A stretch of 64,000 nt of DNA from a virus: IMG/VR virus record IMGVR_UViG_3300025467_000009, positions 1 to 64,000 of that record; one strand, 5' to 3'. Of this stretch, positions 1 to 64,000 are shown piece by piece. The position numbers and the translations under genes were made by a program. The notes under the pieces are model-generated. The model had not been told where the DNA came from and did not search any database. It was given only the letters and a program-made list of their open reading frames with translations. Each line of letters starts with the position of its first letter. Within the stretch, counting starts at the first letter, position 1.

Positions 1-2
1 TG

Positions 3-590
3 TCTTCAATTGATTGGAATGAGTGGTCTTCACACAAACTCCCTACTGTACCACAGGGCAAAAAAGTTACTGGATTTTCTGGTGAAATAAATACCGACTT
101 CTTCTTTGATGGTGGTACAACTGGTGGCAGTAACTACACACTTGGAAGTGATGGTAGTTATACTAAAACCTTATCACCTAAAGCACAAGAGGCTTATAAG
201 ACTACTCGTCCCGATAGCTATAAAAATCTGGACCCACAAGGACGTTATACTGAAAATTGGGAGAATACAGTATTTATTGACCCACGCCATAGTGGGATAG
301 GACATTTTATAAAACACAATCAACCTGCTGCTGAAAAACAATCAGATGGTAGTTTCAAATATAAAGCATATGGACTAATAAAAGGTATGCCAGAAGAACA
401 TATAATTAGCCGTGACTCTACAAGTCCTGAAGCAGCATTGGGTACTTACTATATTCCCAAAAATCATATTAGTACTACACCATTCGTAGGTGCTATACCG
501 TTTCAACATGGAAAAGTAACATTTGCTGATGGTAGTACTAAGAATGCACAACATAAAGGAAATGCTGTAGGCGAGGTGAAATATCAATGA
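3..590 (+). CDS. Hypothetical protein, 5'-truncated by the window edge
   Basis: Frame 3 is open from base 3 to the stop at 590 (SSIDWNEWSSHK...VKYQ). The track ORF 387..590 is only its 3' end. Confidence 0.7.
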   Translation, partial: SSIDWNEWSSHKLPTVPQGKKVTGFSGEINTDFFFDGGTTGGSNYTLGSDGSYTKTLSPKAQEAYKTTRPDSYKNLDPQGRYTENWENTVFIDPRHSGIGHFIKHNQPAAEKQSDGSFKYKAYGLIKGMPEEHIISRDSTSPEAALGTYYIPKNHISTTPFVGAIPFQHGKVTFADGSTKNAQHKGNAVGEVKYQ

Positions 591-1015
591 ACTGGAATAC
601 TAGATACGCAATGGAATATGAAAGACATTCCCCTGCTGACTCTACGACTGGTACCCCACTACATAAATTTTACCCACTAGCTGAACAAAAAGTTAGAAAT
701 AGTAATAATGGCAAGATTCCTGCTGATATGAGGAGCGCATTGACTAAGATTAAGAAGTTTCATGAGCAGCCTGACCGCTTGGTTACAGTCTATCGTGCTG
801 CTGAACAAGGTTCAGATACAAAAACCAAATTAAAAAAGGGTGATTGGGTTACAACCGACCAATATCAAGCTTTTCATTACCGAGTTAATAGACAGGGACC
901 TATAATTACCCAAAGAGTTCCGGCCCGTCACCTATACCATGTCCATACTCCTGAAAACATAACAGACGAATACATCCACGGCCCTATTCAAGACTTTGGT
1001 TATGATCCCTCTTAA
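587..1015 (+). CDS. ADP-ribosyltransferase-fold-like protein with MNWNTRYA leader
   Basis: The pattern VTVYRA...KGDWVTT...A..Y...V.ARHL...FGYD resembles ART-like domains of phage/polyvalent proteins. Start overlaps the upstream stop (ATGA). Confidence 0.5.
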   Translation: MNWNTRYAMEYERHSPADSTTGTPLHKFYPLAEQKVRNSNNGKIPADMRSALTKIKKFHEQPDRLVTVYRAAEQGSDTKTKLKKGDWVTTDQYQAFHYRVNRQGPIITQRVPARHLYHVHTPENITDEYIHGPIQDFGYDPS

Positions 1016-1077
1016 ATGTAAATTCACTCAACTCAAAAGACTTATAGTCTAGTCGTAGCGCTTCGCGAAAGGTAGAT

Positions 1078-1097
1078 GGGGCGCGTCCCCTTTTTTT
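1078..1097 (+). terminator. Small GC hairpin plus U tract
   Basis: GGGG-CGCGT-CCCC followed by T7, just before ATG 1100. Confidence 0.4.
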
Positions 1098-1099
1098 AT

Positions 1100-2215
1100 A
1101 TGAACTGGAACTTAAGATACGCAGTATGGCAAGACAGTGAAGAGAACCGTGCTGCCTTTTGGGCTGGTAGAAGTGAGTATTACAAGGACTTCCCGGAGAA
1201 AGTTCCTCATGGTACCAATGAGGGTTATAGTGCTGGTGGTTGTCGCTGTGATGATTGTTCAGAGGCACATAGTAACTATCAAAAAGAATATCTTGGTAGA
1301 ATAAAAGAAACACTAGAATCAGATCCAGACCATGAACTTCACGGTACGTACACAGGTTATGCTACCGGTTGTAGGTGTGATAAGTGTTCAAGTAAAGCAA
1401 CTAGTTATAGGTCTGAAGGATTAGCGGCTATGCAAGCTGACCCCGACCACCCATTCCACGGAACTTATACTGGATACGCTAGTTTTGGTTGTAGATGTGG
1501 TGACTGTAAGCAAGCCGGTAAGATTCAAAGAAAAAAAGTTAGAAGTGAACTACTAACTATTTTACAAGCAGATCCGGAACACCCAAAGCATGGGACTGAA
1601 CTGGGAAGAGCGGCTGGTTGTAAATGCCCACTTTGTAAAAGTTACGCTGACAAAGTAAATGCAGAATATGCAGAAAAAAGAAGGGATAGAAGGTTGACTA
1701 CTTCTAGTTGGAATAAAAGATACGCCAATAGTAAGATACCATCTAAATGTGTATTTTGTAATGGCTCTAGTCACTACTTTAAGACTGCTAAAGAAGTTAT
1801 AAAAGATGAGAATTGGTCAGACTTTACTCCTGGTCAAGAAGGTTTACCTAGAAAGTTCTGGACTGAAACAAGTAGTAACTTTATGCATATGAAACCAATG
1901 CCTAAGTACGCTCCTGTTCCTTATATTCAAGATCCACTAGCAAACCCTGATGAAGAACATGCAATGAAAGCTATAACAGAACACAGGTGTGTCTTCTGTG
2001 GTGTTCCTTTTAAAAGAGATGAAACTGTTACTAGATTTACTGATAGTAGTCCTAATGTAAATAGTCTTCAACCGGCTGAATATTTTCCAATGCATGAAAA
2101 GTGTATGAGTACAACTAGAAGATTCTGCCCTGGACTGTATAACCACCCAGATGAACACTTTGAAACTGGTCCTTACGAACAATTAAGAGCTAATGCTGAA
2201 AGGCAAGTTCTTTGA
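1100..2215 (+). CDS. Two-module Cys/His protein with four HGT..GC(R/K)CxxC zinc-binding repeats
   Basis: Likely start MNWNLRYA at 1100. Four repeats of H-G-T-x(6-7)-G-C-[RK]-C-x2-C, then a second module after SSWNKRYA with CVFC motifs. Confidence 0.75.
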   Translation: MNWNLRYAVWQDSEENRAAFWAGRSEYYKDFPEKVPHGTNEGYSAGGCRCDDCSEAHSNYQKEYLGRIKETLESDPDHELHGTYTGYATGCRCDKCSSKATSYRSEGLAAMQADPDHPFHGTYTGYASFGCRCGDCKQAGKIQRKKVRSELLTILQADPEHPKHGTELGRAAGCKCPLCKSYADKVNAEYAEKRRDRRLTTSSWNKRYANSKIPSKCVFCNGSSHYFKTAKEVIKDENWSDFTPGQEGLPRKFWTETSSNFMHMKPMPKYAPVPYIQDPLANPDEEHAMKAITEHRCVFCGVPFKRDETVTRFTDSSPNVNSLQPAEYFPMHEKCMSTTRRFCPGLYNHPDEHFETGPYEQLRANAERQVL

Positions 2216-2334
2216 TAGAAAACTGTCCCCTCGCTATCTTTGATAGTTGCCCGTTATGTGGCAATGAATTAGACCCAGAACACGCTCACTTTAAATGCAA
2301 AACATGCGGATGGCGAGACTCTTGCTGTGACTAA
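2212..2334 (+). CDS. CPxCG zinc-ribbon microprotein (40 aa)
   Basis: TTG start overlapping the upstream stop; ...SCPLCGNELDPEHAHFKCKTCGWRDSCCD*. Below the ORF-track cutoff. Confidence 0.6.
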   Translation: MIENCPLAIFDSCPLCGNELDPEHAHFKCKTCGWRDSCCD

Positions 2335-2335
2335 A

Positions 2336-2363
2336 TGTAAATACCAATTTATATCAATAGAGT
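2336..2363 (+). promoter_or_regulatory. Phage promoter motif TGTAAA-N18-GAGT
   Basis: Matches the recurring intergenic motif. Confidence 0.5.
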
Positions 2364-2369
2364 AGTATA

Positions 2370-4046
2370 ATGATATTTAACTCCCAGGACACTACAGAAA
2401 CTGACTTAGGCCAGAAAAAATCAGAACCTATTGGCGGTTCTACACTGGACATGAAAGTTACCGACCACATTGAAGAAGGTAAGATTAGTGTTCCAAGAAT
2501 CGGTCGGGTGTTTAACTCAAACTGGGAACCACCAACCGAACAAGATGCCATAGACGCCGACCACAAAAGCACTATGAGTTACATGAGAGCATTCCTTTCT
2601 GGTGATAATCCAGAATCAGATAAGGCTTTTAAGGCACTTGATGAACATGTTGCACAATATGGTGACAAGTGTACACAGTGTAAGAGAGTTAGAGGTGCTA
2701 AGGTGTTCAACTCACAACCCCTTAATAAAGGGGAAAGTGGGGGCTCGCGAAAAAAATTAGCGGAGTTTTCAATGCCAAGCGGAAGTCAAGAGACATTTAC
2801 GCCTGATAACTCGCACTTTAAGACACACTTTCGTCTAAACCAAGGTCCAATGAAGACCAAGTATCTAAAGACTACTAGGAAGACGGGCGAAGAACCAAGT
2901 GAACTTGCCGATGAAGCCTTTGGAATGGGTGGATTTAATGATTCAGGCCCACATCCCGCACTACTTGGAAGAACTCTTGACCAATTTTTTGGTATTAGAC
3001 TGAGGCCGAGAGTCCCGGAAGGCACGCCAATGCACAAAAAACGTGGCCTTCAACAACAAGCACTTGCAGTTAATCCAGAATTCCCTAGTATTACTGAAGA
3101 TTCAGGAAGAAATCTTGATGCACCTCATGAAGTAACCCTTGGTCACTTACTACAAACTCCTAGTTTTATGGTAAGAGATGGTGAAAATGGAACAAGAACC
3201 CTTGGAAGTACAACAGATACTGAGGGTAGAACTTTTGATGACCACCCAAGTAACGCACTTGCCCGGGGTGGAATTGTAGAAAGACGACTTTACCATGAAG
3301 CAATGGGAAGATTGTCAAGTCACCCTGATATAAAAGTTGTTGATGGTGAAATTTCTTGGACTCCAGAAGCACATAAGGCAGTTCAAGGTGAAGTTGAAAA
3401 ATATAAAAAAGATGTCCAAAGTCTTTACCATGGTAATGGAGCAACTTTGCAGGATGGAACTAGAGTTCGACCACTTTATATGTCAAAACGTGCAGCTAGT
3501 TTTATCACCGATGTTAATGAACACTTTGAGCCCCACCCAGAAGATGCAGAAAGATGGCAAACTGCAATGACTGCTTTTGGGAATGTTACTAAAGGTTCTG
3601 GAATTAGGACAATGGCCGAGAGAGCACACTCACCTTGGTCTCAAATGTATGATACTTCTTTCCAAAGAAGAGTTGAAGACAGTGATGATACTACATTAAA
3701 AGATGTTTTTAAAGAACACTTAGGAGAAAAAGGTCAACACAGGTATGTTGCAAGTGCTCCTGTAGGAAGTTTTGCTCAAGAAACAGAAAATTGGAAAACT
3801 GCACTAGGTGATAGGTTGCGTGGTAACTCCAGAGGAGCAGAAAGTAGCACACCAGAACTCACTCCTACTGAACTTGCTAGAAGTCCAAAGCCACCTAAGA
3901 CCAAAAGACAAAAAACTTTTAGAGTTGCACCAACACCAACTCCTATTGATTGGGAATCTATAAAAGGTGAAGGAACTACAGCAAAAAAGAGAACTTTTTC
4001 TTCAAAAGTTAAAAAGTTTTTCTTTAATTCCAGTAATTCCAAGTAA
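2370..4046 (+). CDS. Hypothetical protein (558 aa), hydrophilic, possible internal head protein
   Basis: Long ORF with a CxxC and no recognisable family. Confidence 0.75.
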   Translation: MIFNSQDTTETDLGQKKSEPIGGSTLDMKVTDHIEEGKISVPRIGRVFNSNWEPPTEQDAIDADHKSTMSYMRAFLSGDNPESDKAFKALDEHVAQYGDKCTQCKRVRGAKVFNSQPLNKGESGGSRKKLAEFSMPSGSQETFTPDNSHFKTHFRLNQGPMKTKYLKTTRKTGEEPSELADEAFGMGGFNDSGPHPALLGRTLDQFFGIRLRPRVPEGTPMHKKRGLQQQALAVNPEFPSITEDSGRNLDAPHEVTLGHLLQTPSFMVRDGENGTRTLGSTTDTEGRTFDDHPSNALARGGIVERRLYHEAMGRLSSHPDIKVVDGEISWTPEAHKAVQGEVEKYKKDVQSLYHGNGATLQDGTRVRPLYMSKRAASFITDVNEHFEPHPEDAERWQTAMTAFGNVTKGSGIRTMAERAHSPWSQMYDTSFQRRVEDSDDTTLKDVFKEHLGEKGQHRYVASAPVGSFAQETENWKTALGDRLRGNSRGAESSTPELTPTELARSPKPPKTKRQKTFRVAPTPTPIDWESIKGEGTTAKKRTFSSKVKKFFFNSSNSK

Positions 4047-4132
4047 AATGAAATTTGACAACTTGAAAATAATCCTCAATGATATATAATGACTTGTTGA
4101 AGTCTACAACGAGTCGTTATATGGGAGTGAAT

Positions 4133-4426
4133 ATGAGTAAATGCAATGATGGTAACTGTGAAAATTGCAACTGCAAGCAAAGCCAATCTCTAGGTGAAAC
4201 CAGATATGCCTTCTGGGAAGGTCTTGACAAGTATCTAAACAATCCAGAACTTGTAGGAACTGGTTATACACTCTCACTTAGTGACCCTGGTACTAAAGAG
4301 GGTTACAAAATTACTTTTAGAACAGAGATTAGTATTTTTGAGTTCTTTAATATCTTCCAAGAATACTTTGATGGGTCAAAGCTTCAGATGGATGTAGTCT
4401 ACACAGGCGAAGAAGACCTAGACTAA
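4133..4426 (+). CDS. Hypothetical protein with Cys-rich N-terminus
   Basis: GGGAG before ATG 4133 (MSKCNDGNCENCNC). Sigma70-like TTGAAA-N16-TATAAT at 4063-4090. Confidence 0.65.
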   Translation: MSKCNDGNCENCNCKQSQSLGETRYAFWEGLDKYLNNPELVGTGYTLSLSDPGTKEGYKITFRTEISIFEFFNIFQEYFDGSKLQMDVVYTGEEDLD

Positions 4427-4427
4427 A

Positions 4428-4455
4428 TGTAATTTCCCCTAACTGTCACGTTAGT
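4428..4455 (+). promoter_or_regulatory. Phage promoter motif TGTAAT-N18-TAGT
   Basis: Recurring motif; the ATG lies 3 nt after TAGT. Confidence 0.6.
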
Positions 4456-4458
4456 GGT

Positions 4459-4896
4459 ATGACAGTCGAGGCACATGATGGAAATATTACTCACCACTAT
4501 ACTATTCATTATCCTGCTCACCCTGAGCGCACCTCCGACCCACATTACAAAGATTTCAATTCTTACAGGCAGAGAACGAAAGATACTGCGCAGTGCTCTA
4601 TTGGTCTGCATCGTAATGACTTTAGTGAATGTTCTTTAGAAAAACCTCTTGAACTCCATCATAGTCATGTTGAGTTCAGTTTACAAAATGGTGTAGACTT
4701 AAAATGGCTAGAAATCGACTACCCTGGTATCTCAGACCCAGAAAACGTAGGCGCATGGGTAGAAAGTGCCGATAACCTTGAATGGCTTTGTGAATTTCAC
4801 CACAGAGGTCATGGTGGTATTCATACCGCAGCCGCTTCTGACTTTGAAGCAGAAAAATATGTTAAGGGATTAATTATTTCCCAGGAGTCAAAATGA
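4459..4896 (+). CDS. HNH-like His/Cys protein
   Basis: LELHHSHVE...NLEWLCEFHHRG..GIH resembles a beta-beta-alpha-metal motif. Confidence 0.55.
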   Translation: MTVEAHDGNITHHYTIHYPAHPERTSDPHYKDFNSYRQRTKDTAQCSIGLHRNDFSECSLEKPLELHHSHVEFSLQNGVDLKWLEIDYPGISDPENVGAWVESADNLEWLCEFHHRGHGGIHTAAASDFEAEKYVKGLIISQESK

Positions 4897-5138
4897 GTAA
4901 CTGGAATAAACGTTATAATATAGAGAAAAGATCTTCTACCGCTGAATTGCTAGGACTTCTTACCCCAGCTGCAATTGTAGCTCAACCCTTTATTATGGAT
5001 AGAATTAATAAACATAATGAAAAAAGAGAGCAACAAGAACTCCCTAGTGCTATAAGCAGTGATTATATTGAACCATCAGAAAATAATGAAGAACTTCCTA
5101 GGCCTCAAATGGGTTTTCAACCAAACAAAAAGAAATAA
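4893..5138 (+). CDS. Small protein with MSNWNKRY leader
   Basis: ORF coupled to the upstream gene; shared leader motif. Confidence 0.7.
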   Translation: MSNWNKRYNIEKRSSTAELLGLLTPAAIVAQPFIMDRINKHNEKREQQELPSAISSDYIEPSENNEELPRPQMGFQPNKKK

Positions 5139-5141
5139 ACT

Positions 5142-5183
5142 ATGAATTGGTCTGAGAGATATGTAAGAGGTCTTATCAAATGA
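5142..5183 (+). CDS. 13-aa micro-ORF consisting of the leader only (MNWSERYVRGLIK)
   Basis: ATG 5142 to TGA 5183; the stop overlaps ATG 5180. Confidence 0.4.
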   Translation: MNWSERYVRGLIK

Positions 5184-5788
5184 CATGTAAGCTAGGGCAT
5201 ATTGATGCTAAAATAGGTTGTACAGACTGTATTAACCAAGCAATGAATATTATTACACCACTTCTTCAAACTGGTCGTATACCACATTTTAAAATTTTTC
5301 GTTCCAAACCTTCAGAAAAAACACAAGAAGAAAATTCCAATACTCCAGTACAAGGAACAGTTGGAATGAAATGGTCTGAGAGATATGCTAAAAAATCTTC
5401 AAAAGAAAAAGTTTGGTACCAACTTTCTAAAAGTTTTTATGAAAAAGACATGGGTTGGATTAAAAATGCACACTGGATTGGTCCTGTAGAAGTTCCTCTA
5501 GATAGAGTTAATTTTTCTACTGAAAATACTTGGACTGCAAGAAAAGAACCAGAACTTGTAAAGAGTAAAGTCAAGAAAATTAAAAAAGGCAAAAGAAAGC
5601 CTGTAGTTCTTATTGATGCCCCAAAAAATAATAAGTATTTTATTTTAGACGGTCACCACAGAGCCTTGGCTTACAAAGAACTAGATATTCCAATAACTGC
5701 TTTTATTGGTAAGGTAAGTAAAGAAAAAGGTCCCTGGGATACTTTTCATAATAAACAAAAGCCAAAAGATCCAGAGGCAAAACTATGA
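5180..5788 (+). CDS. ParB/Srx-like domain protein (internal start MKWSERYA at 5366)
   Basis: KPVVLID...YFILDGHHRALAYKEL is the ParB-N signature. Confidence 0.75.
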   Translation: MTCKLGHIDAKIGCTDCINQAMNIITPLLQTGRIPHFKIFRSKPSEKTQEENSNTPVQGTVGMKWSERYAKKSSKEKVWYQLSKSFYEKDMGWIKNAHWIGPVEVPLDRVNFSTENTWTARKEPELVKSKVKKIKKGKRKPVVLIDAPKNNKYFILDGHHRALAYKELDIPITAFIGKVSKEKGPWDTFHNKQKPKDPEAKL

Positions 5789-6222
5789 ATTGGAACAGTC
5801 GTTATATTAAAGAAGCAGCTCTTGATGACACTTACAAACAATTGTTTGAAAAGTTTAAAGGGGAGACAGCATTTACTGCACCAACTGACCCTCGCCGTCA
5901 AGCTTGGAAAGAATACACTTCTACTCCTTTAAAAGATGGAACAGTTAGAGATCGGGATTATTGGTCTAACTCAGACCACATTAATCCAAATGACCTAGAC
6001 CATTCAGCTTTAATGAGGGTATGTGACAAATGGTCACCTATAATAGCAAGAGCAACCGGTGGGGACTCAAATAGTGGAGAAAGTTACCATTGGCCTGTAG
6101 CTAATCATATTGCAGAAATGAAAGATTATCACCAATCACAATTTCAACCAACTTTAAATGATGCTGTTTTTAGTCCACCACCTCACAGAGAACAAATAAC
6201 TAGAAAAAGAAGGAATCAATAA
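5785..6222 (+). CDS. Hypothetical protein with MNWNSRY leader
   Basis: Coupled ORF; shared leader followed by IKEAA. Confidence 0.7.
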   Translation: MNWNSRYIKEAALDDTYKQLFEKFKGETAFTAPTDPRRQAWKEYTSTPLKDGTVRDRDYWSNSDHINPNDLDHSALMRVCDKWSPIIARATGGDSNSGESYHWPVANHIAEMKDYHQSQFQPTLNDAVFSPPPHREQITRKRRNQ

Positions 6223-6956
6223 TGTCAGAAGAACGTTCAATTGGTAAGTTAGGTAAACTAGCACCAGAAATGCCTACAGGATTAAATATGTTGGCATCAT
6301 ACTTGAATAGTCCACTTCCAGAAGCACCAGAAAGTGTTTCTGTGCCTGAAGTTTCAAATTGGGACATGCTAGGAAATGACAAATATGGTGATTGTACCTT
6401 TGCTGGTATGGTACATGCTTTTATGGCAACTGCTAGTGAAGAAAAAGAAACAGAAACTTTCCCAACAACCGGTGAAACTGTTACTGCTTATTTAACTTAT
6501 AATAATGGACAAGATGTTGGTGCTGTAGAAGCACAACTACTCCAAACTTGGAAGAGTAAAGAAATTCTAGGCCGTCAGTTAATAGCTTATGCACCGGTAC
6601 CAGTTAGTAACCTAGATGAGGTTAAACAAGTTATTAATACTTTCGGTGTATGCTATATTGGGATTAGAGTTCCAGCCGCTTGTGAAACACAGTTCCAACA
6701 ACACCAACCCTGGGCAGTAACTAACACACCAGCAGATGACCAAATCCTTGGTGGTCACTGCATTATTCTAGTTGGTTATGACTCACAATATTTCTATGCA
6801 ATTACCTGGGGTGCAGTTCAAAAAATTGAATATACCTGGCTTAATCAATACATGGATGAAGCATGGGCAATTATTACTCCAGAAATTTCTCAAAAAGATG
6901 GTTATAATGGCTTAAACCTTGAACAACTTGAGAAAGACATTGAGGCATTAGCATGA
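6222..6956 (+). CDS. Papain-like (C1-type) cysteine peptidase
   Basis: GNDKYGDCTFAG (Cys) and GGHCIILVGYD...ITWG (His) motifs. Confidence 0.75.
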   Translation: MSEERSIGKLGKLAPEMPTGLNMLASYLNSPLPEAPESVSVPEVSNWDMLGNDKYGDCTFAGMVHAFMATASEEKETETFPTTGETVTAYLTYNNGQDVGAVEAQLLQTWKSKEILGRQLIAYAPVPVSNLDEVKQVINTFGVCYIGIRVPAACETQFQQHQPWAVTNTPADDQILGGHCIILVGYDSQYFYAITWGAVQKIEYTWLNQYMDEAWAIITPEISQKDGYNGLNLEQLEKDIEALA

Positions 6957-7360
6957 GCGAAGAAGTAAAACCAGAAACACCAAGTAATCAAGAGCTTGCA
7001 GCAGATACATTAAATAAATTAACGGGGTATTTATCTGATGCTAGAGATGTTCACGCAAGAGCAGCTCTTTTGCCTTTAAATCACCCAAGATACCACCCAG
7101 ATAACATAACTGCCTATCATGCATGGAACCATGCTTTAGAAACACTTGATAAGTATGTAAAAGGTGGAGGGTTTGATGAAGATTGGGATGAATTTACAAA
7201 AGCTCATACAGATGCAAGAGCACTTAGTACAAAGATTTTGAATGAAACAAATGCTTTGCATGAAGCTAGTATTGACAATGAATTTAGAAAACTTTCAAGT
7301 GCACTTTCAAACATTGACAAAATTTTAGGAGAAAAAGAACTAGTAAGTTCTTGGAACTAA
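6953..7360 (+). CDS. Hypothetical helical protein
   Basis: Coupled ORF, 135 aa, ends SSWN. Confidence 0.7.
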   Translation: MSEEVKPETPSNQELAADTLNKLTGYLSDARDVHARAALLPLNHPRYHPDNITAYHAWNHALETLDKYVKGGGFDEDWDEFTKAHTDARALSTKILNETNALHEASIDNEFRKLSSALSNIDKILGEKELVSSWN

Positions 7361-7361
7361 T

Positions 7362-8333
7362 ATGGGAATTAAAAGAAGTCCTGCACCTTATGAATATGAT
7401 GGTGACTACCTTGCTGAATGGCCTAAGTATGGACTTAACTTTGATAAGTTAAGAAGTTTAGACCCTGAAGGTGAAACCAAAAAACAAGAATATTTAATGG
7501 GGAACGTACCCCATGTAACTAGAATGTTACGTTCAGGGTTCAAACCAGAAGACTTTAGTAGTTTGCACCCAGGTATACCTTTACCAGTTTATTCTGAAGC
7601 CTGGGAACACAATATCCATCCTTCAGTATTAAATAAAGCTTATTTTGTTGGTTCATTAAAACCAGAAGACTTAGAATCTAAGCCTGATAACTTAAAAAAG
7701 TATATTAAACAACAACACAGAATTTTCCCAACAATAGATGAAGGTTCAGGTGCAGGTTATAAAAATATAATTCCAGGAAACATGGGCCATTTTGTTAGTT
7801 CACTTATTTCTGGAGCAACTCCTGAAGAGGCAACAGAAGCACACAGACTACTTATGCCTTATGCAACTTCTAAAGACTATATTCTTGGTAATGAGGACTC
7901 AGAGCAACACTTTTATACACCACTAGATGAGTATGCTAAGTTTAGAAAAAATGGTGGTAGTCATGATGAGTTTAAACAACTTCACTCTGCAATAACTGCA
8001 AGCCACAGTAGAAAAGGTATTAAACAGTCAACTCCAGAAGCCAGAGCATCATTAAGGAGTATACTTTCTAGTTATTCTGACTATAGAGGTATGGGTTTAA
8101 GTCACCAAGACGCTGGTAAAGCGGTTTCTAAGTTTTCTGAAGGAACTTCACCACTTATAATTAAAGGTGATGAAACTTTTAGAAAAGCAATTAAACATGG
8201 TGCAACTTCTGATGAATACTGGGATGCTTCTGGTAAAAAAATGGATATGAACCAATATGCAGAAGATAGAAAAACCAAGAATCATGCTCAAGCTTTAAGA
8301 AAAGGGACTTTTGACATTAGTTCTTTATTTTAA
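7362..8333 (+). CDS. Hypothetical protein with short helical repeats (GATPEE/GGSHDE/GLSHQD/GATSDE)
   Basis: 323 aa ORF with degenerate internal repeats. Confidence 0.7.
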   Translation: MGIKRSPAPYEYDGDYLAEWPKYGLNFDKLRSLDPEGETKKQEYLMGNVPHVTRMLRSGFKPEDFSSLHPGIPLPVYSEAWEHNIHPSVLNKAYFVGSLKPEDLESKPDNLKKYIKQQHRIFPTIDEGSGAGYKNIIPGNMGHFVSSLISGATPEEATEAHRLLMPYATSKDYILGNEDSEQHFYTPLDEYAKFRKNGGSHDEFKQLHSAITASHSRKGIKQSTPEARASLRSILSSYSDYRGMGLSHQDAGKAVSKFSEGTSPLIIKGDETFRKAIKHGATSDEYWDASGKKMDMNQYAEDRKTKNHAQALRKGTFDISSLF

Positions 8334-8338
8334 ACTAT

Positions 8339-8366
8339 TGTAAAAATGCCAAAAAATCATTCTAGT
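8339..8366 (+). promoter_or_regulatory. Phage promoter motif TGTAAA-N18-TAGT
   Basis: Exact consensus, intergenic. Confidence 0.65.
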
Positions 8367-8390
8367 TAAAGAACTATATTAAAGGAAAAA

Positions 8391-9719
8391 ATGTCAGTAG
8401 ACAGTGGGATGGGGAATAAATCCGCAGATGATGACCTTGAGTCAATTGAAAACGGAACTCTTCCAGGTACTAGTAATGTTCAAAAGATTATTGGATCTTT
8501 AAAACTTAGACTAGCACAGGACAATCCAACTAATACAGACACTAATATAAATAGAACGGAAAGAGTAGATGTCACTACTCCTCCAAGAGCCCAAACACCT
8601 CTAGAACAACTAGGTTTGGGAGAAGGATTTAGTACGCCCGTGGATTATGAACTACCAAGAAGTTTAGCAAGTGCAGACAACCCTGCAGCAACAACACCAG
8701 CAGTTACTACACCACCTGCACCACAAATGAATGTACAAGGTACACCAGCAAGTGTTGCAATGCCAGAAGGGACACCTATGGATGGTGCAGTTATGAGTTC
8801 ATTCAATGCAATTGCATATGTAATTGAAAATGGTGAGGTCAAGTGTGCATCATGTGAAAACTACTACATTCCTGAAAGTGAAGCACACATTAAGTCTGCT
8901 CACTGTGGTGCTCCTGAATGCCATGATGCAAGAGAAGAAGAAGAAATGAAGAATGCTGATGGTGTTATGGTAGCATCTAAACTTCCTGAAGATGCTGATG
9001 AGGGTGATGTTATTCGTGGTAAAATGATTAAGACCACAGATGAAGAAACTCGTCTTGCATCAACTGATGACTACCTTTCTGCTTTTGAAAAGAGTGCGAG
9101 TGATTCTACTCTTTACTACCGTGGTTACGAAGATGCAAAAGCCGGTAAACCAATGGATGAAGATCTTGCTGAACTTTCAGATGATTATTTTCACGGTTAT
9201 GACCAGTTCAAGCATTACCATGAAGGTCCTCAAAAATCTGCACCACAAAGTCTTTACGACATTAAGCCAAACAGTAATAACAATCCTCGTATGACTCAAG
9301 GTGAAGCTGACCGAGGCCCACTTGAACTAACCGACGGTCACAGTTTTGCAACACATGCCTCTAATGATAGTTTAAAAGAAGCCGGTCCTCTTGATTTTGC
9401 CCATGCCTTAGAACAATCAGAAGAAGTAAAAAAGCAACAAAAGCAAAATATGATTATGAATATGGCTTTAATGTCTCCAATGCATCATGAATTAGAAGAA
9501 GTAAACAATAATACTTGTAAACTTTGTGACCAACTTGGCCACACTAATTATCATGCAATGCATGAATCAATTGTGCCTCAAGGAGAAACTCCAAAACCTA
9601 CATTTAATCCTAAGGGTCCAGGTAACTTTACAGATACACATCAAAATTTGCCTATAGGTGTTCTTTCTTCAAAGTTACCTTTCCCAACCGATGTTATTGA
9701 GAACTTCTTCGAGGATTAA
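8391..9719 (+). CDS. Hypothetical acidic protein, probably head-associated
   Basis: AAGGA RBS; CxxC modules; several [KR]xA motifs. Confidence 0.75.
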   Translation: MSVDSGMGNKSADDDLESIENGTLPGTSNVQKIIGSLKLRLAQDNPTNTDTNINRTERVDVTTPPRAQTPLEQLGLGEGFSTPVDYELPRSLASADNPAATTPAVTTPPAPQMNVQGTPASVAMPEGTPMDGAVMSSFNAIAYVIENGEVKCASCENYYIPESEAHIKSAHCGAPECHDAREEEEMKNADGVMVASKLPEDADEGDVIRGKMIKTTDEETRLASTDDYLSAFEKSASDSTLYYRGYEDAKAGKPMDEDLAELSDDYFHGYDQFKHYHEGPQKSAPQSLYDIKPNSNNNPRMTQGEADRGPLELTDGHSFATHASNDSLKEAGPLDFAHALEQSEEVKKQQKQNMIMNMALMSPMHHELEEVNNNTCKLCDQLGHTNYHAMHESIVPQGETPKPTFNPKGPGNFTDTHQNLPIGVLSSKLPFPTDVIENFFED

Positions 9720-10321
9720 TGAATACTTGCCCACTTTGTGAAGGTACTACTATAACTAGAATTTCTAGTGTTGGTGAAGAAACTTGGTGCACTAGTTGCA
9801 GAAGTATTTTAGCTAGTGCTACACTTGATTTTAAGTTTGCTGGTAGTGAACCTGAAGCTTGTAGTCGTGATGGCCTTCCAGGTTATAAAGGACCAGGTGC
9901 AAGTGCAAAATGCTATACTTATGACCCGGGTGATGAAGTAGCAGAAAAGAAGGCAAAGCAAAGAGCCGGACAATCTGCTTATATGGAACAAAGAAGGATG
10001 CAAAGCTCAAAGATTGTTGAAGCAATACCATTCTTTACAGAAGCACCTAGTAAAATTGTTGAAGGCATAGATTACACAGAAGAAGATGAACCTAAAGTAG
10101 CCTCAGATGTATTACAAAGAATTATTCCTGGTAGCACCGTGCAAACCGAGGATGAAGTTGAGGTAGGTAGTAACATGGACATTGGTTCAGGAATCACACC
10201 AATGTCATCTAAATTTTTTCACCCAACTATGGGCATCCAAAAAGATGAACTAGACCACTTGGGTAGAGCGTATTGTACAAGTTGTGGAGGAGACCATGAA
10301 TTTGGTTCTCCTTGTAATTAA
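9719..10321 (+). CDS. Zinc-ribbon hypothetical protein
   Basis: CPLC...CTSC at the N-terminus and CTSC...H...C at the C-terminus. Confidence 0.75.
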   Translation: MNTCPLCEGTTITRISSVGEETWCTSCRSILASATLDFKFAGSEPEACSRDGLPGYKGPGASAKCYTYDPGDEVAEKKAKQRAGQSAYMEQRRMQSSKIVEAIPFFTEAPSKIVEGIDYTEEDEPKVASDVLQRIIPGSTVQTEDEVEVGSNMDIGSGITPMSSKFFHPTMGIQKDELDHLGRAYCTSCGGDHEFGSPCN

Positions 10322-10348
10322 TCTCAGTAAAGGGACATAGGAAATAAA

Positions 10349-11059
10349 ATGGATTATAACGAAATTATCAGAACAGCAAATGTAACAACTGCTGACTCAC
10401 AGTGGTTTAATGGTACTAACGAAAGTATCTTCAACCGCCTAGACAGATTGCAGAATGTTTTGGATGACATGAGGGTAGCAGCAAGCAACCCAAACGTTCC
10501 AGAACTTGAGCTTACTCGTCTTGCTACTTACATCACTGAACTTGATGAAGAAAAGAGTCAACTTGAAAAGTTGGCAAGTGAATGGGTTGATTACGACCAC
10601 GAAGAGTACCTTCAGAGCCTCCCAGGAGGAACTGTTGCAAGTACATACCGTGTTAATCCAGCTGGAACACTTTCATTGGGTGAAGATGATGGAAGTCTCC
10701 TTTACCGCACCGCTTCTGAAGTTGAGAATGAGTTCAAAGATGCTGATTGGATTAACTTTGTAACTGCAGGTGCTGAAGTTTGGCTTGAAGACCAGAATAA
10801 CGCATTGCTACAAGACCAGATTAGTACTCGTGAGGCTGCTGCTTTCTACGTTGAGAGGAAGACACTTCCAATTCTTGACATGGAAAAGCGTGCAACTATC
10901 ATTGACAATTTTATTTCTAATGTAGAAATTTGCCGCCGTGCAAAGAAGGAAAACTTAGACACAAAGAAGGCAACAACAGAGAAGAAACTCCGTGTTGCTA
11001 GCAAGTTGACTGAGCACTCAATTGATGACTCATTCGGGAATACAGTTAACTGGTTCTAG
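10349..11059 (+). CDS. Hypothetical protein, probably head-associated
   Basis: AGGA RBS; coiled-coil; RTAN/KLAS/RTAS/RVAS motifs. Confidence 0.75.
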   Translation: MDYNEIIRTANVTTADSQWFNGTNESIFNRLDRLQNVLDDMRVAASNPNVPELELTRLATYITELDEEKSQLEKLASEWVDYDHEEYLQSLPGGTVASTYRVNPAGTLSLGEDDGSLLYRTASEVENEFKDADWINFVTAGAEVWLEDQNNALLQDQISTREAAAFYVERKTLPILDMEKRATIIDNFISNVEICRRAKKENLDTKKATTEKKLRVASKLTEHSIDDSFGNTVNWF

Positions 11060-11060
11060 T

Positions 11061-11576
11061 ATGTCTGATTGGAATGGATTTCGTATCCTTGCTGAACAGG
11101 AACCTGAAAAAGAACCTGTAAAAACAGAATCAAAAAATGAACTTATTGAGTCTCTAAAGAAAACTTTGGCTGAAGCCTATGTCCTTTACCACACCATCCA
11201 CGGTTTTCACTGGAATCTTAAAGGTTCAGATTTTTATGAGTATCACAAGTTCTTCGATGAAATAGTAGATGATATTTACGAACACATTGACCCAATCGCA
11301 GAAAATATAGTAAAACTAGGTGGTGTCGCTCCATTTATGATGAGTGAACTTGCTAGTAGTTCATCAATTGAACAAGTAGGATTAATAAGTGAAGATCCGA
11401 TTGAGCTTTCTAAAAAGTTTTTAGAAATGAACACTCAATACATTGACAATATTAAAAAAGCGTTTATAATTGCCAATAACAGTAATGAGCAAGGCGTTGC
11501 CAATTTTATTGCTGAACGGATTGACCAACACCAAAAATGGAATTGGTTCTTAAAGGCTTCACTTGGAGAAAAGTAA
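11061..11576 (+). CDS. dps: Dps family (ferritin-like) DNA starvation/stationary-phase protection protein
   Basis: HGFHWNLKGSDFYEYHKFFDE...IDPIAE...LGG and HQKWNWFL ferroxidase motifs. Likely start MSDWNGFRILA at 11061. Confidence 0.9.
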   Translation: MSDWNGFRILAEQEPEKEPVKTESKNELIESLKKTLAEAYVLYHTIHGFHWNLKGSDFYEYHKFFDEIVDDIYEHIDPIAENIVKLGGVAPFMMSELASSSSIEQVGLISEDPIELSKKFLEMNTQYIDNIKKAFIIANNSNEQGVANFIAERIDQHQKWNWFLKASLGEK

Positions 11577-11807
11577 ATGGACCCTACTGCAGAGAACATC
11601 AGTCGGGTTGTTGCCATCTTAACTGCAATTCTTAGTGGACAAGAAGATACAGCATATGCAATGGTATTAGAAAGTAATCCAGTAGAACTTTTCAGTGCAT
11701 TAACTGGAGTTTTACTTTCTACACTACATACTATTGCACAAATAAATGGCCAGGAAGTGGAAGACTACTTACAACACCTAGGTATGTCGGCCTTTAATAA
11801 CGAATAA
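11577..11807 (+). CDS. Small hypothetical protein
   Basis: GGAG RBS; 76 aa. Confidence 0.65.
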   Translation: MDPTAENISRVVAILTAILSGQEDTAYAMVLESNPVELFSALTGVLLSTLHTIAQINGQEVEDYLQHLGMSAFNNE

Positions 11808-11814
11808 TATATAT

Positions 11815-12102
11815 ATGACACAAGAATTACCAGAAGGGGTTTCCATCAATCGTAATTATGATGGTGACCTTGAAGTAGAGTTACCATTTGAAACTATTGA
11901 AATATGGCTCTGTGAAAAATGTGAACTATCCTTTGAATCTTTGCTAATAGGTAATGAAGGAAGGTACACAGGTCAAGTAATGACCTCTGGAAATAATGCT
12001 GTCACTTGGCAAGGCCCTCTTCCTAAGTTTAAAGAAAAAGCAATAAAATTTCTTAAAGAAAATCTTGACAAGAAAGTTGAAAGACACCTAGAAAGGCACT
12101 AA
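11815..12102 (+). CDS. Small hypothetical protein
   Basis: 95 aa ORF in the operon. Confidence 0.65.
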   Translation: MTQELPEGVSINRNYDGDLEVELPFETIEIWLCEKCELSFESLLIGNEGRYTGQVMTSGNNAVTWQGPLPKFKEKAIKFLKENLDKKVERHLERH

Positions 12103-12103
12103 T

Positions 12104-12265
12104 ATGATTAGGTATTCTCAAGCACCAAAGAATTTAAAAAATGCAGTCGCAGATAATTATATTGAAGAGATGCAACAGGAAAAAAAGAAAACATCTGACT
12201 CTGAAAATAATGTAGAGGTACCAGATACCAGTACGGGTGATGATGATGGGTCAGACAATAACTAA
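12104..12265 (+). CDS. Small acidic hypothetical protein (53 aa)
   Basis: MIRYSQAPKNLK...DDDGSDNN* fills the gap; AAGG upstream. Confidence 0.5.
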   Translation: MIRYSQAPKNLKNAVADNYIEEMQQEKKKTSDSENNVEVPDTSTGDDDGSDNN

Positions 12266-12276
12266 CAGGGGCTGAA

Positions 12277-13131
12277 GTGACCGAACTAATTTCAGATGTA
12301 CTAGACTTACCTGTAACACACATTATGATTCCAGACACTCAAGCAAAACTTGATGTGCCTACAGACCACTTGAGTTGGATTGGTCAATTTATTGTTGATG
12401 AATATCACAATAAAAATATTAAAATTATCCACATTGGAGACCATGCTGACATGCCTTCTTTGTCTATGTATGACAAAGGCATGAAAAAGATGGAAGGTCG
12501 CCGTTATCAAGATGACCTAGATGCTGCTAATGAAGCATGGAGAATTTTAAACCAACCACTCTATGACTACAATACTGGTCGTAGAAAGAATAAAGCAAAG
12601 ATTTGGAATCCTGAGAGATATGTTACTCTAGGAAACCATGAAGATAGAATTAACAGGACAGTTAATGCTAATCCTCAACTTGAAGGCATGCTAAGCCTTG
12701 AAAAACTTGACTATGAAAGAAGTGGTTGGAAGGTTAGTCCTTACACTCAACCTATTTGCCTAGATGGAGTTTACTACTCACACTTTTTCTACAATCCAAT
12801 GACCGGTAAACCTTATGGTGGACAAAATATTGAAACCCGTCTTAAGACAATTGGTCACTCTTTTTCAATGGGTCACCAGCAGACACTTATGTACGGACTT
12901 AGGTTTGTTGCAGGTAAGAGTCAACATGGTCTTGTAGCCGGTGCATGTTACCTTCACGATGAAGATTATAAAGGACCCCAAGGAAATGCCCACTGGCGTG
13001 GCATTGTTGTCAAGCATCAGGTTAAAGACGGTTCTTATGACCCAATGTTTGTAAGCCTAGACTATCTTTGTCGTAGATACGAAGGTTCTAGTCTAGAACA
13101 CTTCATGAAACTTAAATATCCAAACCTGTAA
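12277..13131 (+). CDS. Calcineurin-like metallophosphoesterase
   Basis: IPDTQ, IGDHAD, GNHE, SH and GHQQ motifs. Confidence 0.85.
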   Translation: MTELISDVLDLPVTHIMIPDTQAKLDVPTDHLSWIGQFIVDEYHNKNIKIIHIGDHADMPSLSMYDKGMKKMEGRRYQDDLDAANEAWRILNQPLYDYNTGRRKNKAKIWNPERYVTLGNHEDRINRTVNANPQLEGMLSLEKLDYERSGWKVSPYTQPICLDGVYYSHFFYNPMTGKPYGGQNIETRLKTIGHSFSMGHQQTLMYGLRFVAGKSQHGLVAGACYLHDEDYKGPQGNAHWRGIVVKHQVKDGSYDPMFVSLDYLCRRYEGSSLEHFMKLKYPNL

Positions 13132-13154
13132 AACTCAGTAGTACTCATATTAGT
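13127..13154 (+). promoter_or_regulatory. Phage promoter motif TGTAAA-N18-TAGT
   Basis: Exact consensus; overlaps an imperfect inverted repeat TCAGTAGTA/TAGTACTGA. Confidence 0.65.
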
Positions 13155-13170
13155 ACTGAACTGGAGAATT

Positions 13171-14229
13171 ATGGGTACACGAAGAACTTTTAAGTGCAAA
13201 TTTAGTGACAGAGTAACCAGTGATAATCGTGACGGGGTTGTTCAAAGTCTAATAAACCAATTTCAAGGTTTAGGTGCAGAACCAGAAGTTACTCTTGACG
13301 GTGATACTTTCTCAATTACACTTACTATAAGTGATAATCTTACTCCAACTTTAGTTAGAGACAAACTAGCTTTAAATTATTTTATTGACCGAGTAACTAC
13401 CGGTGATAGTATCAGAAAAATTCAAATTATGAGATTGCCAAAAGCAACTACTGAAGTATTAGGTGACGGTAAAGGTCAACTTGATGGTATTGCCCGTGAT
13501 ACTGGTGTTAATGAAATACTTACTGAAAACACTAAAGATGGTGAAGAAGTTGTACCAAGAGAAAAATATACTATTGGGCCTAATCCTCCAGGTATCCCTG
13601 AAAAGAAGAGAAAGACTGTAAGTGTTTTTGGTCTGGGTATGAGTAGGGGTGGAAGTTCTTGGGTTAAACAAGCAGATCCAGGCTCACTTCGAAATGAAGG
13701 ACAAGCTTTTACTAGCTTGGATGATGACATTATGGGACCAGAAGATTTAGATTCAATGGCAACTAATGTTACAAAACTTCCAAAAGTTTTTGCTACTGAA
13801 CAAGATGCTGGTGGTGGTGGTCAATTTGCTCAACCATTTGACAAAAAGACTGTTATGGACAGTGTCAATAGAGCACCTCAAGAAAGTCGTACACCAAGAG
13901 TAACTGTATTTAATTCAGGAAGTTCTCCAGCAAGAGCAGATGGTGGTCCAATACCATTTAACAGTTGGTTTTCAGAAGTTGGTTCAGAATCAACAATGCC
14001 TGCAGAAGAAAATGCTAAAGGACCTTTGGACTTTTCAATAGCAGCAAGTCTTAAAGGTGAAAAAACTGAATCTGAAAATGTAGAAAGTACAATTGAATTA
14101 CCTGAAGCAACTCAAGGTGGAACTGTTCTTGGTCTAGAGGGCTGGTTTTCAGCAAGTTTGCATTTTGGTTATGATAATGAAGCCGGTCACAATGACGATG
14201 ATGATGATGACGATGATGAGGATGATTAG
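13171..14229 (+). CDS. Hypothetical protein with poly-Asp tail
   Basis: GGAG RBS; 352 aa. Confidence 0.75.
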   Translation: MGTRRTFKCKFSDRVTSDNRDGVVQSLINQFQGLGAEPEVTLDGDTFSITLTISDNLTPTLVRDKLALNYFIDRVTTGDSIRKIQIMRLPKATTEVLGDGKGQLDGIARDTGVNEILTENTKDGEEVVPREKYTIGPNPPGIPEKKRKTVSVFGLGMSRGGSSWVKQADPGSLRNEGQAFTSLDDDIMGPEDLDSMATNVTKLPKVFATEQDAGGGGQFAQPFDKKTVMDSVNRAPQESRTPRVTVFNSGSSPARADGGPIPFNSWFSEVGSESTMPAEENAKGPLDFSIAASLKGEKTESENVESTIELPEATQGGTVLGLEGWFSASLHFGYDNEAGHNDDDDDDDDEDD

Positions 14230-14768
14230 TGAGCTATAAAGTTTATAGTGTAGGCCAACAACCACCAAAGTTTACACCAGGTGATTTTATATTAGTTTCA
14301 ACAACCGGAATACTTGCAAAGTGTATTAGAGCAGGACAATTTTTTAGATATCATGGGAAAATGAGAAACTATTCTCACTGGAACCATGCTGCTATGATTG
14401 TTGATACTGATGGTACAGTTGTTGAAGCCGCTGGTCGTGGTGTTCGTTACTCAAACATTAATGAATACAAAGAATCTGAATATTATCTTGTAAGCACCAA
14501 ACTTAATAAACAAAGTCGTGACCAAACAGTTGCAGCAGCCAGAAGTTTTGTAAAAGATAAGTATGGTTGGTTTACTATCCTTAGTATTATTTTGCAACTT
14601 ATTACAGGTATTGAGTTTCAATTCTCATTTGGCAATAGTGTAATCTGTTCTGGTGTAGTTGCTCAAAGTTTATGGGCAGGTGGTGTTATTTTTGATAGTA
14701 ACCCTTATCAAATAATGCCTGCTGACCTTGCAAGTGCATATGATGTTGATTGCACAAGTATAAACTAA
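14229..14768 (+). CDS. Permuted papain-like amidase (YiiX/YebB-type NlpC/P60)
   Basis: PGDFILV...NHAAM...VEA...YGW...CSGVVA, with His before Cys. Confidence 0.8.
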   Translation: MSYKVYSVGQQPPKFTPGDFILVSTTGILAKCIRAGQFFRYHGKMRNYSHWNHAAMIVDTDGTVVEAAGRGVRYSNINEYKESEYYLVSTKLNKQSRDQTVAAARSFVKDKYGWFTILSIILQLITGIEFQFSFGNSVICSGVVAQSLWAGGVIFDSNPYQIMPADLASAYDVDCTSIN

Positions 14769-14770
14769 TC

Positions 14771-14799
14771 TTGTTTTTTAGAAAATAAGCATATATAGT
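14771..14799 (+). promoter_or_regulatory. Sigma70-like promoter
   Basis: TTGTTT-N17-TATAGT upstream of ATG 14807. Confidence 0.35.
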
Positions 14800-14806
14800 A
14801 AGTATC

Positions 14807-15076
14807 ATGAAAGTTACAATTACAATTAATTACACATCCCGAAATTCACTTGATGAAAACTTGGTAGAGTCAGAAATCAAAGAGACAATTGAAGGACTAA
14901 TGATGAGCCTTAGAAACCAAGTAATGAACATTACTCATAGTGTTAAATTTGGTGAAGATATCATTGCAACTGAACCAACACCAATTATTGAAACTGTTGT
15001 TGAAGAAGTTATAGAAAAACCACTTGTTAAAAATCCCCCTACAAAAAGTATTAACAATAAAAAGAAAGAAGAATAA
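14807..15076 (+). CDS. Hypothetical protein
   Basis: 89 aa ORF. Confidence 0.65.
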   Translation: MKVTITINYTSRNSLDENLVESEIKETIEGLMMSLRNQVMNITHSVKFGEDIIATEPTPIIETVVEEVIEKPLVKNPPTKSINNKKKEE

Positions 15077-15078
15077 AA

Positions 15079-15369
15079 ATGTCAACTCCACTTAATACAA
15101 CTACCACAAGAGCAACAGGTCGTGCATTTGTTGCTGCAATCATTGGATCTATCCTTGCTTGGGTTGCAACAAAAGTTGGAAAGTTTAATACTGGAACCTT
15201 TGCTACATTGACACCAGTAATCTCTGGTTTGTACTACACAGTAGTCAATGCTTTGGAAAAGAAGTACCCAAAGTTTGGTTGGTTGCTTGGTACACTACCA
15301 CAGCCTAAAGCAAAGCCTGTTGTAACACCACCAGCACCTGCTAAAGCAAAGTCTGCACCGAAGGCATAG
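15079..15369 (+). CDS. Small membrane protein, holin-like
   Basis: Two hydrophobic segments, LEKKYPKFGWLLG, basic Pro/Ala tail. Confidence 0.6.
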   Translation: MSTPLNTTTTRATGRAFVAAIIGSILAWVATKVGKFNTGTFATLTPVISGLYYTVVNALEKKYPKFGWLLGTLPQPKAKPVVTPPAPAKAKSAPKA

Positions 15370-15377
15370 TCCTTCGA

Positions 15378-15451
15378 GGCCTTGTAGCTCAGTTGGTTAG
15401 AGCACTGCCCTGTCACGGCAGTTGTCGTGGGTTCAAGTCCCATCAAGGTCG
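15378..15451 (+). tRNA. tRNA-Asp(GTC)
   Basis: Cloverleaf: acceptor GGCCTTG/CAAGGTC, anticodon arm CTGCC-CTGTCAC-GGCAG, TTCAAGT T-loop; no encoded CCA. Confidence 0.95.
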
Positions 15452-15453
15452 CT

Positions 15454-15741
15454 ATGTTTAATTTTAACTTTAATAGTTTAGACATTACCACAATGCTAGC
15501 GGGAATTGCCGGTATTGGTAATATAATTACAACTATTAACAATCTTAAGCAAGACAAGTATCAATTAGAAAACTTTCTTTATTCTCTAAAGAACTATAAA
15601 AATGAAATTGAAAAATATTTTAAGGATGTTGAGACAGTAGTTAAAGATCCAGATATTATTAAAACTGATATACTAAATAAATTTACTAAAGTTGAAGATG
15701 ATTACAAGAATGTAATATCTAAATTAAGAAGGAAGAAATAA
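15454..15741 (+). CDS. Hypothetical coiled-coil protein with hydrophobic N-terminus
   Basis: ATG 15454 just after the tRNA; the track start at 15427 lies inside the tRNA. Confidence 0.6.
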   Translation: MFNFNFNSLDITTMLAGIAGIGNIITTINNLKQDKYQLENFLYSLKNYKNEIEKYFKDVETVVKDPDIIKTDILNKFTKVEDDYKNVISKLRRKK

Positions 15742-15743
15742 AG

Positions 15744-16322
15744 GTGGACTTAATTCAGTTACTAGAAGAAAATAGATACCTTACTTGGGCGGCAGAACCC
15801 GGTGTAGGAACTGACAAAGGTGGTTACGAAGGTGAACATGACTTTGTTAAAGGATTCTATAATGAAGAGTTTAAAAAATACCAAGACAAAGAAATTAAGT
15901 TACTAGAAATTGGTATCTATGGTGGAGCATCTCTTTCACTATGGAGTAAGTATTTTACTAAGGGTCAGATTACAGGCCTAGACATTGTTGATAACATTAA
16001 TCACAAGTATCGTGGCTTAGATAGAGTAAGGATTGGTATCTGTGATGCTTACAACCCAGATGCTGTAAACCAAATGGGTGAGTATGACATTATTATTGAT
16101 GATGGTCCTCACACTATTGAAACTTTAAAAAAGTGCATTGAATATTACTTGCCTAAACTAAAAGAAGGTGGAGTAATGGTACTAGAAGACGTCCAAGACA
16201 CTAGTTGGTTCCCAATATTGCTAGATGCAACTCCTGATGAGTATAAAGATAAGACAGAGTGTATTGACCTAAGAGAAAATCTTGGTCGATATGATGACTT
16301 ATTGTTTGTAATCAGAAAATAG
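15744..16322 (+). CDS. Class I SAM-dependent (O-)methyltransferase
   Basis: LLEIGIYGGAS, GLDI, DIIIDDGPH, GGVMVLED motifs. Confidence 0.85.
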   Translation: MDLIQLLEENRYLTWAAEPGVGTDKGGYEGEHDFVKGFYNEEFKKYQDKEIKLLEIGIYGGASLSLWSKYFTKGQITGLDIVDNINHKYRGLDRVRIGICDAYNPDAVNQMGEYDIIIDDGPHTIETLKKCIEYYLPKLKEGGVMVLEDVQDTSWFPILLDATPDEYKDKTECIDLRENLGRYDDLLFVIRK

Positions 16323-16328
16323 TTTTAT

Positions 16329-16360
16329 TCCCTGGTAGCTCAATTGGCAGAGCAGCTGAC
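16329..16360 (+). pseudogene. 5' half of an interrupted tRNA (probably originally tRNA-Asn)
   Basis: TCCCTGG-TA-GCTC-AATTGGCA-GAGC-A-GCTGA-C; stops at position 32 of the anticodon loop. Confidence 0.85.
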
Positions 16361-16362
16361 AA

Positions 16363-16390
16363 TGTAACTCAAAGTCAAAGCTACTATAGT
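16363..16390 (+). promoter_or_regulatory. Phage promoter motif TGTAAC-N18-TAGT at the left edge of the insert
   Basis: Same spacing as the other copies; starts 2 nt inside the junction. Confidence 0.6.
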
Positions 16391-16409
16391 GGTATCTACT
16401 ATTTAAGGT

Positions 16410-16901
16410 TTGAGTATGAGATCTACATTATGGGTTTGTGAACTAGAGGGCTGCAATAATACTTTTTTAAGGTACCCTTACCAAATTAGGCAGGGGTCCA
16501 AAAGATACTGTTGTCAAAGCCATTCTACTCTAGGAGTAAAAAGGAATCCAAGTACTCCTAAGATTTATAATTGTAAATGGTGTAACTCTGAAACTAGAAA
16601 TTACTCACTTTCTTGTAATGAGTGCAAAAGGATAGTTGATAGACTAAGACAAAATAATATAAACTATGAATCTCCAGAAATTTATTATAAACTATTAAAA
16701 ATTCAAGATAAAAAGTGTTCTATCTGTAAATCAGAAATAGGTTCTACAGTACATAAAAATTTAAGTATTGACCACGACCATAAAACAGGAAAAATTAGAG
16801 GTTTACTTTGTACTAGTTGTAATAGACAGTTAGGGTGGTACGAAAATAAAAAAGAATTTGTAGAAAAGTATTTACAGAATAATCCTTCCGCTCTAGCATA
16901 A
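16410..16901 (+). CDS. Endonuclease VII-type HNH (putative homing) endonuclease
   Basis: CSIC...LSIDHDHKTGKIRGLLCTSCNRQLG; N-terminal Cys-rich zinc modules. Confidence 0.9.
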   Translation: MSMRSTLWVCELEGCNNTFLRYPYQIRQGSKRYCCQSHSTLGVKRNPSTPKIYNCKWCNSETRNYSLSCNECKRIVDRLRQNNINYESPEIYYKLLKIQDKKCSICKSEIGSTVHKNLSIDHDHKTGKIRGLLCTSCNRQLGWYENKKEFVEKYLQNNPSALA

Positions 16902-16958
16902 TGGCAATGCAACAAGCTGTTAACTTGTCAGATCTGGGTTCGAGTCCCGGGGGCGGAG
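16887..16958 (+). tRNA. tRNA-Asn(GTT), nested in the insert
   Basis: Acceptor TCCGCTC/GGGCGGA, anticodon arm ACAAG-CTGTTAA-CTTGT, TTCGAGT T-loop, G73. Confidence 0.92.
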
Positions 16959-16980
16959 CAATTTCCTCATATGGTAATTC

Positions 16981-17024
16981 GTTTAATCAGCGGGTTCCTG
17001 GTTCGAGTCCAGGCTGGGGAGCCA
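16981..17024 (+). pseudogene. 3' half of the interrupted tRNA
   Basis: (G)TTTAA-TCAGC-GGGTT-CCTGG-TTCGAGT-CCAGG-CTGGGGA-G-CCA; pairs with the 16329-16360 half. Confidence 0.85.
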
Positions 17025-17025
17025 C

Positions 17026-17096
17026 TCCGAGGTGGTGTAATGGCAGCACAGGAGACTTTGAATCTCTTAGTCTTGGTTCGAGTCCAGGCTTCGGAA
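17026..17096 (+). tRNA. tRNA-Gln(TTG)
   Basis: Acceptor TCCGAGG/CTTCGGA, anticodon arm GGAGA-CTTTGAA-TCTCT, TTCGAGT T-loop. Confidence 0.92.
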
Positions 17097-17212
17097 CTAT
17101 TAATTCTTAAAAAATCTGGAAAAGAAACATTTAAAACAATCTGTTTCTTAAACTTAGTATGTGTATAGTTCAGCGTCCTCATACCGAGGACAGTACAGGA
17201 GCCAGACCCAAT

Positions 17213-19639
17213 ATGACATCCGTCTTTGATTTTGATGATTCAATTAATACTGTCTACAATGCTAAGACAGCCGGAAAGAATCTAGTAACCGCTAAGCATG
17301 AGGTTCTAACAAAGGCGGGAGATTTTCTTTTTCTTGCCCACTCTGATAAAGAATTTGCACTTCGTTGCCAAATGATGGAAGCAGATATTGAGAGTGCAGC
17401 TCGCCGTAAGATGGCAACTGTAAGTGATAGCAAGTTTAAACTAGTAAGAGCACTTCACGAAGAGTGGAAGATTCGCCACGCCAATTGCTCTCAGTGCAAT
17501 GTAGCTGGTAATTTAAAAGTATCTAGTATTGAAGAATTAGCAACAGAACTTCCAGAGCATCGTTTTTCTGAGGACCGCCCTGGTGTAGAAAGTTATTCAT
17601 CTCGTACCTATAGATTGCATGAACCTATTGGTAAAGTAACCCATATTGGTACGCTAACATATACTGCAGGAGATGGGAGAACTGCAGTTCGTGGTCACGC
17701 TAAGACGGGACCAAATGAAAACTTTTATCCACTTAATGATGCAGTGGTTAATGAAGTAGAGTTAAGCCACCACCATTTTAATAGTGATGAAGCCCATGAA
17801 GATGCTCTTCGTACAGCTATTAATGCTACCAAGAGATATTCTGTATGTTCTTCTCCTGGTTGCAATAATGATGTACAAGAAAGCCACAGTGACCGATGTG
17901 CTGAACATGGGCGTACTGCCTCTAAAACTGATAATTTAAAAGAATCTAGTCTTAAGACTGCTAACTTTAGTGGTAAGTGTGGCTGGTTTGGGGATCTTGG
18001 TGAAGGTGAAGAATGTTTAAAACCGACTGACTCAAGTAACTATGTAACTTTCCCAGACACTGCAAATAACCCTGATTATGAAAATAACCACATTTGCCCA
18101 GGTTGCAAGTCTGAGTTAGGTATTCTTAACTGCCCAAATTGTGGTAGTGGTAGAGCAGAAATGCACTCTAGTCGTGGAGGACCAGCACCTATTAGGTGTG
18201 AAGATTGCAAAACTATATTTGGACACAGTCCCCTTGGTGGTGAGTTCATCCCAAGAAAGTCTTCTAAAACTGTAGAAGCACACGCTGGTAAAAAAGACAC
18301 CAAGTGTGATGAGTGTGGTGCAACACTTCACGAGGGTGAAAGAGCAGATGATGTTCGTGGTCACCTTGACATTTGTTCTAAGCACTTGAAGAGAAAGGGT
18401 TCAATTCAAGAAAAGATTGCAGGACTAAAAGTTAGACTTGGTTTTGCTATGCACAATGATGCAGTACCAGGTGCTACTTCTACTACAAGAGTTTCAAGTG
18501 GACTTGGGGCTGATACTGCTAAAGCACTTGCAGCTAAATATGCAGATAGAAGAGCAGACCGCCCAGAAATGCAAGATGAAGCAAAAGCAGGCCGTTGGGC
18601 AATGATTACAAAGCATGACTCTTCTGGTAATGTAATTGATGCTACTTTGGGTCGTATTGGTGGTTCACAACTTGGTGGAGATGCAGAAACATCACCATTG
18701 ATTTGCACTGGTCACACCCACCACGGTAGTCCAGGTTGCACTCACTCACCAGATGATGCTTTTGGTGGCCGTCACATTGGTATTCAAGAAACAGCAGCAA
18801 TGAGTGTTGATGGAAGTCTTTATCCAAAACTTAGTGGAAGAAAAGAAGGTTCTACTTTTGCTGCAAGTCACAGAGTTCACATTCTACCTCAAGAAGATCA
18901 CGACAAGATTGAAACTGTAATGAATCAAATTGCAGAAAAAGGTGTGCCAGAACTAGGTATTCCTGCTTTTAAGAGAGAAGAAGAAGGTCGTGGAAAGCCT
19001 ATCGAAACTTTTGAAAGAGGACGTGAATCTGCACAATCTGGTTCAGGTATGAATACTGAAATGGGAGCTAGTCACGGTGTTGGTAAGGTTAGTAACTTTA
19101 CAATTTGGCCTTCAACTCCAGACTTTGGTCACTTTGAAAATGAAGTAGCAAGAAACCGTGGTAAGGGTGAAAACGTTAAGGAAATCCTAGAAAACGGACC
19201 TCGTGACTTAACAGGTTCAGAAAAGACAAACCCTAACTACGCTAAAGTAGTTCCAGGCCAAGAAGGAAAAGCCGGTAGTGGTCGTGTACTTCCTGTTGCT
19301 ACAATGGCACCTATGTACAATGCTACTGATGCACAAAAAGGTATGACAGGTGGATTAGCTGATGGAACTTCTGCAGGAAATGGTGTAACCGCAAGACTAC
19401 GCCCTGTTGCATGGGGTAATGAAAGTGATGCACCTACCTTTAGTTTCCTTAAGGGTGTAGGCAAGATAAAGGCAACTGGTGAAGCACTTCGCCAAAAGCT
19501 AGCAGGCTTTGAAGCAGACAGACAATCAAGAGTCGGTGCTGAAAAAATTGAAAGAGCCAAGTCATCACCTTCACCTAAGGCACCTACAAAAAATCAAGTT
19601 GGTGCAGACATTGTTAATAGGCTATTGGGTAAAGAATAG
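17213..19639 (+). CDS. Large multi-module Cys/His-rich protein, possible head polyprotein
   Basis: AGGAG upstream of ATG 17213; several CxxC modules separated by KVSS/RTAS/KTA/RKSS/KIA. Confidence 0.75.
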   Translation: MTSVFDFDDSINTVYNAKTAGKNLVTAKHEVLTKAGDFLFLAHSDKEFALRCQMMEADIESAARRKMATVSDSKFKLVRALHEEWKIRHANCSQCNVAGNLKVSSIEELATELPEHRFSEDRPGVESYSSRTYRLHEPIGKVTHIGTLTYTAGDGRTAVRGHAKTGPNENFYPLNDAVVNEVELSHHHFNSDEAHEDALRTAINATKRYSVCSSPGCNNDVQESHSDRCAEHGRTASKTDNLKESSLKTANFSGKCGWFGDLGEGEECLKPTDSSNYVTFPDTANNPDYENNHICPGCKSELGILNCPNCGSGRAEMHSSRGGPAPIRCEDCKTIFGHSPLGGEFIPRKSSKTVEAHAGKKDTKCDECGATLHEGERADDVRGHLDICSKHLKRKGSIQEKIAGLKVRLGFAMHNDAVPGATSTTRVSSGLGADTAKALAAKYADRRADRPEMQDEAKAGRWAMITKHDSSGNVIDATLGRIGGSQLGGDAETSPLICTGHTHHGSPGCTHSPDDAFGGRHIGIQETAAMSVDGSLYPKLSGRKEGSTFAASHRVHILPQEDHDKIETVMNQIAEKGVPELGIPAFKREEEGRGKPIETFERGRESAQSGSGMNTEMGASHGVGKVSNFTIWPSTPDFGHFENEVARNRGKGENVKEILENGPRDLTGSEKTNPNYAKVVPGQEGKAGSGRVLPVATMAPMYNATDAQKGMTGGLADGTSAGNGVTARLRPVAWGNESDAPTFSFLKGVGKIKATGEALRQKLAGFEADRQSRVGAEKIERAKSSPSPKAPTKNQVGADIVNRLLGKE

Positions 19640-19647
19640 TTTAACGA

Positions 19648-20094
19648 ATGAGAACTATAACCTCTATTAGAAGTCTTAGAGGTAACGATAGACTCATTTC
19701 TGGTCAGGTTAAAATAGGCGATACTTGTTCCGCACAAGGATTGTTTTCTGATGAGAATGGGAATAAAGTACCTTGTAGTCATGAGTTGGTAGCTGCCGAC
19801 CCTAGACACCTTACAGGTTCTTTTACTACCCTTTGCACAGCACACCTACCATATGTTGAAAATGACCTTGATGACCTATGGTCAGATGCACATGCTTTTG
19901 GTTCACCTGCAGGAAATGTAAGAACAGAAGCACCTGGTGGCCTTGAAGAAAACTATAGAAAAAACAATAATATAGAAAAAGAAATGATGGGTCCAAAAAA
20001 GAAAGAAAGAAATATTTCTACTGGGCCAAAACAAGATTCTGCTGCTTCTGAATTTATCAAGGGAATAATTAATAAAACTAAGGCTGGGGAATAG
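19648..20094 (+). CDS. Hypothetical protein
   Basis: 148 aa ORF with C..C..CxxH. Confidence 0.7.
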   Translation: MRTITSIRSLRGNDRLISGQVKIGDTCSAQGLFSDENGNKVPCSHELVAADPRHLTGSFTTLCTAHLPYVENDLDDLWSDAHAFGSPAGNVRTEAPGGLEENYRKNNNIEKEMMGPKKKERNISTGPKQDSAASEFIKGIINKTKAGE

Positions 20095-22145
20095 TGCCTA
20101 GACAAAGAAAACCCAACATTAACCCTGCTCTTGTTGATAAAGCAATAAAAGGCCCAAGTAGTGAACTTTTAACATCATTAATTCAAAAGGCTAAAGAAAC
20201 AAAAAGTAGGGGAACTGGAAGAAGGTCAAAAGATCCGGTACAGAGAATTATTTCTCAAGGTGATGTGACCAAAAGACCAATGCTTCCTGAAGAGTTAGAC
20301 AGTTTAACCGGCGGTTCTTCAAGTTCAGGAAAAGGCCCTTCAGTAACTGAAGAACGTAATAGAATTTATGGTTTAACTCAAAGGTTACCGGTCCCAACTT
20401 GGTTGTTTGATACTGACCGTTCTAGGATGATTAGAGACAAGGGTGAGTTCAAAGGTAAACCAGAAGAACTTAAACTTCGTAAACAAGAAGAACGAATTAA
20501 TAATCAAGAAGCAACAAGTCTTTTTTATCAAACAAATGAAATTAAAACTTCTCACCACCCAGAAAGTTGTGTATGTGGTAAGAATGGTATTTGTGCTACT
20601 AAACAAAGTGCAAATGGTGACACCACAAGATTGCCTGTAGGGATTAGTAAAGAAGAAGAAGAAAACTGGATTACTAGTGAGGCAGAAGACAGAGGCATTT
20701 CTAGAGACCAAATGCATGAATGGTATCAGGAACAAAAGAATCCTAAGCCAATTAGAATTGCTCCTACTGAAATGCCTGAAGAGCACCACCCATTGTTTTC
20801 ACAATTTGACCATGACCCAAGAGAACAGTGTCATGAACATGGTAGAAACCCAATTGGTCACGTTGTTACAATTGTTAATCATGATGGTTCAATCCCAGGC
20901 CTTCCTAGGGGTGCCCACAACGTAGGTTTGGTAGTTGGTACAGCACCTAGAAATGCAGAAATTGGTGTTAAGAGTCTTTCTCCTGAATTAATTGCAAAAC
21001 ACCATGAAATATGTGGTGAAGGTACAACTCACAAAGAAGGATGCCCTGTTAAGTTCCACGATGATAATTGTCGTGGTGGTGAACATGCAGCAGGTTGCAC
21101 AATCCCAGAAAATACAGTTACTAGTGGCTTTCATGAGGGTGAACCACTATACAAAGTTATCCCTTGGGTTTCAACAAGTCAAGAAACAATTCAAAAAAGA
21201 CACAGAAGTCAAATTAACTTTAATTCATTAAATGCACCTAACCCTGAGTGGACAACTTCAGGACTTAGAGGTCTTCAAGGTGGCATTACTGTACCAGCTT
21301 CAAGATGTATTCACGTACCAGATTCAGCAAGCACAGGATTTTATGCAAGTTCTGAAGTTCAAGGTAAAGGAAAAGCAAAATCTATTTTTTCTGGACTTGG
21401 TAGTCTTGTAGGTAGTAGACCTGCATTACTTTCAAGACAAACATATTTTAAAAACCCACTAGGACTTAGACAACACACAAAGAATAGAACACTACCTGCT
21501 TATGCATCTATTGTAGACCAATTAGAAAATCCATCAACAATTGGTGAAGGTGGTCTTAAGTCTGCACCTGAAGGGTTTGTTCGTGGCTTTACTCCTGAAA
21601 AGCCAGAATCTCAAGAGGAGAGTATTTTGAAAAAACTTATTAATAAAGAAGAACCAAAAACAAGTAATAAACTTGCATATACTCATGTTAATGAATCATA
21701 TGAACCTACACCTTCTTGCAGATTCTGTGAAGATGCTAGTAATGTTAATGGCAGAGGTCCAATAGTGCAAACAAGTGTTGCACCTGATGGAAGGCCATTA
21801 TATGCTCATGAAGATTGTGACAACCCATTCTCATTTGCTGATAGATTCAAGTTTGAATTTGGTGGACCAAATGTTGTAGATGCAGATTTTATTAGTTTAG
21901 GAAGTTACAACTGGGGTATGGGAAGCCAACCTGGTGCAAAAAGAGTTAATAGAGAACTTGGTATTAAAACTCCAAGTAAACCTTCAAACCTTGTAAATCA
22001 AGGAGCTCCTGGCAATACTAAACAAATTGGTTCAATGGGGCTACCGGAACATAAGGCTGCAGAAGGAATGCTTGATGAAGATCCAGCAACAGAAACAGAG
22101 GTTAGTAATCTAAATGAAAATGGTACTGCTAAACCTCCTAGATGA
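20094..22145 (+). CDS. Large Cys/His-rich hypothetical protein
   Basis: 683 aa; HxxxC repeats (HHEIC, HKEGC, HDDNC, HAAGC). Confidence 0.75.
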   Translation: MPRQRKPNINPALVDKAIKGPSSELLTSLIQKAKETKSRGTGRRSKDPVQRIISQGDVTKRPMLPEELDSLTGGSSSSGKGPSVTEERNRIYGLTQRLPVPTWLFDTDRSRMIRDKGEFKGKPEELKLRKQEERINNQEATSLFYQTNEIKTSHHPESCVCGKNGICATKQSANGDTTRLPVGISKEEEENWITSEAEDRGISRDQMHEWYQEQKNPKPIRIAPTEMPEEHHPLFSQFDHDPREQCHEHGRNPIGHVVTIVNHDGSIPGLPRGAHNVGLVVGTAPRNAEIGVKSLSPELIAKHHEICGEGTTHKEGCPVKFHDDNCRGGEHAAGCTIPENTVTSGFHEGEPLYKVIPWVSTSQETIQKRHRSQINFNSLNAPNPEWTTSGLRGLQGGITVPASRCIHVPDSASTGFYASSEVQGKGKAKSIFSGLGSLVGSRPALLSRQTYFKNPLGLRQHTKNRTLPAYASIVDQLENPSTIGEGGLKSAPEGFVRGFTPEKPESQEESILKKLINKEEPKTSNKLAYTHVNESYEPTPSCRFCEDASNVNGRGPIVQTSVAPDGRPLYAHEDCDNPFSFADRFKFEFGGPNVVDADFISLGSYNWGMGSQPGAKRVNRELGIKTPSKPSNLVNQGAPGNTKQIGSMGLPEHKAAEGMLDEDPATETEVSNLNENGTAKPPR

Positions 22146-22149
22146 TAAA

Positions 22150-22177
22150 TGTAAAACCCCTTAGAAATCAAATAAGC
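22150..22177 (+). promoter_or_regulatory. Phage promoter motif TGTAAA-N18-AAGC
   Basis: Recurring motif, intergenic. Confidence 0.5.
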
Positions 22178-22211
22178 AAATAGATCTCTATTTTAAAGAA
22201 AGAGAAAGAAA

Positions 22212-22718
22212 ATGGAACCAAAGTTAAATATTAAAATTGCAGACCTTTTTGAAGGTCCTAGTCCAGTTGATGTAGACTTTATTGCACCAGGAGAACAACT
22301 ACCAGGTGACTTTATTGATGCAGACAGCAACGATGCTCAACGCAATATGCAAGTAGAGCAAGACTGGCGACGTGATTGGGCTTCAGAAATTGACCGTGAT
22401 AATGCTTCAGGTCAAGCTCACGGAAGAGACGACACTAACCCAGCACAACAGACTGCACCATATGGTCAGCCTACTATGGCTTCAAAGCAAGCAAAGGGTT
22501 TCAACACTCGCCAAGCTCACAAGAATGCTACATTCGGTGTACTTGCTAAGTTGAGCTCAGACACCCTTGTTGGTAGTCGTGTTTATGCTGAGACTTCAAA
22601 GTCAAAGATTGCAGGAACAGTTGTTGCACTAGGTGACGCTGAATTTGCTGTTATCTGGGATGACCGTACTGCAAGTGTAGAACGCAAGAACGATTACGAG
22701 TTGGTCGTTAAGAAGTAA
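22212..22718 (+). CDS. Hypothetical protein with SH3/KOW-like C-terminal barrel
   Basis: VGSRVYA...GTVVALG..EFAVIWDD. Confidence 0.7.
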   Translation: MEPKLNIKIADLFEGPSPVDVDFIAPGEQLPGDFIDADSNDAQRNMQVEQDWRRDWASEIDRDNASGQAHGRDDTNPAQQTAPYGQPTMASKQAKGFNTRQAHKNATFGVLAKLSSDTLVGSRVYAETSKSKIAGTVVALGDAEFAVIWDDRTASVERKNDYELVVKK

Positions 22719-22720
22719 AA

Positions 22721-23302
22721 ATGTTCAGAACACGTAAAGCTAAGATTGTGAGTCAAACTCCAATCCTTGAAGCTTCACTAGATTCTAAGAAACAAAATCT
22801 GGTGGGGATAAACAGTATAGTGGTGGAGGGTTCTTTAAGTTGGATGACTTATGGAACAATTACTGACTATTCTGGCAGGGAATATGATTTTGAATGGGAC
22901 AACTCCACAGGTAAGTTGGCAAGACTTACTGGTTCCCAAGTTACACCAACTCTGTGGAGTAATGCGGTTGAATTGTTAAAAGAAAAACTTGTTCACAAGG
23001 AAACTGAAGAACAACTAGAGATAGAAGACATTGAAATTAGTGTCGAAGAAGCAATACAAAAAGCATTAGAACCTGTATTGCAAAAACTAGAATCTCTAGA
23101 AACCAAGATTGAAAATATCAAGGTACAGGTTCCTGCCCCAGTCCCTACTCCTGCACCAAAAGTTGAAAGACCTAGGATTGTAGAGGAAGAGAAACAACCC
23201 CAAGATGAAGAACTCACTTTAGATGACTTCTCAGGTAATGCTTTAAAGTTTTTGCAGGAAACAGGTGGAAATGACATTGATGTAGACTACTTAAGTCTCT
23301 AG
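22721..23302 (+). CDS. Hypothetical protein with coiled coil
   Basis: 193 aa ORF. Confidence 0.7.
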   Translation: MFRTRKAKIVSQTPILEASLDSKKQNLVGINSIVVEGSLSWMTYGTITDYSGREYDFEWDNSTGKLARLTGSQVTPTLWSNAVELLKEKLVHKETEEQLEIEDIEISVEEAIQKALEPVLQKLESLETKIENIKVQVPAPVPTPAPKVERPRIVEEEKQPQDEELTLDDFSGNALKFLQETGGNDIDVDYLSL

Positions 23303-23310
23303 GAGCAAAT

Positions 23311-24117
23311 ATGCAGGCAGCAGAAGGTAAAGGCCCATTACAAAGTAAAAAAGTTTGGCCTACAGGTCAATTTAATACTATTTATGGTAATGGAGACAAT
23401 ACTTACAATACAGTTACTAGTATTGGACCAAATAATGCAGTAACAGGAACAGCAACTACAGTTAACTCTAGTAGTGTTGTTAGTGGTGCTACACCACCTT
23501 GGCCACAACAAAATGTAAATGGTAAGTGGCAAGGCGGAACAGTTGGTTCAGCAGTACCAGGACTCAACTTGAATGTCAATGGTAATGGTGTTACTGATGT
23601 AAGTTATGTTTGTGCCCCAGAACCAAATGTAAGTCTTCAAGATATGGAAACTCTTTATGTAGATCTTTGGATTACAGCTGGATTTAGTGGAACTTGCTTC
23701 TTCCAACTACAGGGTAGTAATGATAGATTCTATCAAAATACCAACTATAACTCGACCAACTGGAATACACTTGCAACTGGAACCATTACAACTACAAGTG
23801 GTAATCAAACCTTTACTCTAAACAATACTTTAAGTACAGTTGAAAATCCAAAACTAGCTTATCGCATTACTGCTAGTGGTGGTACAGGTATTGTCAACTG
23901 GGCCATTCCAGGTATGTATGTTGATTATAGTGCAATGGGTATTGGTAACAATGCTATTGATGCTAACGGTAACATTGGTCAAATGAGTATTCAAAATGTT
24001 AGAAACCTTTCTATTGTTAGTGGTACAGTAGTTAGTGGTTATCAATCAGTTACTGTTACTAGTGGTAGTACACCATATTCAAATCTTAACGCAAACCGTA
24101 CATTCCTCGGTAATTAA
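23311..24117 (+). CDS. Probable virion structural beta-protein
   Basis: AGGAG RBS; T/N/G/S-rich composition like the fibre genes. Confidence 0.6.
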   Translation: MQAAEGKGPLQSKKVWPTGQFNTIYGNGDNTYNTVTSIGPNNAVTGTATTVNSSSVVSGATPPWPQQNVNGKWQGGTVGSAVPGLNLNVNGNGVTDVSYVCAPEPNVSLQDMETLYVDLWITAGFSGTCFFQLQGSNDRFYQNTNYNSTNWNTLATGTITTTSGNQTFTLNNTLSTVENPKLAYRITASGGTGIVNWAIPGMYVDYSAMGIGNNAIDANGNIGQMSIQNVRNLSIVSGTVVSGYQSVTVTSGSTPYSNLNANRTFLGN

Positions 24118-24141
24118 TATTATATAATTGGAGAAGTAATA

Positions 24142-24330
24142 ATGGAACGTCAACAAAACATTCGTCAAGCAGCTGTTCGTAGAGTAGGTGCAAATCACAC
24201 TCTAAGCGGTTTGCCAATTGACCAAAACAAGTCAGGCGGAGACATTGTTATGCTTGGTGGAGGGCCCGCATTCTGCAGTAATTGTGGATTTGAAAAGGCT
24301 CCTGGAATTCCCTGCTGTGGAATAGAATAG
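24142..24330 (+). CDS. Small zinc-ribbon protein
   Basis: GGAG RBS; CSNC...PCC. Confidence 0.65.
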   Translation: MERQQNIRQAAVRRVGANHTLSGLPIDQNKSGGDIVMLGGGPAFCSNCGFEKAPGIPCCGIE

Positions 24331-24340
24331 GACTAGCCCA

Positions 24341-26692
24341 ATGGCTAATAAGGACTGGAGTGCCCAGACTGAACTCAATAATATGAGGAAAGCTGGTATA
24401 ACTCTTCCTAGAAACCCAATAACACGTAGGGTTGCTGCTAGAGATATGTTGAATAATGCTAAGAATGGTTCATTATTCAATGATGTTGCATCAATGCCTA
24501 CAGAAGGTCGTGAACGACTTAATAACCTTCGTATGGGTGGTATGGGTGGGATTGACCTTAGTGGTATGGCTAATACGCCTAACCGTAGAATGGGTGCTGC
24601 TACAGGTTCAGATGCACAATGGGCATGGCCTAAGTTACACGACCCATTTGAGTATTGGCGTGAACGTACCTGGTGGTTCAACATGGAGGACCCGGACGAA
24701 CAAACACGTAAAATTCGTGACTGGGCTCGTCTTATGTACACCACCCACTATCTAGTTCCTTCACTTATTGATATTTATACTCGTTATCCACTTTTGGATA
24801 TTGAACTAGTTCACCCAGACAAAAGAATCTCTGAGTTTTACAATGAACTATTCTTTGATGGACTAGATTACAATGAATTTCTATTTGACCTTGGTCGTGA
24901 ACACTGGACTGTAGGTGAAGCATTTGCAATGGGTTCATGGCATGATGGTATTGGTGCTTGGGAAGATGATGAAATTATTAACCCTAATGATGTTATCGTT
25001 GCAAAGAACAGAGCACTAAGAACTTATCAATATCACATTAAAGTTCCTGAAGAAATCAAGAAGTTGATTGAACGCAGAGATCCACCTCAAGAGTATGCAA
25101 TGCTTATGCAATTGTATCCAGACGTTGTTGCATGGGCTCGTGAGGATAAAGAAATTCCTGTTTCAGATGTAATCATGAAGCAGTTGAAATTTAAGACCAA
25201 CCCTTGGAGCGAACATGGTACTCCTATTCTTCTACGTGCTTTTCGTATGCTTATGCTGGAAGAAAGTCTCAATGCCGCTCAAGATGCTATTGCTGACAGA
25301 CTCTATTCTCCTCTTATTCTTGCTACTTTGGGCCTCCCGGACGTAGATCAAGACGGTCCATGGATCCCAGATGCAACTGAATTGCAAGCATTGAGAGATG
25401 ACCTTTCAATGGCCATCAACTCAGACTTCCGTTTGATGACATATCACCATGGATTAAAGATTGAAAATGCTTTTGGTCGTGAATCTATGCCAAGACTTGA
25501 CCAAGACTTCATGCGTGTTGAGTCAAAGGTTATGCAAGTATTCGGTATTGGTGCTGACCTATTGCAAGGTGGTAACGGTGGTACTTATGCATCTGGCGCA
25601 CTTAACCGTGAGTTGATTACTCAAATGCTTTCTACATATCAACACAAGATTGAAAAGTTTATCCGTTCACGTATGGAACCTGTGGCAGAACGTCAAGGTC
25701 ACTATGAGTTTCGTAATGTTGGAGGTCAAAGAGTTCCTGTTATGGAAACTGTACTAATGGTGGATGAAGAAACAGGTGCAGAGTTTGTGGAGGAACGTCC
25801 AAAACTTGCTATTCCTGAAGTAAGGTTCCGCTCAATGAACCTACGTGATGAAACAGTAGAACGTGGATTCCTACAACAACTTCAAGCATCTGGTTTCCCA
25901 ATTTCACTTGCTACTCTTGCAGTTAATATTCCAATTGACTTTGAAGATGAAGTTGAAGCACGTAAGAATGAGAAGTTGGCAACTGTGGTTGCAGAACAAC
26001 AATTTAAGAAAGATTTGTTTGAACGACTTACTATTCTTGGTTTGCCTATCCCACCAGAATACTTCCAGGAATACCAGTCCTATATGATGCTTCTTGAGGA
26101 CCCATCACTTGGTGCTCAACTCGCTCCTGGTGCAATGGCTGGTCTTGCAAGTATGCCTGCCGCACCAAATATGACTCAACCTGGCAATCCATATGACATT
26201 ACTCAGACACCTGAAGTTTATCCTTCAATGGCAACTAAAGGTTCTGACAAAACTGACCGTGGGACAGAACGTCAACGTCCAGAGATTTCTTACGAACAAA
26301 AGAAGAACGCACCTAAGTCAACTCGAAAAGGACCAAAGAACGGCCCTAAGAAAAAGACAGCCAGTGTAAGTGGTTGGGATGATGACTTTGATGATGAACC
26401 TTTTGAAACTGTTACCTATGGTGACCGTATGAAGTTTGCAGTTCCTTTTGAGCAAAAGAAGCGTAAGCGTATGAAACTTGCTAAGGGTATGCAAATCATT
26501 GTTGACGATAGTTATCAAAAATTTAACGAAGATGAATTTAAAGAACACTTGGCTTCAGTCATAGAAGGAACAGATGCTATGGTTCCAACTTCAGATACTG
26601 ATGCCCATGCAAGCAGTGATGGTGGAATGGACTACCCTAAGATTGATGGGGCAGGACTAGATAAGTTTTCAAATGAGGAGAACCCTGAATGA
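24341..26692 (+). CDS. Portal protein
   Basis: Position before protease/MCP; HGTPILLRAFR..LEE.L..AQ.AIADRL motif resembling Bxz1-like portals; long C-terminal extension. Confidence 0.8.
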   Translation: MANKDWSAQTELNNMRKAGITLPRNPITRRVAARDMLNNAKNGSLFNDVASMPTEGRERLNNLRMGGMGGIDLSGMANTPNRRMGAATGSDAQWAWPKLHDPFEYWRERTWWFNMEDPDEQTRKIRDWARLMYTTHYLVPSLIDIYTRYPLLDIELVHPDKRISEFYNELFFDGLDYNEFLFDLGREHWTVGEAFAMGSWHDGIGAWEDDEIINPNDVIVAKNRALRTYQYHIKVPEEIKKLIERRDPPQEYAMLMQLYPDVVAWAREDKEIPVSDVIMKQLKFKTNPWSEHGTPILLRAFRMLMLEESLNAAQDAIADRLYSPLILATLGLPDVDQDGPWIPDATELQALRDDLSMAINSDFRLMTYHHGLKIENAFGRESMPRLDQDFMRVESKVMQVFGIGADLLQGGNGGTYASGALNRELITQMLSTYQHKIEKFIRSRMEPVAERQGHYEFRNVGGQRVPVMETVLMVDEETGAEFVEERPKLAIPEVRFRSMNLRDETVERGFLQQLQASGFPISLATLAVNIPIDFEDEVEARKNEKLATVVAEQQFKKDLFERLTILGLPIPPEYFQEYQSYMMLLEDPSLGAQLAPGAMAGLASMPAAPNMTQPGNPYDITQTPEVYPSMATKGSDKTDRGTERQRPEISYEQKKNAPKSTRKGPKNGPKKKTASVSGWDDDFDDEPFETVTYGDRMKFAVPFEQKKRKRMKLAKGMQIIVDDSYQKFNEDEFKEHLASVIEGTDAMVPTSDTDAHASSDGGMDYPKIDGAGLDKFSNEENPE

Positions 26693-26868
26693 GCCGTTTC
26701 CTAGACAAACAACCAACCATACTTCCTAAGACTGCAAAACCTACTTTGGCATTTCTTAGTATAGTTAGTAATCTTGAAAAGATTTCAATCATTGAAGAAG
26801 GTGAGGGTACCCTTGCCCGCAACTTTGATGACCTAGATCTTAGTAATAGTATTTATACTAAAGAGTAA
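26689..26868 (+). CDS. Small hypothetical protein (59 aa)
   Basis: GAGGAG RBS; ATGA overlap; MSRFLDKQPT...YTKE. Confidence 0.6.
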   Translation: MSRFLDKQPTILPKTAKPTLAFLSIVSNLEKISIIEEGEGTLARNFDDLDLSNSIYTKE

Positions 26869-26870
26869 AG

Positions 26871-27212
26871 ATGTTTTTTGCTTCCAATTTTTTTAACTCT
26901 TCAAATGTTTGGTTTGGCTATATTGCTAATGCATTTTTCACCGTTGGTGCTTTAGCAGCACTAGCTAAAGTAGTTCAAAAATACTTCACTCATCACAATT
27001 CAAAAGAATTAAGTCGAATTGAAAAAGAACTTGCTGCTACTAAAGCAGACATGGATGACAAGTTTGAACAACTACTTTCTCAACACCGAAACAATGGTGG
27101 TTCTAGCTCTAAAGACCAGTGGGACCGTGTAGAACACAAGGTAGACAGTATTGGTCGTGATTTAAACCGTCATCTAGGTTATCATGAAGGTTTACTTGAT
27201 GCGGACGATTAA
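26871..27212 (+). CDS. Membrane protein with coiled coil (holin-like)
   Basis: One N-terminal TM segment; NNGGSSSKD..DR motif seen in actinophage membrane proteins. Confidence 0.6.
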   Translation: MFFASNFFNSSNVWFGYIANAFFTVGALAALAKVVQKYFTHHNSKELSRIEKELAATKADMDDKFEQLLSQHRNNGGSSSKDQWDRVEHKVDSIGRDLNRHLGYHEGLLDADD

Positions 27213-27588
27213 AAAAGTAAGTCACTGGGATTATCACCCACATGTTAGGTCTGGAAATGATAGAACATTAGGGGAAAAAGCTGCAGACGCTATGCGTCAT
27301 GGCATGGGTTCGTGGCCTTTTGTCTTTGCATTTGTAGTTTTAATGATTACATGGATGCTTTACAACGGATACTCACATCACCCTTTCGATGTTTACCCGT
27401 TTATCCTTCTTAACCTTATGCTCTCAACCCTCGCTGGTTTACAGGGAGCAATCCTTCTCATCGCCGCCAAAAGAGCAGACCGAATTGCTGCTGAACTTGC
27501 AGCCTATCACTTAAGTGTAAGTGAAGAACACAAAATAATGTTAAGTGAATTAAAAGAGTTGCTTTCTAGAAGAAATGAACATCAATAA
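27199..27588 (+). CDS. DUF1003-like membrane protein
   Basis: GSWPFV...W...FDVYPFILLNLMLSTLAGLQG.ILL. Confidence 0.8.
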   Translation: MRTIKKVSHWDYHPHVRSGNDRTLGEKAADAMRHGMGSWPFVFAFVVLMITWMLYNGYSHHPFDVYPFILLNLMLSTLAGLQGAILLIAAKRADRIAAELAAYHLSVSEEHKIMLSELKELLSRRNEHQ

Positions 27589-27607
27589 AATCCCTAGTTT
27601 GGGACAA

Positions 27608-27635
27608 TGTAAAGGGGTTGTTTAATTATGCAAGG
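27608..27635 (+). promoter_or_regulatory. Phage promoter motif TGTAAA-N18-AAGG
   Basis: Upstream of the protease/capsid operon. Confidence 0.55.
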
Positions 27636-27637
27636 TA

Positions 27638-28315
27638 ATGCATATCATGATTAAATTCGGCGCTCCTACAGTCACGTTGATGGGTGGTACATCCACATCT
27701 GCTTTGGGTAAGCGTGAAAGTATTGACCTTCACCCAGTAACTTTTGATGACTTTAAGTTTTCAGAAAAAAAGGGTTTTGTCTATACTGTAGCTCGTGCTA
27801 TTAGTTCTCGTGTAAATGCTAACTATGATGGTTGGCCAGTAGATGAGATTAAGCAAGGTTACAAGACCTTTATTGGTCGCCCAGTTTTTGTTGAACACAA
27901 TAATCAAGATCCAAAGAGAGCTCGTGGAGTAATCAAGGATGCTATTTATCGTGAAACAAAATTGGCGAGTGGAATTGTTGATGCTAGTGTCTATTGCCTT
28001 ATGGAAGTAGATGCTCAAAGTTTTCCAAAGTTGGCAAAGGCCATTATGGAAGATAGATTAAATGCTGTAAGTATGGGTGCAGATGTGGCCGGTACAACTT
28101 GTAGTGCCTGTGGAAGGTATGCAAGTAAGCCTGCAGAATACTGTACTCACATTCCTGCATTAAAAGGTCGCAAGGTAGTTGTTTACAAGCAAGGCAAGCG
28201 TGTGGAAAGCCTTGTTTGGGAAAACTGCCACAAGCCAAACTTTTTCGAGTTGAGTTATGTATTTGACCCAGCCGATGAATCTGCTTGGCTGCTACAAAAG
28301 AAGTACGTACAATAA
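27638..28315 (+). CDS. Prohead (capsid maturation) protease
   Basis: VFVEHNN (His), VSMG (Ser), FFELSYVFDPADE; zinc-finger insertion CSAC...CTH. Confidence 0.85.
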   Translation: MHIMIKFGAPTVTLMGGTSTSALGKRESIDLHPVTFDDFKFSEKKGFVYTVARAISSRVNANYDGWPVDEIKQGYKTFIGRPVFVEHNNQDPKRARGVIKDAIYRETKLASGIVDASVYCLMEVDAQSFPKLAKAIMEDRLNAVSMGADVAGTTCSACGRYASKPAEYCTHIPALKGRKVVVYKQGKRVESLVWENCHKPNFFELSYVFDPADESAWLLQKKYVQ

Positions 28316-28956
28316 TGCCAATTATGAAAGTTTCTGAAAACCTCATTAAAGAGGCTTTGGAAGTTATAAGAATTAACATTACTGTGCTAGGTGACTGCCC
28401 TCAATGCCAGGGGACTAATTACCGAGGTGGTATCTGTGAAGACTGTGCTTTTGTAAGTCCAGAAGTCATGGAAGCAATCAAAGAGTGGCAAGAGTCGCAA
28501 GGGATTCAACAAAAGGCAGCTTTTAAAAGCCTAGCCTTTACTGATTACTTTACGGCTCCACCAGCAGGAAAAGAAAAGAAGTGCCCGAAGTGTGGTCGTA
28601 GGGGATTCAATATACAGTGCGAAAATCCGCAGTGTGGACATGAAACACCTCCTGATGAACTTAATCACAGAAGTCCTTCTTTTACAGGTGTACATCCAGA
28701 TCTTATTAAAAATAAAAAGAACAGATTTATTCCTTCCGCTGAACACTCAGTAAAAGAAAAAATAAAGAAACAAAAAAGTAAACTTAAGAAGAAGACCAAG
28801 AAAGCTAGTATTGGAAACATGCTAGATGATGACCAGGTTGCTTCTTCAGATAAGGTTACTAGAGGTAAGGATGCACTCCAGGCAGTAGCCCAGGATGAAT
28901 TCTTTCAAAATCAAAAAGGCCAAAAGCCTGAAGAAACCAACGAGGAGAAACAATGA
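28315..28956 (+). CDS. Double zinc-ribbon protein in the head module
   Basis: CPQC/CEDC and CPKC/CENPQC; start at ATG 28315. Confidence 0.7.
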   Translation: MPIMKVSENLIKEALEVIRINITVLGDCPQCQGTNYRGGICEDCAFVSPEVMEAIKEWQESQGIQQKAAFKSLAFTDYFTAPPAGKEKKCPKCGRRGFNIQCENPQCGHETPPDELNHRSPSFTGVHPDLIKNKKNRFIPSAEHSVKEKIKKQKSKLKKKTKKASIGNMLDDDQVASSDKVTRGKDALQAVAQDEFFQNQKGQKPEETNEEKQ

Positions 28957-30338
28957 GTCGATTTGACGATGAACTTGTTAAAGAAGCAGAAAATGCTTGG
29001 CAGGAGAGAGGTCTTCCAGGCTCAACTACTCCACGCCAAATGCCATATGACCAGACTACTAACTTGTACCTTGATGGTCCATTTGGTCTAAGTAGTCAAG
29101 CACCTGCACCTGCAGAAGAAATGGCCGATTGGGTAGCTAATACCCCAGCAGAGCGTGTACTTAACGTTCAAGACCTTGATGCAGCCGAAAATGGTGAAAT
29201 TGTTGGTGGTCCTGGTTCAAGTGCTGTTTACCCAGAAGGTCGTGAAATGTATGCTTCAACTGAAGATACTCTAGACGACACACTCTACAATGTTTACAAG
29301 GCAAGCCGTGAAATTCGTGACGCTATTGACAGTCAATCTGACTTCGACTTCACAAACCTTTTCACAGCCTCAACTTCAGCAATTGATTTTGCTCGTGTTG
29401 CCTCTAATGACCAAGATGTAGTTTACTCAGTAGGTACAGTTGCTGGTCTAGTAAATGAAATCGAAGACAACCTTATCGTAACTGCTGATTACAAGCAGGC
29501 TTACGAAGAACTTCAGGCCCTTGAGGGTTACCTTGAAGAAATCAATAAGTTTGCTTCTAAGGACGAAGACTCAGACGACAAGGATGAGGATGACAAAGAT
29601 GAAGACGATTTTGTAGAAAAAATGAAGGAAAAGAAGGACAAGAAAAAGAAGAAGAAGTCCGAGAAGAAGGCTGCTAAGCTTGCTGAGCGCACTGAATGGT
29701 GCTCTGGTCCTGGTTGCAAGACTGAGAACTGTGACGGTAAGAAGAAGCCAAAGGAAGCCACTAACGGTAACCAAGAGACACTCCAAATCACAGATGTTCG
29801 TAACCTTGATGATTCAGGAAGTCACTTCACCTACCAAGATGCAGTTACTCCTGACCACACTACCAACGTTGAAGTTCCAGAAGAAGTAAACGGCGAAGAT
29901 GCTGGTTACGTAAACTACTACAATGATGGTTCAGAAACCGGTAAGACTCCACAAGCGGACGATGACCGTAACCCATTCCCTTACGATGGAACTAACCCAG
30001 CACTTGCCCCATATGCAGGCACTGTTGCTTCGGTTCAAGCAAGTCGTGAAAAGATTTTCGATGCACTACAGGTTGTAGAGCGTCTTGAGCGTCTTGGTAT
30101 GGTCACAGAAGATGACCGTATGAAGCACGTTGCAAAGTTTGAGCAAATGTCAGATGCAAAGCTTGCTGGTTTTAAAGCTAGCCTCGACATGCTCGAAGAG
30201 TCTGGGGCCCGTCAGCCCCGGAGCCAAAAAGTGGCTAGTGGTGCAAACCGCCTGCCCGAGATGGGTCGTATGACGACTGCCTCAACTGTCACTCGCCAGT
30301 CCGTACAGGCTGACGATTGGCTAATGACACTAAAATAA
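28953..30338 (+). CDS. Probable scaffolding protein
   Basis: Lies between protease and capsid genes; acidic/basic low-complexity tract; helical C-terminus. Confidence 0.6.
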   Translation: MSRFDDELVKEAENAWQERGLPGSTTPRQMPYDQTTNLYLDGPFGLSSQAPAPAEEMADWVANTPAERVLNVQDLDAAENGEIVGGPGSSAVYPEGREMYASTEDTLDDTLYNVYKASREIRDAIDSQSDFDFTNLFTASTSAIDFARVASNDQDVVYSVGTVAGLVNEIEDNLIVTADYKQAYEELQALEGYLEEINKFASKDEDSDDKDEDDKDEDDFVEKMKEKKDKKKKKKSEKKAAKLAERTEWCSGPGCKTENCDGKKKPKEATNGNQETLQITDVRNLDDSGSHFTYQDAVTPDHTTNVEVPEEVNGEDAGYVNYYNDGSETGKTPQADDDRNPFPYDGTNPALAPYAGTVASVQASREKIFDALQVVERLERLGMVTEDDRMKHVAKFEQMSDAKLAGFKASLDMLEESGARQPRSQKVASGANRLPEMGRMTTASTVTRQSVQADDWLMTLK

Positions 30339-30358
30339 TCCCATAAGGAGAAAGAAAT

Positions 30359-30883
30359 ATGCTACAGCTAAACTCTGTTGCCAACGTAGGAGTGCACCGT
30401 ACGTGCAGTCCGTTGTATGAGAAGTACGAAGCTACTCCATACAACACTTTCCTGGATCCTTCGGAGACGGGTAACATTTACTCGGGTATGGTCGTCTACA
30501 GAACCGGCCCCGACACTGTTGCTCTATTCGATGGAAACACGGCTACAGGTGCATCAACTAGTCCAAAGCCATTTGGTCTAAGTTGCTTGGACCGCAACCC
30601 AAACATTGATGATGTGACTCAAGTTGGAGTTAACGCCTGGGCCGTATGGCTCGGTGGTGAGAATGCTTTCTTCACCATTACGGCTCCTGCTTTTGACACT
30701 ACTCAATCATACTCAGTATCAACAACTGGTGCCCGTACATTCTTGTACGCAGGTACAGGTTCTGCTAAGGGAATGCTGACTTCAGCTGCTCCTAACGCTA
30801 ACGCCACTCCAGTTGCTGAACTTATTGACGTTCTTGGGCCAACCCAAATTGTTATCCGCCTAGTGCCTGTTGGCGTTAACTAA
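30359..30883 (+). CDS. Capsid decoration/minor capsid protein
   Basis: 174 aa beta-rich protein immediately before the MCP; AAGGAG RBS. Confidence 0.65.
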   Translation: MLQLNSVANVGVHRTCSPLYEKYEATPYNTFLDPSETGNIYSGMVVYRTGPDTVALFDGNTATGASTSPKPFGLSCLDRNPNIDDVTQVGVNAWAVWLGGENAFFTITAPAFDTTQSYSVSTTGARTFLYAGTGSAKGMLTSAAPNANATPVAELIDVLGPTQIVIRLVPVGVN

Positions 30884-30899
30884 GAAAGGAACTTTTAAA

Positions 30900-31898
30900 A
30901 TGAGTTCATACAGCACCGAACACTTGGCTCCACGCACTGCCAAGCGCTCTGACGACTATGTTGCCGAGATTCTCGAGGCAAAGGACCGTCTAAAGACCGC
31001 TACAGGACGTACTGCAGCTACAAACCAGGAAAAGCAACGCCGTTTGGCTTCAATTCTTGCTGACAAGGACAACTACATGGTTCGTCTTGGTCAGGGAATG
31101 ATTGGTCCAATCCAGCTTAAGCTTCGTTACCAGGGTATGACCCGTAACGTACTTCTTGAAGATCCACTAACACCTGGTGTACCAGTTATGTACGATGTCC
31201 TTGACGAATATGGTCAGGCTTACGTTCTTTCTGGAAACGAAGGAGAAGTTCGTGTAACTTCATTCGAAGGTAAGAAAGTTCCAGTACGTTTGTTCCGTAT
31301 TGCAACCTTCCCTCAGATTAAGAAGGAAGACCTTTGGTACCTTCGTGTTAACATCGTAGAATATGCTCAGGACATGAGTAAGCAAGCAATCATGATGCAG
31401 GAAGACGCACGTCTTATCACTGTTCTTGAAGCTGCTATCAACAACTACGCTGTTGACCCTAACCACACAGTTTCACCTAACCACATCGTTAATGAACTTT
31501 CAGGATACATTACTCCTGACTCAATGTACGACCTCGTAGCATTGATTGAAGTTCACCAACTTGAGGCTTCACGTCTATTGTTCAACCCAATTGACTACCG
31601 TGACCTTTACAAGTGGGACATTAACCAAACTGGTTGGGCCTTCAAGGACCGTGTAGTTGCCGGTGAGCGTATCGTTCAATTCGGTGGCTTCCAAGTTCAA
31701 CGTTCAATTGAAGTTCCACAAGGAACAGTTTACATGACTCCATCACCAGAGTTCCTCGGTGTATTCCCAGTTATGTACTCACTCGATGTTGAAGAGAACC
31801 ACACACCTGAGAAGTTCCACAAGGGATGGGTCATGGACGAGCTCGTATCAGAGATTGTTCTCAACCCACGCGGACTTGGTAAGATCGTTAAGGCTTAA
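30900..31898 (+). CDS. Major capsid protein (HK97 fold, Bxz1/Myrna-like)
   Basis: RLGQGMIGPIQLKLRYQG..RNVL.ED.L..G; strong codon bias; AAGGA RBS before ATG 30900. Confidence 0.9.
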   Translation: MSSYSTEHLAPRTAKRSDDYVAEILEAKDRLKTATGRTAATNQEKQRRLASILADKDNYMVRLGQGMIGPIQLKLRYQGMTRNVLLEDPLTPGVPVMYDVLDEYGQAYVLSGNEGEVRVTSFEGKKVPVRLFRIATFPQIKKEDLWYLRVNIVEYAQDMSKQAIMMQEDARLITVLEAAINNYAVDPNHTVSPNHIVNELSGYITPDSMYDLVALIEVHQLEASRLLFNPIDYRDLYKWDINQTGWAFKDRVVAGERIVQFGGFQVQRSIEVPQGTVYMTPSPEFLGVFPVMYSLDVEENHTPEKFHKGWVMDELVSEIVLNPRGLGKIVKA

Positions 31899-31916
31899 TT
31901 GTCTTAGCAACAAATC

Positions 31917-31959
31917 GGGTAGGGGTCAGATGCCCTCCACCGCCTTCTGGCTCCTACCC
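31917..31959 (+). terminator. Strong hairpin after the MCP
   Basis: GGGTAGGGGTCAGA...TCTGGCTCCTACCC, 14-bp stem with G-U pairs, no U tract. Confidence 0.55.
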
Positions 31960-32039
31960 ACCCCTCGCAGATTCTGATTTCCTAGATCTGTTAGCAGTTT
32001 ACAAAATATGTAAATTGCCTTGAAACAAGGAGAAGTAAA

Positions 32040-32594
32040 ATGGCTAAAACTGTATCACGTTCCGGAGATAACGGAAATAGTACCCCTGTAAATGTCCCAT
32101 TTGACGATGGCATTTATGTAGAGCACAAGGCAGATCCAGTGGATCTATCTGCTGCTCGTGTTACACCTTCATTCTCTACCAAGGGATTGGAGAGCATTAA
32201 CACTGGTTCTTGGATTGAAAATTTGATGCCTTCGGCTACTAATTTTTCAAGTCCTAAGGGCTCGTTTAAACTATTGGCACATGGTATTCACGGAAGTGTT
32301 CAAACCATTACTGAAGAGTTGAGACGTGACCCTTTTGTTCTAAGAGCTGTACAAAGAGGTCGTATCCGTTTCTTGAATGATGAAGAAGCAATAACTAGAA
32401 TCAATGAATTGGCCGAAGAGTCCAATGAACAAGATGACCACCTCAGTCACCTGATGGAAAGTCTTGGCGATAATGCTTCAGAAAATAATGGTATGTACAA
32501 GATTGACCTACCAGATGAGGCAGAGCCAAAGGGACCATCTATGACACCTCAACAAATTTGGGGCGAGTCTAACAGACCCACAAATCTAAAATAA
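32040..32594 (+). CDS. Hypothetical head-module protein
   Basis: AAGGAG RBS; 184 aa. Confidence 0.75.
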   Translation: MAKTVSRSGDNGNSTPVNVPFDDGIYVEHKADPVDLSAARVTPSFSTKGLESINTGSWIENLMPSATNFSSPKGSFKLLAHGIHGSVQTITEELRRDPFVLRAVQRGRIRFLNDEEAITRINELAEESNEQDDHLSHLMESLGDNASENNGMYKIDLPDEAEPKGPSMTPQQIWGESNRPTNLK

Positions 32595-32631
32595 AAAACG
32601 GGAGTTCAGTTCCCGTCTATAAGGAGCTTAA

Positions 32632-32907
32632 ATGAGCGAAGAAAAGTCGACCCCACAGTTGGGACTGGATTCTTCCGTTTCAACAGAACCACTAACTATT
32701 ATTGTTCCTTCAGGAGCACTTAATACACAGACACAAACAAGTCTAGGCTGGTACTACCCATTCCTACCCCAAACCTTCCCAGGTGCTGTAAGTAACGGAT
32801 ACGCTACACCTACAGTTTCTGGTAATGGATACATGGGTACAAATAACAATGGCTTTGTTTTCCAAAGCGGACAATACAACTCACGTAGAGAAGGAAGCGG
32901 ACTATAA
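32632..32907 (+). CDS. Small structural/hypothetical protein
   Basis: AAGGAG RBS. Confidence 0.65.
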   Translation: MSEEKSTPQLGLDSSVSTEPLTIIVPSGALNTQTQTSLGWYYPFLPQTFPGAVSNGYATPTVSGNGYMGTNNNGFVFQSGQYNSRREGSGL

Positions 32908-33617
32908 TGGCTACAACACCAAACGTAACATCTGAGCAGCTAACGAAGCAGACGATTCGTCAAAATTCTGCTGCTACATCTTACATGCCAAACCCATTGC
33001 AGATTATTAATGCTGCAACTACACCTAGTGGACTTTACAAGCTTGTAGTAACTGACCTTACTACTGCATTTACCATTTCAGGTAGTGTTGGTGGAACAAC
33101 TTTCAATACTGCAGGACTTACAGGTAACTCAACTGTTGGTGCACTTGTTAGTGGTCTTCAAGCTGTTATTCCTAGTACAATTGCCTTTTCAGTAATTGCT
33201 GCTGGATCTAGTAGTAACACTGCTCAACTTCTTGGACAGACAACTACACAAATTGTATTCTCTAGTGCAACTGGTGCTGCTCTTCCTGTACTTAGTACAA
33301 GTGGTTCAACTGCTACTGCAACTAACATTAACATTACAACTGCAAGTGGAACAACTGCTTATCCTAACTACTACGGAACACCTAACGCTGTTCCAACTTG
33401 GATTGATGACGCAACAGTACACGCTTATCAAGTTATTGGTAACGGTGCAGTAGTTCAAGACACCACTACAATTGTTCAACAACAAGTTCGCCAGATTCGT
33501 ACCGGTAACGGTCCTGATGGTGGACTTGAGACTCAACAGTTGACTGGTTACTTTAATGTTTACCAAAGCAACCTTAACCAGACTAAGCAAAAGAACACTA
33601 AGCAACAGCAGTGCTAA
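32907..33617 (+). CDS. Probable structural protein
   Basis: T/S/G-rich, 236 aa. Confidence 0.65.
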   Translation: MATTPNVTSEQLTKQTIRQNSAATSYMPNPLQIINAATTPSGLYKLVVTDLTTAFTISGSVGGTTFNTAGLTGNSTVGALVSGLQAVIPSTIAFSVIAAGSSSNTAQLLGQTTTQIVFSSATGAALPVLSTSGSTATATNINITTASGTTAYPNYYGTPNAVPTWIDDATVHAYQVIGNGAVVQDTTTIVQQQVRQIRTGNGPDGGLETQQLTGYFNVYQSNLNQTKQKNTKQQQC

Positions 33618-33623
33618 TTTAAT

Positions 33624-33764
33624 ATGGATGGAATTAATCCAGTTAGTACTAAGCTAACGGTGAGAGTTACAAAAATTAAAGCAGATGGGTCAAGGGAAGA
33701 TATGGGGGAACTTCTCTTGACATCAGCTGATGAGTCTAAGGAACCAGAATGGCAGGAACAATAA
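33624..33764 (+). CDS. Small hypothetical protein (46 aa)
   Basis: MDGINPVSTKLTVRVTKIKADGSREDMG...; fills the gap. Confidence 0.5.
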   Translation: MDGINPVSTKLTVRVTKIKADGSREDMGELLLTSADESKEPEWQEQ

Positions 33765-34348
33765 CAGCAAGTACGAGAAGTTCAATCGTACGAGCTTTAG
33801 TTTCTGGAACTGCCGGAGCAAATGCTCCCTGGCTTGGAGTCGGAGTTGCAAGTGGTACAGCAAGTGCTACTGATGTAGCTTTATTTGAAGAAGTACAAGC
33901 TCGAACTGGTGGTAATGTTAGTCAAGTTACTACAACCACTAGTGGAGATACCTACCAATGGGTAGGACTTTTTTCAAGTTCAGCAACACAAACTCTAACT
34001 AACCTTGGACTCTTTACTGGTTTTACAGCTCCTATCCAAGGGCAACTAACACAACAGGTTAATTCAAACTCCCAAAGTTTTATTTATCCAAGTAACTACT
34101 ACAACTGGCCAACTCAATATCCTTTTAATATTCAAGTTGCATCAGAAGTAATGGCAGTAGTTAGTGGAGACAACTATCAAACTCTTTATGTACTTAGAGG
34201 GCAAAATGGTTCAACAGCATTAACCAGCATTCCAGCGACTACTTGGATTACTCAAGGTAGTGGAATGATTGCTAAGACTAACTTTGTTGGACTTAGTTTG
34301 AGTGCCGGTGACACTATTCAATTCACTATAGATATACAATTTCAGTAA
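33749..34348 (+). CDS. Virion structural protein (fibre-base-like)
   Basis: GVGVASGTASATDVALFEE..R and GDTIQFTIDIQF, with an inserted RGQNGSTA module. Confidence 0.6.
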   Translation: MAGTITASTRSSIVRALVSGTAGANAPWLGVGVASGTASATDVALFEEVQARTGGNVSQVTTTTSGDTYQWVGLFSSSATQTLTNLGLFTGFTAPIQGQLTQQVNSNSQSFIYPSNYYNWPTQYPFNIQVASEVMAVVSGDNYQTLYVLRGQNGSTALTSIPATTWITQGSGMIAKTNFVGLSLSAGDTIQFTIDIQFQ

Positions 34349-34362
34349 AGAAAGGTTAAAAG

Positions 34363-34908
34363 ATGGCTTCCTCATCAAACTACGTATTCCCACAAGAAGG
34401 ACTTAACTTCCTTCTTAATATTGTCCCTAGAGGTTCACAGGCTGTAACTTCAGGTACTTACCTTGGTCTTTTCACTACCTCATGGGGTACTGTTCAAGGG
34501 TATGGTACTGCTAATACTAACATTACACTTAACTCAGGTACATACCCTGTAACCGAGTTGGCTGCTGTTTCAGGTATTGGTTACTCACGTGCCTTCCTTG
34601 CTTCTGGTACTTGGGGTGCTCCAACTGCCGGTACTACAGTTATCGGTGCTAACACTATTAACGTTCAACAGAGTACTTACGGTTCAGCACAGACCTTTAC
34701 CTGCCAGAGTGGAACTTGGGCTAACATCAACGGTATCTTCATTGCAACCATGAGTGGTGTTGGTTCAGCAAGTAACCCAGCAGCTTCACCAATCCCTGCA
34801 GTTGTACTTTGGTATGCACCATTTGCAGACCTTGGAACAGTTACTCTTGCTTCTGGTGACTCACTTTCAATCACACCTACCTGGCAGTCTGCTCCGTACC
34901 CTGCTTGA
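34363..34908 (+). CDS. Virion structural protein (fibre shaft/subunit-like)
   Basis: YLGLFT...TEL...GYSR...TFT...W..ING.FI...LWY...TLASGDSLSIT pattern. Confidence 0.6.
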   Translation: MASSSNYVFPQEGLNFLLNIVPRGSQAVTSGTYLGLFTTSWGTVQGYGTANTNITLNSGTYPVTELAAVSGIGYSRAFLASGTWGAPTAGTTVIGANTINVQQSTYGSAQTFTCQSGTWANINGIFIATMSGVGSASNPAASPIPAVVLWYAPFADLGTVTLASGDSLSITPTWQSAPYPA

Positions 34909-34942
34909 TTTACTTGGCTACTAGCTAGCCTGAAGGATAATC

Positions 34943-36577
34943 ATGCCACGGACATCATATAGCCAGAACACCTATGTAGGAGGAGCCCCAGCCGGGACTC
35001 TTTTTACTGGTGTAGCATCTGGTGTAACTACAATTACAATTACCGGTACTACAAGTGCCTGGAATAACCTTGGTACATCTGGGGGTTTTAACCTTGCCCT
35101 CAATTATGGCCAAACCACTGAAGAAAAGATATATTGTCCTGCCGGGTCTTATAACTGGGCTTCTGGCTCAGTAACTATTAGTGGAGTAAGTAGAGGTATT
35201 GATGGAACAACTGCACAATTGCAACTTGCTGGTGTAAGTGCTGTTCCTATCTTAACAGCAGTAGATTTAACGGAAGCCAATCTACTAGTAAGTCAAACTT
35301 TACTCAACGTTACTACCTCCAGTGGTCAAGCATTAGTATCTAATGGTACAGGAATATCTTATGGGAATGCTACAGTTTCTTCTGGAACTGTTATTTCTTA
35401 TCCTATTATATCCAATGGTAGTATTCGTGGTGGTACAACAAGTGGAACTTTAAATACAAATTCTACACTTGTCAATCCAATTTTACAAGCAGGGTATGAA
35501 AAGATTAATGTTGTTAATGCAGGAGTAAATGGAACAACTACAATTTCAACTAGCTCAGGCAGTGTTTGGTATTATAGTTCTGCAGCAACTGGAACATTTA
35601 ATTTAAATATTACTTCAAGTGGTAACCTTGGCCCTACTTTAACTACTGGTACAGCAATTACTACTACTATATTAACCAAGCAAGGTTCTCCAGCTTATGC
35701 AACAACAAGTGGACTTCTTGGTAGTAGTCCTATTTCTATTGATAATGTTGTAATAAGTTCAGGGCAAGTTTATTGGCAAGGTGGTACAGCTCCTGGTAGT
35801 GGTAATGCCAATGGTATTGATATTTATTCTGTTACTGCACTTTATTCTCCATATGGGTCTTCTTATGAAACTCAAGTAGCTGCATTATCTCCTAGAGCTT
35901 GGTATAAGTTGGGAGAACCTGCTGGTTCAACCACTGCTGCAGATAGCTCAGGTAATGGATATACTGGTACTGTTACAGGAACAATTAACTTTGGACAGTC
36001 AGGTCCTTTCCCCTATTTAACTACAGTTAGTGGATTTAATGTTAATGCAAGTTCTGGTTATATTACTTCTAACACAGGAGTTACTGCAACTACTAACGTA
36101 TCAATGGGTGCATGGTTCAATATGCCAGCAGCTACTTCTAGTGGTATAATACTAATGCTACATAATGCAGCTACTAGTACTGGTTATGGTTTTGGTATTG
36201 GTTCTAATAGTGCTCCAAACGCTGATGCTTTAGGTAATACTCTACAAGGATTATTTGAATTAACTCGTTGGATACCAACAGGCGTTGTAGTAACCCCGGG
36301 TTGGCATTTTGTAGTAATGACCCTAGATTCTTCAGGTTACCCTCGTTTTTATCTAGATGGTTTTCAAGTATATACAGATACTGGAACTGTTGCTTTAGCT
36401 CCCACTGGAATATTGAGTATTGGATCAGATGCAGTTTCTCCAAGTTTTCAAAGAATTTTTCCTGGAACAATTTCTGAAGTTATATTATTTACCTCTACAC
36501 TTTCAGCTGCTCAAGTATTATCATTATACCAAGCTGGAGTTCCATATACAGTATTAGCGAGTAAGACAACTTTCTAA
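34943..36577 (+). CDS. Fibre/adaptor protein, family A, with inserted LamG (ConA-like) domain
   Basis: MPRxxYSxNxYxGG start; WYKLGE..G...AADSSGNG, WHFVVMT, FPGTISEV. Confidence 0.75.
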   Translation: MPRTSYSQNTYVGGAPAGTLFTGVASGVTTITITGTTSAWNNLGTSGGFNLALNYGQTTEEKIYCPAGSYNWASGSVTISGVSRGIDGTTAQLQLAGVSAVPILTAVDLTEANLLVSQTLLNVTTSSGQALVSNGTGISYGNATVSSGTVISYPIISNGSIRGGTTSGTLNTNSTLVNPILQAGYEKINVVNAGVNGTTTISTSSGSVWYYSSAATGTFNLNITSSGNLGPTLTTGTAITTTILTKQGSPAYATTSGLLGSSPISIDNVVISSGQVYWQGGTAPGSGNANGIDIYSVTALYSPYGSSYETQVAALSPRAWYKLGEPAGSTTAADSSGNGYTGTVTGTINFGQSGPFPYLTTVSGFNVNASSGYITSNTGVTATTNVSMGAWFNMPAATSSGIILMLHNAATSTGYGFGIGSNSAPNADALGNTLQGLFELTRWIPTGVVVTPGWHFVVMTLDSSGYPRFYLDGFQVYTDTGTVALAPTGILSIGSDAVSPSFQRIFPGTISEVILFTSTLSAAQVLSLYQAGVPYTVLASKTTF

Positions 36578-36579
36578 CT

Positions 36580-37428
36580 ATGCCTTTCCTTGAAACTATT
36601 GGAACAGCTAGTGCTCAAGCTTATGGAGTTGGAGGTGTACCTGTTATACCTACTAAGTTATATCAAATAATACTTTCTGGTACTGGTGTTTTTAATTCTC
36701 CCCCAACACTTACTGCTCAAGGAATAAGTTATATACTTGTAGCAGGTGGTGGAGGTGGAGGAGGTGGATGGAGTAATGCCACTGGTGGTGGGGGTGGAGG
36801 TGCCGGAGGTGTTGTTAGTGGTATATTGACAGGTGTAACTGGTACAGGAATTTCTTATAGTGTTGGTGCAGGTGGTGCTGCTGGAATTGGTTCTGCAGAT
36901 TCAAGTGCTGTGACAGCTGGTTCTGTAGGTAATCCTACAACTTTTGGTTCTGTAACTACTGCAGTTGGTGGAGGTGGTGGTGGTCAAGGATTAGCCCAAG
37001 GTGTAACCGGTGGTGGATCTGGTGGTGGAGCTAATCGTCAAGTTGGTGGTAATGGGACAGTAGGCCAAGGTAATAGGGGAGGAAATGCTACATCCGGTGG
37101 ACAGTACGGGGCATCTGGTGGTGGTGGTTATGCGGCACCTGGTACAGACATATCTGGTCAACAAAACCCAGGTAGTGCAGGCGGTTCGGGTGGTACATTT
37201 GTAACTGCCTCAGGAACTTTTATTTTAGCCGGAGGTGGTGGGGGTGGAGGTAGTTCTACACCTCAAGCTGCAGGTGGTATAGGTGGGGGTGGTGCTGGTG
37301 GAACAAATATAAATGTATCAGTTGCTGGAACACCTCAAACCGGGGGTGGTGGAGGTGGTTGTGGTACTTTTGATAACAATCCTAAATCCGGAGGGTCAGG
37401 TATAATAATCTTGACTTATATTGCATAA
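36580..37428 (+). CDS. Glycine-rich fibre tip protein, family B
   Basis: MPFLETIGTASA start; AGGGGG repeats; GGSGIIIL end. Confidence 0.75.
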   Translation: MPFLETIGTASAQAYGVGGVPVIPTKLYQIILSGTGVFNSPPTLTAQGISYILVAGGGGGGGGWSNATGGGGGGAGGVVSGILTGVTGTGISYSVGAGGAAGIGSADSSAVTAGSVGNPTTFGSVTTAVGGGGGGQGLAQGVTGGGSGGGANRQVGGNGTVGQGNRGGNATSGGQYGASGGGGYAAPGTDISGQQNPGSAGGSGGTFVTASGTFILAGGGGGGGSSTPQAAGGIGGGGAGGTNINVSVAGTPQTGGGGGGCGTFDNNPKSGGSGIIILTYIA

Positions 37429-37429
37429 T

Positions 37430-37816
37430 ATGGCACACTTTGCAGAAATAGATAAAAACAATATAGTTTTAAGAATAATTGTTGTTGATGATATTTATCA
37501 AAATGATGGTCAAAATTATTTAGCTAATGAATGTGATTTTGGAGGAACCTGGATTCAAACAAGTTACAATACTAGATTAGGAAAACACAATCTGGGAGGT
37601 AAACCATTGAGAGCAAATTATGCTGGTATTGGATACATCTATCACCCAGATTTAGATATATTTTCACCACCCCAACCATACCCTAGCTGGGATAAATTAG
37701 ATGCAAAGACAGGTCAATGGAATTCTCCTATTTCTTATCCAACTGATGGGAAAATCTATGAATGGGAAGAAACTTCTAAAAGTTGGATAACTTCAAATTT
37801 ACAATTAACCCTGTAA
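37430..37816 (+). CDS. Small protein typically adjacent to Gly-rich fibre genes
   Basis: MAHFAEID...WIQTSYN...NYAGIGY...PQPYPSW. Confidence 0.7.
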   Translation: MAHFAEIDKNNIVLRIIVVDDIYQNDGQNYLANECDFGGTWIQTSYNTRLGKHNLGGKPLRANYAGIGYIYHPDLDIFSPPQPYPSWDKLDAKTGQWNSPISYPTDGKIYEWEETSKSWITSNLQLTL

Positions 37817-37839
37817 AATATACTATAAGACATTCAAGT
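37812..37839 (+). promoter_or_regulatory. Phage promoter motif TGTAAA-N18-AAGT
   Basis: Recurring motif. Confidence 0.6.
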
Positions 37840-37854
37840 AACGACAAATAAATT

Positions 37855-40800
37855 ATGCCAAGATTACCTTACTCACTAAACTCGTACACAGGTGGAGCAA
37901 CACCAGGCTTTATTGCTGGTAGTGGTATTGGTGCCGCTGATACTACAATTACTATAACAGGTACTGGTTCAACATGGACAACTCTTGGTTCTGGTAATGG
38001 ATTTAATCTTTCACTTCAGTATGGTCAAACCACAGAAGAAAAGATTTATGTACCTGTAATTTCTGGAGCATTTGCTGGTACTAATACACCTTATGCAACC
38101 ATTTCTGGTTTTAGTAGTGGTGCTAATGTAATTGCAGATACTTATATTACTCCTAGTGGTGATAAAATTTTCTTGCCACAGCAAATTTCTGGTAATATCG
38201 GAGTGTTCAGTACAGCTACAAATACTCTAACTACAATTTTGAGCGGTAATAATACCAGTCTTCTTGGTCTTCAAGGAGCTGCTTTTTCTACTAATAACCA
38301 AACTTACTTTGGTGGTTATGCTTCTGGTTTTGTATTAGTCTATAACACAACTACCAATGCCTATATTACTACTTTAAGTGGTGCAACTTATGGACTAAAT
38401 GGTAATTCTCAATACATTACTACTACAACAACTAGTAGTGGTAACTTTCTTTATGTTGCAGGGCCTGTTAATAATGCAGTGAGTGTAATTAATACTGCAA
38501 CCAATACTCTTGCAACTGTATGGAGTGGTACTAGTTTCAACTTTAGTAATATTGGAAATATGTCTGCTATTAATGGTAAGATGTATGTTAGTAACCAAGC
38601 TGCAAATAAAATCACTGTTGTTAACCTAAATACAAATACTTATGTTACTACTATTAGTGGTCTAACCACAGGGTTTAATACGCCTCTATCCTCAGTTACT
38701 ACAACTGTTAGTGGAGTTCCTTATGTTTATGTTTGGAACTATAATGGTAATTCAGTTAGTGTAATCAACTCTAATACTGATACGGTAACTGCAATTATTA
38801 GTGGTGGTACTCTTAACACCGGTAATAATGGTACTCAAACCATTATGTCAATGCAGACTACTACAAGTGGTAATTATCTTTTTGTTACTAGTCTTGGTGG
38901 TAACAGTATCAGTGTATTTGATACAGCAACCAATAACCTTATTTATACTATAAGTGGTACCCAATACAATTTAAATGCACCAGGTGGACTAGCAATTACT
39001 CCTAGTGGCAACTTTGCTTATATTGCAAATACCAATACTGCTGGTAACCTTAATGTTGTAAGTCTATATACAATTTCTCCATATCTTACTGGTTCTGGTT
39101 CAATTACAGTTAGTGGAGTAACTCGTGGTATTGATAATACTACAGCTCAAGTCCACCCAAGTGGTTCAAGTGTTACTCCAGTATTAACTGCTGTAGAACT
39201 TCGTGAAGCAAATGCACTAGTCAACCAAGCAATCTTTCCTGCAGCCACCTATAGTGGTCAAGCTTTGGCTAGTACAGGTTCGGGTATTGTTTATACTCCT
39301 CAATTTACCCCAGGTACTAAATTAAATAATGCAATTCTTAAGTCACCACTTGAAACAATAAATATTCTAAATACTGGTATTAATGGTGGTTTAACTATTA
39401 ATACAAGCTCAGGTAATACTTCATTCTACACAGTACCAGCAAGTGGTAACTTTACAGTTAATATTACTACAAACAATACCCTTGCAACTGTAATGAATTC
39501 TGGCCAATCTATAACAACTAACCTACTTGCAACTCAAGGAAGTACAGGTTATGCACTATTACAAAGTGGTAACTATAGTGGTATTAGTGTTGATGGTTAT
39601 ACAATAACTTCTGGTCAAAATTACTATTTTAATACAATTAGTGGTATAGCTCCTATATCAAGTGGTGTTGCTAATAGTATTGATATTTACACATTTACTG
39701 TATTAAGAAATAATTTAAACTTTGATACAGTTCTTTCAGGTTACAATCCAGATGTCTGGTTTAAACTTAATGACCCAAACTCAACTCGTGTAGCCACCGA
39801 TTCTTCTGTTAACGGTTACATTGGTAACTACAGTGGTAATGTTATTCAAGTGCAACAAGGGTTTAACCCTGTAATACCAAGCGATTATTCAGCTTACTTT
39901 AATCCTGCCGGTCAAAATATTGTTAGCACTAATTATACTCCCAACTGGGGAAATAATCAAAGTTTCACTATTAATGCCTGGTTTAATACTACTCAAAGTA
40001 CTCGTGGTGACTTTGTAGTTATTGGTAGTAATGCCTCTGCTATTAATAATGGTATTTTTATGTTTACCAATGCAACTGGTAACCTTGAAGTTGATAATGC
40101 ATTTGTGGGTGGCCCAGTTAGTTCTACAAAAGTAAATGATGGAACTTGGCACATGGCCACACTTCAGGCCACTGCTGTTAGTGCAGGAAACACAACTTAC
40201 CAACTTTATGTAGACGGTGTAGCAAATGGAACATCTACTAGTATGGCACCTAACATGGTTGCTAGTGGTAGTCTAGTAATTGGTGCTAGTACCAATGGTG
40301 GTTTTCAATATACTGGCTATGTAAATCAAGTTGCAATATTTAGAAGTGCCCTTTCCGCAGCTCAAATTCAAAACCTTTATCAAGCTGGAAGGCCTTATAC
40401 TGTATTAAGTAGTAAAGTTGCAGCAAGTGGTGTTTTATATTCAACAGGTCTTTACAACTTCCCAGTTGGTACAAGTCTTTCCTTTACAAGTGCAGGTGTA
40501 TCTGGGCAAAATGGTCCATCCCTTGCACAAGCCATTACAGGACTTTCATCTAATCAATCAACTAGTTGGTCAAGTAATACACAATTCTTCAATCAAGGCA
40601 GTTACAATGGTTATCAACTTTGGACAGTACCAGCAACTGGAACTTATCGAATAACTGCAAGTGGTGCTGCCGGTGGTAACTGCACTAGTTATGGTTATTA
40701 TGGTGGTAGTGGTGCAGTAATGCAGGGTGACTTCTCCCTCACCCAGGGTCAGCAACTCACTATACTGGTGGGTCAAACAGCACCTAGTAATATTGGCTTT

Positions 40801-41382
40801 TCACAAGGTGGTCAGCAAGCTGGTTCAGGTGGAGGAACTTTTGTTGCATTAGGTGCAACTGCCAGTACTGCAACTGCTTTAATTGTAGCAGGTGGAGGTG
40901 GAGGTGCTTGGATTTTTACTGGTAACCCTTCCTATAACTATGGTCGTGGAGGGACAACTTACACATTTGGTAGTAATGGTGGGCAAGGTAACGGTGGGGT
41001 TGGAGCTACTGGACCAAACGGTGTAGGTGGTAATGGTCAACAAGGAAATGCTGCAGGATATACTGGTAATGGTACCAATAGTAGTGGTGCTGCAGCAACA
41101 TCATTTACTAACGGTGGAATAGGTTCTCAAGAAAACCTAAGCTGGGGTACATATAATTGTTACGGTGGTTTTGGTGGTGGTGGTGGTGGTGGACTTGCTG
41201 TAGGTGGTGGCGGTGGCTATGGTGGTGGTGGTTATGGTACTTGGGCTTCATGGGGTGGTGGCGGTGGTGGTGGTTCATATAACTCTGGAGCTAACCAAGT
41301 AAACACTAATGGTACTGATAACAATTCTGCACTAACCGGTAATGCACGTAATGGTTCAGTAACAATTGTTAGACTTTCATAA
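37855..41382 (+). CDS. Multidomain fibre: family A with YVTN/YncE beta-propeller and LamG, fused to a Gly-rich family B domain
   Basis: YV.N...N.VSVI.T.TNT repeats; DGTWHMAT LamG motif; polyglycine C-terminus. Confidence 0.8.
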   Translation: MPRLPYSLNSYTGGATPGFIAGSGIGAADTTITITGTGSTWTTLGSGNGFNLSLQYGQTTEEKIYVPVISGAFAGTNTPYATISGFSSGANVIADTYITPSGDKIFLPQQISGNIGVFSTATNTLTTILSGNNTSLLGLQGAAFSTNNQTYFGGYASGFVLVYNTTTNAYITTLSGATYGLNGNSQYITTTTTSSGNFLYVAGPVNNAVSVINTATNTLATVWSGTSFNFSNIGNMSAINGKMYVSNQAANKITVVNLNTNTYVTTISGLTTGFNTPLSSVTTTVSGVPYVYVWNYNGNSVSVINSNTDTVTAIISGGTLNTGNNGTQTIMSMQTTTSGNYLFVTSLGGNSISVFDTATNNLIYTISGTQYNLNAPGGLAITPSGNFAYIANTNTAGNLNVVSLYTISPYLTGSGSITVSGVTRGIDNTTAQVHPSGSSVTPVLTAVELREANALVNQAIFPAATYSGQALASTGSGIVYTPQFTPGTKLNNAILKSPLETINILNTGINGGLTINTSSGNTSFYTVPASGNFTVNITTNNTLATVMNSGQSITTNLLATQGSTGYALLQSGNYSGISVDGYTITSGQNYYFNTISGIAPISSGVANSIDIYTFTVLRNNLNFDTVLSGYNPDVWFKLNDPNSTRVATDSSVNGYIGNYSGNVIQVQQGFNPVIPSDYSAYFNPAGQNIVSTNYTPNWGNNQSFTINAWFNTTQSTRGDFVVIGSNASAINNGIFMFTNATGNLEVDNAFVGGPVSSTKVNDGTWHMATLQATAVSAGNTTYQLYVDGVANGTSTSMAPNMVASGSLVIGASTNGGFQYTGYVNQVAIFRSALSAAQIQNLYQAGRPYTVLSSKVAASGVLYSTGLYNFPVGTSLSFTSAGVSGQNGPSLAQAITGLSSNQSTSWSSNTQFFNQGSYNGYQLWTVPATGTYRITASGAAGGNCTSYGYYGGSGAVMQGDFSLTQGQQLTILVGQTAPSNIGFSQGGQQAGSGGGTFVALGATASTATALIVAGGGGGAWIFTGNPSYNYGRGGTTYTFGSNGGQGNGGVGATGPNGVGGNGQQGNAAGYTGNGTNSSGAAATSFTNGGIGSQENLSWGTYNCYGGFGGGGGGGLAVGGGGGYGGGGYGTWASWGGGGGGGSYNSGANQVNTNGTDNNSALTGNARNGSVTIVRLS

Positions 41383-41384
41383 CT

Positions 41385-41413
41385 TGTAAAAAACACTCTA
41401 GAACATATTAAGA
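41385..41413 (+). promoter_or_regulatory. Phage promoter motif TGTAAA-N19-AAGA
   Basis: Variant with 19-nt spacer. Confidence 0.45.
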
Positions 41414-41429
41414 TATGTAAGGACATAAA

Positions 41430-42311
41430 ATGCCAAGAATACCCTATAGCGTAAACTCATATACAGGAGGAGCCATACCGGCTACCCTCTTTTATAGTGT
41501 TACAGCAACTGGTACAGTAATTACTATAACAGGAACAAATACCACCTGGAGTGGCTTGGGTGGTGCCGGTGGATTTAACCTTGCTATTAACTATGGTGGA
41601 GTAAATGAAGAAAAGATCTTTGTTCCTAGTGGTAACTACCCTTGGACAAGTGGTGGGGTAACCCTTAGTGGAATTACTCGTGGTTATGACAACACTACAT
41701 CTTACCTTCAAGTTGCAGGACTTAGTGTTGTACCAGTCCTTACTGCAATTGAAACTTCAGAAGCCAACCAGTTGGTAAATAGTGTACTTGGTAACTTAAC
41801 AACTGCAACTAGTGGTCAAATCTTGACTTCAACTGGTTCTGGTGTTTCCTTTACTCCTAACCTTCTTTCTACTCCAAAATCTCTCCTTACTAATCCTGTC
41901 CTTAACGGAACAATGGAAACAACATATGTAAGTAGTAACGCTGTTGGTGGATTGATGACTTTAAACGTTAGTTCAGGAAGTACATATCTATATAATGGAG
42001 CTACAACTTCTCAATTCTCTATAAATTTAACTGCTAGTGGTACACTTAATAGTCTTTTGGCAGTTGGGCAGAGTATTACAGCAAGTCTTTTAGTAACAAA
42101 CGGTGCTACGGGTTATTACTTGGTTTCTTCAGGTTTTCAAATCGATGGTGTAGTACAGGTATATAGTGGTGGACCAATTAATATGTACTGGTATGGTGGT
42201 ACAGCTCCAGTTTCTGGATTTGGTAATGGTATTGACGCTTATACTTTTAATATTATTAAAACTTCTGCAACTCCAACCTATATAACACTAGCAAGCCAGA
42301 CTAGATACTAA
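41430..42311 (+). CDS. Fibre/adaptor protein, family A (minimal form)
   Basis: MPRIPYSVNSYTGG...IDAYTFNIIKT...LASQTRY. Confidence 0.75.
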   Translation: MPRIPYSVNSYTGGAIPATLFYSVTATGTVITITGTNTTWSGLGGAGGFNLAINYGGVNEEKIFVPSGNYPWTSGGVTLSGITRGYDNTTSYLQVAGLSVVPVLTAIETSEANQLVNSVLGNLTTATSGQILTSTGSGVSFTPNLLSTPKSLLTNPVLNGTMETTYVSSNAVGGLMTLNVSSGSTYLYNGATTSQFSINLTASGTLNSLLAVGQSITASLLVTNGATGYYLVSSGFQIDGVVQVYSGGPINMYWYGGTAPVSGFGNGIDAYTFNIIKTSATPTYITLASQTRY

Positions 42312-42312
42312 A

Positions 42313-43251
42313 ATGCCATTATTTGATAGTTTTTCAAATGCAGCCAGTCGTGGAGATGGTGCAGGTACATTTGGTACTCCACCAACTATACCACCTTTAT
42401 ATACTTTTAATGTTGGTACTTATGTAACATTTAATACAGGCGGTCAGACAGGCCCTACCGGACCTTCATTATCACAAATGATAGCTGGAATGACCTCTAA
42501 TGCCTCCCTTTCTTGGAATATCAATACATCATTTTTTAATACTGGTACTTACACTGGTTATCAAGTTTGGTCTGTGCCTATAACTGGTACTTACCAGATA
42601 CAGTGTTATGGAGCTACTGGTGGTTCTTCTATTTATTATGGTCCTGCTGGTGGTCAACCTGCCAATATAACAGGAACTTTTGCACTTACCCAAGGTTCCA
42701 AGTTAACAATAACAATAGGTCAAAGTGGTGCAAATAACGGTTATGATGCTGGTGGAGGTGGAGGAACTTTTGTTGCTTCAGGTTCTGTTGCTACTACTGC
42801 TATCCCTTTAATTATTGCTGGTGGTGCAGGAGGTAACTCAGCTAGTGGTGGAAGCATTAATGCTTCTTCTTCTCAAACTACTTTAACAAATGCTAATGGT
42901 TATGGTGGCTACTCAGATGGTTATGGTGGACGTAATACTGGTACCAATGGTAATCCAGGTGGTGGAGGTGGGTTTTATGGTAATGGTCAAGGAAACTGGT
43001 ATGGTCAAGGATTTCAACAAGGATTAACTGACCCAAGTTACTCAGCATATGGTGGCTTTGGTGGTGGAGGTGGTGGTGGTCAAACCAACGGTGCTGGTGG
43101 TGGAGGCGGATGGACAGGTGGAAACTCAACCCAGTGGTCTTGGAATGGTGTTGGTGGTAGTTCTTATAATACTGGAACTAATCAAACAAATACACTTGGA
43201 TCAAATGGCGCTGGCCAAAATGGTTACTGTACTATAACTAGACTTTCTTAA
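42313..43251 (+). CDS. Glycine-rich fibre tip protein, family B
   Basis: YQVWSVPITGTY, GGGGGTFV, PLIIAGG motifs. Confidence 0.75.
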   Translation: MPLFDSFSNAASRGDGAGTFGTPPTIPPLYTFNVGTYVTFNTGGQTGPTGPSLSQMIAGMTSNASLSWNINTSFFNTGTYTGYQVWSVPITGTYQIQCYGATGGSSIYYGPAGGQPANITGTFALTQGSKLTITIGQSGANNGYDAGGGGGTFVASGSVATTAIPLIIAGGAGGNSASGGSINASSSQTTLTNANGYGGYSDGYGGRNTGTNGNPGGGGGFYGNGQGNWYGQGFQQGLTDPSYSAYGGFGGGGGGGQTNGAGGGGGWTGGNSTQWSWNGVGGSSYNTGTNQTNTLGSNGAGQNGYCTITRLS

Positions 43252-43260
43252 TATGCACCT

Positions 43261-43288
43261 TGTAAAACTCCTTTTAAAAAACCTTAGT
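43261..43288 (+). promoter_or_regulatory. Phage promoter motif TGTAAA-N18-TAGT
   Basis: Exact consensus. Confidence 0.65.
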
Positions 43289-43302
43289 AATTAAGATATC
43301 TT

Positions 43303-44100
43303 ATGCCACGTACTGCCTATTCACAAAATACTTATGTTGGTGGAGCAACGCTTGCCACACTTGGCAATAACATACTTAATAGTGATACAACTTTTACACT
43401 AAATAATGTTGGAATTTCTTGGGCAACTCTAGGTTCAGGTGGTGGTTATTACCTAGTTCTTGACTTTGGAAATATATACGAAGAAAAAGTATATGTTCCA
43501 GCCGGTAACTATAATTATTCTAGTGGTACTGTTACTGTAAGTGGTGTAAGCCGTGGAGTTGATGGTACCACAGCTCAGCAACACATTTTGGGTGCAACAG
43601 TTGCCCCAACATTAACTGCTGTAGATTTACAAGAAGCAAATAACTTAGTAGCACAAACACTTGGTCAAGTAACTACCGCAACTAGTGGTCAAGCACTTGC
43701 ACTAAATGGTACAGGCATTGGTTTTGCTAACTTTGTATTTCAAGATATAGTTCCCCTAGATGATATATCAGTTCTTTTTGATGGTGCAAATACAAACTTT
43801 AAAGCTACTTATCAAGGTGTTCCAATAAGTTTCACAAATCCGCTTTCACTTGAACTATACTTAAGCGGTGTCCCACAAAAATGGAATCAACCAGAATGGG
43901 TATGGTTATCGTATGTACCACAGGCTGGATTCCAGGTAGATTATAACGGAAACATATTTTTTCAAGAAGTACCTACAACAACGACCGCACAAACACCAGT
44001 TAACCAATCTTTTCAAGGCAATTATATGCCTGCACCACCACTTAACAACAGTCAAACAATTTATCCGTTTCAACCAACGGATGTAATGTTAGGATATTAG
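43303..44100 (+). CDS. Family A N-terminal domain with an alternative C-terminal domain
   Basis: MPRTAYSQNTYVGG...; LDDISVLFDG C-terminal domain. Confidence 0.7.
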   Translation: MPRTAYSQNTYVGGATLATLGNNILNSDTTFTLNNVGISWATLGSGGGYYLVLDFGNIYEEKVYVPAGNYNYSSGTVTVSGVSRGVDGTTAQQHILGATVAPTLTAVDLQEANNLVAQTLGQVTTATSGQALALNGTGIGFANFVFQDIVPLDDISVLFDGANTNFKATYQGVPISFTNPLSLELYLSGVPQKWNQPEWVWLSYVPQAGFQVDYNGNIFFQEVPTTTTAQTPVNQSFQGNYMPAPPLNNSQTIYPFQPTDVMLGY

Positions 44101-44111
44101 GAGTATAAACA

Positions 44112-47100
44112 ATGGCACGTAAGGTTATAGACAATCCATATTACGTATTTAACCCAGCAACAAGAACAATCACCATCCCTCAGTATCTTCCTCAGGAAAA
44201 ACTTGTTCTTATTACCAATGTCACCCGTGACCAGGTAATTTTTAACTTCTCGGACCCAAGTCGTAACATTACAAGTTATACTTCAAGTGTGGCTGGTGCA
44301 ACAGGTAGCACAACTATTGTACTTAACTACAATACTACTACAATGCTTGCAACTGACAAGCTTTCTATTGTTATTGATGAATACAATGAAAAGTTTTACC
44401 CAGAAGAATCAATGCTTGACGGTGTTCAAAAACTTCGTGTAAGTACACCACAGTCAATGATTGACACCGACTTTGAGTATGGTAACCAGGTTTCAAAGTG
44501 GGAACAGATTGGTCTTACTAACTGGCACCCAGCAAGTTACAACAACTATCCACCTGCTACTTATACTACTGTTTCAAGTATTACTATGCCTCAGGGTTCT
44601 AACCAGGTTACAGTTTCTTTCTCTGGTGCTCACGGACTTTCAGTTGGTAACCCAATCCAAGTTCAAGATGCACTCCTTCAGTATGCAAATGGTAACTATG
44701 TAATTGAAAGTATTCCAACAGCATCTAGTTACACTTACTCTGCAAAGAGTATTAATACCGGTGGATCAAGTATTACCAATATTTTTGACCCTAACAAAAC
44801 AGATATTTGGAACCAAAGTTATTACACTGGTGCCCAGTTGAGTAACTCATTTACTATAAGTCCTAATAATTATATTATGACAGTTACTACCTCAACACCT
44901 CACGGTTTGAGTCTTGGTAATGAGATTGCAGTTTCTGGTATTACCGGTGTTAACCCACCAAATGGTAATTTCTATGTAACTGGTATTTACTCACCTACAG
45001 TATTTACTTACGCTGCAAAGGCAGGTATACCAAGTTCTCTTAACTCTTCAACAGCAGTAATCTTCCCTCGTAACCAGTCTTTGTTTGAACAAAGACCTTT
45101 TGATGGTGGAGTTCTTTTTGGAAACAATTCATTAAGTAATCAACAGTCTGCAACTAGACAAACTAGAAGAAACTTTCACTACCAGTCAGGTAAAGCCCTT
45201 TCAATGGCAACCGGTACTATTATGAAGACTGCTTACACAGTTGACTACCTTTCAGTTTCTGGTGGTGTTGCAAATAACAGAACAGTAGTTGTACAAACTC
45301 GTGAACCACACAACCTTACTCCAGGTGTAACAGTTCTTATTACCGGTGTAGTTACTTCTGGTTACAATGGTACTTATAGCGTAAACAATGTACTTAACCC
45401 AACACAGTTTACTTACATTGCTAGTGGTATTCCATTCAGCACACCTGCTGTTGACTCAATTGGGCCTTACTCAGTACAGGTTAACAGTTGGTACGGTGCA
45501 TCAACTAGAATTGGTTTGTTTAATCAACAAGACGGTCCATTCTGGGAATTTGATGGACAATCACTATACGCTGTTCTAAGAAGTTCAATCAAGCAAGTCG
45601 GTGGACGTGTAAGTGCCACTAACGGTAGTTCAACTGTAACTCAAACAGACTCTAACTGGCCAACCACATTTTCAGAACAATTAATTGTTGGTCAGTATGT
45701 AGTTATTCGTGGTATTAGTTATCGTGTAACTGATATTAACAGTGATACAAGTATTAACATTTCACCTCCTTACCGTGGTGTAACAAATACCTACATGACA
45801 ATGACTTCAACTGTTGAAACTAGAATTCCTCAAGGTGCATTTAATGTTGACCGCCTTGATGGTACAGGTCCTAGTGGTTATAACATTGATGCTGGTAAAA
45901 TGCAAATGTGGTTTATTGACTATGCATGGTATGGTGCTGGTACTGTTCGTTGGGGTGTAAGAACCACCGATGGTCGTATTGTCTATGCCCACAAATTAGC
46001 TAACAACAACATTAACACTACAGCATATATGCGTTCCGGTAACTTACCTGGCCGTTATGAAAATGTTAGTGTTGTTCCTACAGTTTATCTTGCTTCTGGT
46101 TCAGGTATTCAGGCTACAGATACACAAATTATTACTACAAGTACCCTTAATACTGTTGGTAGTGGTTTGTTCCCACCACAGGGTACACTTTGTATTCGTA
46201 ATAACACTACTTATGAGTATGTTAACTATACTTCAGTTACAAGTGGTGGTTTCCAAGGCCTAACCCGTGGACAGGCAGGTAACACAAGTATTGCAACTAC
46301 AATGAGTTCTGGTTCAACCACAGCTCAGGTTGCAAGTACAGCTGGTGTTCAAATTGGTCAAAGAGTTGCTGTAAGTAGTGGTTTCCCAGACAATACATTT
46401 GTAACTGGGTTTAACTATAACTCAAGTATTTCATTTAGTAATGCTGCCTATATTAATAACCCAACTCTTGTATTGCCTCCAATGGGTAATACAGCACAAA
46501 ACTTTGCATGGAGTGCAGTTAACCCAACTATTGTAGAACTTGCTTATCCATCACACTCACCTTATGTTTCTCACTGGGGTACTGCTGTTATTATGGATGG
46601 TGGATTTACAATTGACCCTTCACTCTTGTTTACCTATGGACAGTTAAACCCAACAACACTATTAAGTGGTCAAACAAAAGCACTATTAGCAATTAGAATT
46701 GCACCAAGTGTTGACCAAGGTTTGATTAACTCACAAATTGGTGCTCGTGAACTTGTAAACCGTGTTCAGTTGCAACTTCAAACACTAGACGTAGCTGTAA
46801 CAGCATCTGGTAACCCTCAAAACGTAGGTGCCGGTAACGTACTAATTCGTGCTTACCTTAATTCAACTCCATACCTACTTAATGGTGGTTCTATCCCAAT
46901 CTGGACCAATGCTGTTGGTGGGCAAGCAGTACCTAACTCATCATTGAGTCAAATTGCTGACTATTCAACAGTAGTTTCTGGAGTTGGTATTTTTGGTGGT
47001 GAAGTTACTGGTGGATTCTTCGTAGACACTACACAAGAAGTTGATGTTTCTAAGGTTCGAGATCTAGGTAATTCAATCCTTGGTGGAGGTAGTTTAACTC

Positions 47101-47216
47101 CAGCAACTGGTATTTACCCAGACGGTCCTGACACACTAACACTAATTGCTACAAATGCAAATGGTTTCCCAGTTTCACTACTTGGACGTATTTCTTGGAA
47201 TGAAGCACAGGCCTAA
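44112..47216 (+). CDS. Large virion structural protein with repeated beta-barrel modules
   Basis: KLRVSTPQSMIDTDFEYG; three T..PH(G/N)L..G..I.(V/I).G repeats. Confidence 0.7.
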   Translation: MARKVIDNPYYVFNPATRTITIPQYLPQEKLVLITNVTRDQVIFNFSDPSRNITSYTSSVAGATGSTTIVLNYNTTTMLATDKLSIVIDEYNEKFYPEESMLDGVQKLRVSTPQSMIDTDFEYGNQVSKWEQIGLTNWHPASYNNYPPATYTTVSSITMPQGSNQVTVSFSGAHGLSVGNPIQVQDALLQYANGNYVIESIPTASSYTYSAKSINTGGSSITNIFDPNKTDIWNQSYYTGAQLSNSFTISPNNYIMTVTTSTPHGLSLGNEIAVSGITGVNPPNGNFYVTGIYSPTVFTYAAKAGIPSSLNSSTAVIFPRNQSLFEQRPFDGGVLFGNNSLSNQQSATRQTRRNFHYQSGKALSMATGTIMKTAYTVDYLSVSGGVANNRTVVVQTREPHNLTPGVTVLITGVVTSGYNGTYSVNNVLNPTQFTYIASGIPFSTPAVDSIGPYSVQVNSWYGASTRIGLFNQQDGPFWEFDGQSLYAVLRSSIKQVGGRVSATNGSSTVTQTDSNWPTTFSEQLIVGQYVVIRGISYRVTDINSDTSINISPPYRGVTNTYMTMTSTVETRIPQGAFNVDRLDGTGPSGYNIDAGKMQMWFIDYAWYGAGTVRWGVRTTDGRIVYAHKLANNNINTTAYMRSGNLPGRYENVSVVPTVYLASGSGIQATDTQIITTSTLNTVGSGLFPPQGTLCIRNNTTYEYVNYTSVTSGGFQGLTRGQAGNTSIATTMSSGSTTAQVASTAGVQIGQRVAVSSGFPDNTFVTGFNYNSSISFSNAAYINNPTLVLPPMGNTAQNFAWSAVNPTIVELAYPSHSPYVSHWGTAVIMDGGFTIDPSLLFTYGQLNPTTLLSGQTKALLAIRIAPSVDQGLINSQIGARELVNRVQLQLQTLDVAVTASGNPQNVGAGNVLIRAYLNSTPYLLNGGSIPIWTNAVGGQAVPNSSLSQIADYSTVVSGVGIFGGEVTGGFFVDTTQEVDVSKVRDLGNSILGGGSLTPATGIYPDGPDTLTLIATNANGFPVSLLGRISWNEAQA

Positions 47217-47227
47217 GGAAAACATAA

Positions 47228-48769
47228 ATGGCAAGAGCGCCCTACTCTCTCAACAGTTATACTGGTGGTGCCCCAACTGCTGCATTAGCAGCGGCTGTTA
47301 GTATTACCGGTACTCAAATAGCAATTGTAAATACTTCTAGTGGTTGGTATCCACTTGGTGTTAATGGTGGGTTCTTTTTAGCACTTGATTACGGTACAGC
47401 ACTTGAAGAAAAAATATTTGTTCCTAGTGGAGCTTATAACTGGAGTTTAGGAATTGCTAGCCCAGTTGTAATTAGTGGTATTACTAGAGCTCAAGATAAC
47501 ACAAGTGCTGTAGCACACGTTAGTGGTTCAATTACTGCTTTTGTAATGACAGGTGTTGACCTTTTCGAAGCAAATAATGTTGTTAGTCAAACACTAGGCC
47601 AAGTTGCAACTTCAAGTGGCCAGGCATTCTTTTCAACTGGTAGTGGTATTAAACCACAAGCAGTTCAACCAGGACTTATTAGTGGTTTGACTCCAGGAGC
47701 AGTTCCTTTTGGAAGTGCAACTGGTGCATGGTCAGATACATCAAACAATGGTGGTGGTGCAACCGGTGCTGCTGGTGCACTACTTATGAGTTATGGTAAT
47801 ATTGCTAATGGTGGCCCAGAATGGGTCAATTATAATATTCACCAAACAGTACAAGCAGTAGCAGTTACTAATATTTCAGGTCTCTATACACCTAATGGTA
47901 ATACCACAAATGACTACCCACTAAGTGTTGATACTTTTACAGTTTCATCTGGTTATGGTTCTACTTTCTCAGTTGATGGTTATGTCATTCAACCAGGAGA
48001 TAGAATACTACTTACAGGACAAACTAATTCTGCATACAATGGTGTATATGTAAATACAAGTAGTGCCGGTGCTGTTTCACCTGTACTTGTTAGAGACAAT
48101 GATGTTGACACAACTTCAAAACTAGTAGCTAGTCTTATTCAAGTGGGTCAAGGAAATATCTATTATGGTACAACCTGGCAATGTCAAATGAACCCAAGTG
48201 CAACTATTGGTGTAAGTCCTTGTCCATGGGTACAATTCTTAACTCCTACAGCACTTGCTAGTGGTCAAACTTTTGGTTATGCAACCCTAAATAATGTTGT
48301 ACTTAACAGTGGTACTGCAAATGGTGTAACAAGTAATAATACCACTTTTATTAACCCAACTTTTACTAGTGCTAAAGAAACTGTAAACATTGTTTCTTCA
48401 CCCGCATTGAATGGAACAGTTACTTTCTCTGGTACTACTGGTACCATTAACTATTACACTGTTAATGCAACAAATAATTTTACTTTTAACCTAACAACCT
48501 CTGGTACAATTAGTAGTACATTGGGTGTTGGTCAAAGTATCACTTTTACTGCTTTAACAACTCAAGGTAGTCCGGCTTACATGACAGTTAGTGGTGCTAA
48601 TACTGCAATTCAAATTGATGGTAATTCATCTAATTTTGCTACATATTGGCAAGGTGGCACTTGCCCAGCTTCAGGTAATGTTAATGGTATTGATGCCTAT
48701 ACATTTACTGTTATTAAAACAGCAGCCACTCCAACCTATACGGTACTCGCAAGTCAAACAAAGTTCTAA
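47228..48769 (+). CDS. Fibre/adaptor protein, family A, with GDRILL..Q...NGVY domain
   Basis: Shared N- and C-termini (LASQTKF); central fibre-type domain. Confidence 0.75.
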   Translation: MARAPYSLNSYTGGAPTAALAAAVSITGTQIAIVNTSSGWYPLGVNGGFFLALDYGTALEEKIFVPSGAYNWSLGIASPVVISGITRAQDNTSAVAHVSGSITAFVMTGVDLFEANNVVSQTLGQVATSSGQAFFSTGSGIKPQAVQPGLISGLTPGAVPFGSATGAWSDTSNNGGGATGAAGALLMSYGNIANGGPEWVNYNIHQTVQAVAVTNISGLYTPNGNTTNDYPLSVDTFTVSSGYGSTFSVDGYVIQPGDRILLTGQTNSAYNGVYVNTSSAGAVSPVLVRDNDVDTTSKLVASLIQVGQGNIYYGTTWQCQMNPSATIGVSPCPWVQFLTPTALASGQTFGYATLNNVVLNSGTANGVTSNNTTFINPTFTSAKETVNIVSSPALNGTVTFSGTTGTINYYTVNATNNFTFNLTTSGTISSTLGVGQSITFTALTTQGSPAYMTVSGANTAIQIDGNSSNFATYWQGGTCPASGNVNGIDAYTFTVIKTAATPTYTVLASQTKF

Positions 48770-48771
48770 CC

Positions 48772-49776
48772 ATGCCAATGCTTCAGACCTTTGGAGAGGA
48801 TTCTGCTAGAGATTTTGGTTTTGCTGATGGTAATATAGGTATTGCATTACCTTCACTTTATACATTCCCAATAAGTTCTTATATAACTTTTACTTCAGGG
48901 GGAATAACTGGAAAGTCTGGGCCTAATTTATCTCAAGCAATTGCAGGTTTAAGCTCTAATCAAAGTACAAGTTGGTCTAGTAATACTGCTTTTTTTAATA
49001 TGGTTATAAATGGAGTCCAAGAATGGACTGTACCAATCACTGGTACATATCAATTTCAATTAGCTGGTGGGGCTGGTGGGCAAGGTACGGGTAGTAGGAT
49101 GTCAGGGTCAGGAAATGTTTATAGAGGGTATGGAAGAACTCTAACAGGGACTTATAATTTAATTTCTGGTGATATTATTAGAATTGTTATTGGTCAAGCA
49201 GGTGGAGTAGGTAGCGGTGGTTGGAACCTGGGTGGAGGTGGCGGGACTTTTGTATATTATAAAAATACAAATGTTCCTCTTTTTATTGCTGGTGGAGCCG
49301 GAGGTTCTAATCAATGGACTGTAACTCCTGGTAATGATGGATTAATTGGTACTAGTGGTGGGAATGGTACAGGTCAATCTGCAGGTGTTGGAGGCACTAA
49401 CGGTTCATTTGGTACCGGTGTTCAAAATGGTGGTCAAGGACAGGGTGGAAATGCAACACTTACAGGGGACTCTCAGTCTGCTGGTGGTGGAGGGTTTGGT
49501 ACCCCTACATCAACTTATACAGGTGGTAACTCAGGTGGAACTGGTGGTGGTGTAGGCGGTTTTGGTTGTGGTGGTGGAGCAGCAAATGGTAATTCAGCTG
49601 CAGCTGGTGGTGGCGGTGGAGGTGGTTTTTCAGGTGGTGGCGGTGGTGGTTCTTATAATGGTACACAGGGTATTGGAAGTGGTGGTGCAGGTGGAAGTTA
49701 CGGAATTGCTACTATAACAGATTTAGGTGTTTATAATCAACCAAATGGTTATGCAACTATTACAAGGATAGCATAA
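48772..49776 (+). CDS. Glycine-rich fibre tip protein, family B
   Basis: MPMLQTFGEDSARDFG; QEWTVPITGTY; polyglycine. Confidence 0.75.
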   Translation: MPMLQTFGEDSARDFGFADGNIGIALPSLYTFPISSYITFTSGGITGKSGPNLSQAIAGLSSNQSTSWSSNTAFFNMVINGVQEWTVPITGTYQFQLAGGAGGQGTGSRMSGSGNVYRGYGRTLTGTYNLISGDIIRIVIGQAGGVGSGGWNLGGGGGTFVYYKNTNVPLFIAGGAGGSNQWTVTPGNDGLIGTSGGNGTGQSAGVGGTNGSFGTGVQNGGQGQGGNATLTGDSQSAGGGGFGTPTSTYTGGNSGGTGGGVGGFGCGGGAANGNSAAAGGGGGGGFSGGGGGGSYNGTQGIGSGGAGGSYGIATITDLGVYNQPNGYATITRIA

Positions 49777-49839
49777 TGCCTCTACTTCAAACTTTTGGAG
49801 AAGACTCTGCTAGAGATTTTGGTTTTGCTGATGGTAATA
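48802..49839 (+). repeat. 34-nt exact direct repeat (48802-48835 and 49806-49839) in tandem paralogues
   Basis: TCTGCTAGAGATTTTGGTTTTGCTGATGGTAATA occurs twice. Confidence 0.85.
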
Positions 49840-50843
49840 ATCTTAATACAAACAGTATACCTCCATTATATCCATTTAATATTAATACTACACTTACTTT
49901 TACTGCAGGAACAGCTACAGGTCAAAATGGACCTAATCTTTCTCAAGCACTTAGTGGTTTAACTTCTAATGCAAGTACAAGTTGGGCAAGCAATACTGCT
50001 TTTTTTAATATGACTCAAAATGGTTATCAGTTATGGACAGTCCCTGCAACTGGATTATATCAAATTAAAGCATTTGGTGCTCCAGGTGCTAGTACTAATT
50101 TAGTTGTTGGTGCTGGTGCAATAATTCAAGCTACAGTTCAATTAGTACAAAGTGGAATTGTTACTATATTGGTAGGACAATATGGGCAATCTTCAACAAG
50201 TGGTGGCGGTGGTGGTGGGACTTTTGTAACTAGTGGAACTAATTATACTTCATCGCCTCTCATCATTGCTGGCGGTGGAGGTGGCGGTCTTGATGGTAAT
50301 GGTGCCTATAGTATTGCAGGAGCTCAGGGACAAATGAATTTTACTGCATCTAATTCAGCAGATAATTCTGGTATTGGGGGAGGTAACGGTGGTACAGGTT
50401 ACGGTGGTACTGGCTCTAATAATGGTTGGGGTGGTGGAGGTGGTGGATTTTATGGTTCAGGTACTGCAGCAGCTAATGCAGCAGGATACGGATATAGTGG
50501 AGCTGGTAGTGGTTTTGTAAATGGTGCAACTGGTGGAAATACAGCAACCAGTGCTTATGGTGGTTTTGGTTGTGGTGGTGGAACTCACGGTAATACTGGT
50601 GGAGGTGGAGCTGGTGGTGGTTATACTGGGGGTGGTGGAAGTAATCAAAATCAAAGCCCCGACAATGGAGGCGGTGGCGGTTCTTATATTATTTCTTCTG
50701 CTACTAATGTAAGTACTAGTACAGGTACTTGGGCCGGTACTAGTACTTTTAATGGTTCTACTATTATTAACCTTAATTCTTATAATGGAACTTATAGAGG
50801 TACTCTAGTTAACGGTTCTGTTACTATAACAAGGTTATCATAA
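49776..50843 (+). CDS. Glycine-rich fibre tip protein, family B (tandem paralogue)
   Basis: MPLLQTFGEDSARDFG; YQLWTVPATGLY. Confidence 0.75.
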   Translation: MPLLQTFGEDSARDFGFADGNNLNTNSIPPLYPFNINTTLTFTAGTATGQNGPNLSQALSGLTSNASTSWASNTAFFNMTQNGYQLWTVPATGLYQIKAFGAPGASTNLVVGAGAIIQATVQLVQSGIVTILVGQYGQSSTSGGGGGGTFVTSGTNYTSSPLIIAGGGGGGLDGNGAYSIAGAQGQMNFTASNSADNSGIGGGNGGTGYGGTGSNNGWGGGGGGFYGSGTAAANAAGYGYSGAGSGFVNGATGGNTATSAYGGFGCGGGTHGNTGGGGAGGGYTGGGGSNQNQSPDNGGGGGSYIISSATNVSTSTGTWAGTSTFNGSTIINLNSYNGTYRGTLVNGSVTITRLS

Positions 50844-53800
50844 TGCAAAGCATATACGGAGACTCAAAAGCCGTACTTAAAGATGGTATAGTATTAGATA
50901 GCGGTAGTAAAAGAGCTCTTACTATCAATATAAAAATTACTCAAGTAAGTAGTAATTATGCCTATGGTGTTTACCGTTATTACGGTTATTTAATTAAAGG
51001 TATATTCCCAGCCTCTCAAAGAGTATATCAAAATGGTATACTTTACCCTACCCAAACTATTCGTAATCTTGTAGCAAATGTTTTTGTTACAACTTCTGCA
51101 CCAAGTAAAGTTTTTAGATTACTCCCACCTACCCTTGGCAATACCTATGTTTATATTACCAACCTTTTTAATAGAGGCAGTAATTTACTCTTCCCAGTTA
51201 GAATCCAACAACGTTCGGTCAGTGCTTCAAATATTAGTGTAGCTGCTCCCGTACAAAAAACTACAAGTAAAGTAATTACAGCAATACAAGGGTATGCAAG
51301 TAGTGCCCTAGAAGGTATTCAGAGATATATTGGTAACTTTCAATTAGTTGGAGAACAAATATCTAATTCATTTAAAGGTGGATTGGAATACTACTACCCT
51401 ACAATACAAACCGGACTTAACAGAACAGTTTATGCTTCCCAAATTGGAGCGGCCGGTATAAGAAGATTAAAATCATTTTTTATCTTTTCACAACAAACTT
51501 CTGGAAGTATTGCACTTGAAGGTATTGGACGTAACTGGACTCTTGGTAACCAAATTTCTGCTGCCTTTAAAGGTGGAACTGCTTACTATATAGTTCCTAT
51601 TATTTATACACTTTATAAGTTAATAAATGCTGTAAATGTTGGTGCAGCTAGTGTACAAAAGACTAGAACTGCATTTATTAAAGTCCTTCAAACTTCAGCA
51701 AGTATTGCACTAGATGGGGTTACTAGAGCTAACTTTAATCTTGGTGTATATATCACCAATGCTTTTAACCGTGGCTCAGCATACCTTCCTTCTCCACAAC
51801 CACCAATTTCACTTCCTAAGTCTGCTATTGCCTCTGTTATTGGTGCAGCTAGAACTTCTAAAGCAATAAGTAAAAATGTAACTATAGTTAGAGTTAACAC
51901 TTCTTACTTTATTGAAAATATTAATAGAGTAGTTAAGTATACCGGTCGCCAAATCTCCCAAGCATTATTTGGTGGTGAAACACTATTCCCATCACAAAGA
52001 ACTTTAAATAGAACAGCAGTTGCATCCTTTACTGGAACTATTTATGTAAAAGCTTCATTTATCAAACTACCAAAATTAATTTCAGTTGTACAAGTTAGTG
52101 CTCAAAGTTTACAATACTTAAGAATTAAAAAAGTTCAAGCTTTACTTACAAATACTGCTTTTGCTTTAAGACCACCAATTGTTAGAGTTAGGCTTATAAA
52201 TGCAGTTCAAGTTAATATAAGTAGGGCTGTTAAGTTAGTTTTTAAAGGTAAGTTTGCTTCTGTCACTCAATTTAATAGTGCTAGTCTTATAAGAACTACT
52301 TTCAGAAGTAGAAACTACAATGCAACTCAAGTTGGTGTTGGTGTAATACACTATATTAGAGGAAGAAATATAAAAGCTGTTTCTACTAATGCAGCTAAGT
52401 CTCTTAAAAGTATAAGTAAATTAATTCGTGTTTCAAAAACTAATACTTCTTATGCTATTAAAGTATTCAACCCAGTTAAAAGAATTTCAGTAACACAAAT
52501 AAGAAGTTCTTACTTTATTAAAGTACACAATCCAATTCGTGCAGTTAAAGTTACCTTAATTAATACTGCTAGTGTATTTAAACAAAGAACAGATTTCAGA
52601 AATATAACAGTTACTTTATTCAATATTGCTAAACCTCGTTATTCTAGAAATAAGATGATATATTCTACTACTTTAAGTAGTTCTAAGCTTCGTACAGTTA
52701 GAACAAAGAATATTTATGCTTCATTAAATAATATTGCTAAAGTTTCTACAACAAGAGTTAAAACTGTTAGAGCAACATTAATTAATATAGCACCACCTAG
52801 ATATATTACTAGGGGTAAAGCAGTTTCTCCTGCAACATCAATTAATATAACTAAAAATTATAGACGTAAAGCACTTCTTAGATTCCCAACCGCTGTAGAA
52901 GTTTTCTATTTTGGTGATTTCAGAAACTTTCAAAAAGATACCGGTAAGGCTGTAATTTTATATTCTGCTAAAGTTTTAAAAAGTTCTCAGTTTTTTAGAA
53001 AAGTATCAGTTACTAGAATAAACACAGCCTCATTGCTTAGAATTGCAAACAGAGTACGTAAAGCTCAAGCCACTTTAGTTAATTCAAGTAGATCTATTAC
53101 TGTAAGAATTAGAAATATTAGAGTTACTCAACTTAATATTCCAAGAATATATAAAGTTCAACTTAAAAATATAAAGGTACTTAATGTTAATTCTTCTTTC
53201 TTAAGAAGAAATCAACTTAAAGTTATTAGAGCAACAAATATTTCTATACCTAGAATTACAACTACTCGCAGTAAAAAAGTTAGGGTATTACAAACTAATG
53301 TTTCTAGGTTTAGTGTAGTTAAAGTTCGTAGAGTATTTTCTGCAGTACAAGTTAATAGTTCTAAAGTTCAGTATGTTAGAAGTCGTAACATTAGAGCAAC
53401 TCAAGTTAGAACTTCTATAAATACTAATACTAAACATCGTGTAAGATATGTTAAAGCTCTACTAACTAACACTTCTTACTTTATGAGAATTAGACATTAC
53501 AACCGAAAGGCAACCGCTAATCAAGTTGTTGGTGCAACTGTTACTAGAACTCACCAATACCGTAGAAATGTTAAAGTTACTACTTCTTACTCTATTGGTA
53601 CTAATCGTAGTGTTAACTATATTAGAAAAGCTAAAGCAACTTCTGTAGGTTCAATTACTTCTAGAAAATATCTTGGAAAACACTTAGGTATTCAAGTAGA
53701 AGCCATTTACCGCATGGCTCAAAATATTATTACTAAGCTTAACATTCCAGTAATAAGTAATATTTCTAGGAAGCAAGGAATTACAACTAAGATTAACATT

Positions 53801-53974
53801 CCGGTTATTTCTAGAGCATCTAATCAACAACTTAATATTAGTGACCAATGGACCACACCTAATAATGGTGAATCTGTACCTGGAGACGGACCTGTTATCT
53901 ATGATGAAGGCCCAGTAGATTATTCAGAAACCAATGATGAACTGGGTTTTGATACTATTCCTGAACCCAAGTAA
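50843..53974 (+). CDS. Very basic, repetitive beta-strand protein (1043 aa)
   Basis: About 19-aa periodic R/K-x-I-x-A/V-T repeats; acidic C-terminal tail. Confidence 0.7.
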   Translation: MQSIYGDSKAVLKDGIVLDSGSKRALTINIKITQVSSNYAYGVYRYYGYLIKGIFPASQRVYQNGILYPTQTIRNLVANVFVTTSAPSKVFRLLPPTLGNTYVYITNLFNRGSNLLFPVRIQQRSVSASNISVAAPVQKTTSKVITAIQGYASSALEGIQRYIGNFQLVGEQISNSFKGGLEYYYPTIQTGLNRTVYASQIGAAGIRRLKSFFIFSQQTSGSIALEGIGRNWTLGNQISAAFKGGTAYYIVPIIYTLYKLINAVNVGAASVQKTRTAFIKVLQTSASIALDGVTRANFNLGVYITNAFNRGSAYLPSPQPPISLPKSAIASVIGAARTSKAISKNVTIVRVNTSYFIENINRVVKYTGRQISQALFGGETLFPSQRTLNRTAVASFTGTIYVKASFIKLPKLISVVQVSAQSLQYLRIKKVQALLTNTAFALRPPIVRVRLINAVQVNISRAVKLVFKGKFASVTQFNSASLIRTTFRSRNYNATQVGVGVIHYIRGRNIKAVSTNAAKSLKSISKLIRVSKTNTSYAIKVFNPVKRISVTQIRSSYFIKVHNPIRAVKVTLINTASVFKQRTDFRNITVTLFNIAKPRYSRNKMIYSTTLSSSKLRTVRTKNIYASLNNIAKVSTTRVKTVRATLINIAPPRYITRGKAVSPATSINITKNYRRKALLRFPTAVEVFYFGDFRNFQKDTGKAVILYSAKVLKSSQFFRKVSVTRINTASLLRIANRVRKAQATLVNSSRSITVRIRNIRVTQLNIPRIYKVQLKNIKVLNVNSSFLRRNQLKVIRATNISIPRITTTRSKKVRVLQTNVSRFSVVKVRRVFSAVQVNSSKVQYVRSRNIRATQVRTSINTNTKHRVRYVKALLTNTSYFMRIRHYNRKATANQVVGATVTRTHQYRRNVKVTTSYSIGTNRSVNYIRKAKATSVGSITSRKYLGKHLGIQVEAIYRMAQNIITKLNIPVISNISRKQGITTKINIPVISRASNQQLNISDQWTTPNNGESVPGDGPVIYDEGPVDYSETNDELGFDTIPEPK

Positions 53975-54019
53975 AATGTACTAGAACTAAAAACTCATTT
54001 AAGGAACATAGGAGATATT

Positions 54020-54511
54020 ATGACTGATGTAAGACAAACAATTGTAGATTGGGCCAAGTGGTCAGCTGCAAACCACGCAAAATTTAATTACACTGAAGGT
54101 CCTTTACGCATGACCAATATTGGAAGGCCTGGTGCATTACCAGTAAATTCTGATTGTTCTGCTTTTGTAACTCTTTGCTATAACTGGGCCGGTGCACCAG
54201 ATCCAAATGGTCAAAGTTACAACCACACAGGATACACAGGAACACTACTTTCTCATGGTAAAAAGATTGCACTTAAGGATGTTCTTCCTGGAGATGTTAT
54301 TGTTTATGGTCCTGGGACCGGTGAACACACTGCTCTAATTGTAGATGTAACAGGTCCTAATGCAACCAATCCATTGACTATTTCAATGGGACAACAAGGT
54401 GACCCATCTTATGTTCACGTTAACCAAGATGGCCGTAAGCCTCAAACTTATCTTCGTTTTAACACTAGTGCTATTAACGCACATTCTTCACACACTCCAC
54501 AAACAAAGTAG
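54020..54511 (+). CDS. NlpC/P60 peptidoglycan hydrolase
   Basis: SDCSAFV, PGDVIVYG, EHTALIV motifs; AGGAG RBS. Confidence 0.85.
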   Translation: MTDVRQTIVDWAKWSAANHAKFNYTEGPLRMTNIGRPGALPVNSDCSAFVTLCYNWAGAPDPNGQSYNHTGYTGTLLSHGKKIALKDVLPGDVIVYGPGTGEHTALIVDVTGPNATNPLTISMGQQGDPSYVHVNQDGRKPQTYLRFNTSAINAHSSHTPQTK

Positions 54512-54517
54512 GACTAA

Positions 54518-55633
54518 ATGGCTGGCCCTTACGGACAAAGACTTCGTTATAATTTTATAACAGGAACCATTAGTGGTATTAGTGCTGGTAATGTTATTAC
54601 CTTTTCAACAACTGGGGCACTAGGACCAAGCATAATTACTAGTGGTACAAATTACTTACCACTAACAATTAACCCTGCCACCTATGGTAGTACAGCCGCA
54701 AGTGAAATTGTTTATGTTTTTAGTTACACTGGTGGTAGTACAGCAACTTGTGCCCGTGCTCAAGAAGGTACTGCTAATGGTGGTAGTTGGGCAAATGGTA
54801 CAGTATATGCTCACGGTGCAACACCACAAGACTTTGGTCTAACCAATATGGTTGCAAATGGTGACATGCCTACTCCTATGGGTGATATGTACATGTTAGT
54901 ATCAAGTGGTACAGCAAGTCCATCAACTACAACTGCAGTATGGAGTATGTACACCCCTGGTACTATGCTTTCAGGTTTCCTTACTGGCCCTGGAGTTACC
55001 ATAAGTGGTAAACAAATTACCAGTAACATTCCAGCAGCTCAAGTTAGTGGGGTACTAGGAACTACTTATGGTGTTCAAGTACCTGCAACAACCCTTTCAG
55101 GAAACGCAACTACTAGTTTTCAAGTTCCCGGTAGTCAAGTATTTGGACCACTTTCTGCAAGTGGTGTAACTGGTGCACTTAACCAAGCTACAATTTCTGG
55201 TAATGCAATAACAGGAACTATTTCAGGTTCTCAAATTACAGGTATACTTAGTGGTGGGGTAGTAATTCCTGCAAGTACAGTTTCTGGAACACTTAATGGT
55301 CCTAACATTGCACTTTCAGTTGCCAATGTTACTTATGGATTAACTACAGTTACAGGGACAACTTACACAGTTCAATTGACTGATGCCGCAAACATTATTC
55401 AAATGCAAAATACTGCAACTGCAACTGTTACATTACCAACAGGTATTTTTGCTACTGGTCAACAAACAAGTATACTTCGTCAAAATACCGGGGCAGTTCT
55501 TTTCACTAGTTCAGGAACATTAATTTCTACAGGTGCAACTGCATCAAGTCCTGCAATGAGAGCTCAATATTCAGTTGCTACAGCAATTTATTTAGGAACC
55601 AACACTTGGTTGGTAACCGGAGATGTTGCCTAG
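54518..55633 (+). CDS. Fibre protein, divergent family A
   Basis: EIVYV...RAQEGT module; C-terminal LRAQYS.AT-type end (MRAQYSVATAIYLGTNTWLVTGD). Confidence 0.7.
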   Translation: MAGPYGQRLRYNFITGTISGISAGNVITFSTTGALGPSIITSGTNYLPLTINPATYGSTAASEIVYVFSYTGGSTATCARAQEGTANGGSWANGTVYAHGATPQDFGLTNMVANGDMPTPMGDMYMLVSSGTASPSTTTAVWSMYTPGTMLSGFLTGPGVTISGKQITSNIPAAQVSGVLGTTYGVQVPATTLSGNATTSFQVPGSQVFGPLSASGVTGALNQATISGNAITGTISGSQITGILSGGVVIPASTVSGTLNGPNIALSVANVTYGLTTVTGTTYTVQLTDAANIIQMQNTATATVTLPTGIFATGQQTSILRQNTGAVLFTSSGTLISTGATASSPAMRAQYSVATAIYLGTNTWLVTGDVA

Positions 55634-55635
55634 TC

Positions 55636-57501
55636 ATGATTCCTGGGGTAATTGCATCTTCTTGGCGACTTACTGGTCCCTTAGCAATAATTACCAGTAA
55701 TGTAACTACAAGACTTTACACTGGGAAAACTACAAATTTTGGTTATGTAAGTGCTACAGGTGGTAGTACAGTTTATAGTTTTAGTTCTACAGCACTCCCC
55801 ACAGGATTAACACTTAATGCAAGTACAGGTTACCTTTCTGGTAATATAACAGCAGCAACTGGTAGTTATACAGTTACTTTTACTGTAACAGATATCAGTA
55901 CAAGTTTTACTAAACAAGGTTCTGTTACATTTACAGTTACAACAGCACTTGCACTTTCTACCGCAAGTCTTAATACTTCAGGTTCTATAGGAACTCCATA
56001 TAGTAGTTCTATTACAGCAACAGGTGGTGCAGGAAGTTATGTGTATTCAGTTAATTCTGGTAGTTTACCTAATGGACTTACTTTAAATACTAGTACAGGT
56101 GCAATAACAGGAACCCCAACTACAGGTGGAACAAGCACTGTAACCTTTAAAGTAGTTGATGCAGACAGTAACCAAGTTACATCTAGTTCGGTTACTTTCT
56201 CAATTACTGTAACATTAACTGTAAGTGACAGTGATGGTTCAGGAACTATTGTTAAAACTGATGGTGCCAGTATGGGAACCATTAGTGCAACTGGTGGAAC
56301 TGGTCCTTACACTTATTCCTATGCTGGTAATTTGCCTACAGGAACTAGTTTTGGAGCATCTTACCCAAGTTATGGAAGTAGTGGTTCTATTACAGGAACT
56401 GTTGCAACTGCTGGTGCAGGTGGTACATTTACAGTTACTTTTTATGCCAAAGATTCACTTGGTAACACAGGGCAAACTACTGTTACATATTCTGTTACAG
56501 GTGTTGCTCCAAATGCAGTTACAGGACTTACTGCCACTGTAACAAACTCTACTACTGTTGCTTTAAGTTGGAGTCTACCTACAGGTGGAGGTCCAATTAA
56601 TAGTATTAGTATATCTAGTACACCTTCTATATCATTGAGTTACAGTACTACAAGTACTTCAACAAGTGCAAGTGTAACTGGAAGTTTTGTTCCAGGGACT
56701 TCTTATACCTTTACTGTTACTACTACTAATGGTACAGGTTCTGCAAATGCTACAAGTAATAATGTAACTCCAGCAGCTACAACACTTACTGTTAACTATA
56801 TTGTAGTGGGTGGTGGAGGTGGTGGTGGTTGGTATACAGGTGGTGGAGCAGGTCAAGTTGTAACTGGTTCAACTTCTGTTACTCTTGGAAATGCCATCTC
56901 TATTAGTACGGGTGCTGGTGGAACTTATATTGGCGGACAAAATGGCGGTAATGCAGGCTCTGCAACAGTAGTTACTGGCGGTATAGTTTCCACTGCAGGT
57001 GGTGGTAATGGTGGAGCTTCTGGATCACCAGGCACTGGTAATAAAGGCTCTGGTGGTAGCAGCGGTAATGGTTATAGTGGTGGAGCAGGAGCTAGTTATC
57101 GAGGCGGTGGAGGTGCTGGTGCTGCTGGCAATGGTGCAGCTGGTACAGGTACTACTACGGGGAATAGTATTGGTGGTAATGGTGGGGCATACTGGGGAAG
57201 TATTTACATTTCTTTTGCAGGTGGAGGAACTTATTTGCCAATTGGTTATGGTGGTGAAGGTCACGGTACAGCCGCTAACGGTAATGGTAATGGCAATAAT
57301 GGTGGTTCTTATGGTGGTGGAGGTGCTTGGGAACAACAAGGCAGTGGTGGTATGGTAGCATTCTGGTGGTCATCAAGTAATTACCCAGGAACTCCAAGTA
57401 CTACTGGTGTAGAATTTGCTGGAACAGATGCTTCAGGAAATGTTATTTATATATGGGGTTCTGGTAGTACCGGTGGTAGCAGTGGGACAATTACTTTTTA
57501 A
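55636..57501 (+). CDS. Putative Ig (He_PIG) repeats, FN3 and Gly-rich fibre protein
   Basis: LP.GLTLN.STG.(I/L)(S/T)G repeats; PNAVTGLTA..V.LSW FN3; MIPGVIASS start at 55636. Confidence 0.75.
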   Translation: MIPGVIASSWRLTGPLAIITSNVTTRLYTGKTTNFGYVSATGGSTVYSFSSTALPTGLTLNASTGYLSGNITAATGSYTVTFTVTDISTSFTKQGSVTFTVTTALALSTASLNTSGSIGTPYSSSITATGGAGSYVYSVNSGSLPNGLTLNTSTGAITGTPTTGGTSTVTFKVVDADSNQVTSSSVTFSITVTLTVSDSDGSGTIVKTDGASMGTISATGGTGPYTYSYAGNLPTGTSFGASYPSYGSSGSITGTVATAGAGGTFTVTFYAKDSLGNTGQTTVTYSVTGVAPNAVTGLTATVTNSTTVALSWSLPTGGGPINSISISSTPSISLSYSTTSTSTSASVTGSFVPGTSYTFTVTTTNGTGSANATSNNVTPAATTLTVNYIVVGGGGGGGWYTGGGAGQVVTGSTSVTLGNAISISTGAGGTYIGGQNGGNAGSATVVTGGIVSTAGGGNGGASGSPGTGNKGSGGSSGNGYSGGAGASYRGGGGAGAAGNGAAGTGTTTGNSIGGNGGAYWGSIYISFAGGGTYLPIGYGGEGHGTAANGNGNGNNGGSYGGGGAWEQQGSGGMVAFWWSSSNYPGTPSTTGVEFAGTDASGNVIYIWGSGSTGGSSGTITF

Positions 57502-57510
57502 GGATAAAAT

Positions 57511-58377
57511 ATGAGACCAAGACCCGTACCTCAATATGCAATTGAACCAGTTGGAATTATGATTTATTCTAACGGTGTACTTATTGACCCTGATAACGAT
57601 ATTGTCACACTTACAATGGTAAATACAGACAATAATACAACTGTTATTCCTAGCGGTACACTTGCCACCCGTGAAAGTGTTGGTCAATATCAGTATACAC
57701 TTACAAGTTCAGAATCTAGTATTCAAGGAAATTACCAAGTAAATTGGTATTACACTGTTAGTGGTAGTGGAAGACAATATCAAGATAATTTGGTGATAAC
57801 TGACCAAATGCCTTATTTCCAAAATTTAACTTACGACCAAAGACAAATAGCCATAGGCATTGCTCACAGAATTGACAAGAGTTTTGACTCAACTCAAGGT
57901 GGGCCTTACTTGCAAGAACTTCAACAAAGTGGTTTTAACTTGTTTGAAGAAGTAGCATACATCATGAGTACAGAAGCACTTGACTATTGCAACTTTGAAT
58001 TCCAACCAATTTTTACACCAGCTTATGAAGTTGGGAATAATGCAATGGCACCATGGCCTTCAACTTACATGGGTGTTCTTGCAACTCAAACATATGCAAA
58101 CTTCTTAAAGCACATTGCTCGTAACTACATTGAACAACCAACACCTGAAGGTATGACAGCGGCTTGGATGAATCGCCGTGACTACTATCAACGTTGGTGG
58201 CAACTTTATGAATTTGAAAAAGAAATTGCAGATAAGCAACTTCGCCAAATGAAGCGTCAATACATGGTTGGTTCTAAGAGAAGTCTTTTGGTTGCTGGTG
58301 GACTTATTCCACGTATGTTTACCAATCCAGCACGTCCTCACTACATGTATGCCTCAGTTAACGCTGGTGGTATTTAA
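57511..58377 (+). CDS. Head-tail adaptor (neck) protein
   Basis: Position and resemblance to Bxz1-like neck proteins (RNYIEQP...RRDYYQRW). Confidence 0.6.
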   Translation: MRPRPVPQYAIEPVGIMIYSNGVLIDPDNDIVTLTMVNTDNNTTVIPSGTLATRESVGQYQYTLTSSESSIQGNYQVNWYYTVSGSGRQYQDNLVITDQMPYFQNLTYDQRQIAIGIAHRIDKSFDSTQGGPYLQELQQSGFNLFEEVAYIMSTEALDYCNFEFQPIFTPAYEVGNNAMAPWPSTYMGVLATQTYANFLKHIARNYIEQPTPEGMTAAWMNRRDYYQRWWQLYEFEKEIADKQLRQMKRQYMVGSKRSLLVAGGLIPRMFTNPARPHYMYASVNAGGI

Positions 58378-59147
58378 TGTCTAATGTCCCTAATGACATT
58401 CCAAATACTTGGGGACTTGGTATTGACCCACAACCTTTGCCGGTACAACCTGCACCTGAACCTTTTGGTCAACTTCCTTACCAACAAGAAAGTCCTTTAC
58501 TAGTAGTAAAGCAAAGAGACCTTTGGGCAGAAATTGACCAACAAAGATTTCATGATGAAACTTTGCAATGGTTTGGCGAAGAGTGCATTGTTAGATTACT
58601 TTGGCGTGCAGAAGATGCAGCCGCTGGATTAGTTACTTACTGCCAGACATGCCAAGTAACTCCAAACCCAACACAACCTAATGCCAATGTTAAAGCAAGA
58701 GCAAGTGCTGTTTACAGACAAAGTGGTAACAGTTATTGCCCTGATTGTTATGGTACTACATTTACAGGTGGTTTTCAACCTATTGCCTATCACCTTTACA
58801 TGTTAGCATCTGATACACCTGATATTCGTAGAAGTATGCAAGTTGGTCAATTCTGGCAACAGAATCCATCTGTTCAATTCTCATGGTATCCACAAATTCG
58901 CCAAGGTGATTTGGTTGTTAGAGTTGAAAATTGGAACGGTAATGTCCCAACTTTTACTTCACAGAGATTTCAAGTAAATAATGTTAATCCAGTTACTATT
59001 CGTACAGGTCCTGGTCCAAGTTCTCAATACCCTTATAGAGTTGGTACTACACAACCTTTTCAGAATACAAATAAAATTGTAAATCAAACTTGTACACTAG
59101 AAGCATTACCACCTGACAGTCCTTACTATTCGGTACCAGTTATATGA
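58377..59147 (+). CDS. Head closure/neck protein with zinc finger
   Basis: CQTC...CPDCYGTTFTGGF...GDLVVR. Confidence 0.6.
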   Translation: MSNVPNDIPNTWGLGIDPQPLPVQPAPEPFGQLPYQQESPLLVVKQRDLWAEIDQQRFHDETLQWFGEECIVRLLWRAEDAAAGLVTYCQTCQVTPNPTQPNANVKARASAVYRQSGNSYCPDCYGTTFTGGFQPIAYHLYMLASDTPDIRRSMQVGQFWQQNPSVQFSWYPQIRQGDLVVRVENWNGNVPTFTSQRFQVNNVNPVTIRTGPGPSSQYPYRVGTTQPFQNTNKIVNQTCTLEALPPDSPYYSVPVI

Positions 59148-59632
59148 AATTACCTGAAAGAGTCACTTACCAAATTTCAAGAAGAGCATTGGAGATTGCC
59201 TATGACAATGCGCCTAAGGATACAGGTTCAGGAGCATCTAGACTTCAAGCAATAAATGCAGAAGGAATGGTTGGTATAAAAGCTCCTGACTACATGGTGG
59301 TTCAAAATTTTGGTGCAAAACCAAGAGTAATGTGGGAACTTTCAGGTAAGGTAATTCCAATTAGGTTACCTTCTGGCCAAATAATTTTTAGGACTGCTAC
59401 TGCTAGTAATATTGGTAAAACTAAAATAGTTTCTCGTGATGAAAAGGGAAGAATTATTAGTACCAAAATTAGTTGGAGGTACCCAGGACTTAAAGGTAGC
59501 CACTTCATTGATAATGCTCTTAAACAAGCATTTAATGAATGGGCAAGAGCTTCATCAGGTGCAGGAGCTATTTCAATGTTAGAAGAGAGCGAAGTCCGTT
59601 TTCTTATAGAGACTATAAAAGAGTTACGCTAA
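59144..59632 (+). CDS. Tail completion protein (HK97 gp10-like)
   Basis: APKDTG...FGAKP...YPG.KG.HFI..AL. Confidence 0.6.
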   Translation: MKLPERVTYQISRRALEIAYDNAPKDTGSGASRLQAINAEGMVGIKAPDYMVVQNFGAKPRVMWELSGKVIPIRLPSGQIIFRTATASNIGKTKIVSRDEKGRIISTKISWRYPGLKGSHFIDNALKQAFNEWARASSGAGAISMLEESEVRFLIETIKELR

Positions 59633-60285
59633 TGCTTATTACAGGTGTAAAAATTGCAATAGTAGAAGCACTTGTTGCCGGATTTAATGCAATAAATCCT
59701 GCCCCATCAGGTCGTCAAGTTGGTATACCAAGTTCTTCAACTTTAGACCTAACACCAAACTCAGTAACAATTGAGTATCCAAAAGAGATGGCTCACTGGC
59801 CTGCAATCTTTGTCCAGTTCAGGCCTTCTAAGACTCAGTGGAGTGGTCTTTACCCAGACACTTACACTTTACCAAGTGGCCAGTATATCTATGGTGCTCA
59901 AGCCGCACTTATGGATAGAACAGGTTACTTTGAAGGGTCAATTGACCTTCAAGTTCTTGCTTTAACTTCTGAAGAAAGAGACCAATTATGGGATACTTTG
60001 TATAATTTGGTCTTAATGAACCCTGGAAACCCAGGAAGTAATGCATTTTATCAAAGTTTAGCAAACAATAATCTTGTAGGGATGACAATTCTTCAAGGAA
60101 CAGTTCAGACACTAGGAGACACAGTTTCTCCTGGAACACCCTGGAGTCCTGAAGAATTTAGTTATGAATCCTCTGTAAGAATCCAATGTGTAGGTGACTT
60201 CTATGAAAGCAAGTTTGATGTTCTAACACCTACCCTACAAACCGTAGTATTAAGTGGAACACTTTCTTATCAATTTGAAGCTTAA
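59632..60285 (+). CDS. Tail terminator-like protein
   Basis: Position before the sheath; EYP...WPAI, ALTSEERD.L.D; start ATG 59632. Confidence 0.6.
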   Translation: MLITGVKIAIVEALVAGFNAINPAPSGRQVGIPSSSTLDLTPNSVTIEYPKEMAHWPAIFVQFRPSKTQWSGLYPDTYTLPSGQYIYGAQAALMDRTGYFEGSIDLQVLALTSEERDQLWDTLYNLVLMNPGNPGSNAFYQSLANNNLVGMTILQGTVQTLGDTVSPGTPWSPEEFSYESSVRIQCVGDFYESKFDVLTPTLQTVVLSGTLSYQFEA

Positions 60286-60288
60286 CAT

Positions 60289-60317
60289 TGTAAAAATAAA
60301 AAGATGTCATACTTAGT
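60289..60317 (+). promoter_or_regulatory. Phage promoter motif TGTAAA-N19-TAGT
   Basis: Upstream of the sheath gene. Confidence 0.55.
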
Positions 60318-60337
60318 ACCTGTAAGGAGAATTCTCT

Positions 60338-61849
60338 ATGGCCGTTAACAACTATCAGAACCCAGGGGTTTATGTAAGTCAGGTTACCAACCCGTCACTT
60401 ACTACAGCCAACCCCCAATCACTTAACATTTGCTTCCTTGCAAATGCTAGTGGCAATAACCCAGTTGCTCCTCAGACCGACCGTTTTCTTGTAACTTCCG
60501 GAACTTCAGCCCCTATGAGTTTTGCATTAACTCAAAGCGGTGTAGTAACTTCTAGTGTTGTAGTAACTAACAATACAACCGGAGCAACATTAACACTTGG
60601 TACTGACTATGCATTAACTACTGTTAATAATACTACTACACTTACTACAATTACAGGTGGATCAGGAATTGCTGGTGTTGGTGCAAATGGTTGGATTGCA
60701 ACTAACTATAACTACACAACAGCAGTTCCAGGTCAAACCTATACTTTCTATAACTTTAATAGTGTTCAAAATACTTTTGGTCCTGCTTTCAGTTATAACA
60801 ATAATGGTACAGTAACTGTAAACAGCCCTGCATCTTTTGCTTCTTGGCTTGCCTTCCAGAATGGTGCTCAAGTTGTAAGTTGTCAAAACATTATTAGTGC
60901 TAGCGGTAATACTGGTACTGAGCAAGACTTCCTAAACGCAGTTCAAGGACTTGTAAAAGTTCCTGGAATTAACGTTATTGTTCCACTTAAGTATGACACA
61001 ACTTACAACCCAGGTGGTAGTGGTGCTGGAACATTGTTTGGTGGACTTAACAATTTCTTGACCGCTCAAGCAACCAACGGTGTTTATCAAAGAGCATTTG
61101 TTGGTATGGATTCCACAGTTAGTGGTACAAACCTAATCAACACAGTTTCAAAGATTGCAACTGCTATTGGTTCTAATGGTTCTGGTTCAAGAATGACTTT
61201 AGCAGTTCCACAACAAGTTAATGTTAACCCAGGACTTAACTCAGTTACTGGTATCAGTACTAGTTATGTAACTGTTGATGGTATTTACTTGGCAGCTGCA
61301 CTTGCTGGTTTATTCACAGGTCAGGCAGATGTTTATGTTCCAATTACTCACAAGAATGTAAATGCAATTCAAAGTATTCCTAACCAAATTTCTGCAAGTG
61401 ACAGTACTACAATTCAGAGTTTTGGTGGTACAGTTGTTAGACAACGTGCAAATGGTACACTTTATGTACGTCATGGTTTGACACTAAATACTACAAACTG
61501 GTTGACCCAAGAACTTTCAATTCAAGCAATTGGTGACAGACTGAGTAATAACATTGCTCAAACTCTCAATAACTCAACACTTATTGGTAGTCCACTAACA
61601 AACAATACACTAGCAAGTTTGCAAAGTACAGTCTTGGCAACTTTGATGAGAGCAGTTAATACTAATCTTATTCAGAGTTACCAAAACCTGACTTATGCTA
61701 CAAACCCAGCTAATCCTACAAATGTAGTTGTTAGTTTCCAATACTCACCAACAATTCCACTGAACTACGTTAATGTTAACCTATCTGTCAATGTTCAAAC
61801 AGGGTCTATTACTTCTGTAAGTAACGTTGGTAGTACATACGTAGGCTAG
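60338..61849 (+). CDS. Tail sheath protein
   Basis: Y..PGVYV N-terminus; VRHGLT, ELSI, YSP..PLNYV.V C-terminus. Confidence 0.85.
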   Translation: MAVNNYQNPGVYVSQVTNPSLTTANPQSLNICFLANASGNNPVAPQTDRFLVTSGTSAPMSFALTQSGVVTSSVVVTNNTTGATLTLGTDYALTTVNNTTTLTTITGGSGIAGVGANGWIATNYNYTTAVPGQTYTFYNFNSVQNTFGPAFSYNNNGTVTVNSPASFASWLAFQNGAQVVSCQNIISASGNTGTEQDFLNAVQGLVKVPGINVIVPLKYDTTYNPGGSGAGTLFGGLNNFLTAQATNGVYQRAFVGMDSTVSGTNLINTVSKIATAIGSNGSGSRMTLAVPQQVNVNPGLNSVTGISTSYVTVDGIYLAAALAGLFTGQADVYVPITHKNVNAIQSIPNQISASDSTTIQSFGGTVVRQRANGTLYVRHGLTLNTTNWLTQELSIQAIGDRLSNNIAQTLNNSTLIGSPLTNNTLASLQSTVLATLMRAVNTNLIQSYQNLTYATNPANPTNVVVSFQYSPTIPLNYVNVNLSVNVQTGSITSVSNVGSTYVG

Positions 61850-61863
61850 AAAGAAAGTAACTT

Positions 61864-62400
61864 ATGGCAACCTCAAAGTTTCGCGTAGGTGGTGGTTATA
61901 CCTCCATCAACTTTAATGGACAACCTCTACTATATGTAGATGTTATTAGAGAGACAGCACCACGCCCTGTCGCTCAAGCACAATCTATTCAACCAATGGA
62001 CAGTGCTTATCCAATTGAAATTGCTTTTCCGGCAGCACTAGAAGCCGGTAATCTTGATATTACATTCCGTGAACAATGGGATGCAGAAGTCTGGGCATAT
62101 CTACCTGGAGCTGGTTTTCAAAATGCCAGTGACTTGTTGGATGTTTTCAGGGCACAGTTAACAGGAAGTGCATTAGGCAACGACTGGACTGTGACAAAAG
62201 TAATCACAAACCCAAACGGTAATCACAGAACGATTACTTACATGGGTATTGTGGTAGTTAATGTTATGGTAGACGAAGTTGTAAATATCGGATCTATGAC
62301 ATTCCCGAAGAGCGTTCAGATGATGTATCTCCGTCGTCAAGAATCCCAAAATGTAAACAACTCTTCAGCTTTGACCTACCCAGGTCAACAGGTTCTCTAA
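61864..62400 (+). CDS. Tail tube protein
   Basis: 178 aa directly after the sheath; IQP.D..YP.EI, E.W...VW. Confidence 0.75.
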   Translation: MATSKFRVGGGYTSINFNGQPLLYVDVIRETAPRPVAQAQSIQPMDSAYPIEIAFPAALEAGNLDITFREQWDAEVWAYLPGAGFQNASDLLDVFRAQLTGSALGNDWTVTKVITNPNGNHRTITYMGIVVVNVMVDEVVNIGSMTFPKSVQMMYLRRQESQNVNNSSALTYPGQQVL

Positions 62401-62421
62401 TTCTTAGAAAGGAATATTAAA

Positions 62422-63345
62422 ATGCCTGCCCGTTCAGTAGTAATTCAATTGCAGCCTGGAGTACAACAAGCTATCCTTCCGGACCACCGTAAGATGCTTC
62501 CAGGAATCCAATATGTAATCGACTGGGAAACCTTCGACAAGCTTTCGCTAGGTGCCCGTCAAAATGTTATTCAAGTTGTAACCGTTAATAATGACGCTAC
62601 AACTGCAAGTGGTTCATATGTACTTGCTCAGTCTTCAACAGGTGTTAACGCACAGTTGAGCCTTAGTACTGTACTTACAACCGTAAGCACCACACCAACC
62701 ACTTACACTCTTGCTGGTTTTGCAAGTCAGGGTTATGATGCAGGTGGAACACAAGGTACCAACGTTGGTGTTAGTCCAAACTATACTGGTAATGCTTCTA
62801 ACCAAGCACTTACTGGTCCTGCCGGTGAGCGTTACCTATATGTTTACAATGCTAACGCTACTATTACAAGTGGTCAAGTAACTGTATGGCAAGACGAAGT
62901 ATCTCGCTTTGCTACCAACGGCCGTCCTACCTACCAAGTATTTGTTGATGGACAAGGTACACAGTACGTAGCTTCTAGTGATGACACTAACGTTAACCCA
63001 ACAGTTGTAGGTACAAAGGCCGGCCGCTTTGCTGGTGTTGCTCTTGTTACTATTCCTAGTGGTAACTACGGTTGGATCCAATCAGAAGGTTTCTGCCCAT
63101 ACGTTTCAGCTAGTGGTAACTTTGCTGCTGGTGCTACACTTGCCGTTGGTGGTACTGGTGTTGCTAACTCACAAGCTAGTGGTGCAACTGTTGTTAATGG
63201 TGTTACCGTTTCAGGTAGTGCACTTTCAAACAACGTATTTGGTACAGCACTTGCTTCACTTAGTGGAACTGGTTTCATTAGTGCAGACATCCGTTCAGTA
63301 TCTAAGGTCAAGAAGCCTTACAACCGTTTCCTTAATAAGAACTAA
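62422..63345 (+). CDS. Probable structural protein with decoration/cement-like C-terminal domain
   Basis: AGVALVTIPSGNYGWIQSEG; S/G/T-rich; strong codon bias. Confidence 0.55.
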   Translation: MPARSVVIQLQPGVQQAILPDHRKMLPGIQYVIDWETFDKLSLGARQNVIQVVTVNNDATTASGSYVLAQSSTGVNAQLSLSTVLTTVSTTPTTYTLAGFASQGYDAGGTQGTNVGVSPNYTGNASNQALTGPAGERYLYVYNANATITSGQVTVWQDEVSRFATNGRPTYQVFVDGQGTQYVASSDDTNVNPTVVGTKAGRFAGVALVTIPSGNYGWIQSEGFCPYVSASGNFAAGATLAVGGTGVANSQASGATVVNGVTVSGSALSNNVFGTALASLSGTGFISADIRSVSKVKKPYNRFLNKN

Positions 63346-63396
63346 TTAATCATCTATAATTATTGGTAGGTAGTTACCCTTGACCAAGGAGTAGAG

Positions 63397-63900
63397 ATGA
63401 AACGAAACGAACAAAGCAGCGTAAACCCTTTAGGTGCAGAAGTTTTTCCAGAAGAGTGGAAAGAACCTTTTGAAGGACTTCTGTACCTAGGGTACTTGCA
63501 CAAAGAAATTAAGAAAATCCCATTTCACACTTTTGTAGTAAGAACTCTAACGGTAAATGAAAAGCTAGAAATTACACTAGCAACCAAGGATTATCAAGAC
63601 ACAGTAGGATACGGTAGAGCTTACCGAGCAGCAGTTGTTGCCGCAGGTCTTGAGAGTGTAGATGGTAGGGAGTTAATTCCTTCTGTAAAGGGAACTAACA
63701 CCTTTAGACAGAAGTTTGAGTACGTCATCAACAGTTGGTATGACGGAGTAATTGATGTTCTGTTCGCAGAAATTGACGAACTAGAAGGTCAGGTATTTAA
63801 GGTACTTCAAGAGATTGGAATTCTTCCTAAGGATTCTACAGTCACCCCTATCTTTAAAGATGAAGAAGAGATCAGTGATACCCCAAAAGGTGGGAAGTAG
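63397..63900 (+). CDS. Tail assembly chaperone
   Basis: FEGLLYLGYL...RTLT..E; position after the tube; slippery site at the 3' end. Confidence 0.75.
   Translation: MKRNEQSSVNPLGAEVFPEEWKEPFEGLLYLGYLHKEIKKIPFHTFVVRTLTVNEKLEITLATKDYQDTVGYGRAYRAAVVAAGLESVDGRELIPSVKGTNTFRQKFEYVINSWYDGVIDVLFAEIDELEGQVFKVLQEIGILPKDSTVTPIFKDEEEISDTPKGGK
63882..63888 (+). other. -1 programmed frameshift heptamer C CCA AAA
   Basis: X XXY YYZ in the correct phase; the -1 frame is open to the window end (RWEVDQYLQYHIEMALERG...). Confidence 0.75.
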
Positions 63901-64000
63901 ATCAGTATCTTCAGTATCACATTGAGATGGCCCTTGAAAGAGGGTTCTTTAACAAAGAAGTCTTAAGTGAAGTACAAGAAAAACTACTATTAATTTCTCT

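Follow-up and report, generated by a model that had tools for sequence, protein, structure and literature searches.

A tRNA gene interrupted by a short cassette lies between positions 16,329 and 17,024 of the viral DNA analyzed here, a stretch of 64,000 nucleotides from IMG/VR record IMGVR_UViG_3300025467_000009 that we refer to as the window. The cassette of approximately 0.62 kb consists of a short leader, an endonuclease VII-type gene, a complete tRNA-Asn(GTT), which we call B, and a short conserved spacer (Table 1). On either side of it lies a piece of a resident tRNA-Asn, which we call A. A preliminary description of this DNA had taken the outer pieces to be two halves of one tRNA, and comparison with intact alleles of relatives confirms this. 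As the reference for intact A, we used the tRNA-Asn(GTT) at positions 2863-2936 of L008, a related viral contig. With blastn-short, 16329-16360 matches allele positions 1-32 at 32/32 bases, and 16983-17022 matches allele positions 35-74 at 40/40. Because the second match begins at 16983, the homologous 3' piece begins 2 nt past the position of 16981 given earlier. This piece is closed by G-CCA (17021-17024).

Table 1. Features of the interrupted tRNA-Asn locus, in coordinates of the window
Feature	Position	Strand	Remarks
Left A remnant	16329..16363	+	Allele positions 1-32 (acceptor 5' strand, D arm, anticodon-stem 5' strand and C32), then AAT, probably also A
Cassette 5' untranslated stretch	16364..16415	+	AAGG 8 nt upstream of the ATG; 40-45/52 in alignments with L093 and L099
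Endonuclease VII/HNH-superfamily homing-type ORF	16416..16901	+	161 aa from the ATG; Pfam, PHROG and PDB matches
Cargo tRNA-Asn(GTT), B	16887..16959	+	ARAGORN; Rfam RF00005, 59.4 bits
Spacer after B	16960..16982	+	Contains TCCTCATATGGTA; last few bases vary between contigs
Right A remnant	16983..17024	+	Allele positions 35-73 and encoded CCA (anticodon-loop end, anticodon-stem 3' strand, variable loop, T arm, acceptor 3' strand, G73); 40/40 identity to L008

Comparison with metagenome contigs L093 and L099, which carry the same cassette, places the older left junction after allele position 39, between ...CTGTTAAT and GTAAC. Unlike these contigs, the window has an additional 4-nt deletion (TGTT) at the left junction, and because of this deletion the AAT at 16361-16363 is probably still a remnant of A, corresponding to allele positions 37-39.

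One explanation of this arrangement is a true intron or processed split gene. The A pieces would then be exons that become united at the RNA level, whether through ribozyme activity or because tRNA-processing enzymes act on the nested tRNA and an RNA ligase then seals the halves, and the working tRNA so formed might have a UUU anticodon. The A pieces are indeed much better conserved than the nuclease gene, G73-CCA is retained on the 3' piece, and inserts of this tRNA-in-tRNA kind in Lak phages have been interpreted as introns (Devoto et al. 2019, PMC6784885). However, the anticodon bases of A are missing from the pieces in the window, which also argues against a split tRNA or BHB-intron tRNA of the archaeal type. 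When the halves were joined in silico, ARAGORN found a cloverleaf at essentially every junction tried; the canonical 76-nt join has the anticodon TTT, and the window sequence gives, as stated in the preliminary description, the directly rejoined loop CGTTTAA without U33. The split gene itself was not called by ARAGORN with introns of up to 1000 nt allowed. A cmscan search of 15200-17400 with permissive filters and E values up to 10 returned three tRNAs and chance matches but no intron family, including group I (RF00028) and group II cores, although a core split by a 0.5-kb ORF could escape this search. Moreover, in L099 the left stem strand GCGCA is unable to pair with the right strand TCAGC, relatives that keep B have lost 3 to 50 nt of the A pieces or all of them, and tRNA-Asn is supplied by B alone. 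We therefore regard exons of an intron or split gene as a very improbable identity for these pieces. The earlier view that the tRNA was invaded at the anticodon and is not spliced is supported by the lack of group I or II matches in the searched region, by the loss of the anticodon bases and by the eroded or mismatched pieces of relatives. The comparative data contradict its alternative, in which the halves are ligated to give a tRNA with a UUU anticodon. We infer that the A pieces are scars and homology arms rather than exons.

Within the cassette, an endonuclease VII ORF and a complete second tRNA-Asn(GTT) had been recognized previously, and both are borne out, the former by Pfam and the latter by ARAGORN and Rfam. 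The phage promoter also proposed for the insert was not recovered: a sigma-70 scan gives no + strand site in 16361-16415, a 22-mer in the same interval occurs only once in the window, and the ACTATAG stretch of the leader is not kept in L093 or L099. The ORF-listing tool gives a TTG start at 16410 for the nuclease, with the ATG at 16416, and the final 15 nt of the ORF, stop codon included, overlap B.

Residues 83-156 of the predicted nuclease match Pfam Endonuclease_7 (PF02945) with an E value of 3.3e-20 and 72.2 bits (cut-off 23.6), and the protein also matches PHROG 307 "endonuclease VII" (E 4.7e-22) and, among PDB structures, Hpy99I (E 2e-7) and T4 endonuclease VII (E 5e-6). Full-length homologues of 161 aa have 70-81% identity. 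Eleven aligned homologues share invariant D119, H120, D121, H122, C101, C104, C132, C135 and N136, which we take to be the catalytic and zinc-binding motif. Pairs of EndoVII-type genes have dN/dS values of 0.08-0.11 (pS 0.62-0.73), and pairs of the HNH-type nuclease genes found in related cassettes have values of 0.06-0.08; these ratios, about 0.1, indicate strong purifying selection.

A first scan based on the nuclease gave 11 loci, and none of the 10 checked with ARAGORN had a tRNA (0/10). In a wider scan of the EndoVII family, in which 80 of 567 relatives were kept, a tRNA lay within 1.5 kb at 3/80 loci. Searching cultured phages by tblastn matched 579 records, all at less than 60% identity, and none was tRNA-linked among the 40 matches listed. 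The neighboring methyltransferase gene led to 3 distant loci, all without tRNAs. In contig L103, an EndoVII homologue comes after a 5' fragment that resembles a tRNA, and no cargo tRNA overlaps the gene, an arrangement that counts against the cassette model. At the nucleotide level, a blastn search of 15700-17700 against 50,697 phage records gave tRNA-sized matches and one 133-nt match, to Lak-C1, and no close cultured relative.

B scores well above the Rfam gathering threshold of 29 bits (RF00005, model positions 1-71), is assigned the anticodon GTT by ARAGORN, and is the only tRNA-Asn that ARAGORN calls in the 132,935-bp record, from which roughly 16% of the genome is missing. It is identical at 72-73/73 positions among the window, L093 and L099, whose nuclease genes share only 70-78% DNA identity. 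To this extent, the earlier suggestion that the insert brings an isoacceptor that offsets the damage to A is supported. Between the window and L011 versions, the T-stem of B shows a compensatory change from G-C to T-A. B and A differ in 4/5 anticodon-stem pairs. Many unrelated phage tRNAs contain the 18-nt word from the D arm of B, which therefore does not identify the donor of B. Outside the context of A, B was found only in L102, where nothing of A remains.

The spacer with TCCTCATATGGTA is common to the window and to L011, L014, L093, L095, L096, L098 and L099, and among the window, L093 and L099 it is identical at 21-22 of 23-24 positions. The A pieces of the same three sequences are identical at 33-37/39 and 35-36/36 positions. 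That the A pieces and the spacer are so well conserved could also mean that they have a function of their own.

The empty allele predicted by the preliminary description was found letter for letter in related contigs L008, L006 and L005, and also in a metagenome run, with the joint containing the missing TG restored. The site is empty in L008, L006, L005, L010 and L012 and filled in the window, L093 and L099, and individual metagenome runs contain both filled and intact alleles. Filled L011, whose nuclease is of the HNH type, and empty L008 have 357/418 bases in common upstream of the site and 90/90 downstream. The stretch is present in 24 runs, which resemble a time series or sampling campaign and among which no RNA run was listed. 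In the four runs examined, the backbone of the window (upstream flank, 16200-16328) occurs only in the filled form; the empty alleles are in other backbones, and no contig of these runs joins the upstream flank of the window to an empty allele, a result that does not speak against the existence of such a joint. Among empty-site relatives that share the gene order of the window, the nearest is L005, with only 279/401 identical positions upstream.

Because tRNA genes are short repeats and the samples hold many related phages, two phage strains might have been joined during assembly at a repeated tRNA sequence, and the depth spikes over both A pieces are consistent with such a chimera. We give this explanation almost no credence, however: single Logan contigs run through both junctions in three runs outside those flagged as possible sources, with 16200-17021 covered in X16 and X17 and 16331-17012 in X20, and the same layout appears with diverged nuclease genes in L093 and L099.

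B and the spacer recur, ending just before TTAATC, next to one of three distinct variants of A: a TCAGC/CCTGG type in the window, L093 and L099, a TCGCT/ATAGG type in L098, and a TCAGC/ATAGG type in L014. Together with the empty and filled alleles in the same runs, the presence of one cassette and one right junction in three resident alleles makes the cassette look mobile. We collected 14 distinct records that hold B (the window, L011, L014, L035, L092-L100 and L102). The right A remnant is kept in 13/14, at least 19 nt of the left remnant in 8/14, and the nuclease ORF in 7/14 (EndoVII in 3, HNH in 4). The A remnants are eroded in L092, L097, L035 and L014 and absent in L102, and decay stages among relatives comprise loss of the nuclease, loss of the left remnant, and shortening or loss of the right remnant. 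When 44 syntenic viral loci were considered together with the window, B was present in 4 and nested every time; 32 have another intact tRNA-Asn.

On the strength of these comparisons, we consider it likely that the resident phage tRNA-Asn, A, was opened in its anticodon loop by an EndoVII-type homing cassette that carries the replacement B. Empty-site polymorphism and the use of the same insertion point in different alleles suggest a site of the homing-endonuclease kind, with cleavage as a prediction. The nuclease would cut intact A alleles in or near the anticodon arm, and repair would copy the cassette from a filled allele, with the A remnants and further flanks serving as homology. The filled allele would be immune because its target site is split, and B would presumably escape cutting because 4/5 of its anticodon-stem pairs differ from those of A. 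If B takes over decoding, the insertion would cost the phage little. The nuclease gene may later decay, while B would stay as the new resident tRNA-Asn.

Some details point to a one-off rearrangement instead. In that account, a nuclease gene of the free-standing kind and a foreign tRNA-Asn came to lie between two copies of A, either by local tRNA-Asn duplication or by illegitimate recombination within a tRNA cluster prone to recombination, and the copies of A then decayed; the nuclease would target something else or nothing, and the arrangement would have spread by descent and ordinary recombination. The insertion is not clean: about 5-6 nt (GTTAAT/TTAAT) are duplicated at the junctions of L093 and L099, so that the pieces overlap there, and the overlap reaches 13 nt if the left piece of L093 is combined with the right piece of L011. 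In addition, the spacer after B resembles a degraded 5' end of A (TCCCTTGTATGGTA in L096 versus TCCCTGGTA...TGGCA in A). Therefore, the right piece could be a whole A copy with an internal deletion, a better fit to a history of duplication than to simple insertion. The scarcity of tRNAs near EndoVII-family genes noted above points in the same direction, as do many tRNA fragments without a nuclease gene that lie beside same-isotype tRNAs in this clade (L042, L043/44/47, L051/53 and L062). Against a single event stands the finding of the same cassette and junction in A alleles that differ right beside the junction. Also, the nuclease genes are saturated at synonymous sites while their flanks are near-identical (for example, L093 and L099 have 296/300 bases in common upstream and only 367/471 in the nuclease gene). 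Isotype-matched nesting is repeated in three nuclease families, and the nuclease genes are under strong purifying selection. We judge the one-off rearrangement unlikely.

The homing interpretation has a complication of its own. A second nuclease family, of the HNH type, carries the same B and spacer, and the junction positions differ between the types (39 / 34-35 for EndoVII and 26 / 27 for HNH). The sharing of B and the spacer by two unrelated nuclease families requires an extra step, such as swapping of nuclease genes.

Several known systems resemble the cassette in part. The closest is SegB of phages T4 and T6, a free-standing GIY-YIG homing endonuclease encoded in a phage tRNA gene cluster. 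According to two reports (PMC2330249, PMC13096335), SegB cuts inside tRNA genes of phages that lack it, with a preferred T2L site in tRNA-Asn, and spreads with neighboring tRNA genes, displacing tRNA markers of the recipient; in T6, microhomology is described between the 3' end of the nuclease gene and a tRNA 5' end. Both nuclease genes lie within a phage tRNA cluster. However, SegB is a GIY-YIG enzyme encoded between tRNA genes, with its site in a neighboring gene, whereas the cassette enzymes are of endonuclease VII and HNH types and the cassette interrupts the target tRNA gene itself, with one piece of that gene left on each side. The cassette in the window also differs in carrying a replacement tRNA of the same isotype, and cleavage is demonstrated for SegB but is a prediction from sequence for the enzyme of the window.

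The Aeh1 nrdA/mobE "genes in pieces", said to have been described by Friedrich et al. in 2007, reportedly arose when insertion of a homing endonuclease split a protein gene. There, as here, a nuclease gene lies inside a host gene with neither intron nor intein, and the host copes without splicing. The Aeh1 protein pieces stay functional and reassemble, whereas the A pieces appear dead, and the cargo copy appears to supply the function. Temperate phages and islands that use tRNA genes as integration sites bring along a duplicate of the tRNA end they displace; they likewise target a tRNA gene and bring sequence that preserves its function. Such elements use an integrase, and the duplicated 3' end makes the target gene whole again, whereas the cassette has no integrase and carries a complete, different gene.

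Group I introns occur in the anticodon loops of bacterial tRNAs (review PMC3984707). As described there, they share with the cassette an insertion in the anticodon loop, a possible endonuclease ORF, and coexisting empty and filled alleles. In contrast, no ribozyme core was detected here in the region searched, a normal loop is not restorable, the exons are eroded in relatives, and a whole second tRNA is carried. Devoto et al. 2019 (PMC6784885) describe "enigmatic" tRNA introns in Lak megaphages and predict that one of them encodes a tRNA. There, as here, one phage tRNA lies inside another, and strains differ in whether they have the insert; unlike in our interpretation, the inserts are described as introns with no nuclease or replacement reading. 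In Lak-C1, an endonuclease VII-like ORF ends 3 nt before a tRNA-Asp. In searches of full texts outside subscription journals, we found no description of a cassette of nuclease plus isoacceptor nested in a tRNA gene.

These observations bear on several questions. What is annotated in phage genomes as a tRNA half or a tRNA "intron" may be a scar, with the nested tRNA as the working gene. If the enzymes cut at the insertion sites, they would be small sequence-specific nucleases against defined tRNA-gene sequences, and the pairing of a nuclease with an immune replacement gene would be a natural cut-and-replace design and a possible tool. Phage tRNA sets vary strongly between close relatives, and the cause is debated between codon use and escape from host defenses that cut tRNAs. 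This locus offers sequence-level evidence for a third driver: selfish cassettes with a nuclease replace a tRNA gene by the copy they bring and decay afterwards. A single freshwater phage clade shows the full series of stages, beginning with the empty site and ending with clean replacement.

As a separate observation on A itself, a candidate arms-race signal in its anticodon stem was dropped, as this stem has 6 variants in 13 A-family alleles, compared with 5-7 for the acceptor stem and 4 for the T stem.

The preliminary description had asked whether cargo and target always match in isotype. They do wherever both remnant and cargo can be typed: isotype-matched nests were found for Asn (two nuclease families), Gln, Ile and a Pro-like case, the last probably being an analogous nest for Pro. 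We tentatively suggest, with confidence a little short of even, a general class of "replace-as-you-invade" homing elements, in which a nuclease gene travels with an isotype-matched and putatively cut-resistant tRNA; the element would home into the resident tRNA gene of that isotype, kill it and take its place. At least three nuclease families would use this design in the freshwater clade, for Asn, Gln, Ile and Pro, and phage tRNA genes would as a result turn over rapidly and diversify in their alleles. Functional parts would then include the conserved flanks, the cassette ends with ATGTAAYTCA at the start and TATGGTA at the end, and the nuclease stop codon inside B; these could act as homology arms and as a switch between RNase P processing and translation that limits nuclease expression. 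The start motif ATGTAAYTCA is found also in the tRNA-Pro cassette of L078.

The locus consists of a resident tRNA-Asn(GTT) allele (A) interrupted by a cassette of about 0.62 kb that comprises a leader, an endonuclease VII-type (EndoVII) ORF, a complete tRNA-Asn(GTT) (B) and a short spacer (see table). The window covers the first 64 kb of an IMG/VR virus record (G000; 132,935 bp in total, estimated completeness 84%); its large ORFs all lie on one strand, and its GC content is ~40%. PDB matches of the nuclease ORF are Hpy99I and T4 endonuclease VII. Around the locus, ARAGORN and Rfam called only the nested tRNA-Asn, the tRNA-Gln and an upstream tRNA-Asp, and a search of the record found no other tRNA fragments elsewhere in the genome. 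Outside the window (G000 121782-121871, - strand), ARAGORN called a tRNA of 90 nt with the 4-base anticodon TACA and no assigned type.

Features of the split tRNA-Asn locus and of related loci (L, viral or metagenome contigs; X, metagenome-run contigs)
Feature	Location	Strand	Basis or remark
Methyltransferase-like gene	window, ends 16322		Pfam Methyltransf_24
A, 5' piece, 32 nt	window, 16329-16360	+	sequence reading
Leader, 52 nt	window, between 5' piece and ORF	+	sequence reading
Endonuclease VII family ORF	window, 16416-16901	+	Pfam PF02945 E 3.3e-20; PHROG "endonuclease VII"
tRNA-Asn(GTT), complete (B)	window, 16887-16959	+	ARAGORN, Rfam
Spacer, 23 nt	window, 3' of B	+	sequence reading
A, 3' piece, terminal G-CCA	window, to 17024	+	sequence reading
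tRNA-Gln	window, 17026-17097		ARAGORN, Rfam
Intact allele restoring exactly TG	X20
Intact allele with ACGCA/TGCGT stem	all four runs
Intact allele, further variant	X24
B, EndoVII nuclease kept	window, L093, L099		nuclease 69-71% protein identity
B, HNH nuclease in same slot	L011, L092, L094, L097		unrelated to EndoVII; PHROG 2255 E 5e-20
B, nuclease gene lost	L014, L035, L095, L096, L098, L100, L102
Gln cassette	L074 4976-5834; L076 4965-5823		positions 1-25, HNH ORF + tRNA-Gln, positions 36-72
Candidate Ile cassette	L008 2994-3300; also L006/L064		truncated EndoVII ORF (80 aa), tRNA-Ile(TAT), 30-nt tRNA-Ile end
Candidate Pro cassette	L078 4399-5020		22-nt tRNA-Pro-like 5' piece, full-length EndoVII homologue, tRNA-Pro(TGG)
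ORF/cargo overlap	window 16887-16901; L011 8123-8137; L074 5730-5744; L078 4932-4949		stop in D loop

The preliminary description proposed that a tRNA-Asn gene had been invaded at its anticodon by an unspliced element that brings along a replacement tRNA. Its main reading is supported and the underlying observation confirmed. IMG/VR pattern scans with each tRNA half as query yielded contigs in which both halves are contiguous, and the predicted empty allele is contained in an intact tRNA-Asn(GTT) of L008 (2863-2936, loop CTGTTAA). The window pieces match this allele at 32/32 and 40/40 bases and thus are halves of one tRNA; on a simple-split reading, T33 and G34 of A are missing from the window. 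Because an upstream small membrane protein and a downstream protein starting MTSxFDxDDS are common to L008, L011 and the window, the sites are orthologous. The stretch is present in 24 freshwater metagenome runs. In the four runs examined, single contigs cross both junctions, and intact alleles occur together with the filled form. Loose contig ends suggest that these intact alleles reside in other phage backbones; none was seen on the window's own backbone in the four runs.

As judged from sequence, the two pieces of A are not exons, because a cmscan search under permissive settings returned no intron family, the joined window pieces cannot restore a normal anticodon loop, the stem strands of L099 (GCGCA on the left vs TCAGC on the right) do not pair, the pieces are shortened or gone in relatives that retain B, and B is the sole tRNA-Asn that ARAGORN detected in the ~84% complete record. 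The first four of these observations also uphold the earlier proposal of insertion without splicing.

With the conserved downstream protein as query, 44 syntenic viral loci were collected, several being duplicates of one sequence, and a pattern scan of metagenomes for B added 11 further loci. B is present in 14 distinct records, including the window, which carry either of two nuclease families or no nuclease gene. A Pfam search gave no match for the HNH nuclease of L011-type cassettes. The right A remnant is retained in 13 of the 14 records, and L102 has no A sequence at all. In L095 and L096, the final 10-12 nt 5' of B are still similar to the end of the EndoVII ORF, and in L035 the HNH gene is deleted between the similar words AATTGGCAGA and AATGGTAGA. 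When the window is counted together with the 44 syntenic loci (duplicates included), 4 contain B, nested every time, 32 have a different intact tRNA-Asn, 2 have a B-like gene without detected remnants, and 7 have no tRNA-Asn in the stretch covered.

At the left EndoVII-type junction, A positions 1-39 are retained in L093 and L099 (...GCTGACTGTTAAT followed by GTAAC...), relative to which the window has lost TGTT. All EndoVII-type records, and the nuclease-less ones derived from them, have the same right junction: after the spacer end TATGGTAA and 4-6 variable bases, A resumes at position 34/35 with (G)TTAATC.... Therefore, ~5-6 nt of A are found on both sides. In HNH-type records, the left piece extends to position 26 (L092, L097) or to 23 with three altered bases (L011), and the right piece starts at 27 (L011), ~45 (L092, L097) or 52 (L035). 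A simple insertion does not readily account for the short junction duplication, for a spacer that is similar to the 5' end of A, or for the occurrence of B with two nuclease families. The similarity is seen at 16966-16978 (TCCTCATATGGTA; TCCCTTGTATGGTA in L096). The first 6 spacer bases can pair with the acceptor 3' strand of the A remnant, and in L011 spacer and remnant together read as a tRNA-Asn without a D arm.

Sequence comparisons favour a mobile cassette over an old scar. B and spacer sequences that are 100% and nearly 100% identical to those of the window precede three different A variants (the window, L098 and L014 types), which diverge immediately beside the junction. The L098 right remnant (TCGCT/ATAGG type) is the same as in the intact L045 and L065 allele, and that of L014 (ATAGG type) is 97.5% identical to the L073 allele. 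The nuclease genes are old and under selection, with dN/dS of 0.08-0.11 (EndoVII) and 0.06-0.08 (HNH) and 0.62-0.73 synonymous differences per site. Neutral flanks of the same age should be heavily diverged; across EndoVII records, the A pieces are identical at 33-37/39 and 35-36/36 positions, the spacer at 21-22/23-24 and B at 72-73/73. Alternatively, selection on the flanks might have kept them nearly identical. L093 and L099 share 296/300 upstream bases vs 367/471 in the nuclease gene, so the cassette's history differs from that of the backbone. The simplest reading is that the cassette entered fresh A alleles repeatedly or was exchanged between filled ones.

Around the observed anatomy, polymorphism, nuclease-gene selection and decay series, we propose a mechanism in which the enzyme would recognize the anticodon-arm region of A, and the cassette would be copied by break repair. 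Immunity would be conferred by the split site and by the diverged stem of B (4/5 anticodon-stem pairs differ from A). B would then serve as the tRNA-Asn, with eventual loss of the nuclease gene.

T4 SegB cuts the T2L tRNA-Asn gene and spreads with adjoining tRNA genes (PMC2330249), and in T6 SegB amplifies a tRNA-plus-segB unit (PMC13096335). As proposed, the cassette follows the same logic, but its enzyme family differs, and it lies inside a tRNA gene, whereas SegB lies between genes. The nearest published tRNA-within-tRNA observation concerns the "introns" of Lak megaphages, of which one is predicted to encode a tRNA (PMC6784885). In the open full-text literature searched, no description of a nested, isotype-matched nuclease-plus-tRNA design was found. 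We class the element with the homing endonucleases of phage tRNA clusters, as a variant. Its interest is that every stage of the cycle, beginning with the empty site and ending with a completed tRNA replacement, can be seen within one clade.

A tRNA library from the related loci was blasted back on those loci, which revealed tRNA fragments that adjoin complete tRNAs of matching isotype. By its sequence, the Gln cassette has the design of the Asn cassette with a third nuclease family (225 aa, PHROG 10822 E 2e-55; 99.6% identical between L074 and L076); L056 has the intact reference allele, and tRNA-Gln fragments without nuclease occur in L042, L043/44/47 and L062. The L008-type locus looks like a decaying Ile version: its truncated ORF matches PF02945 (E 1.9e-10), and its remnant is the 3' end of a tRNA-Ile that is intact in L011. 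The L078 nuclease is 38% identical to the window enzyme, and this locus shares with the Asn cassette the leader start ATGTAAYTCA (ATGTAATTCA in L078) and TATGGTAGG 3' of the cargo; neither an intact reference allele nor a right remnant was found for it. At every locus where remnant and cargo are both typable, their isotypes agree.

Several loci depart from this pattern. In L103 (1400-2030), a tRNA-like 5' fragment (GCCCCTGTAACTCAGTTGGTAGAGTG) precedes an EndoVII homologue without overlapping cargo tRNA, the next tRNA being 83 nt downstream; 3' of the nuclease, a stretch with GGGACTTTTAATCC may be what is left of an anticodon arm that had UUU as its anticodon. Remnants were seen neither around the HNH-like ORF 5' of tRNA-Ile in L042 nor in L157 or Prevotella phage Lak-C1, where the nuclease is directly 5' of a tRNA. 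The Lak-C1 ORF (L183, record 456534-459666, at 995-1717; 214 aa, endonuclease VII-like, code 15) ends 3 nt 5' of a tRNA-Asp inside a tRNA cluster, and over 133 nt its DNA and window 16751-16883 share 76% identity.

In four cassettes, with ORFs of three families, the nuclease ORF extends 15-18 nt into the cargo tRNA; the L092 and L097 ORFs, by contrast, stop just 5' of the tRNA, with no overlap. Because the stop codon is inside the cargo tRNA, an RNase P cut at the tRNA 5' end would strip it from the mRNA. In L018, L021, L025, L027 and L030, unrelated phage tRNAs with the D-arm word TAGCATAATGGCAATGCA have additional sequence between the anticodon and T arms, and two genes in L022 and L030 were called as tRNA-Pyl(CTA)-type by ARAGORN.
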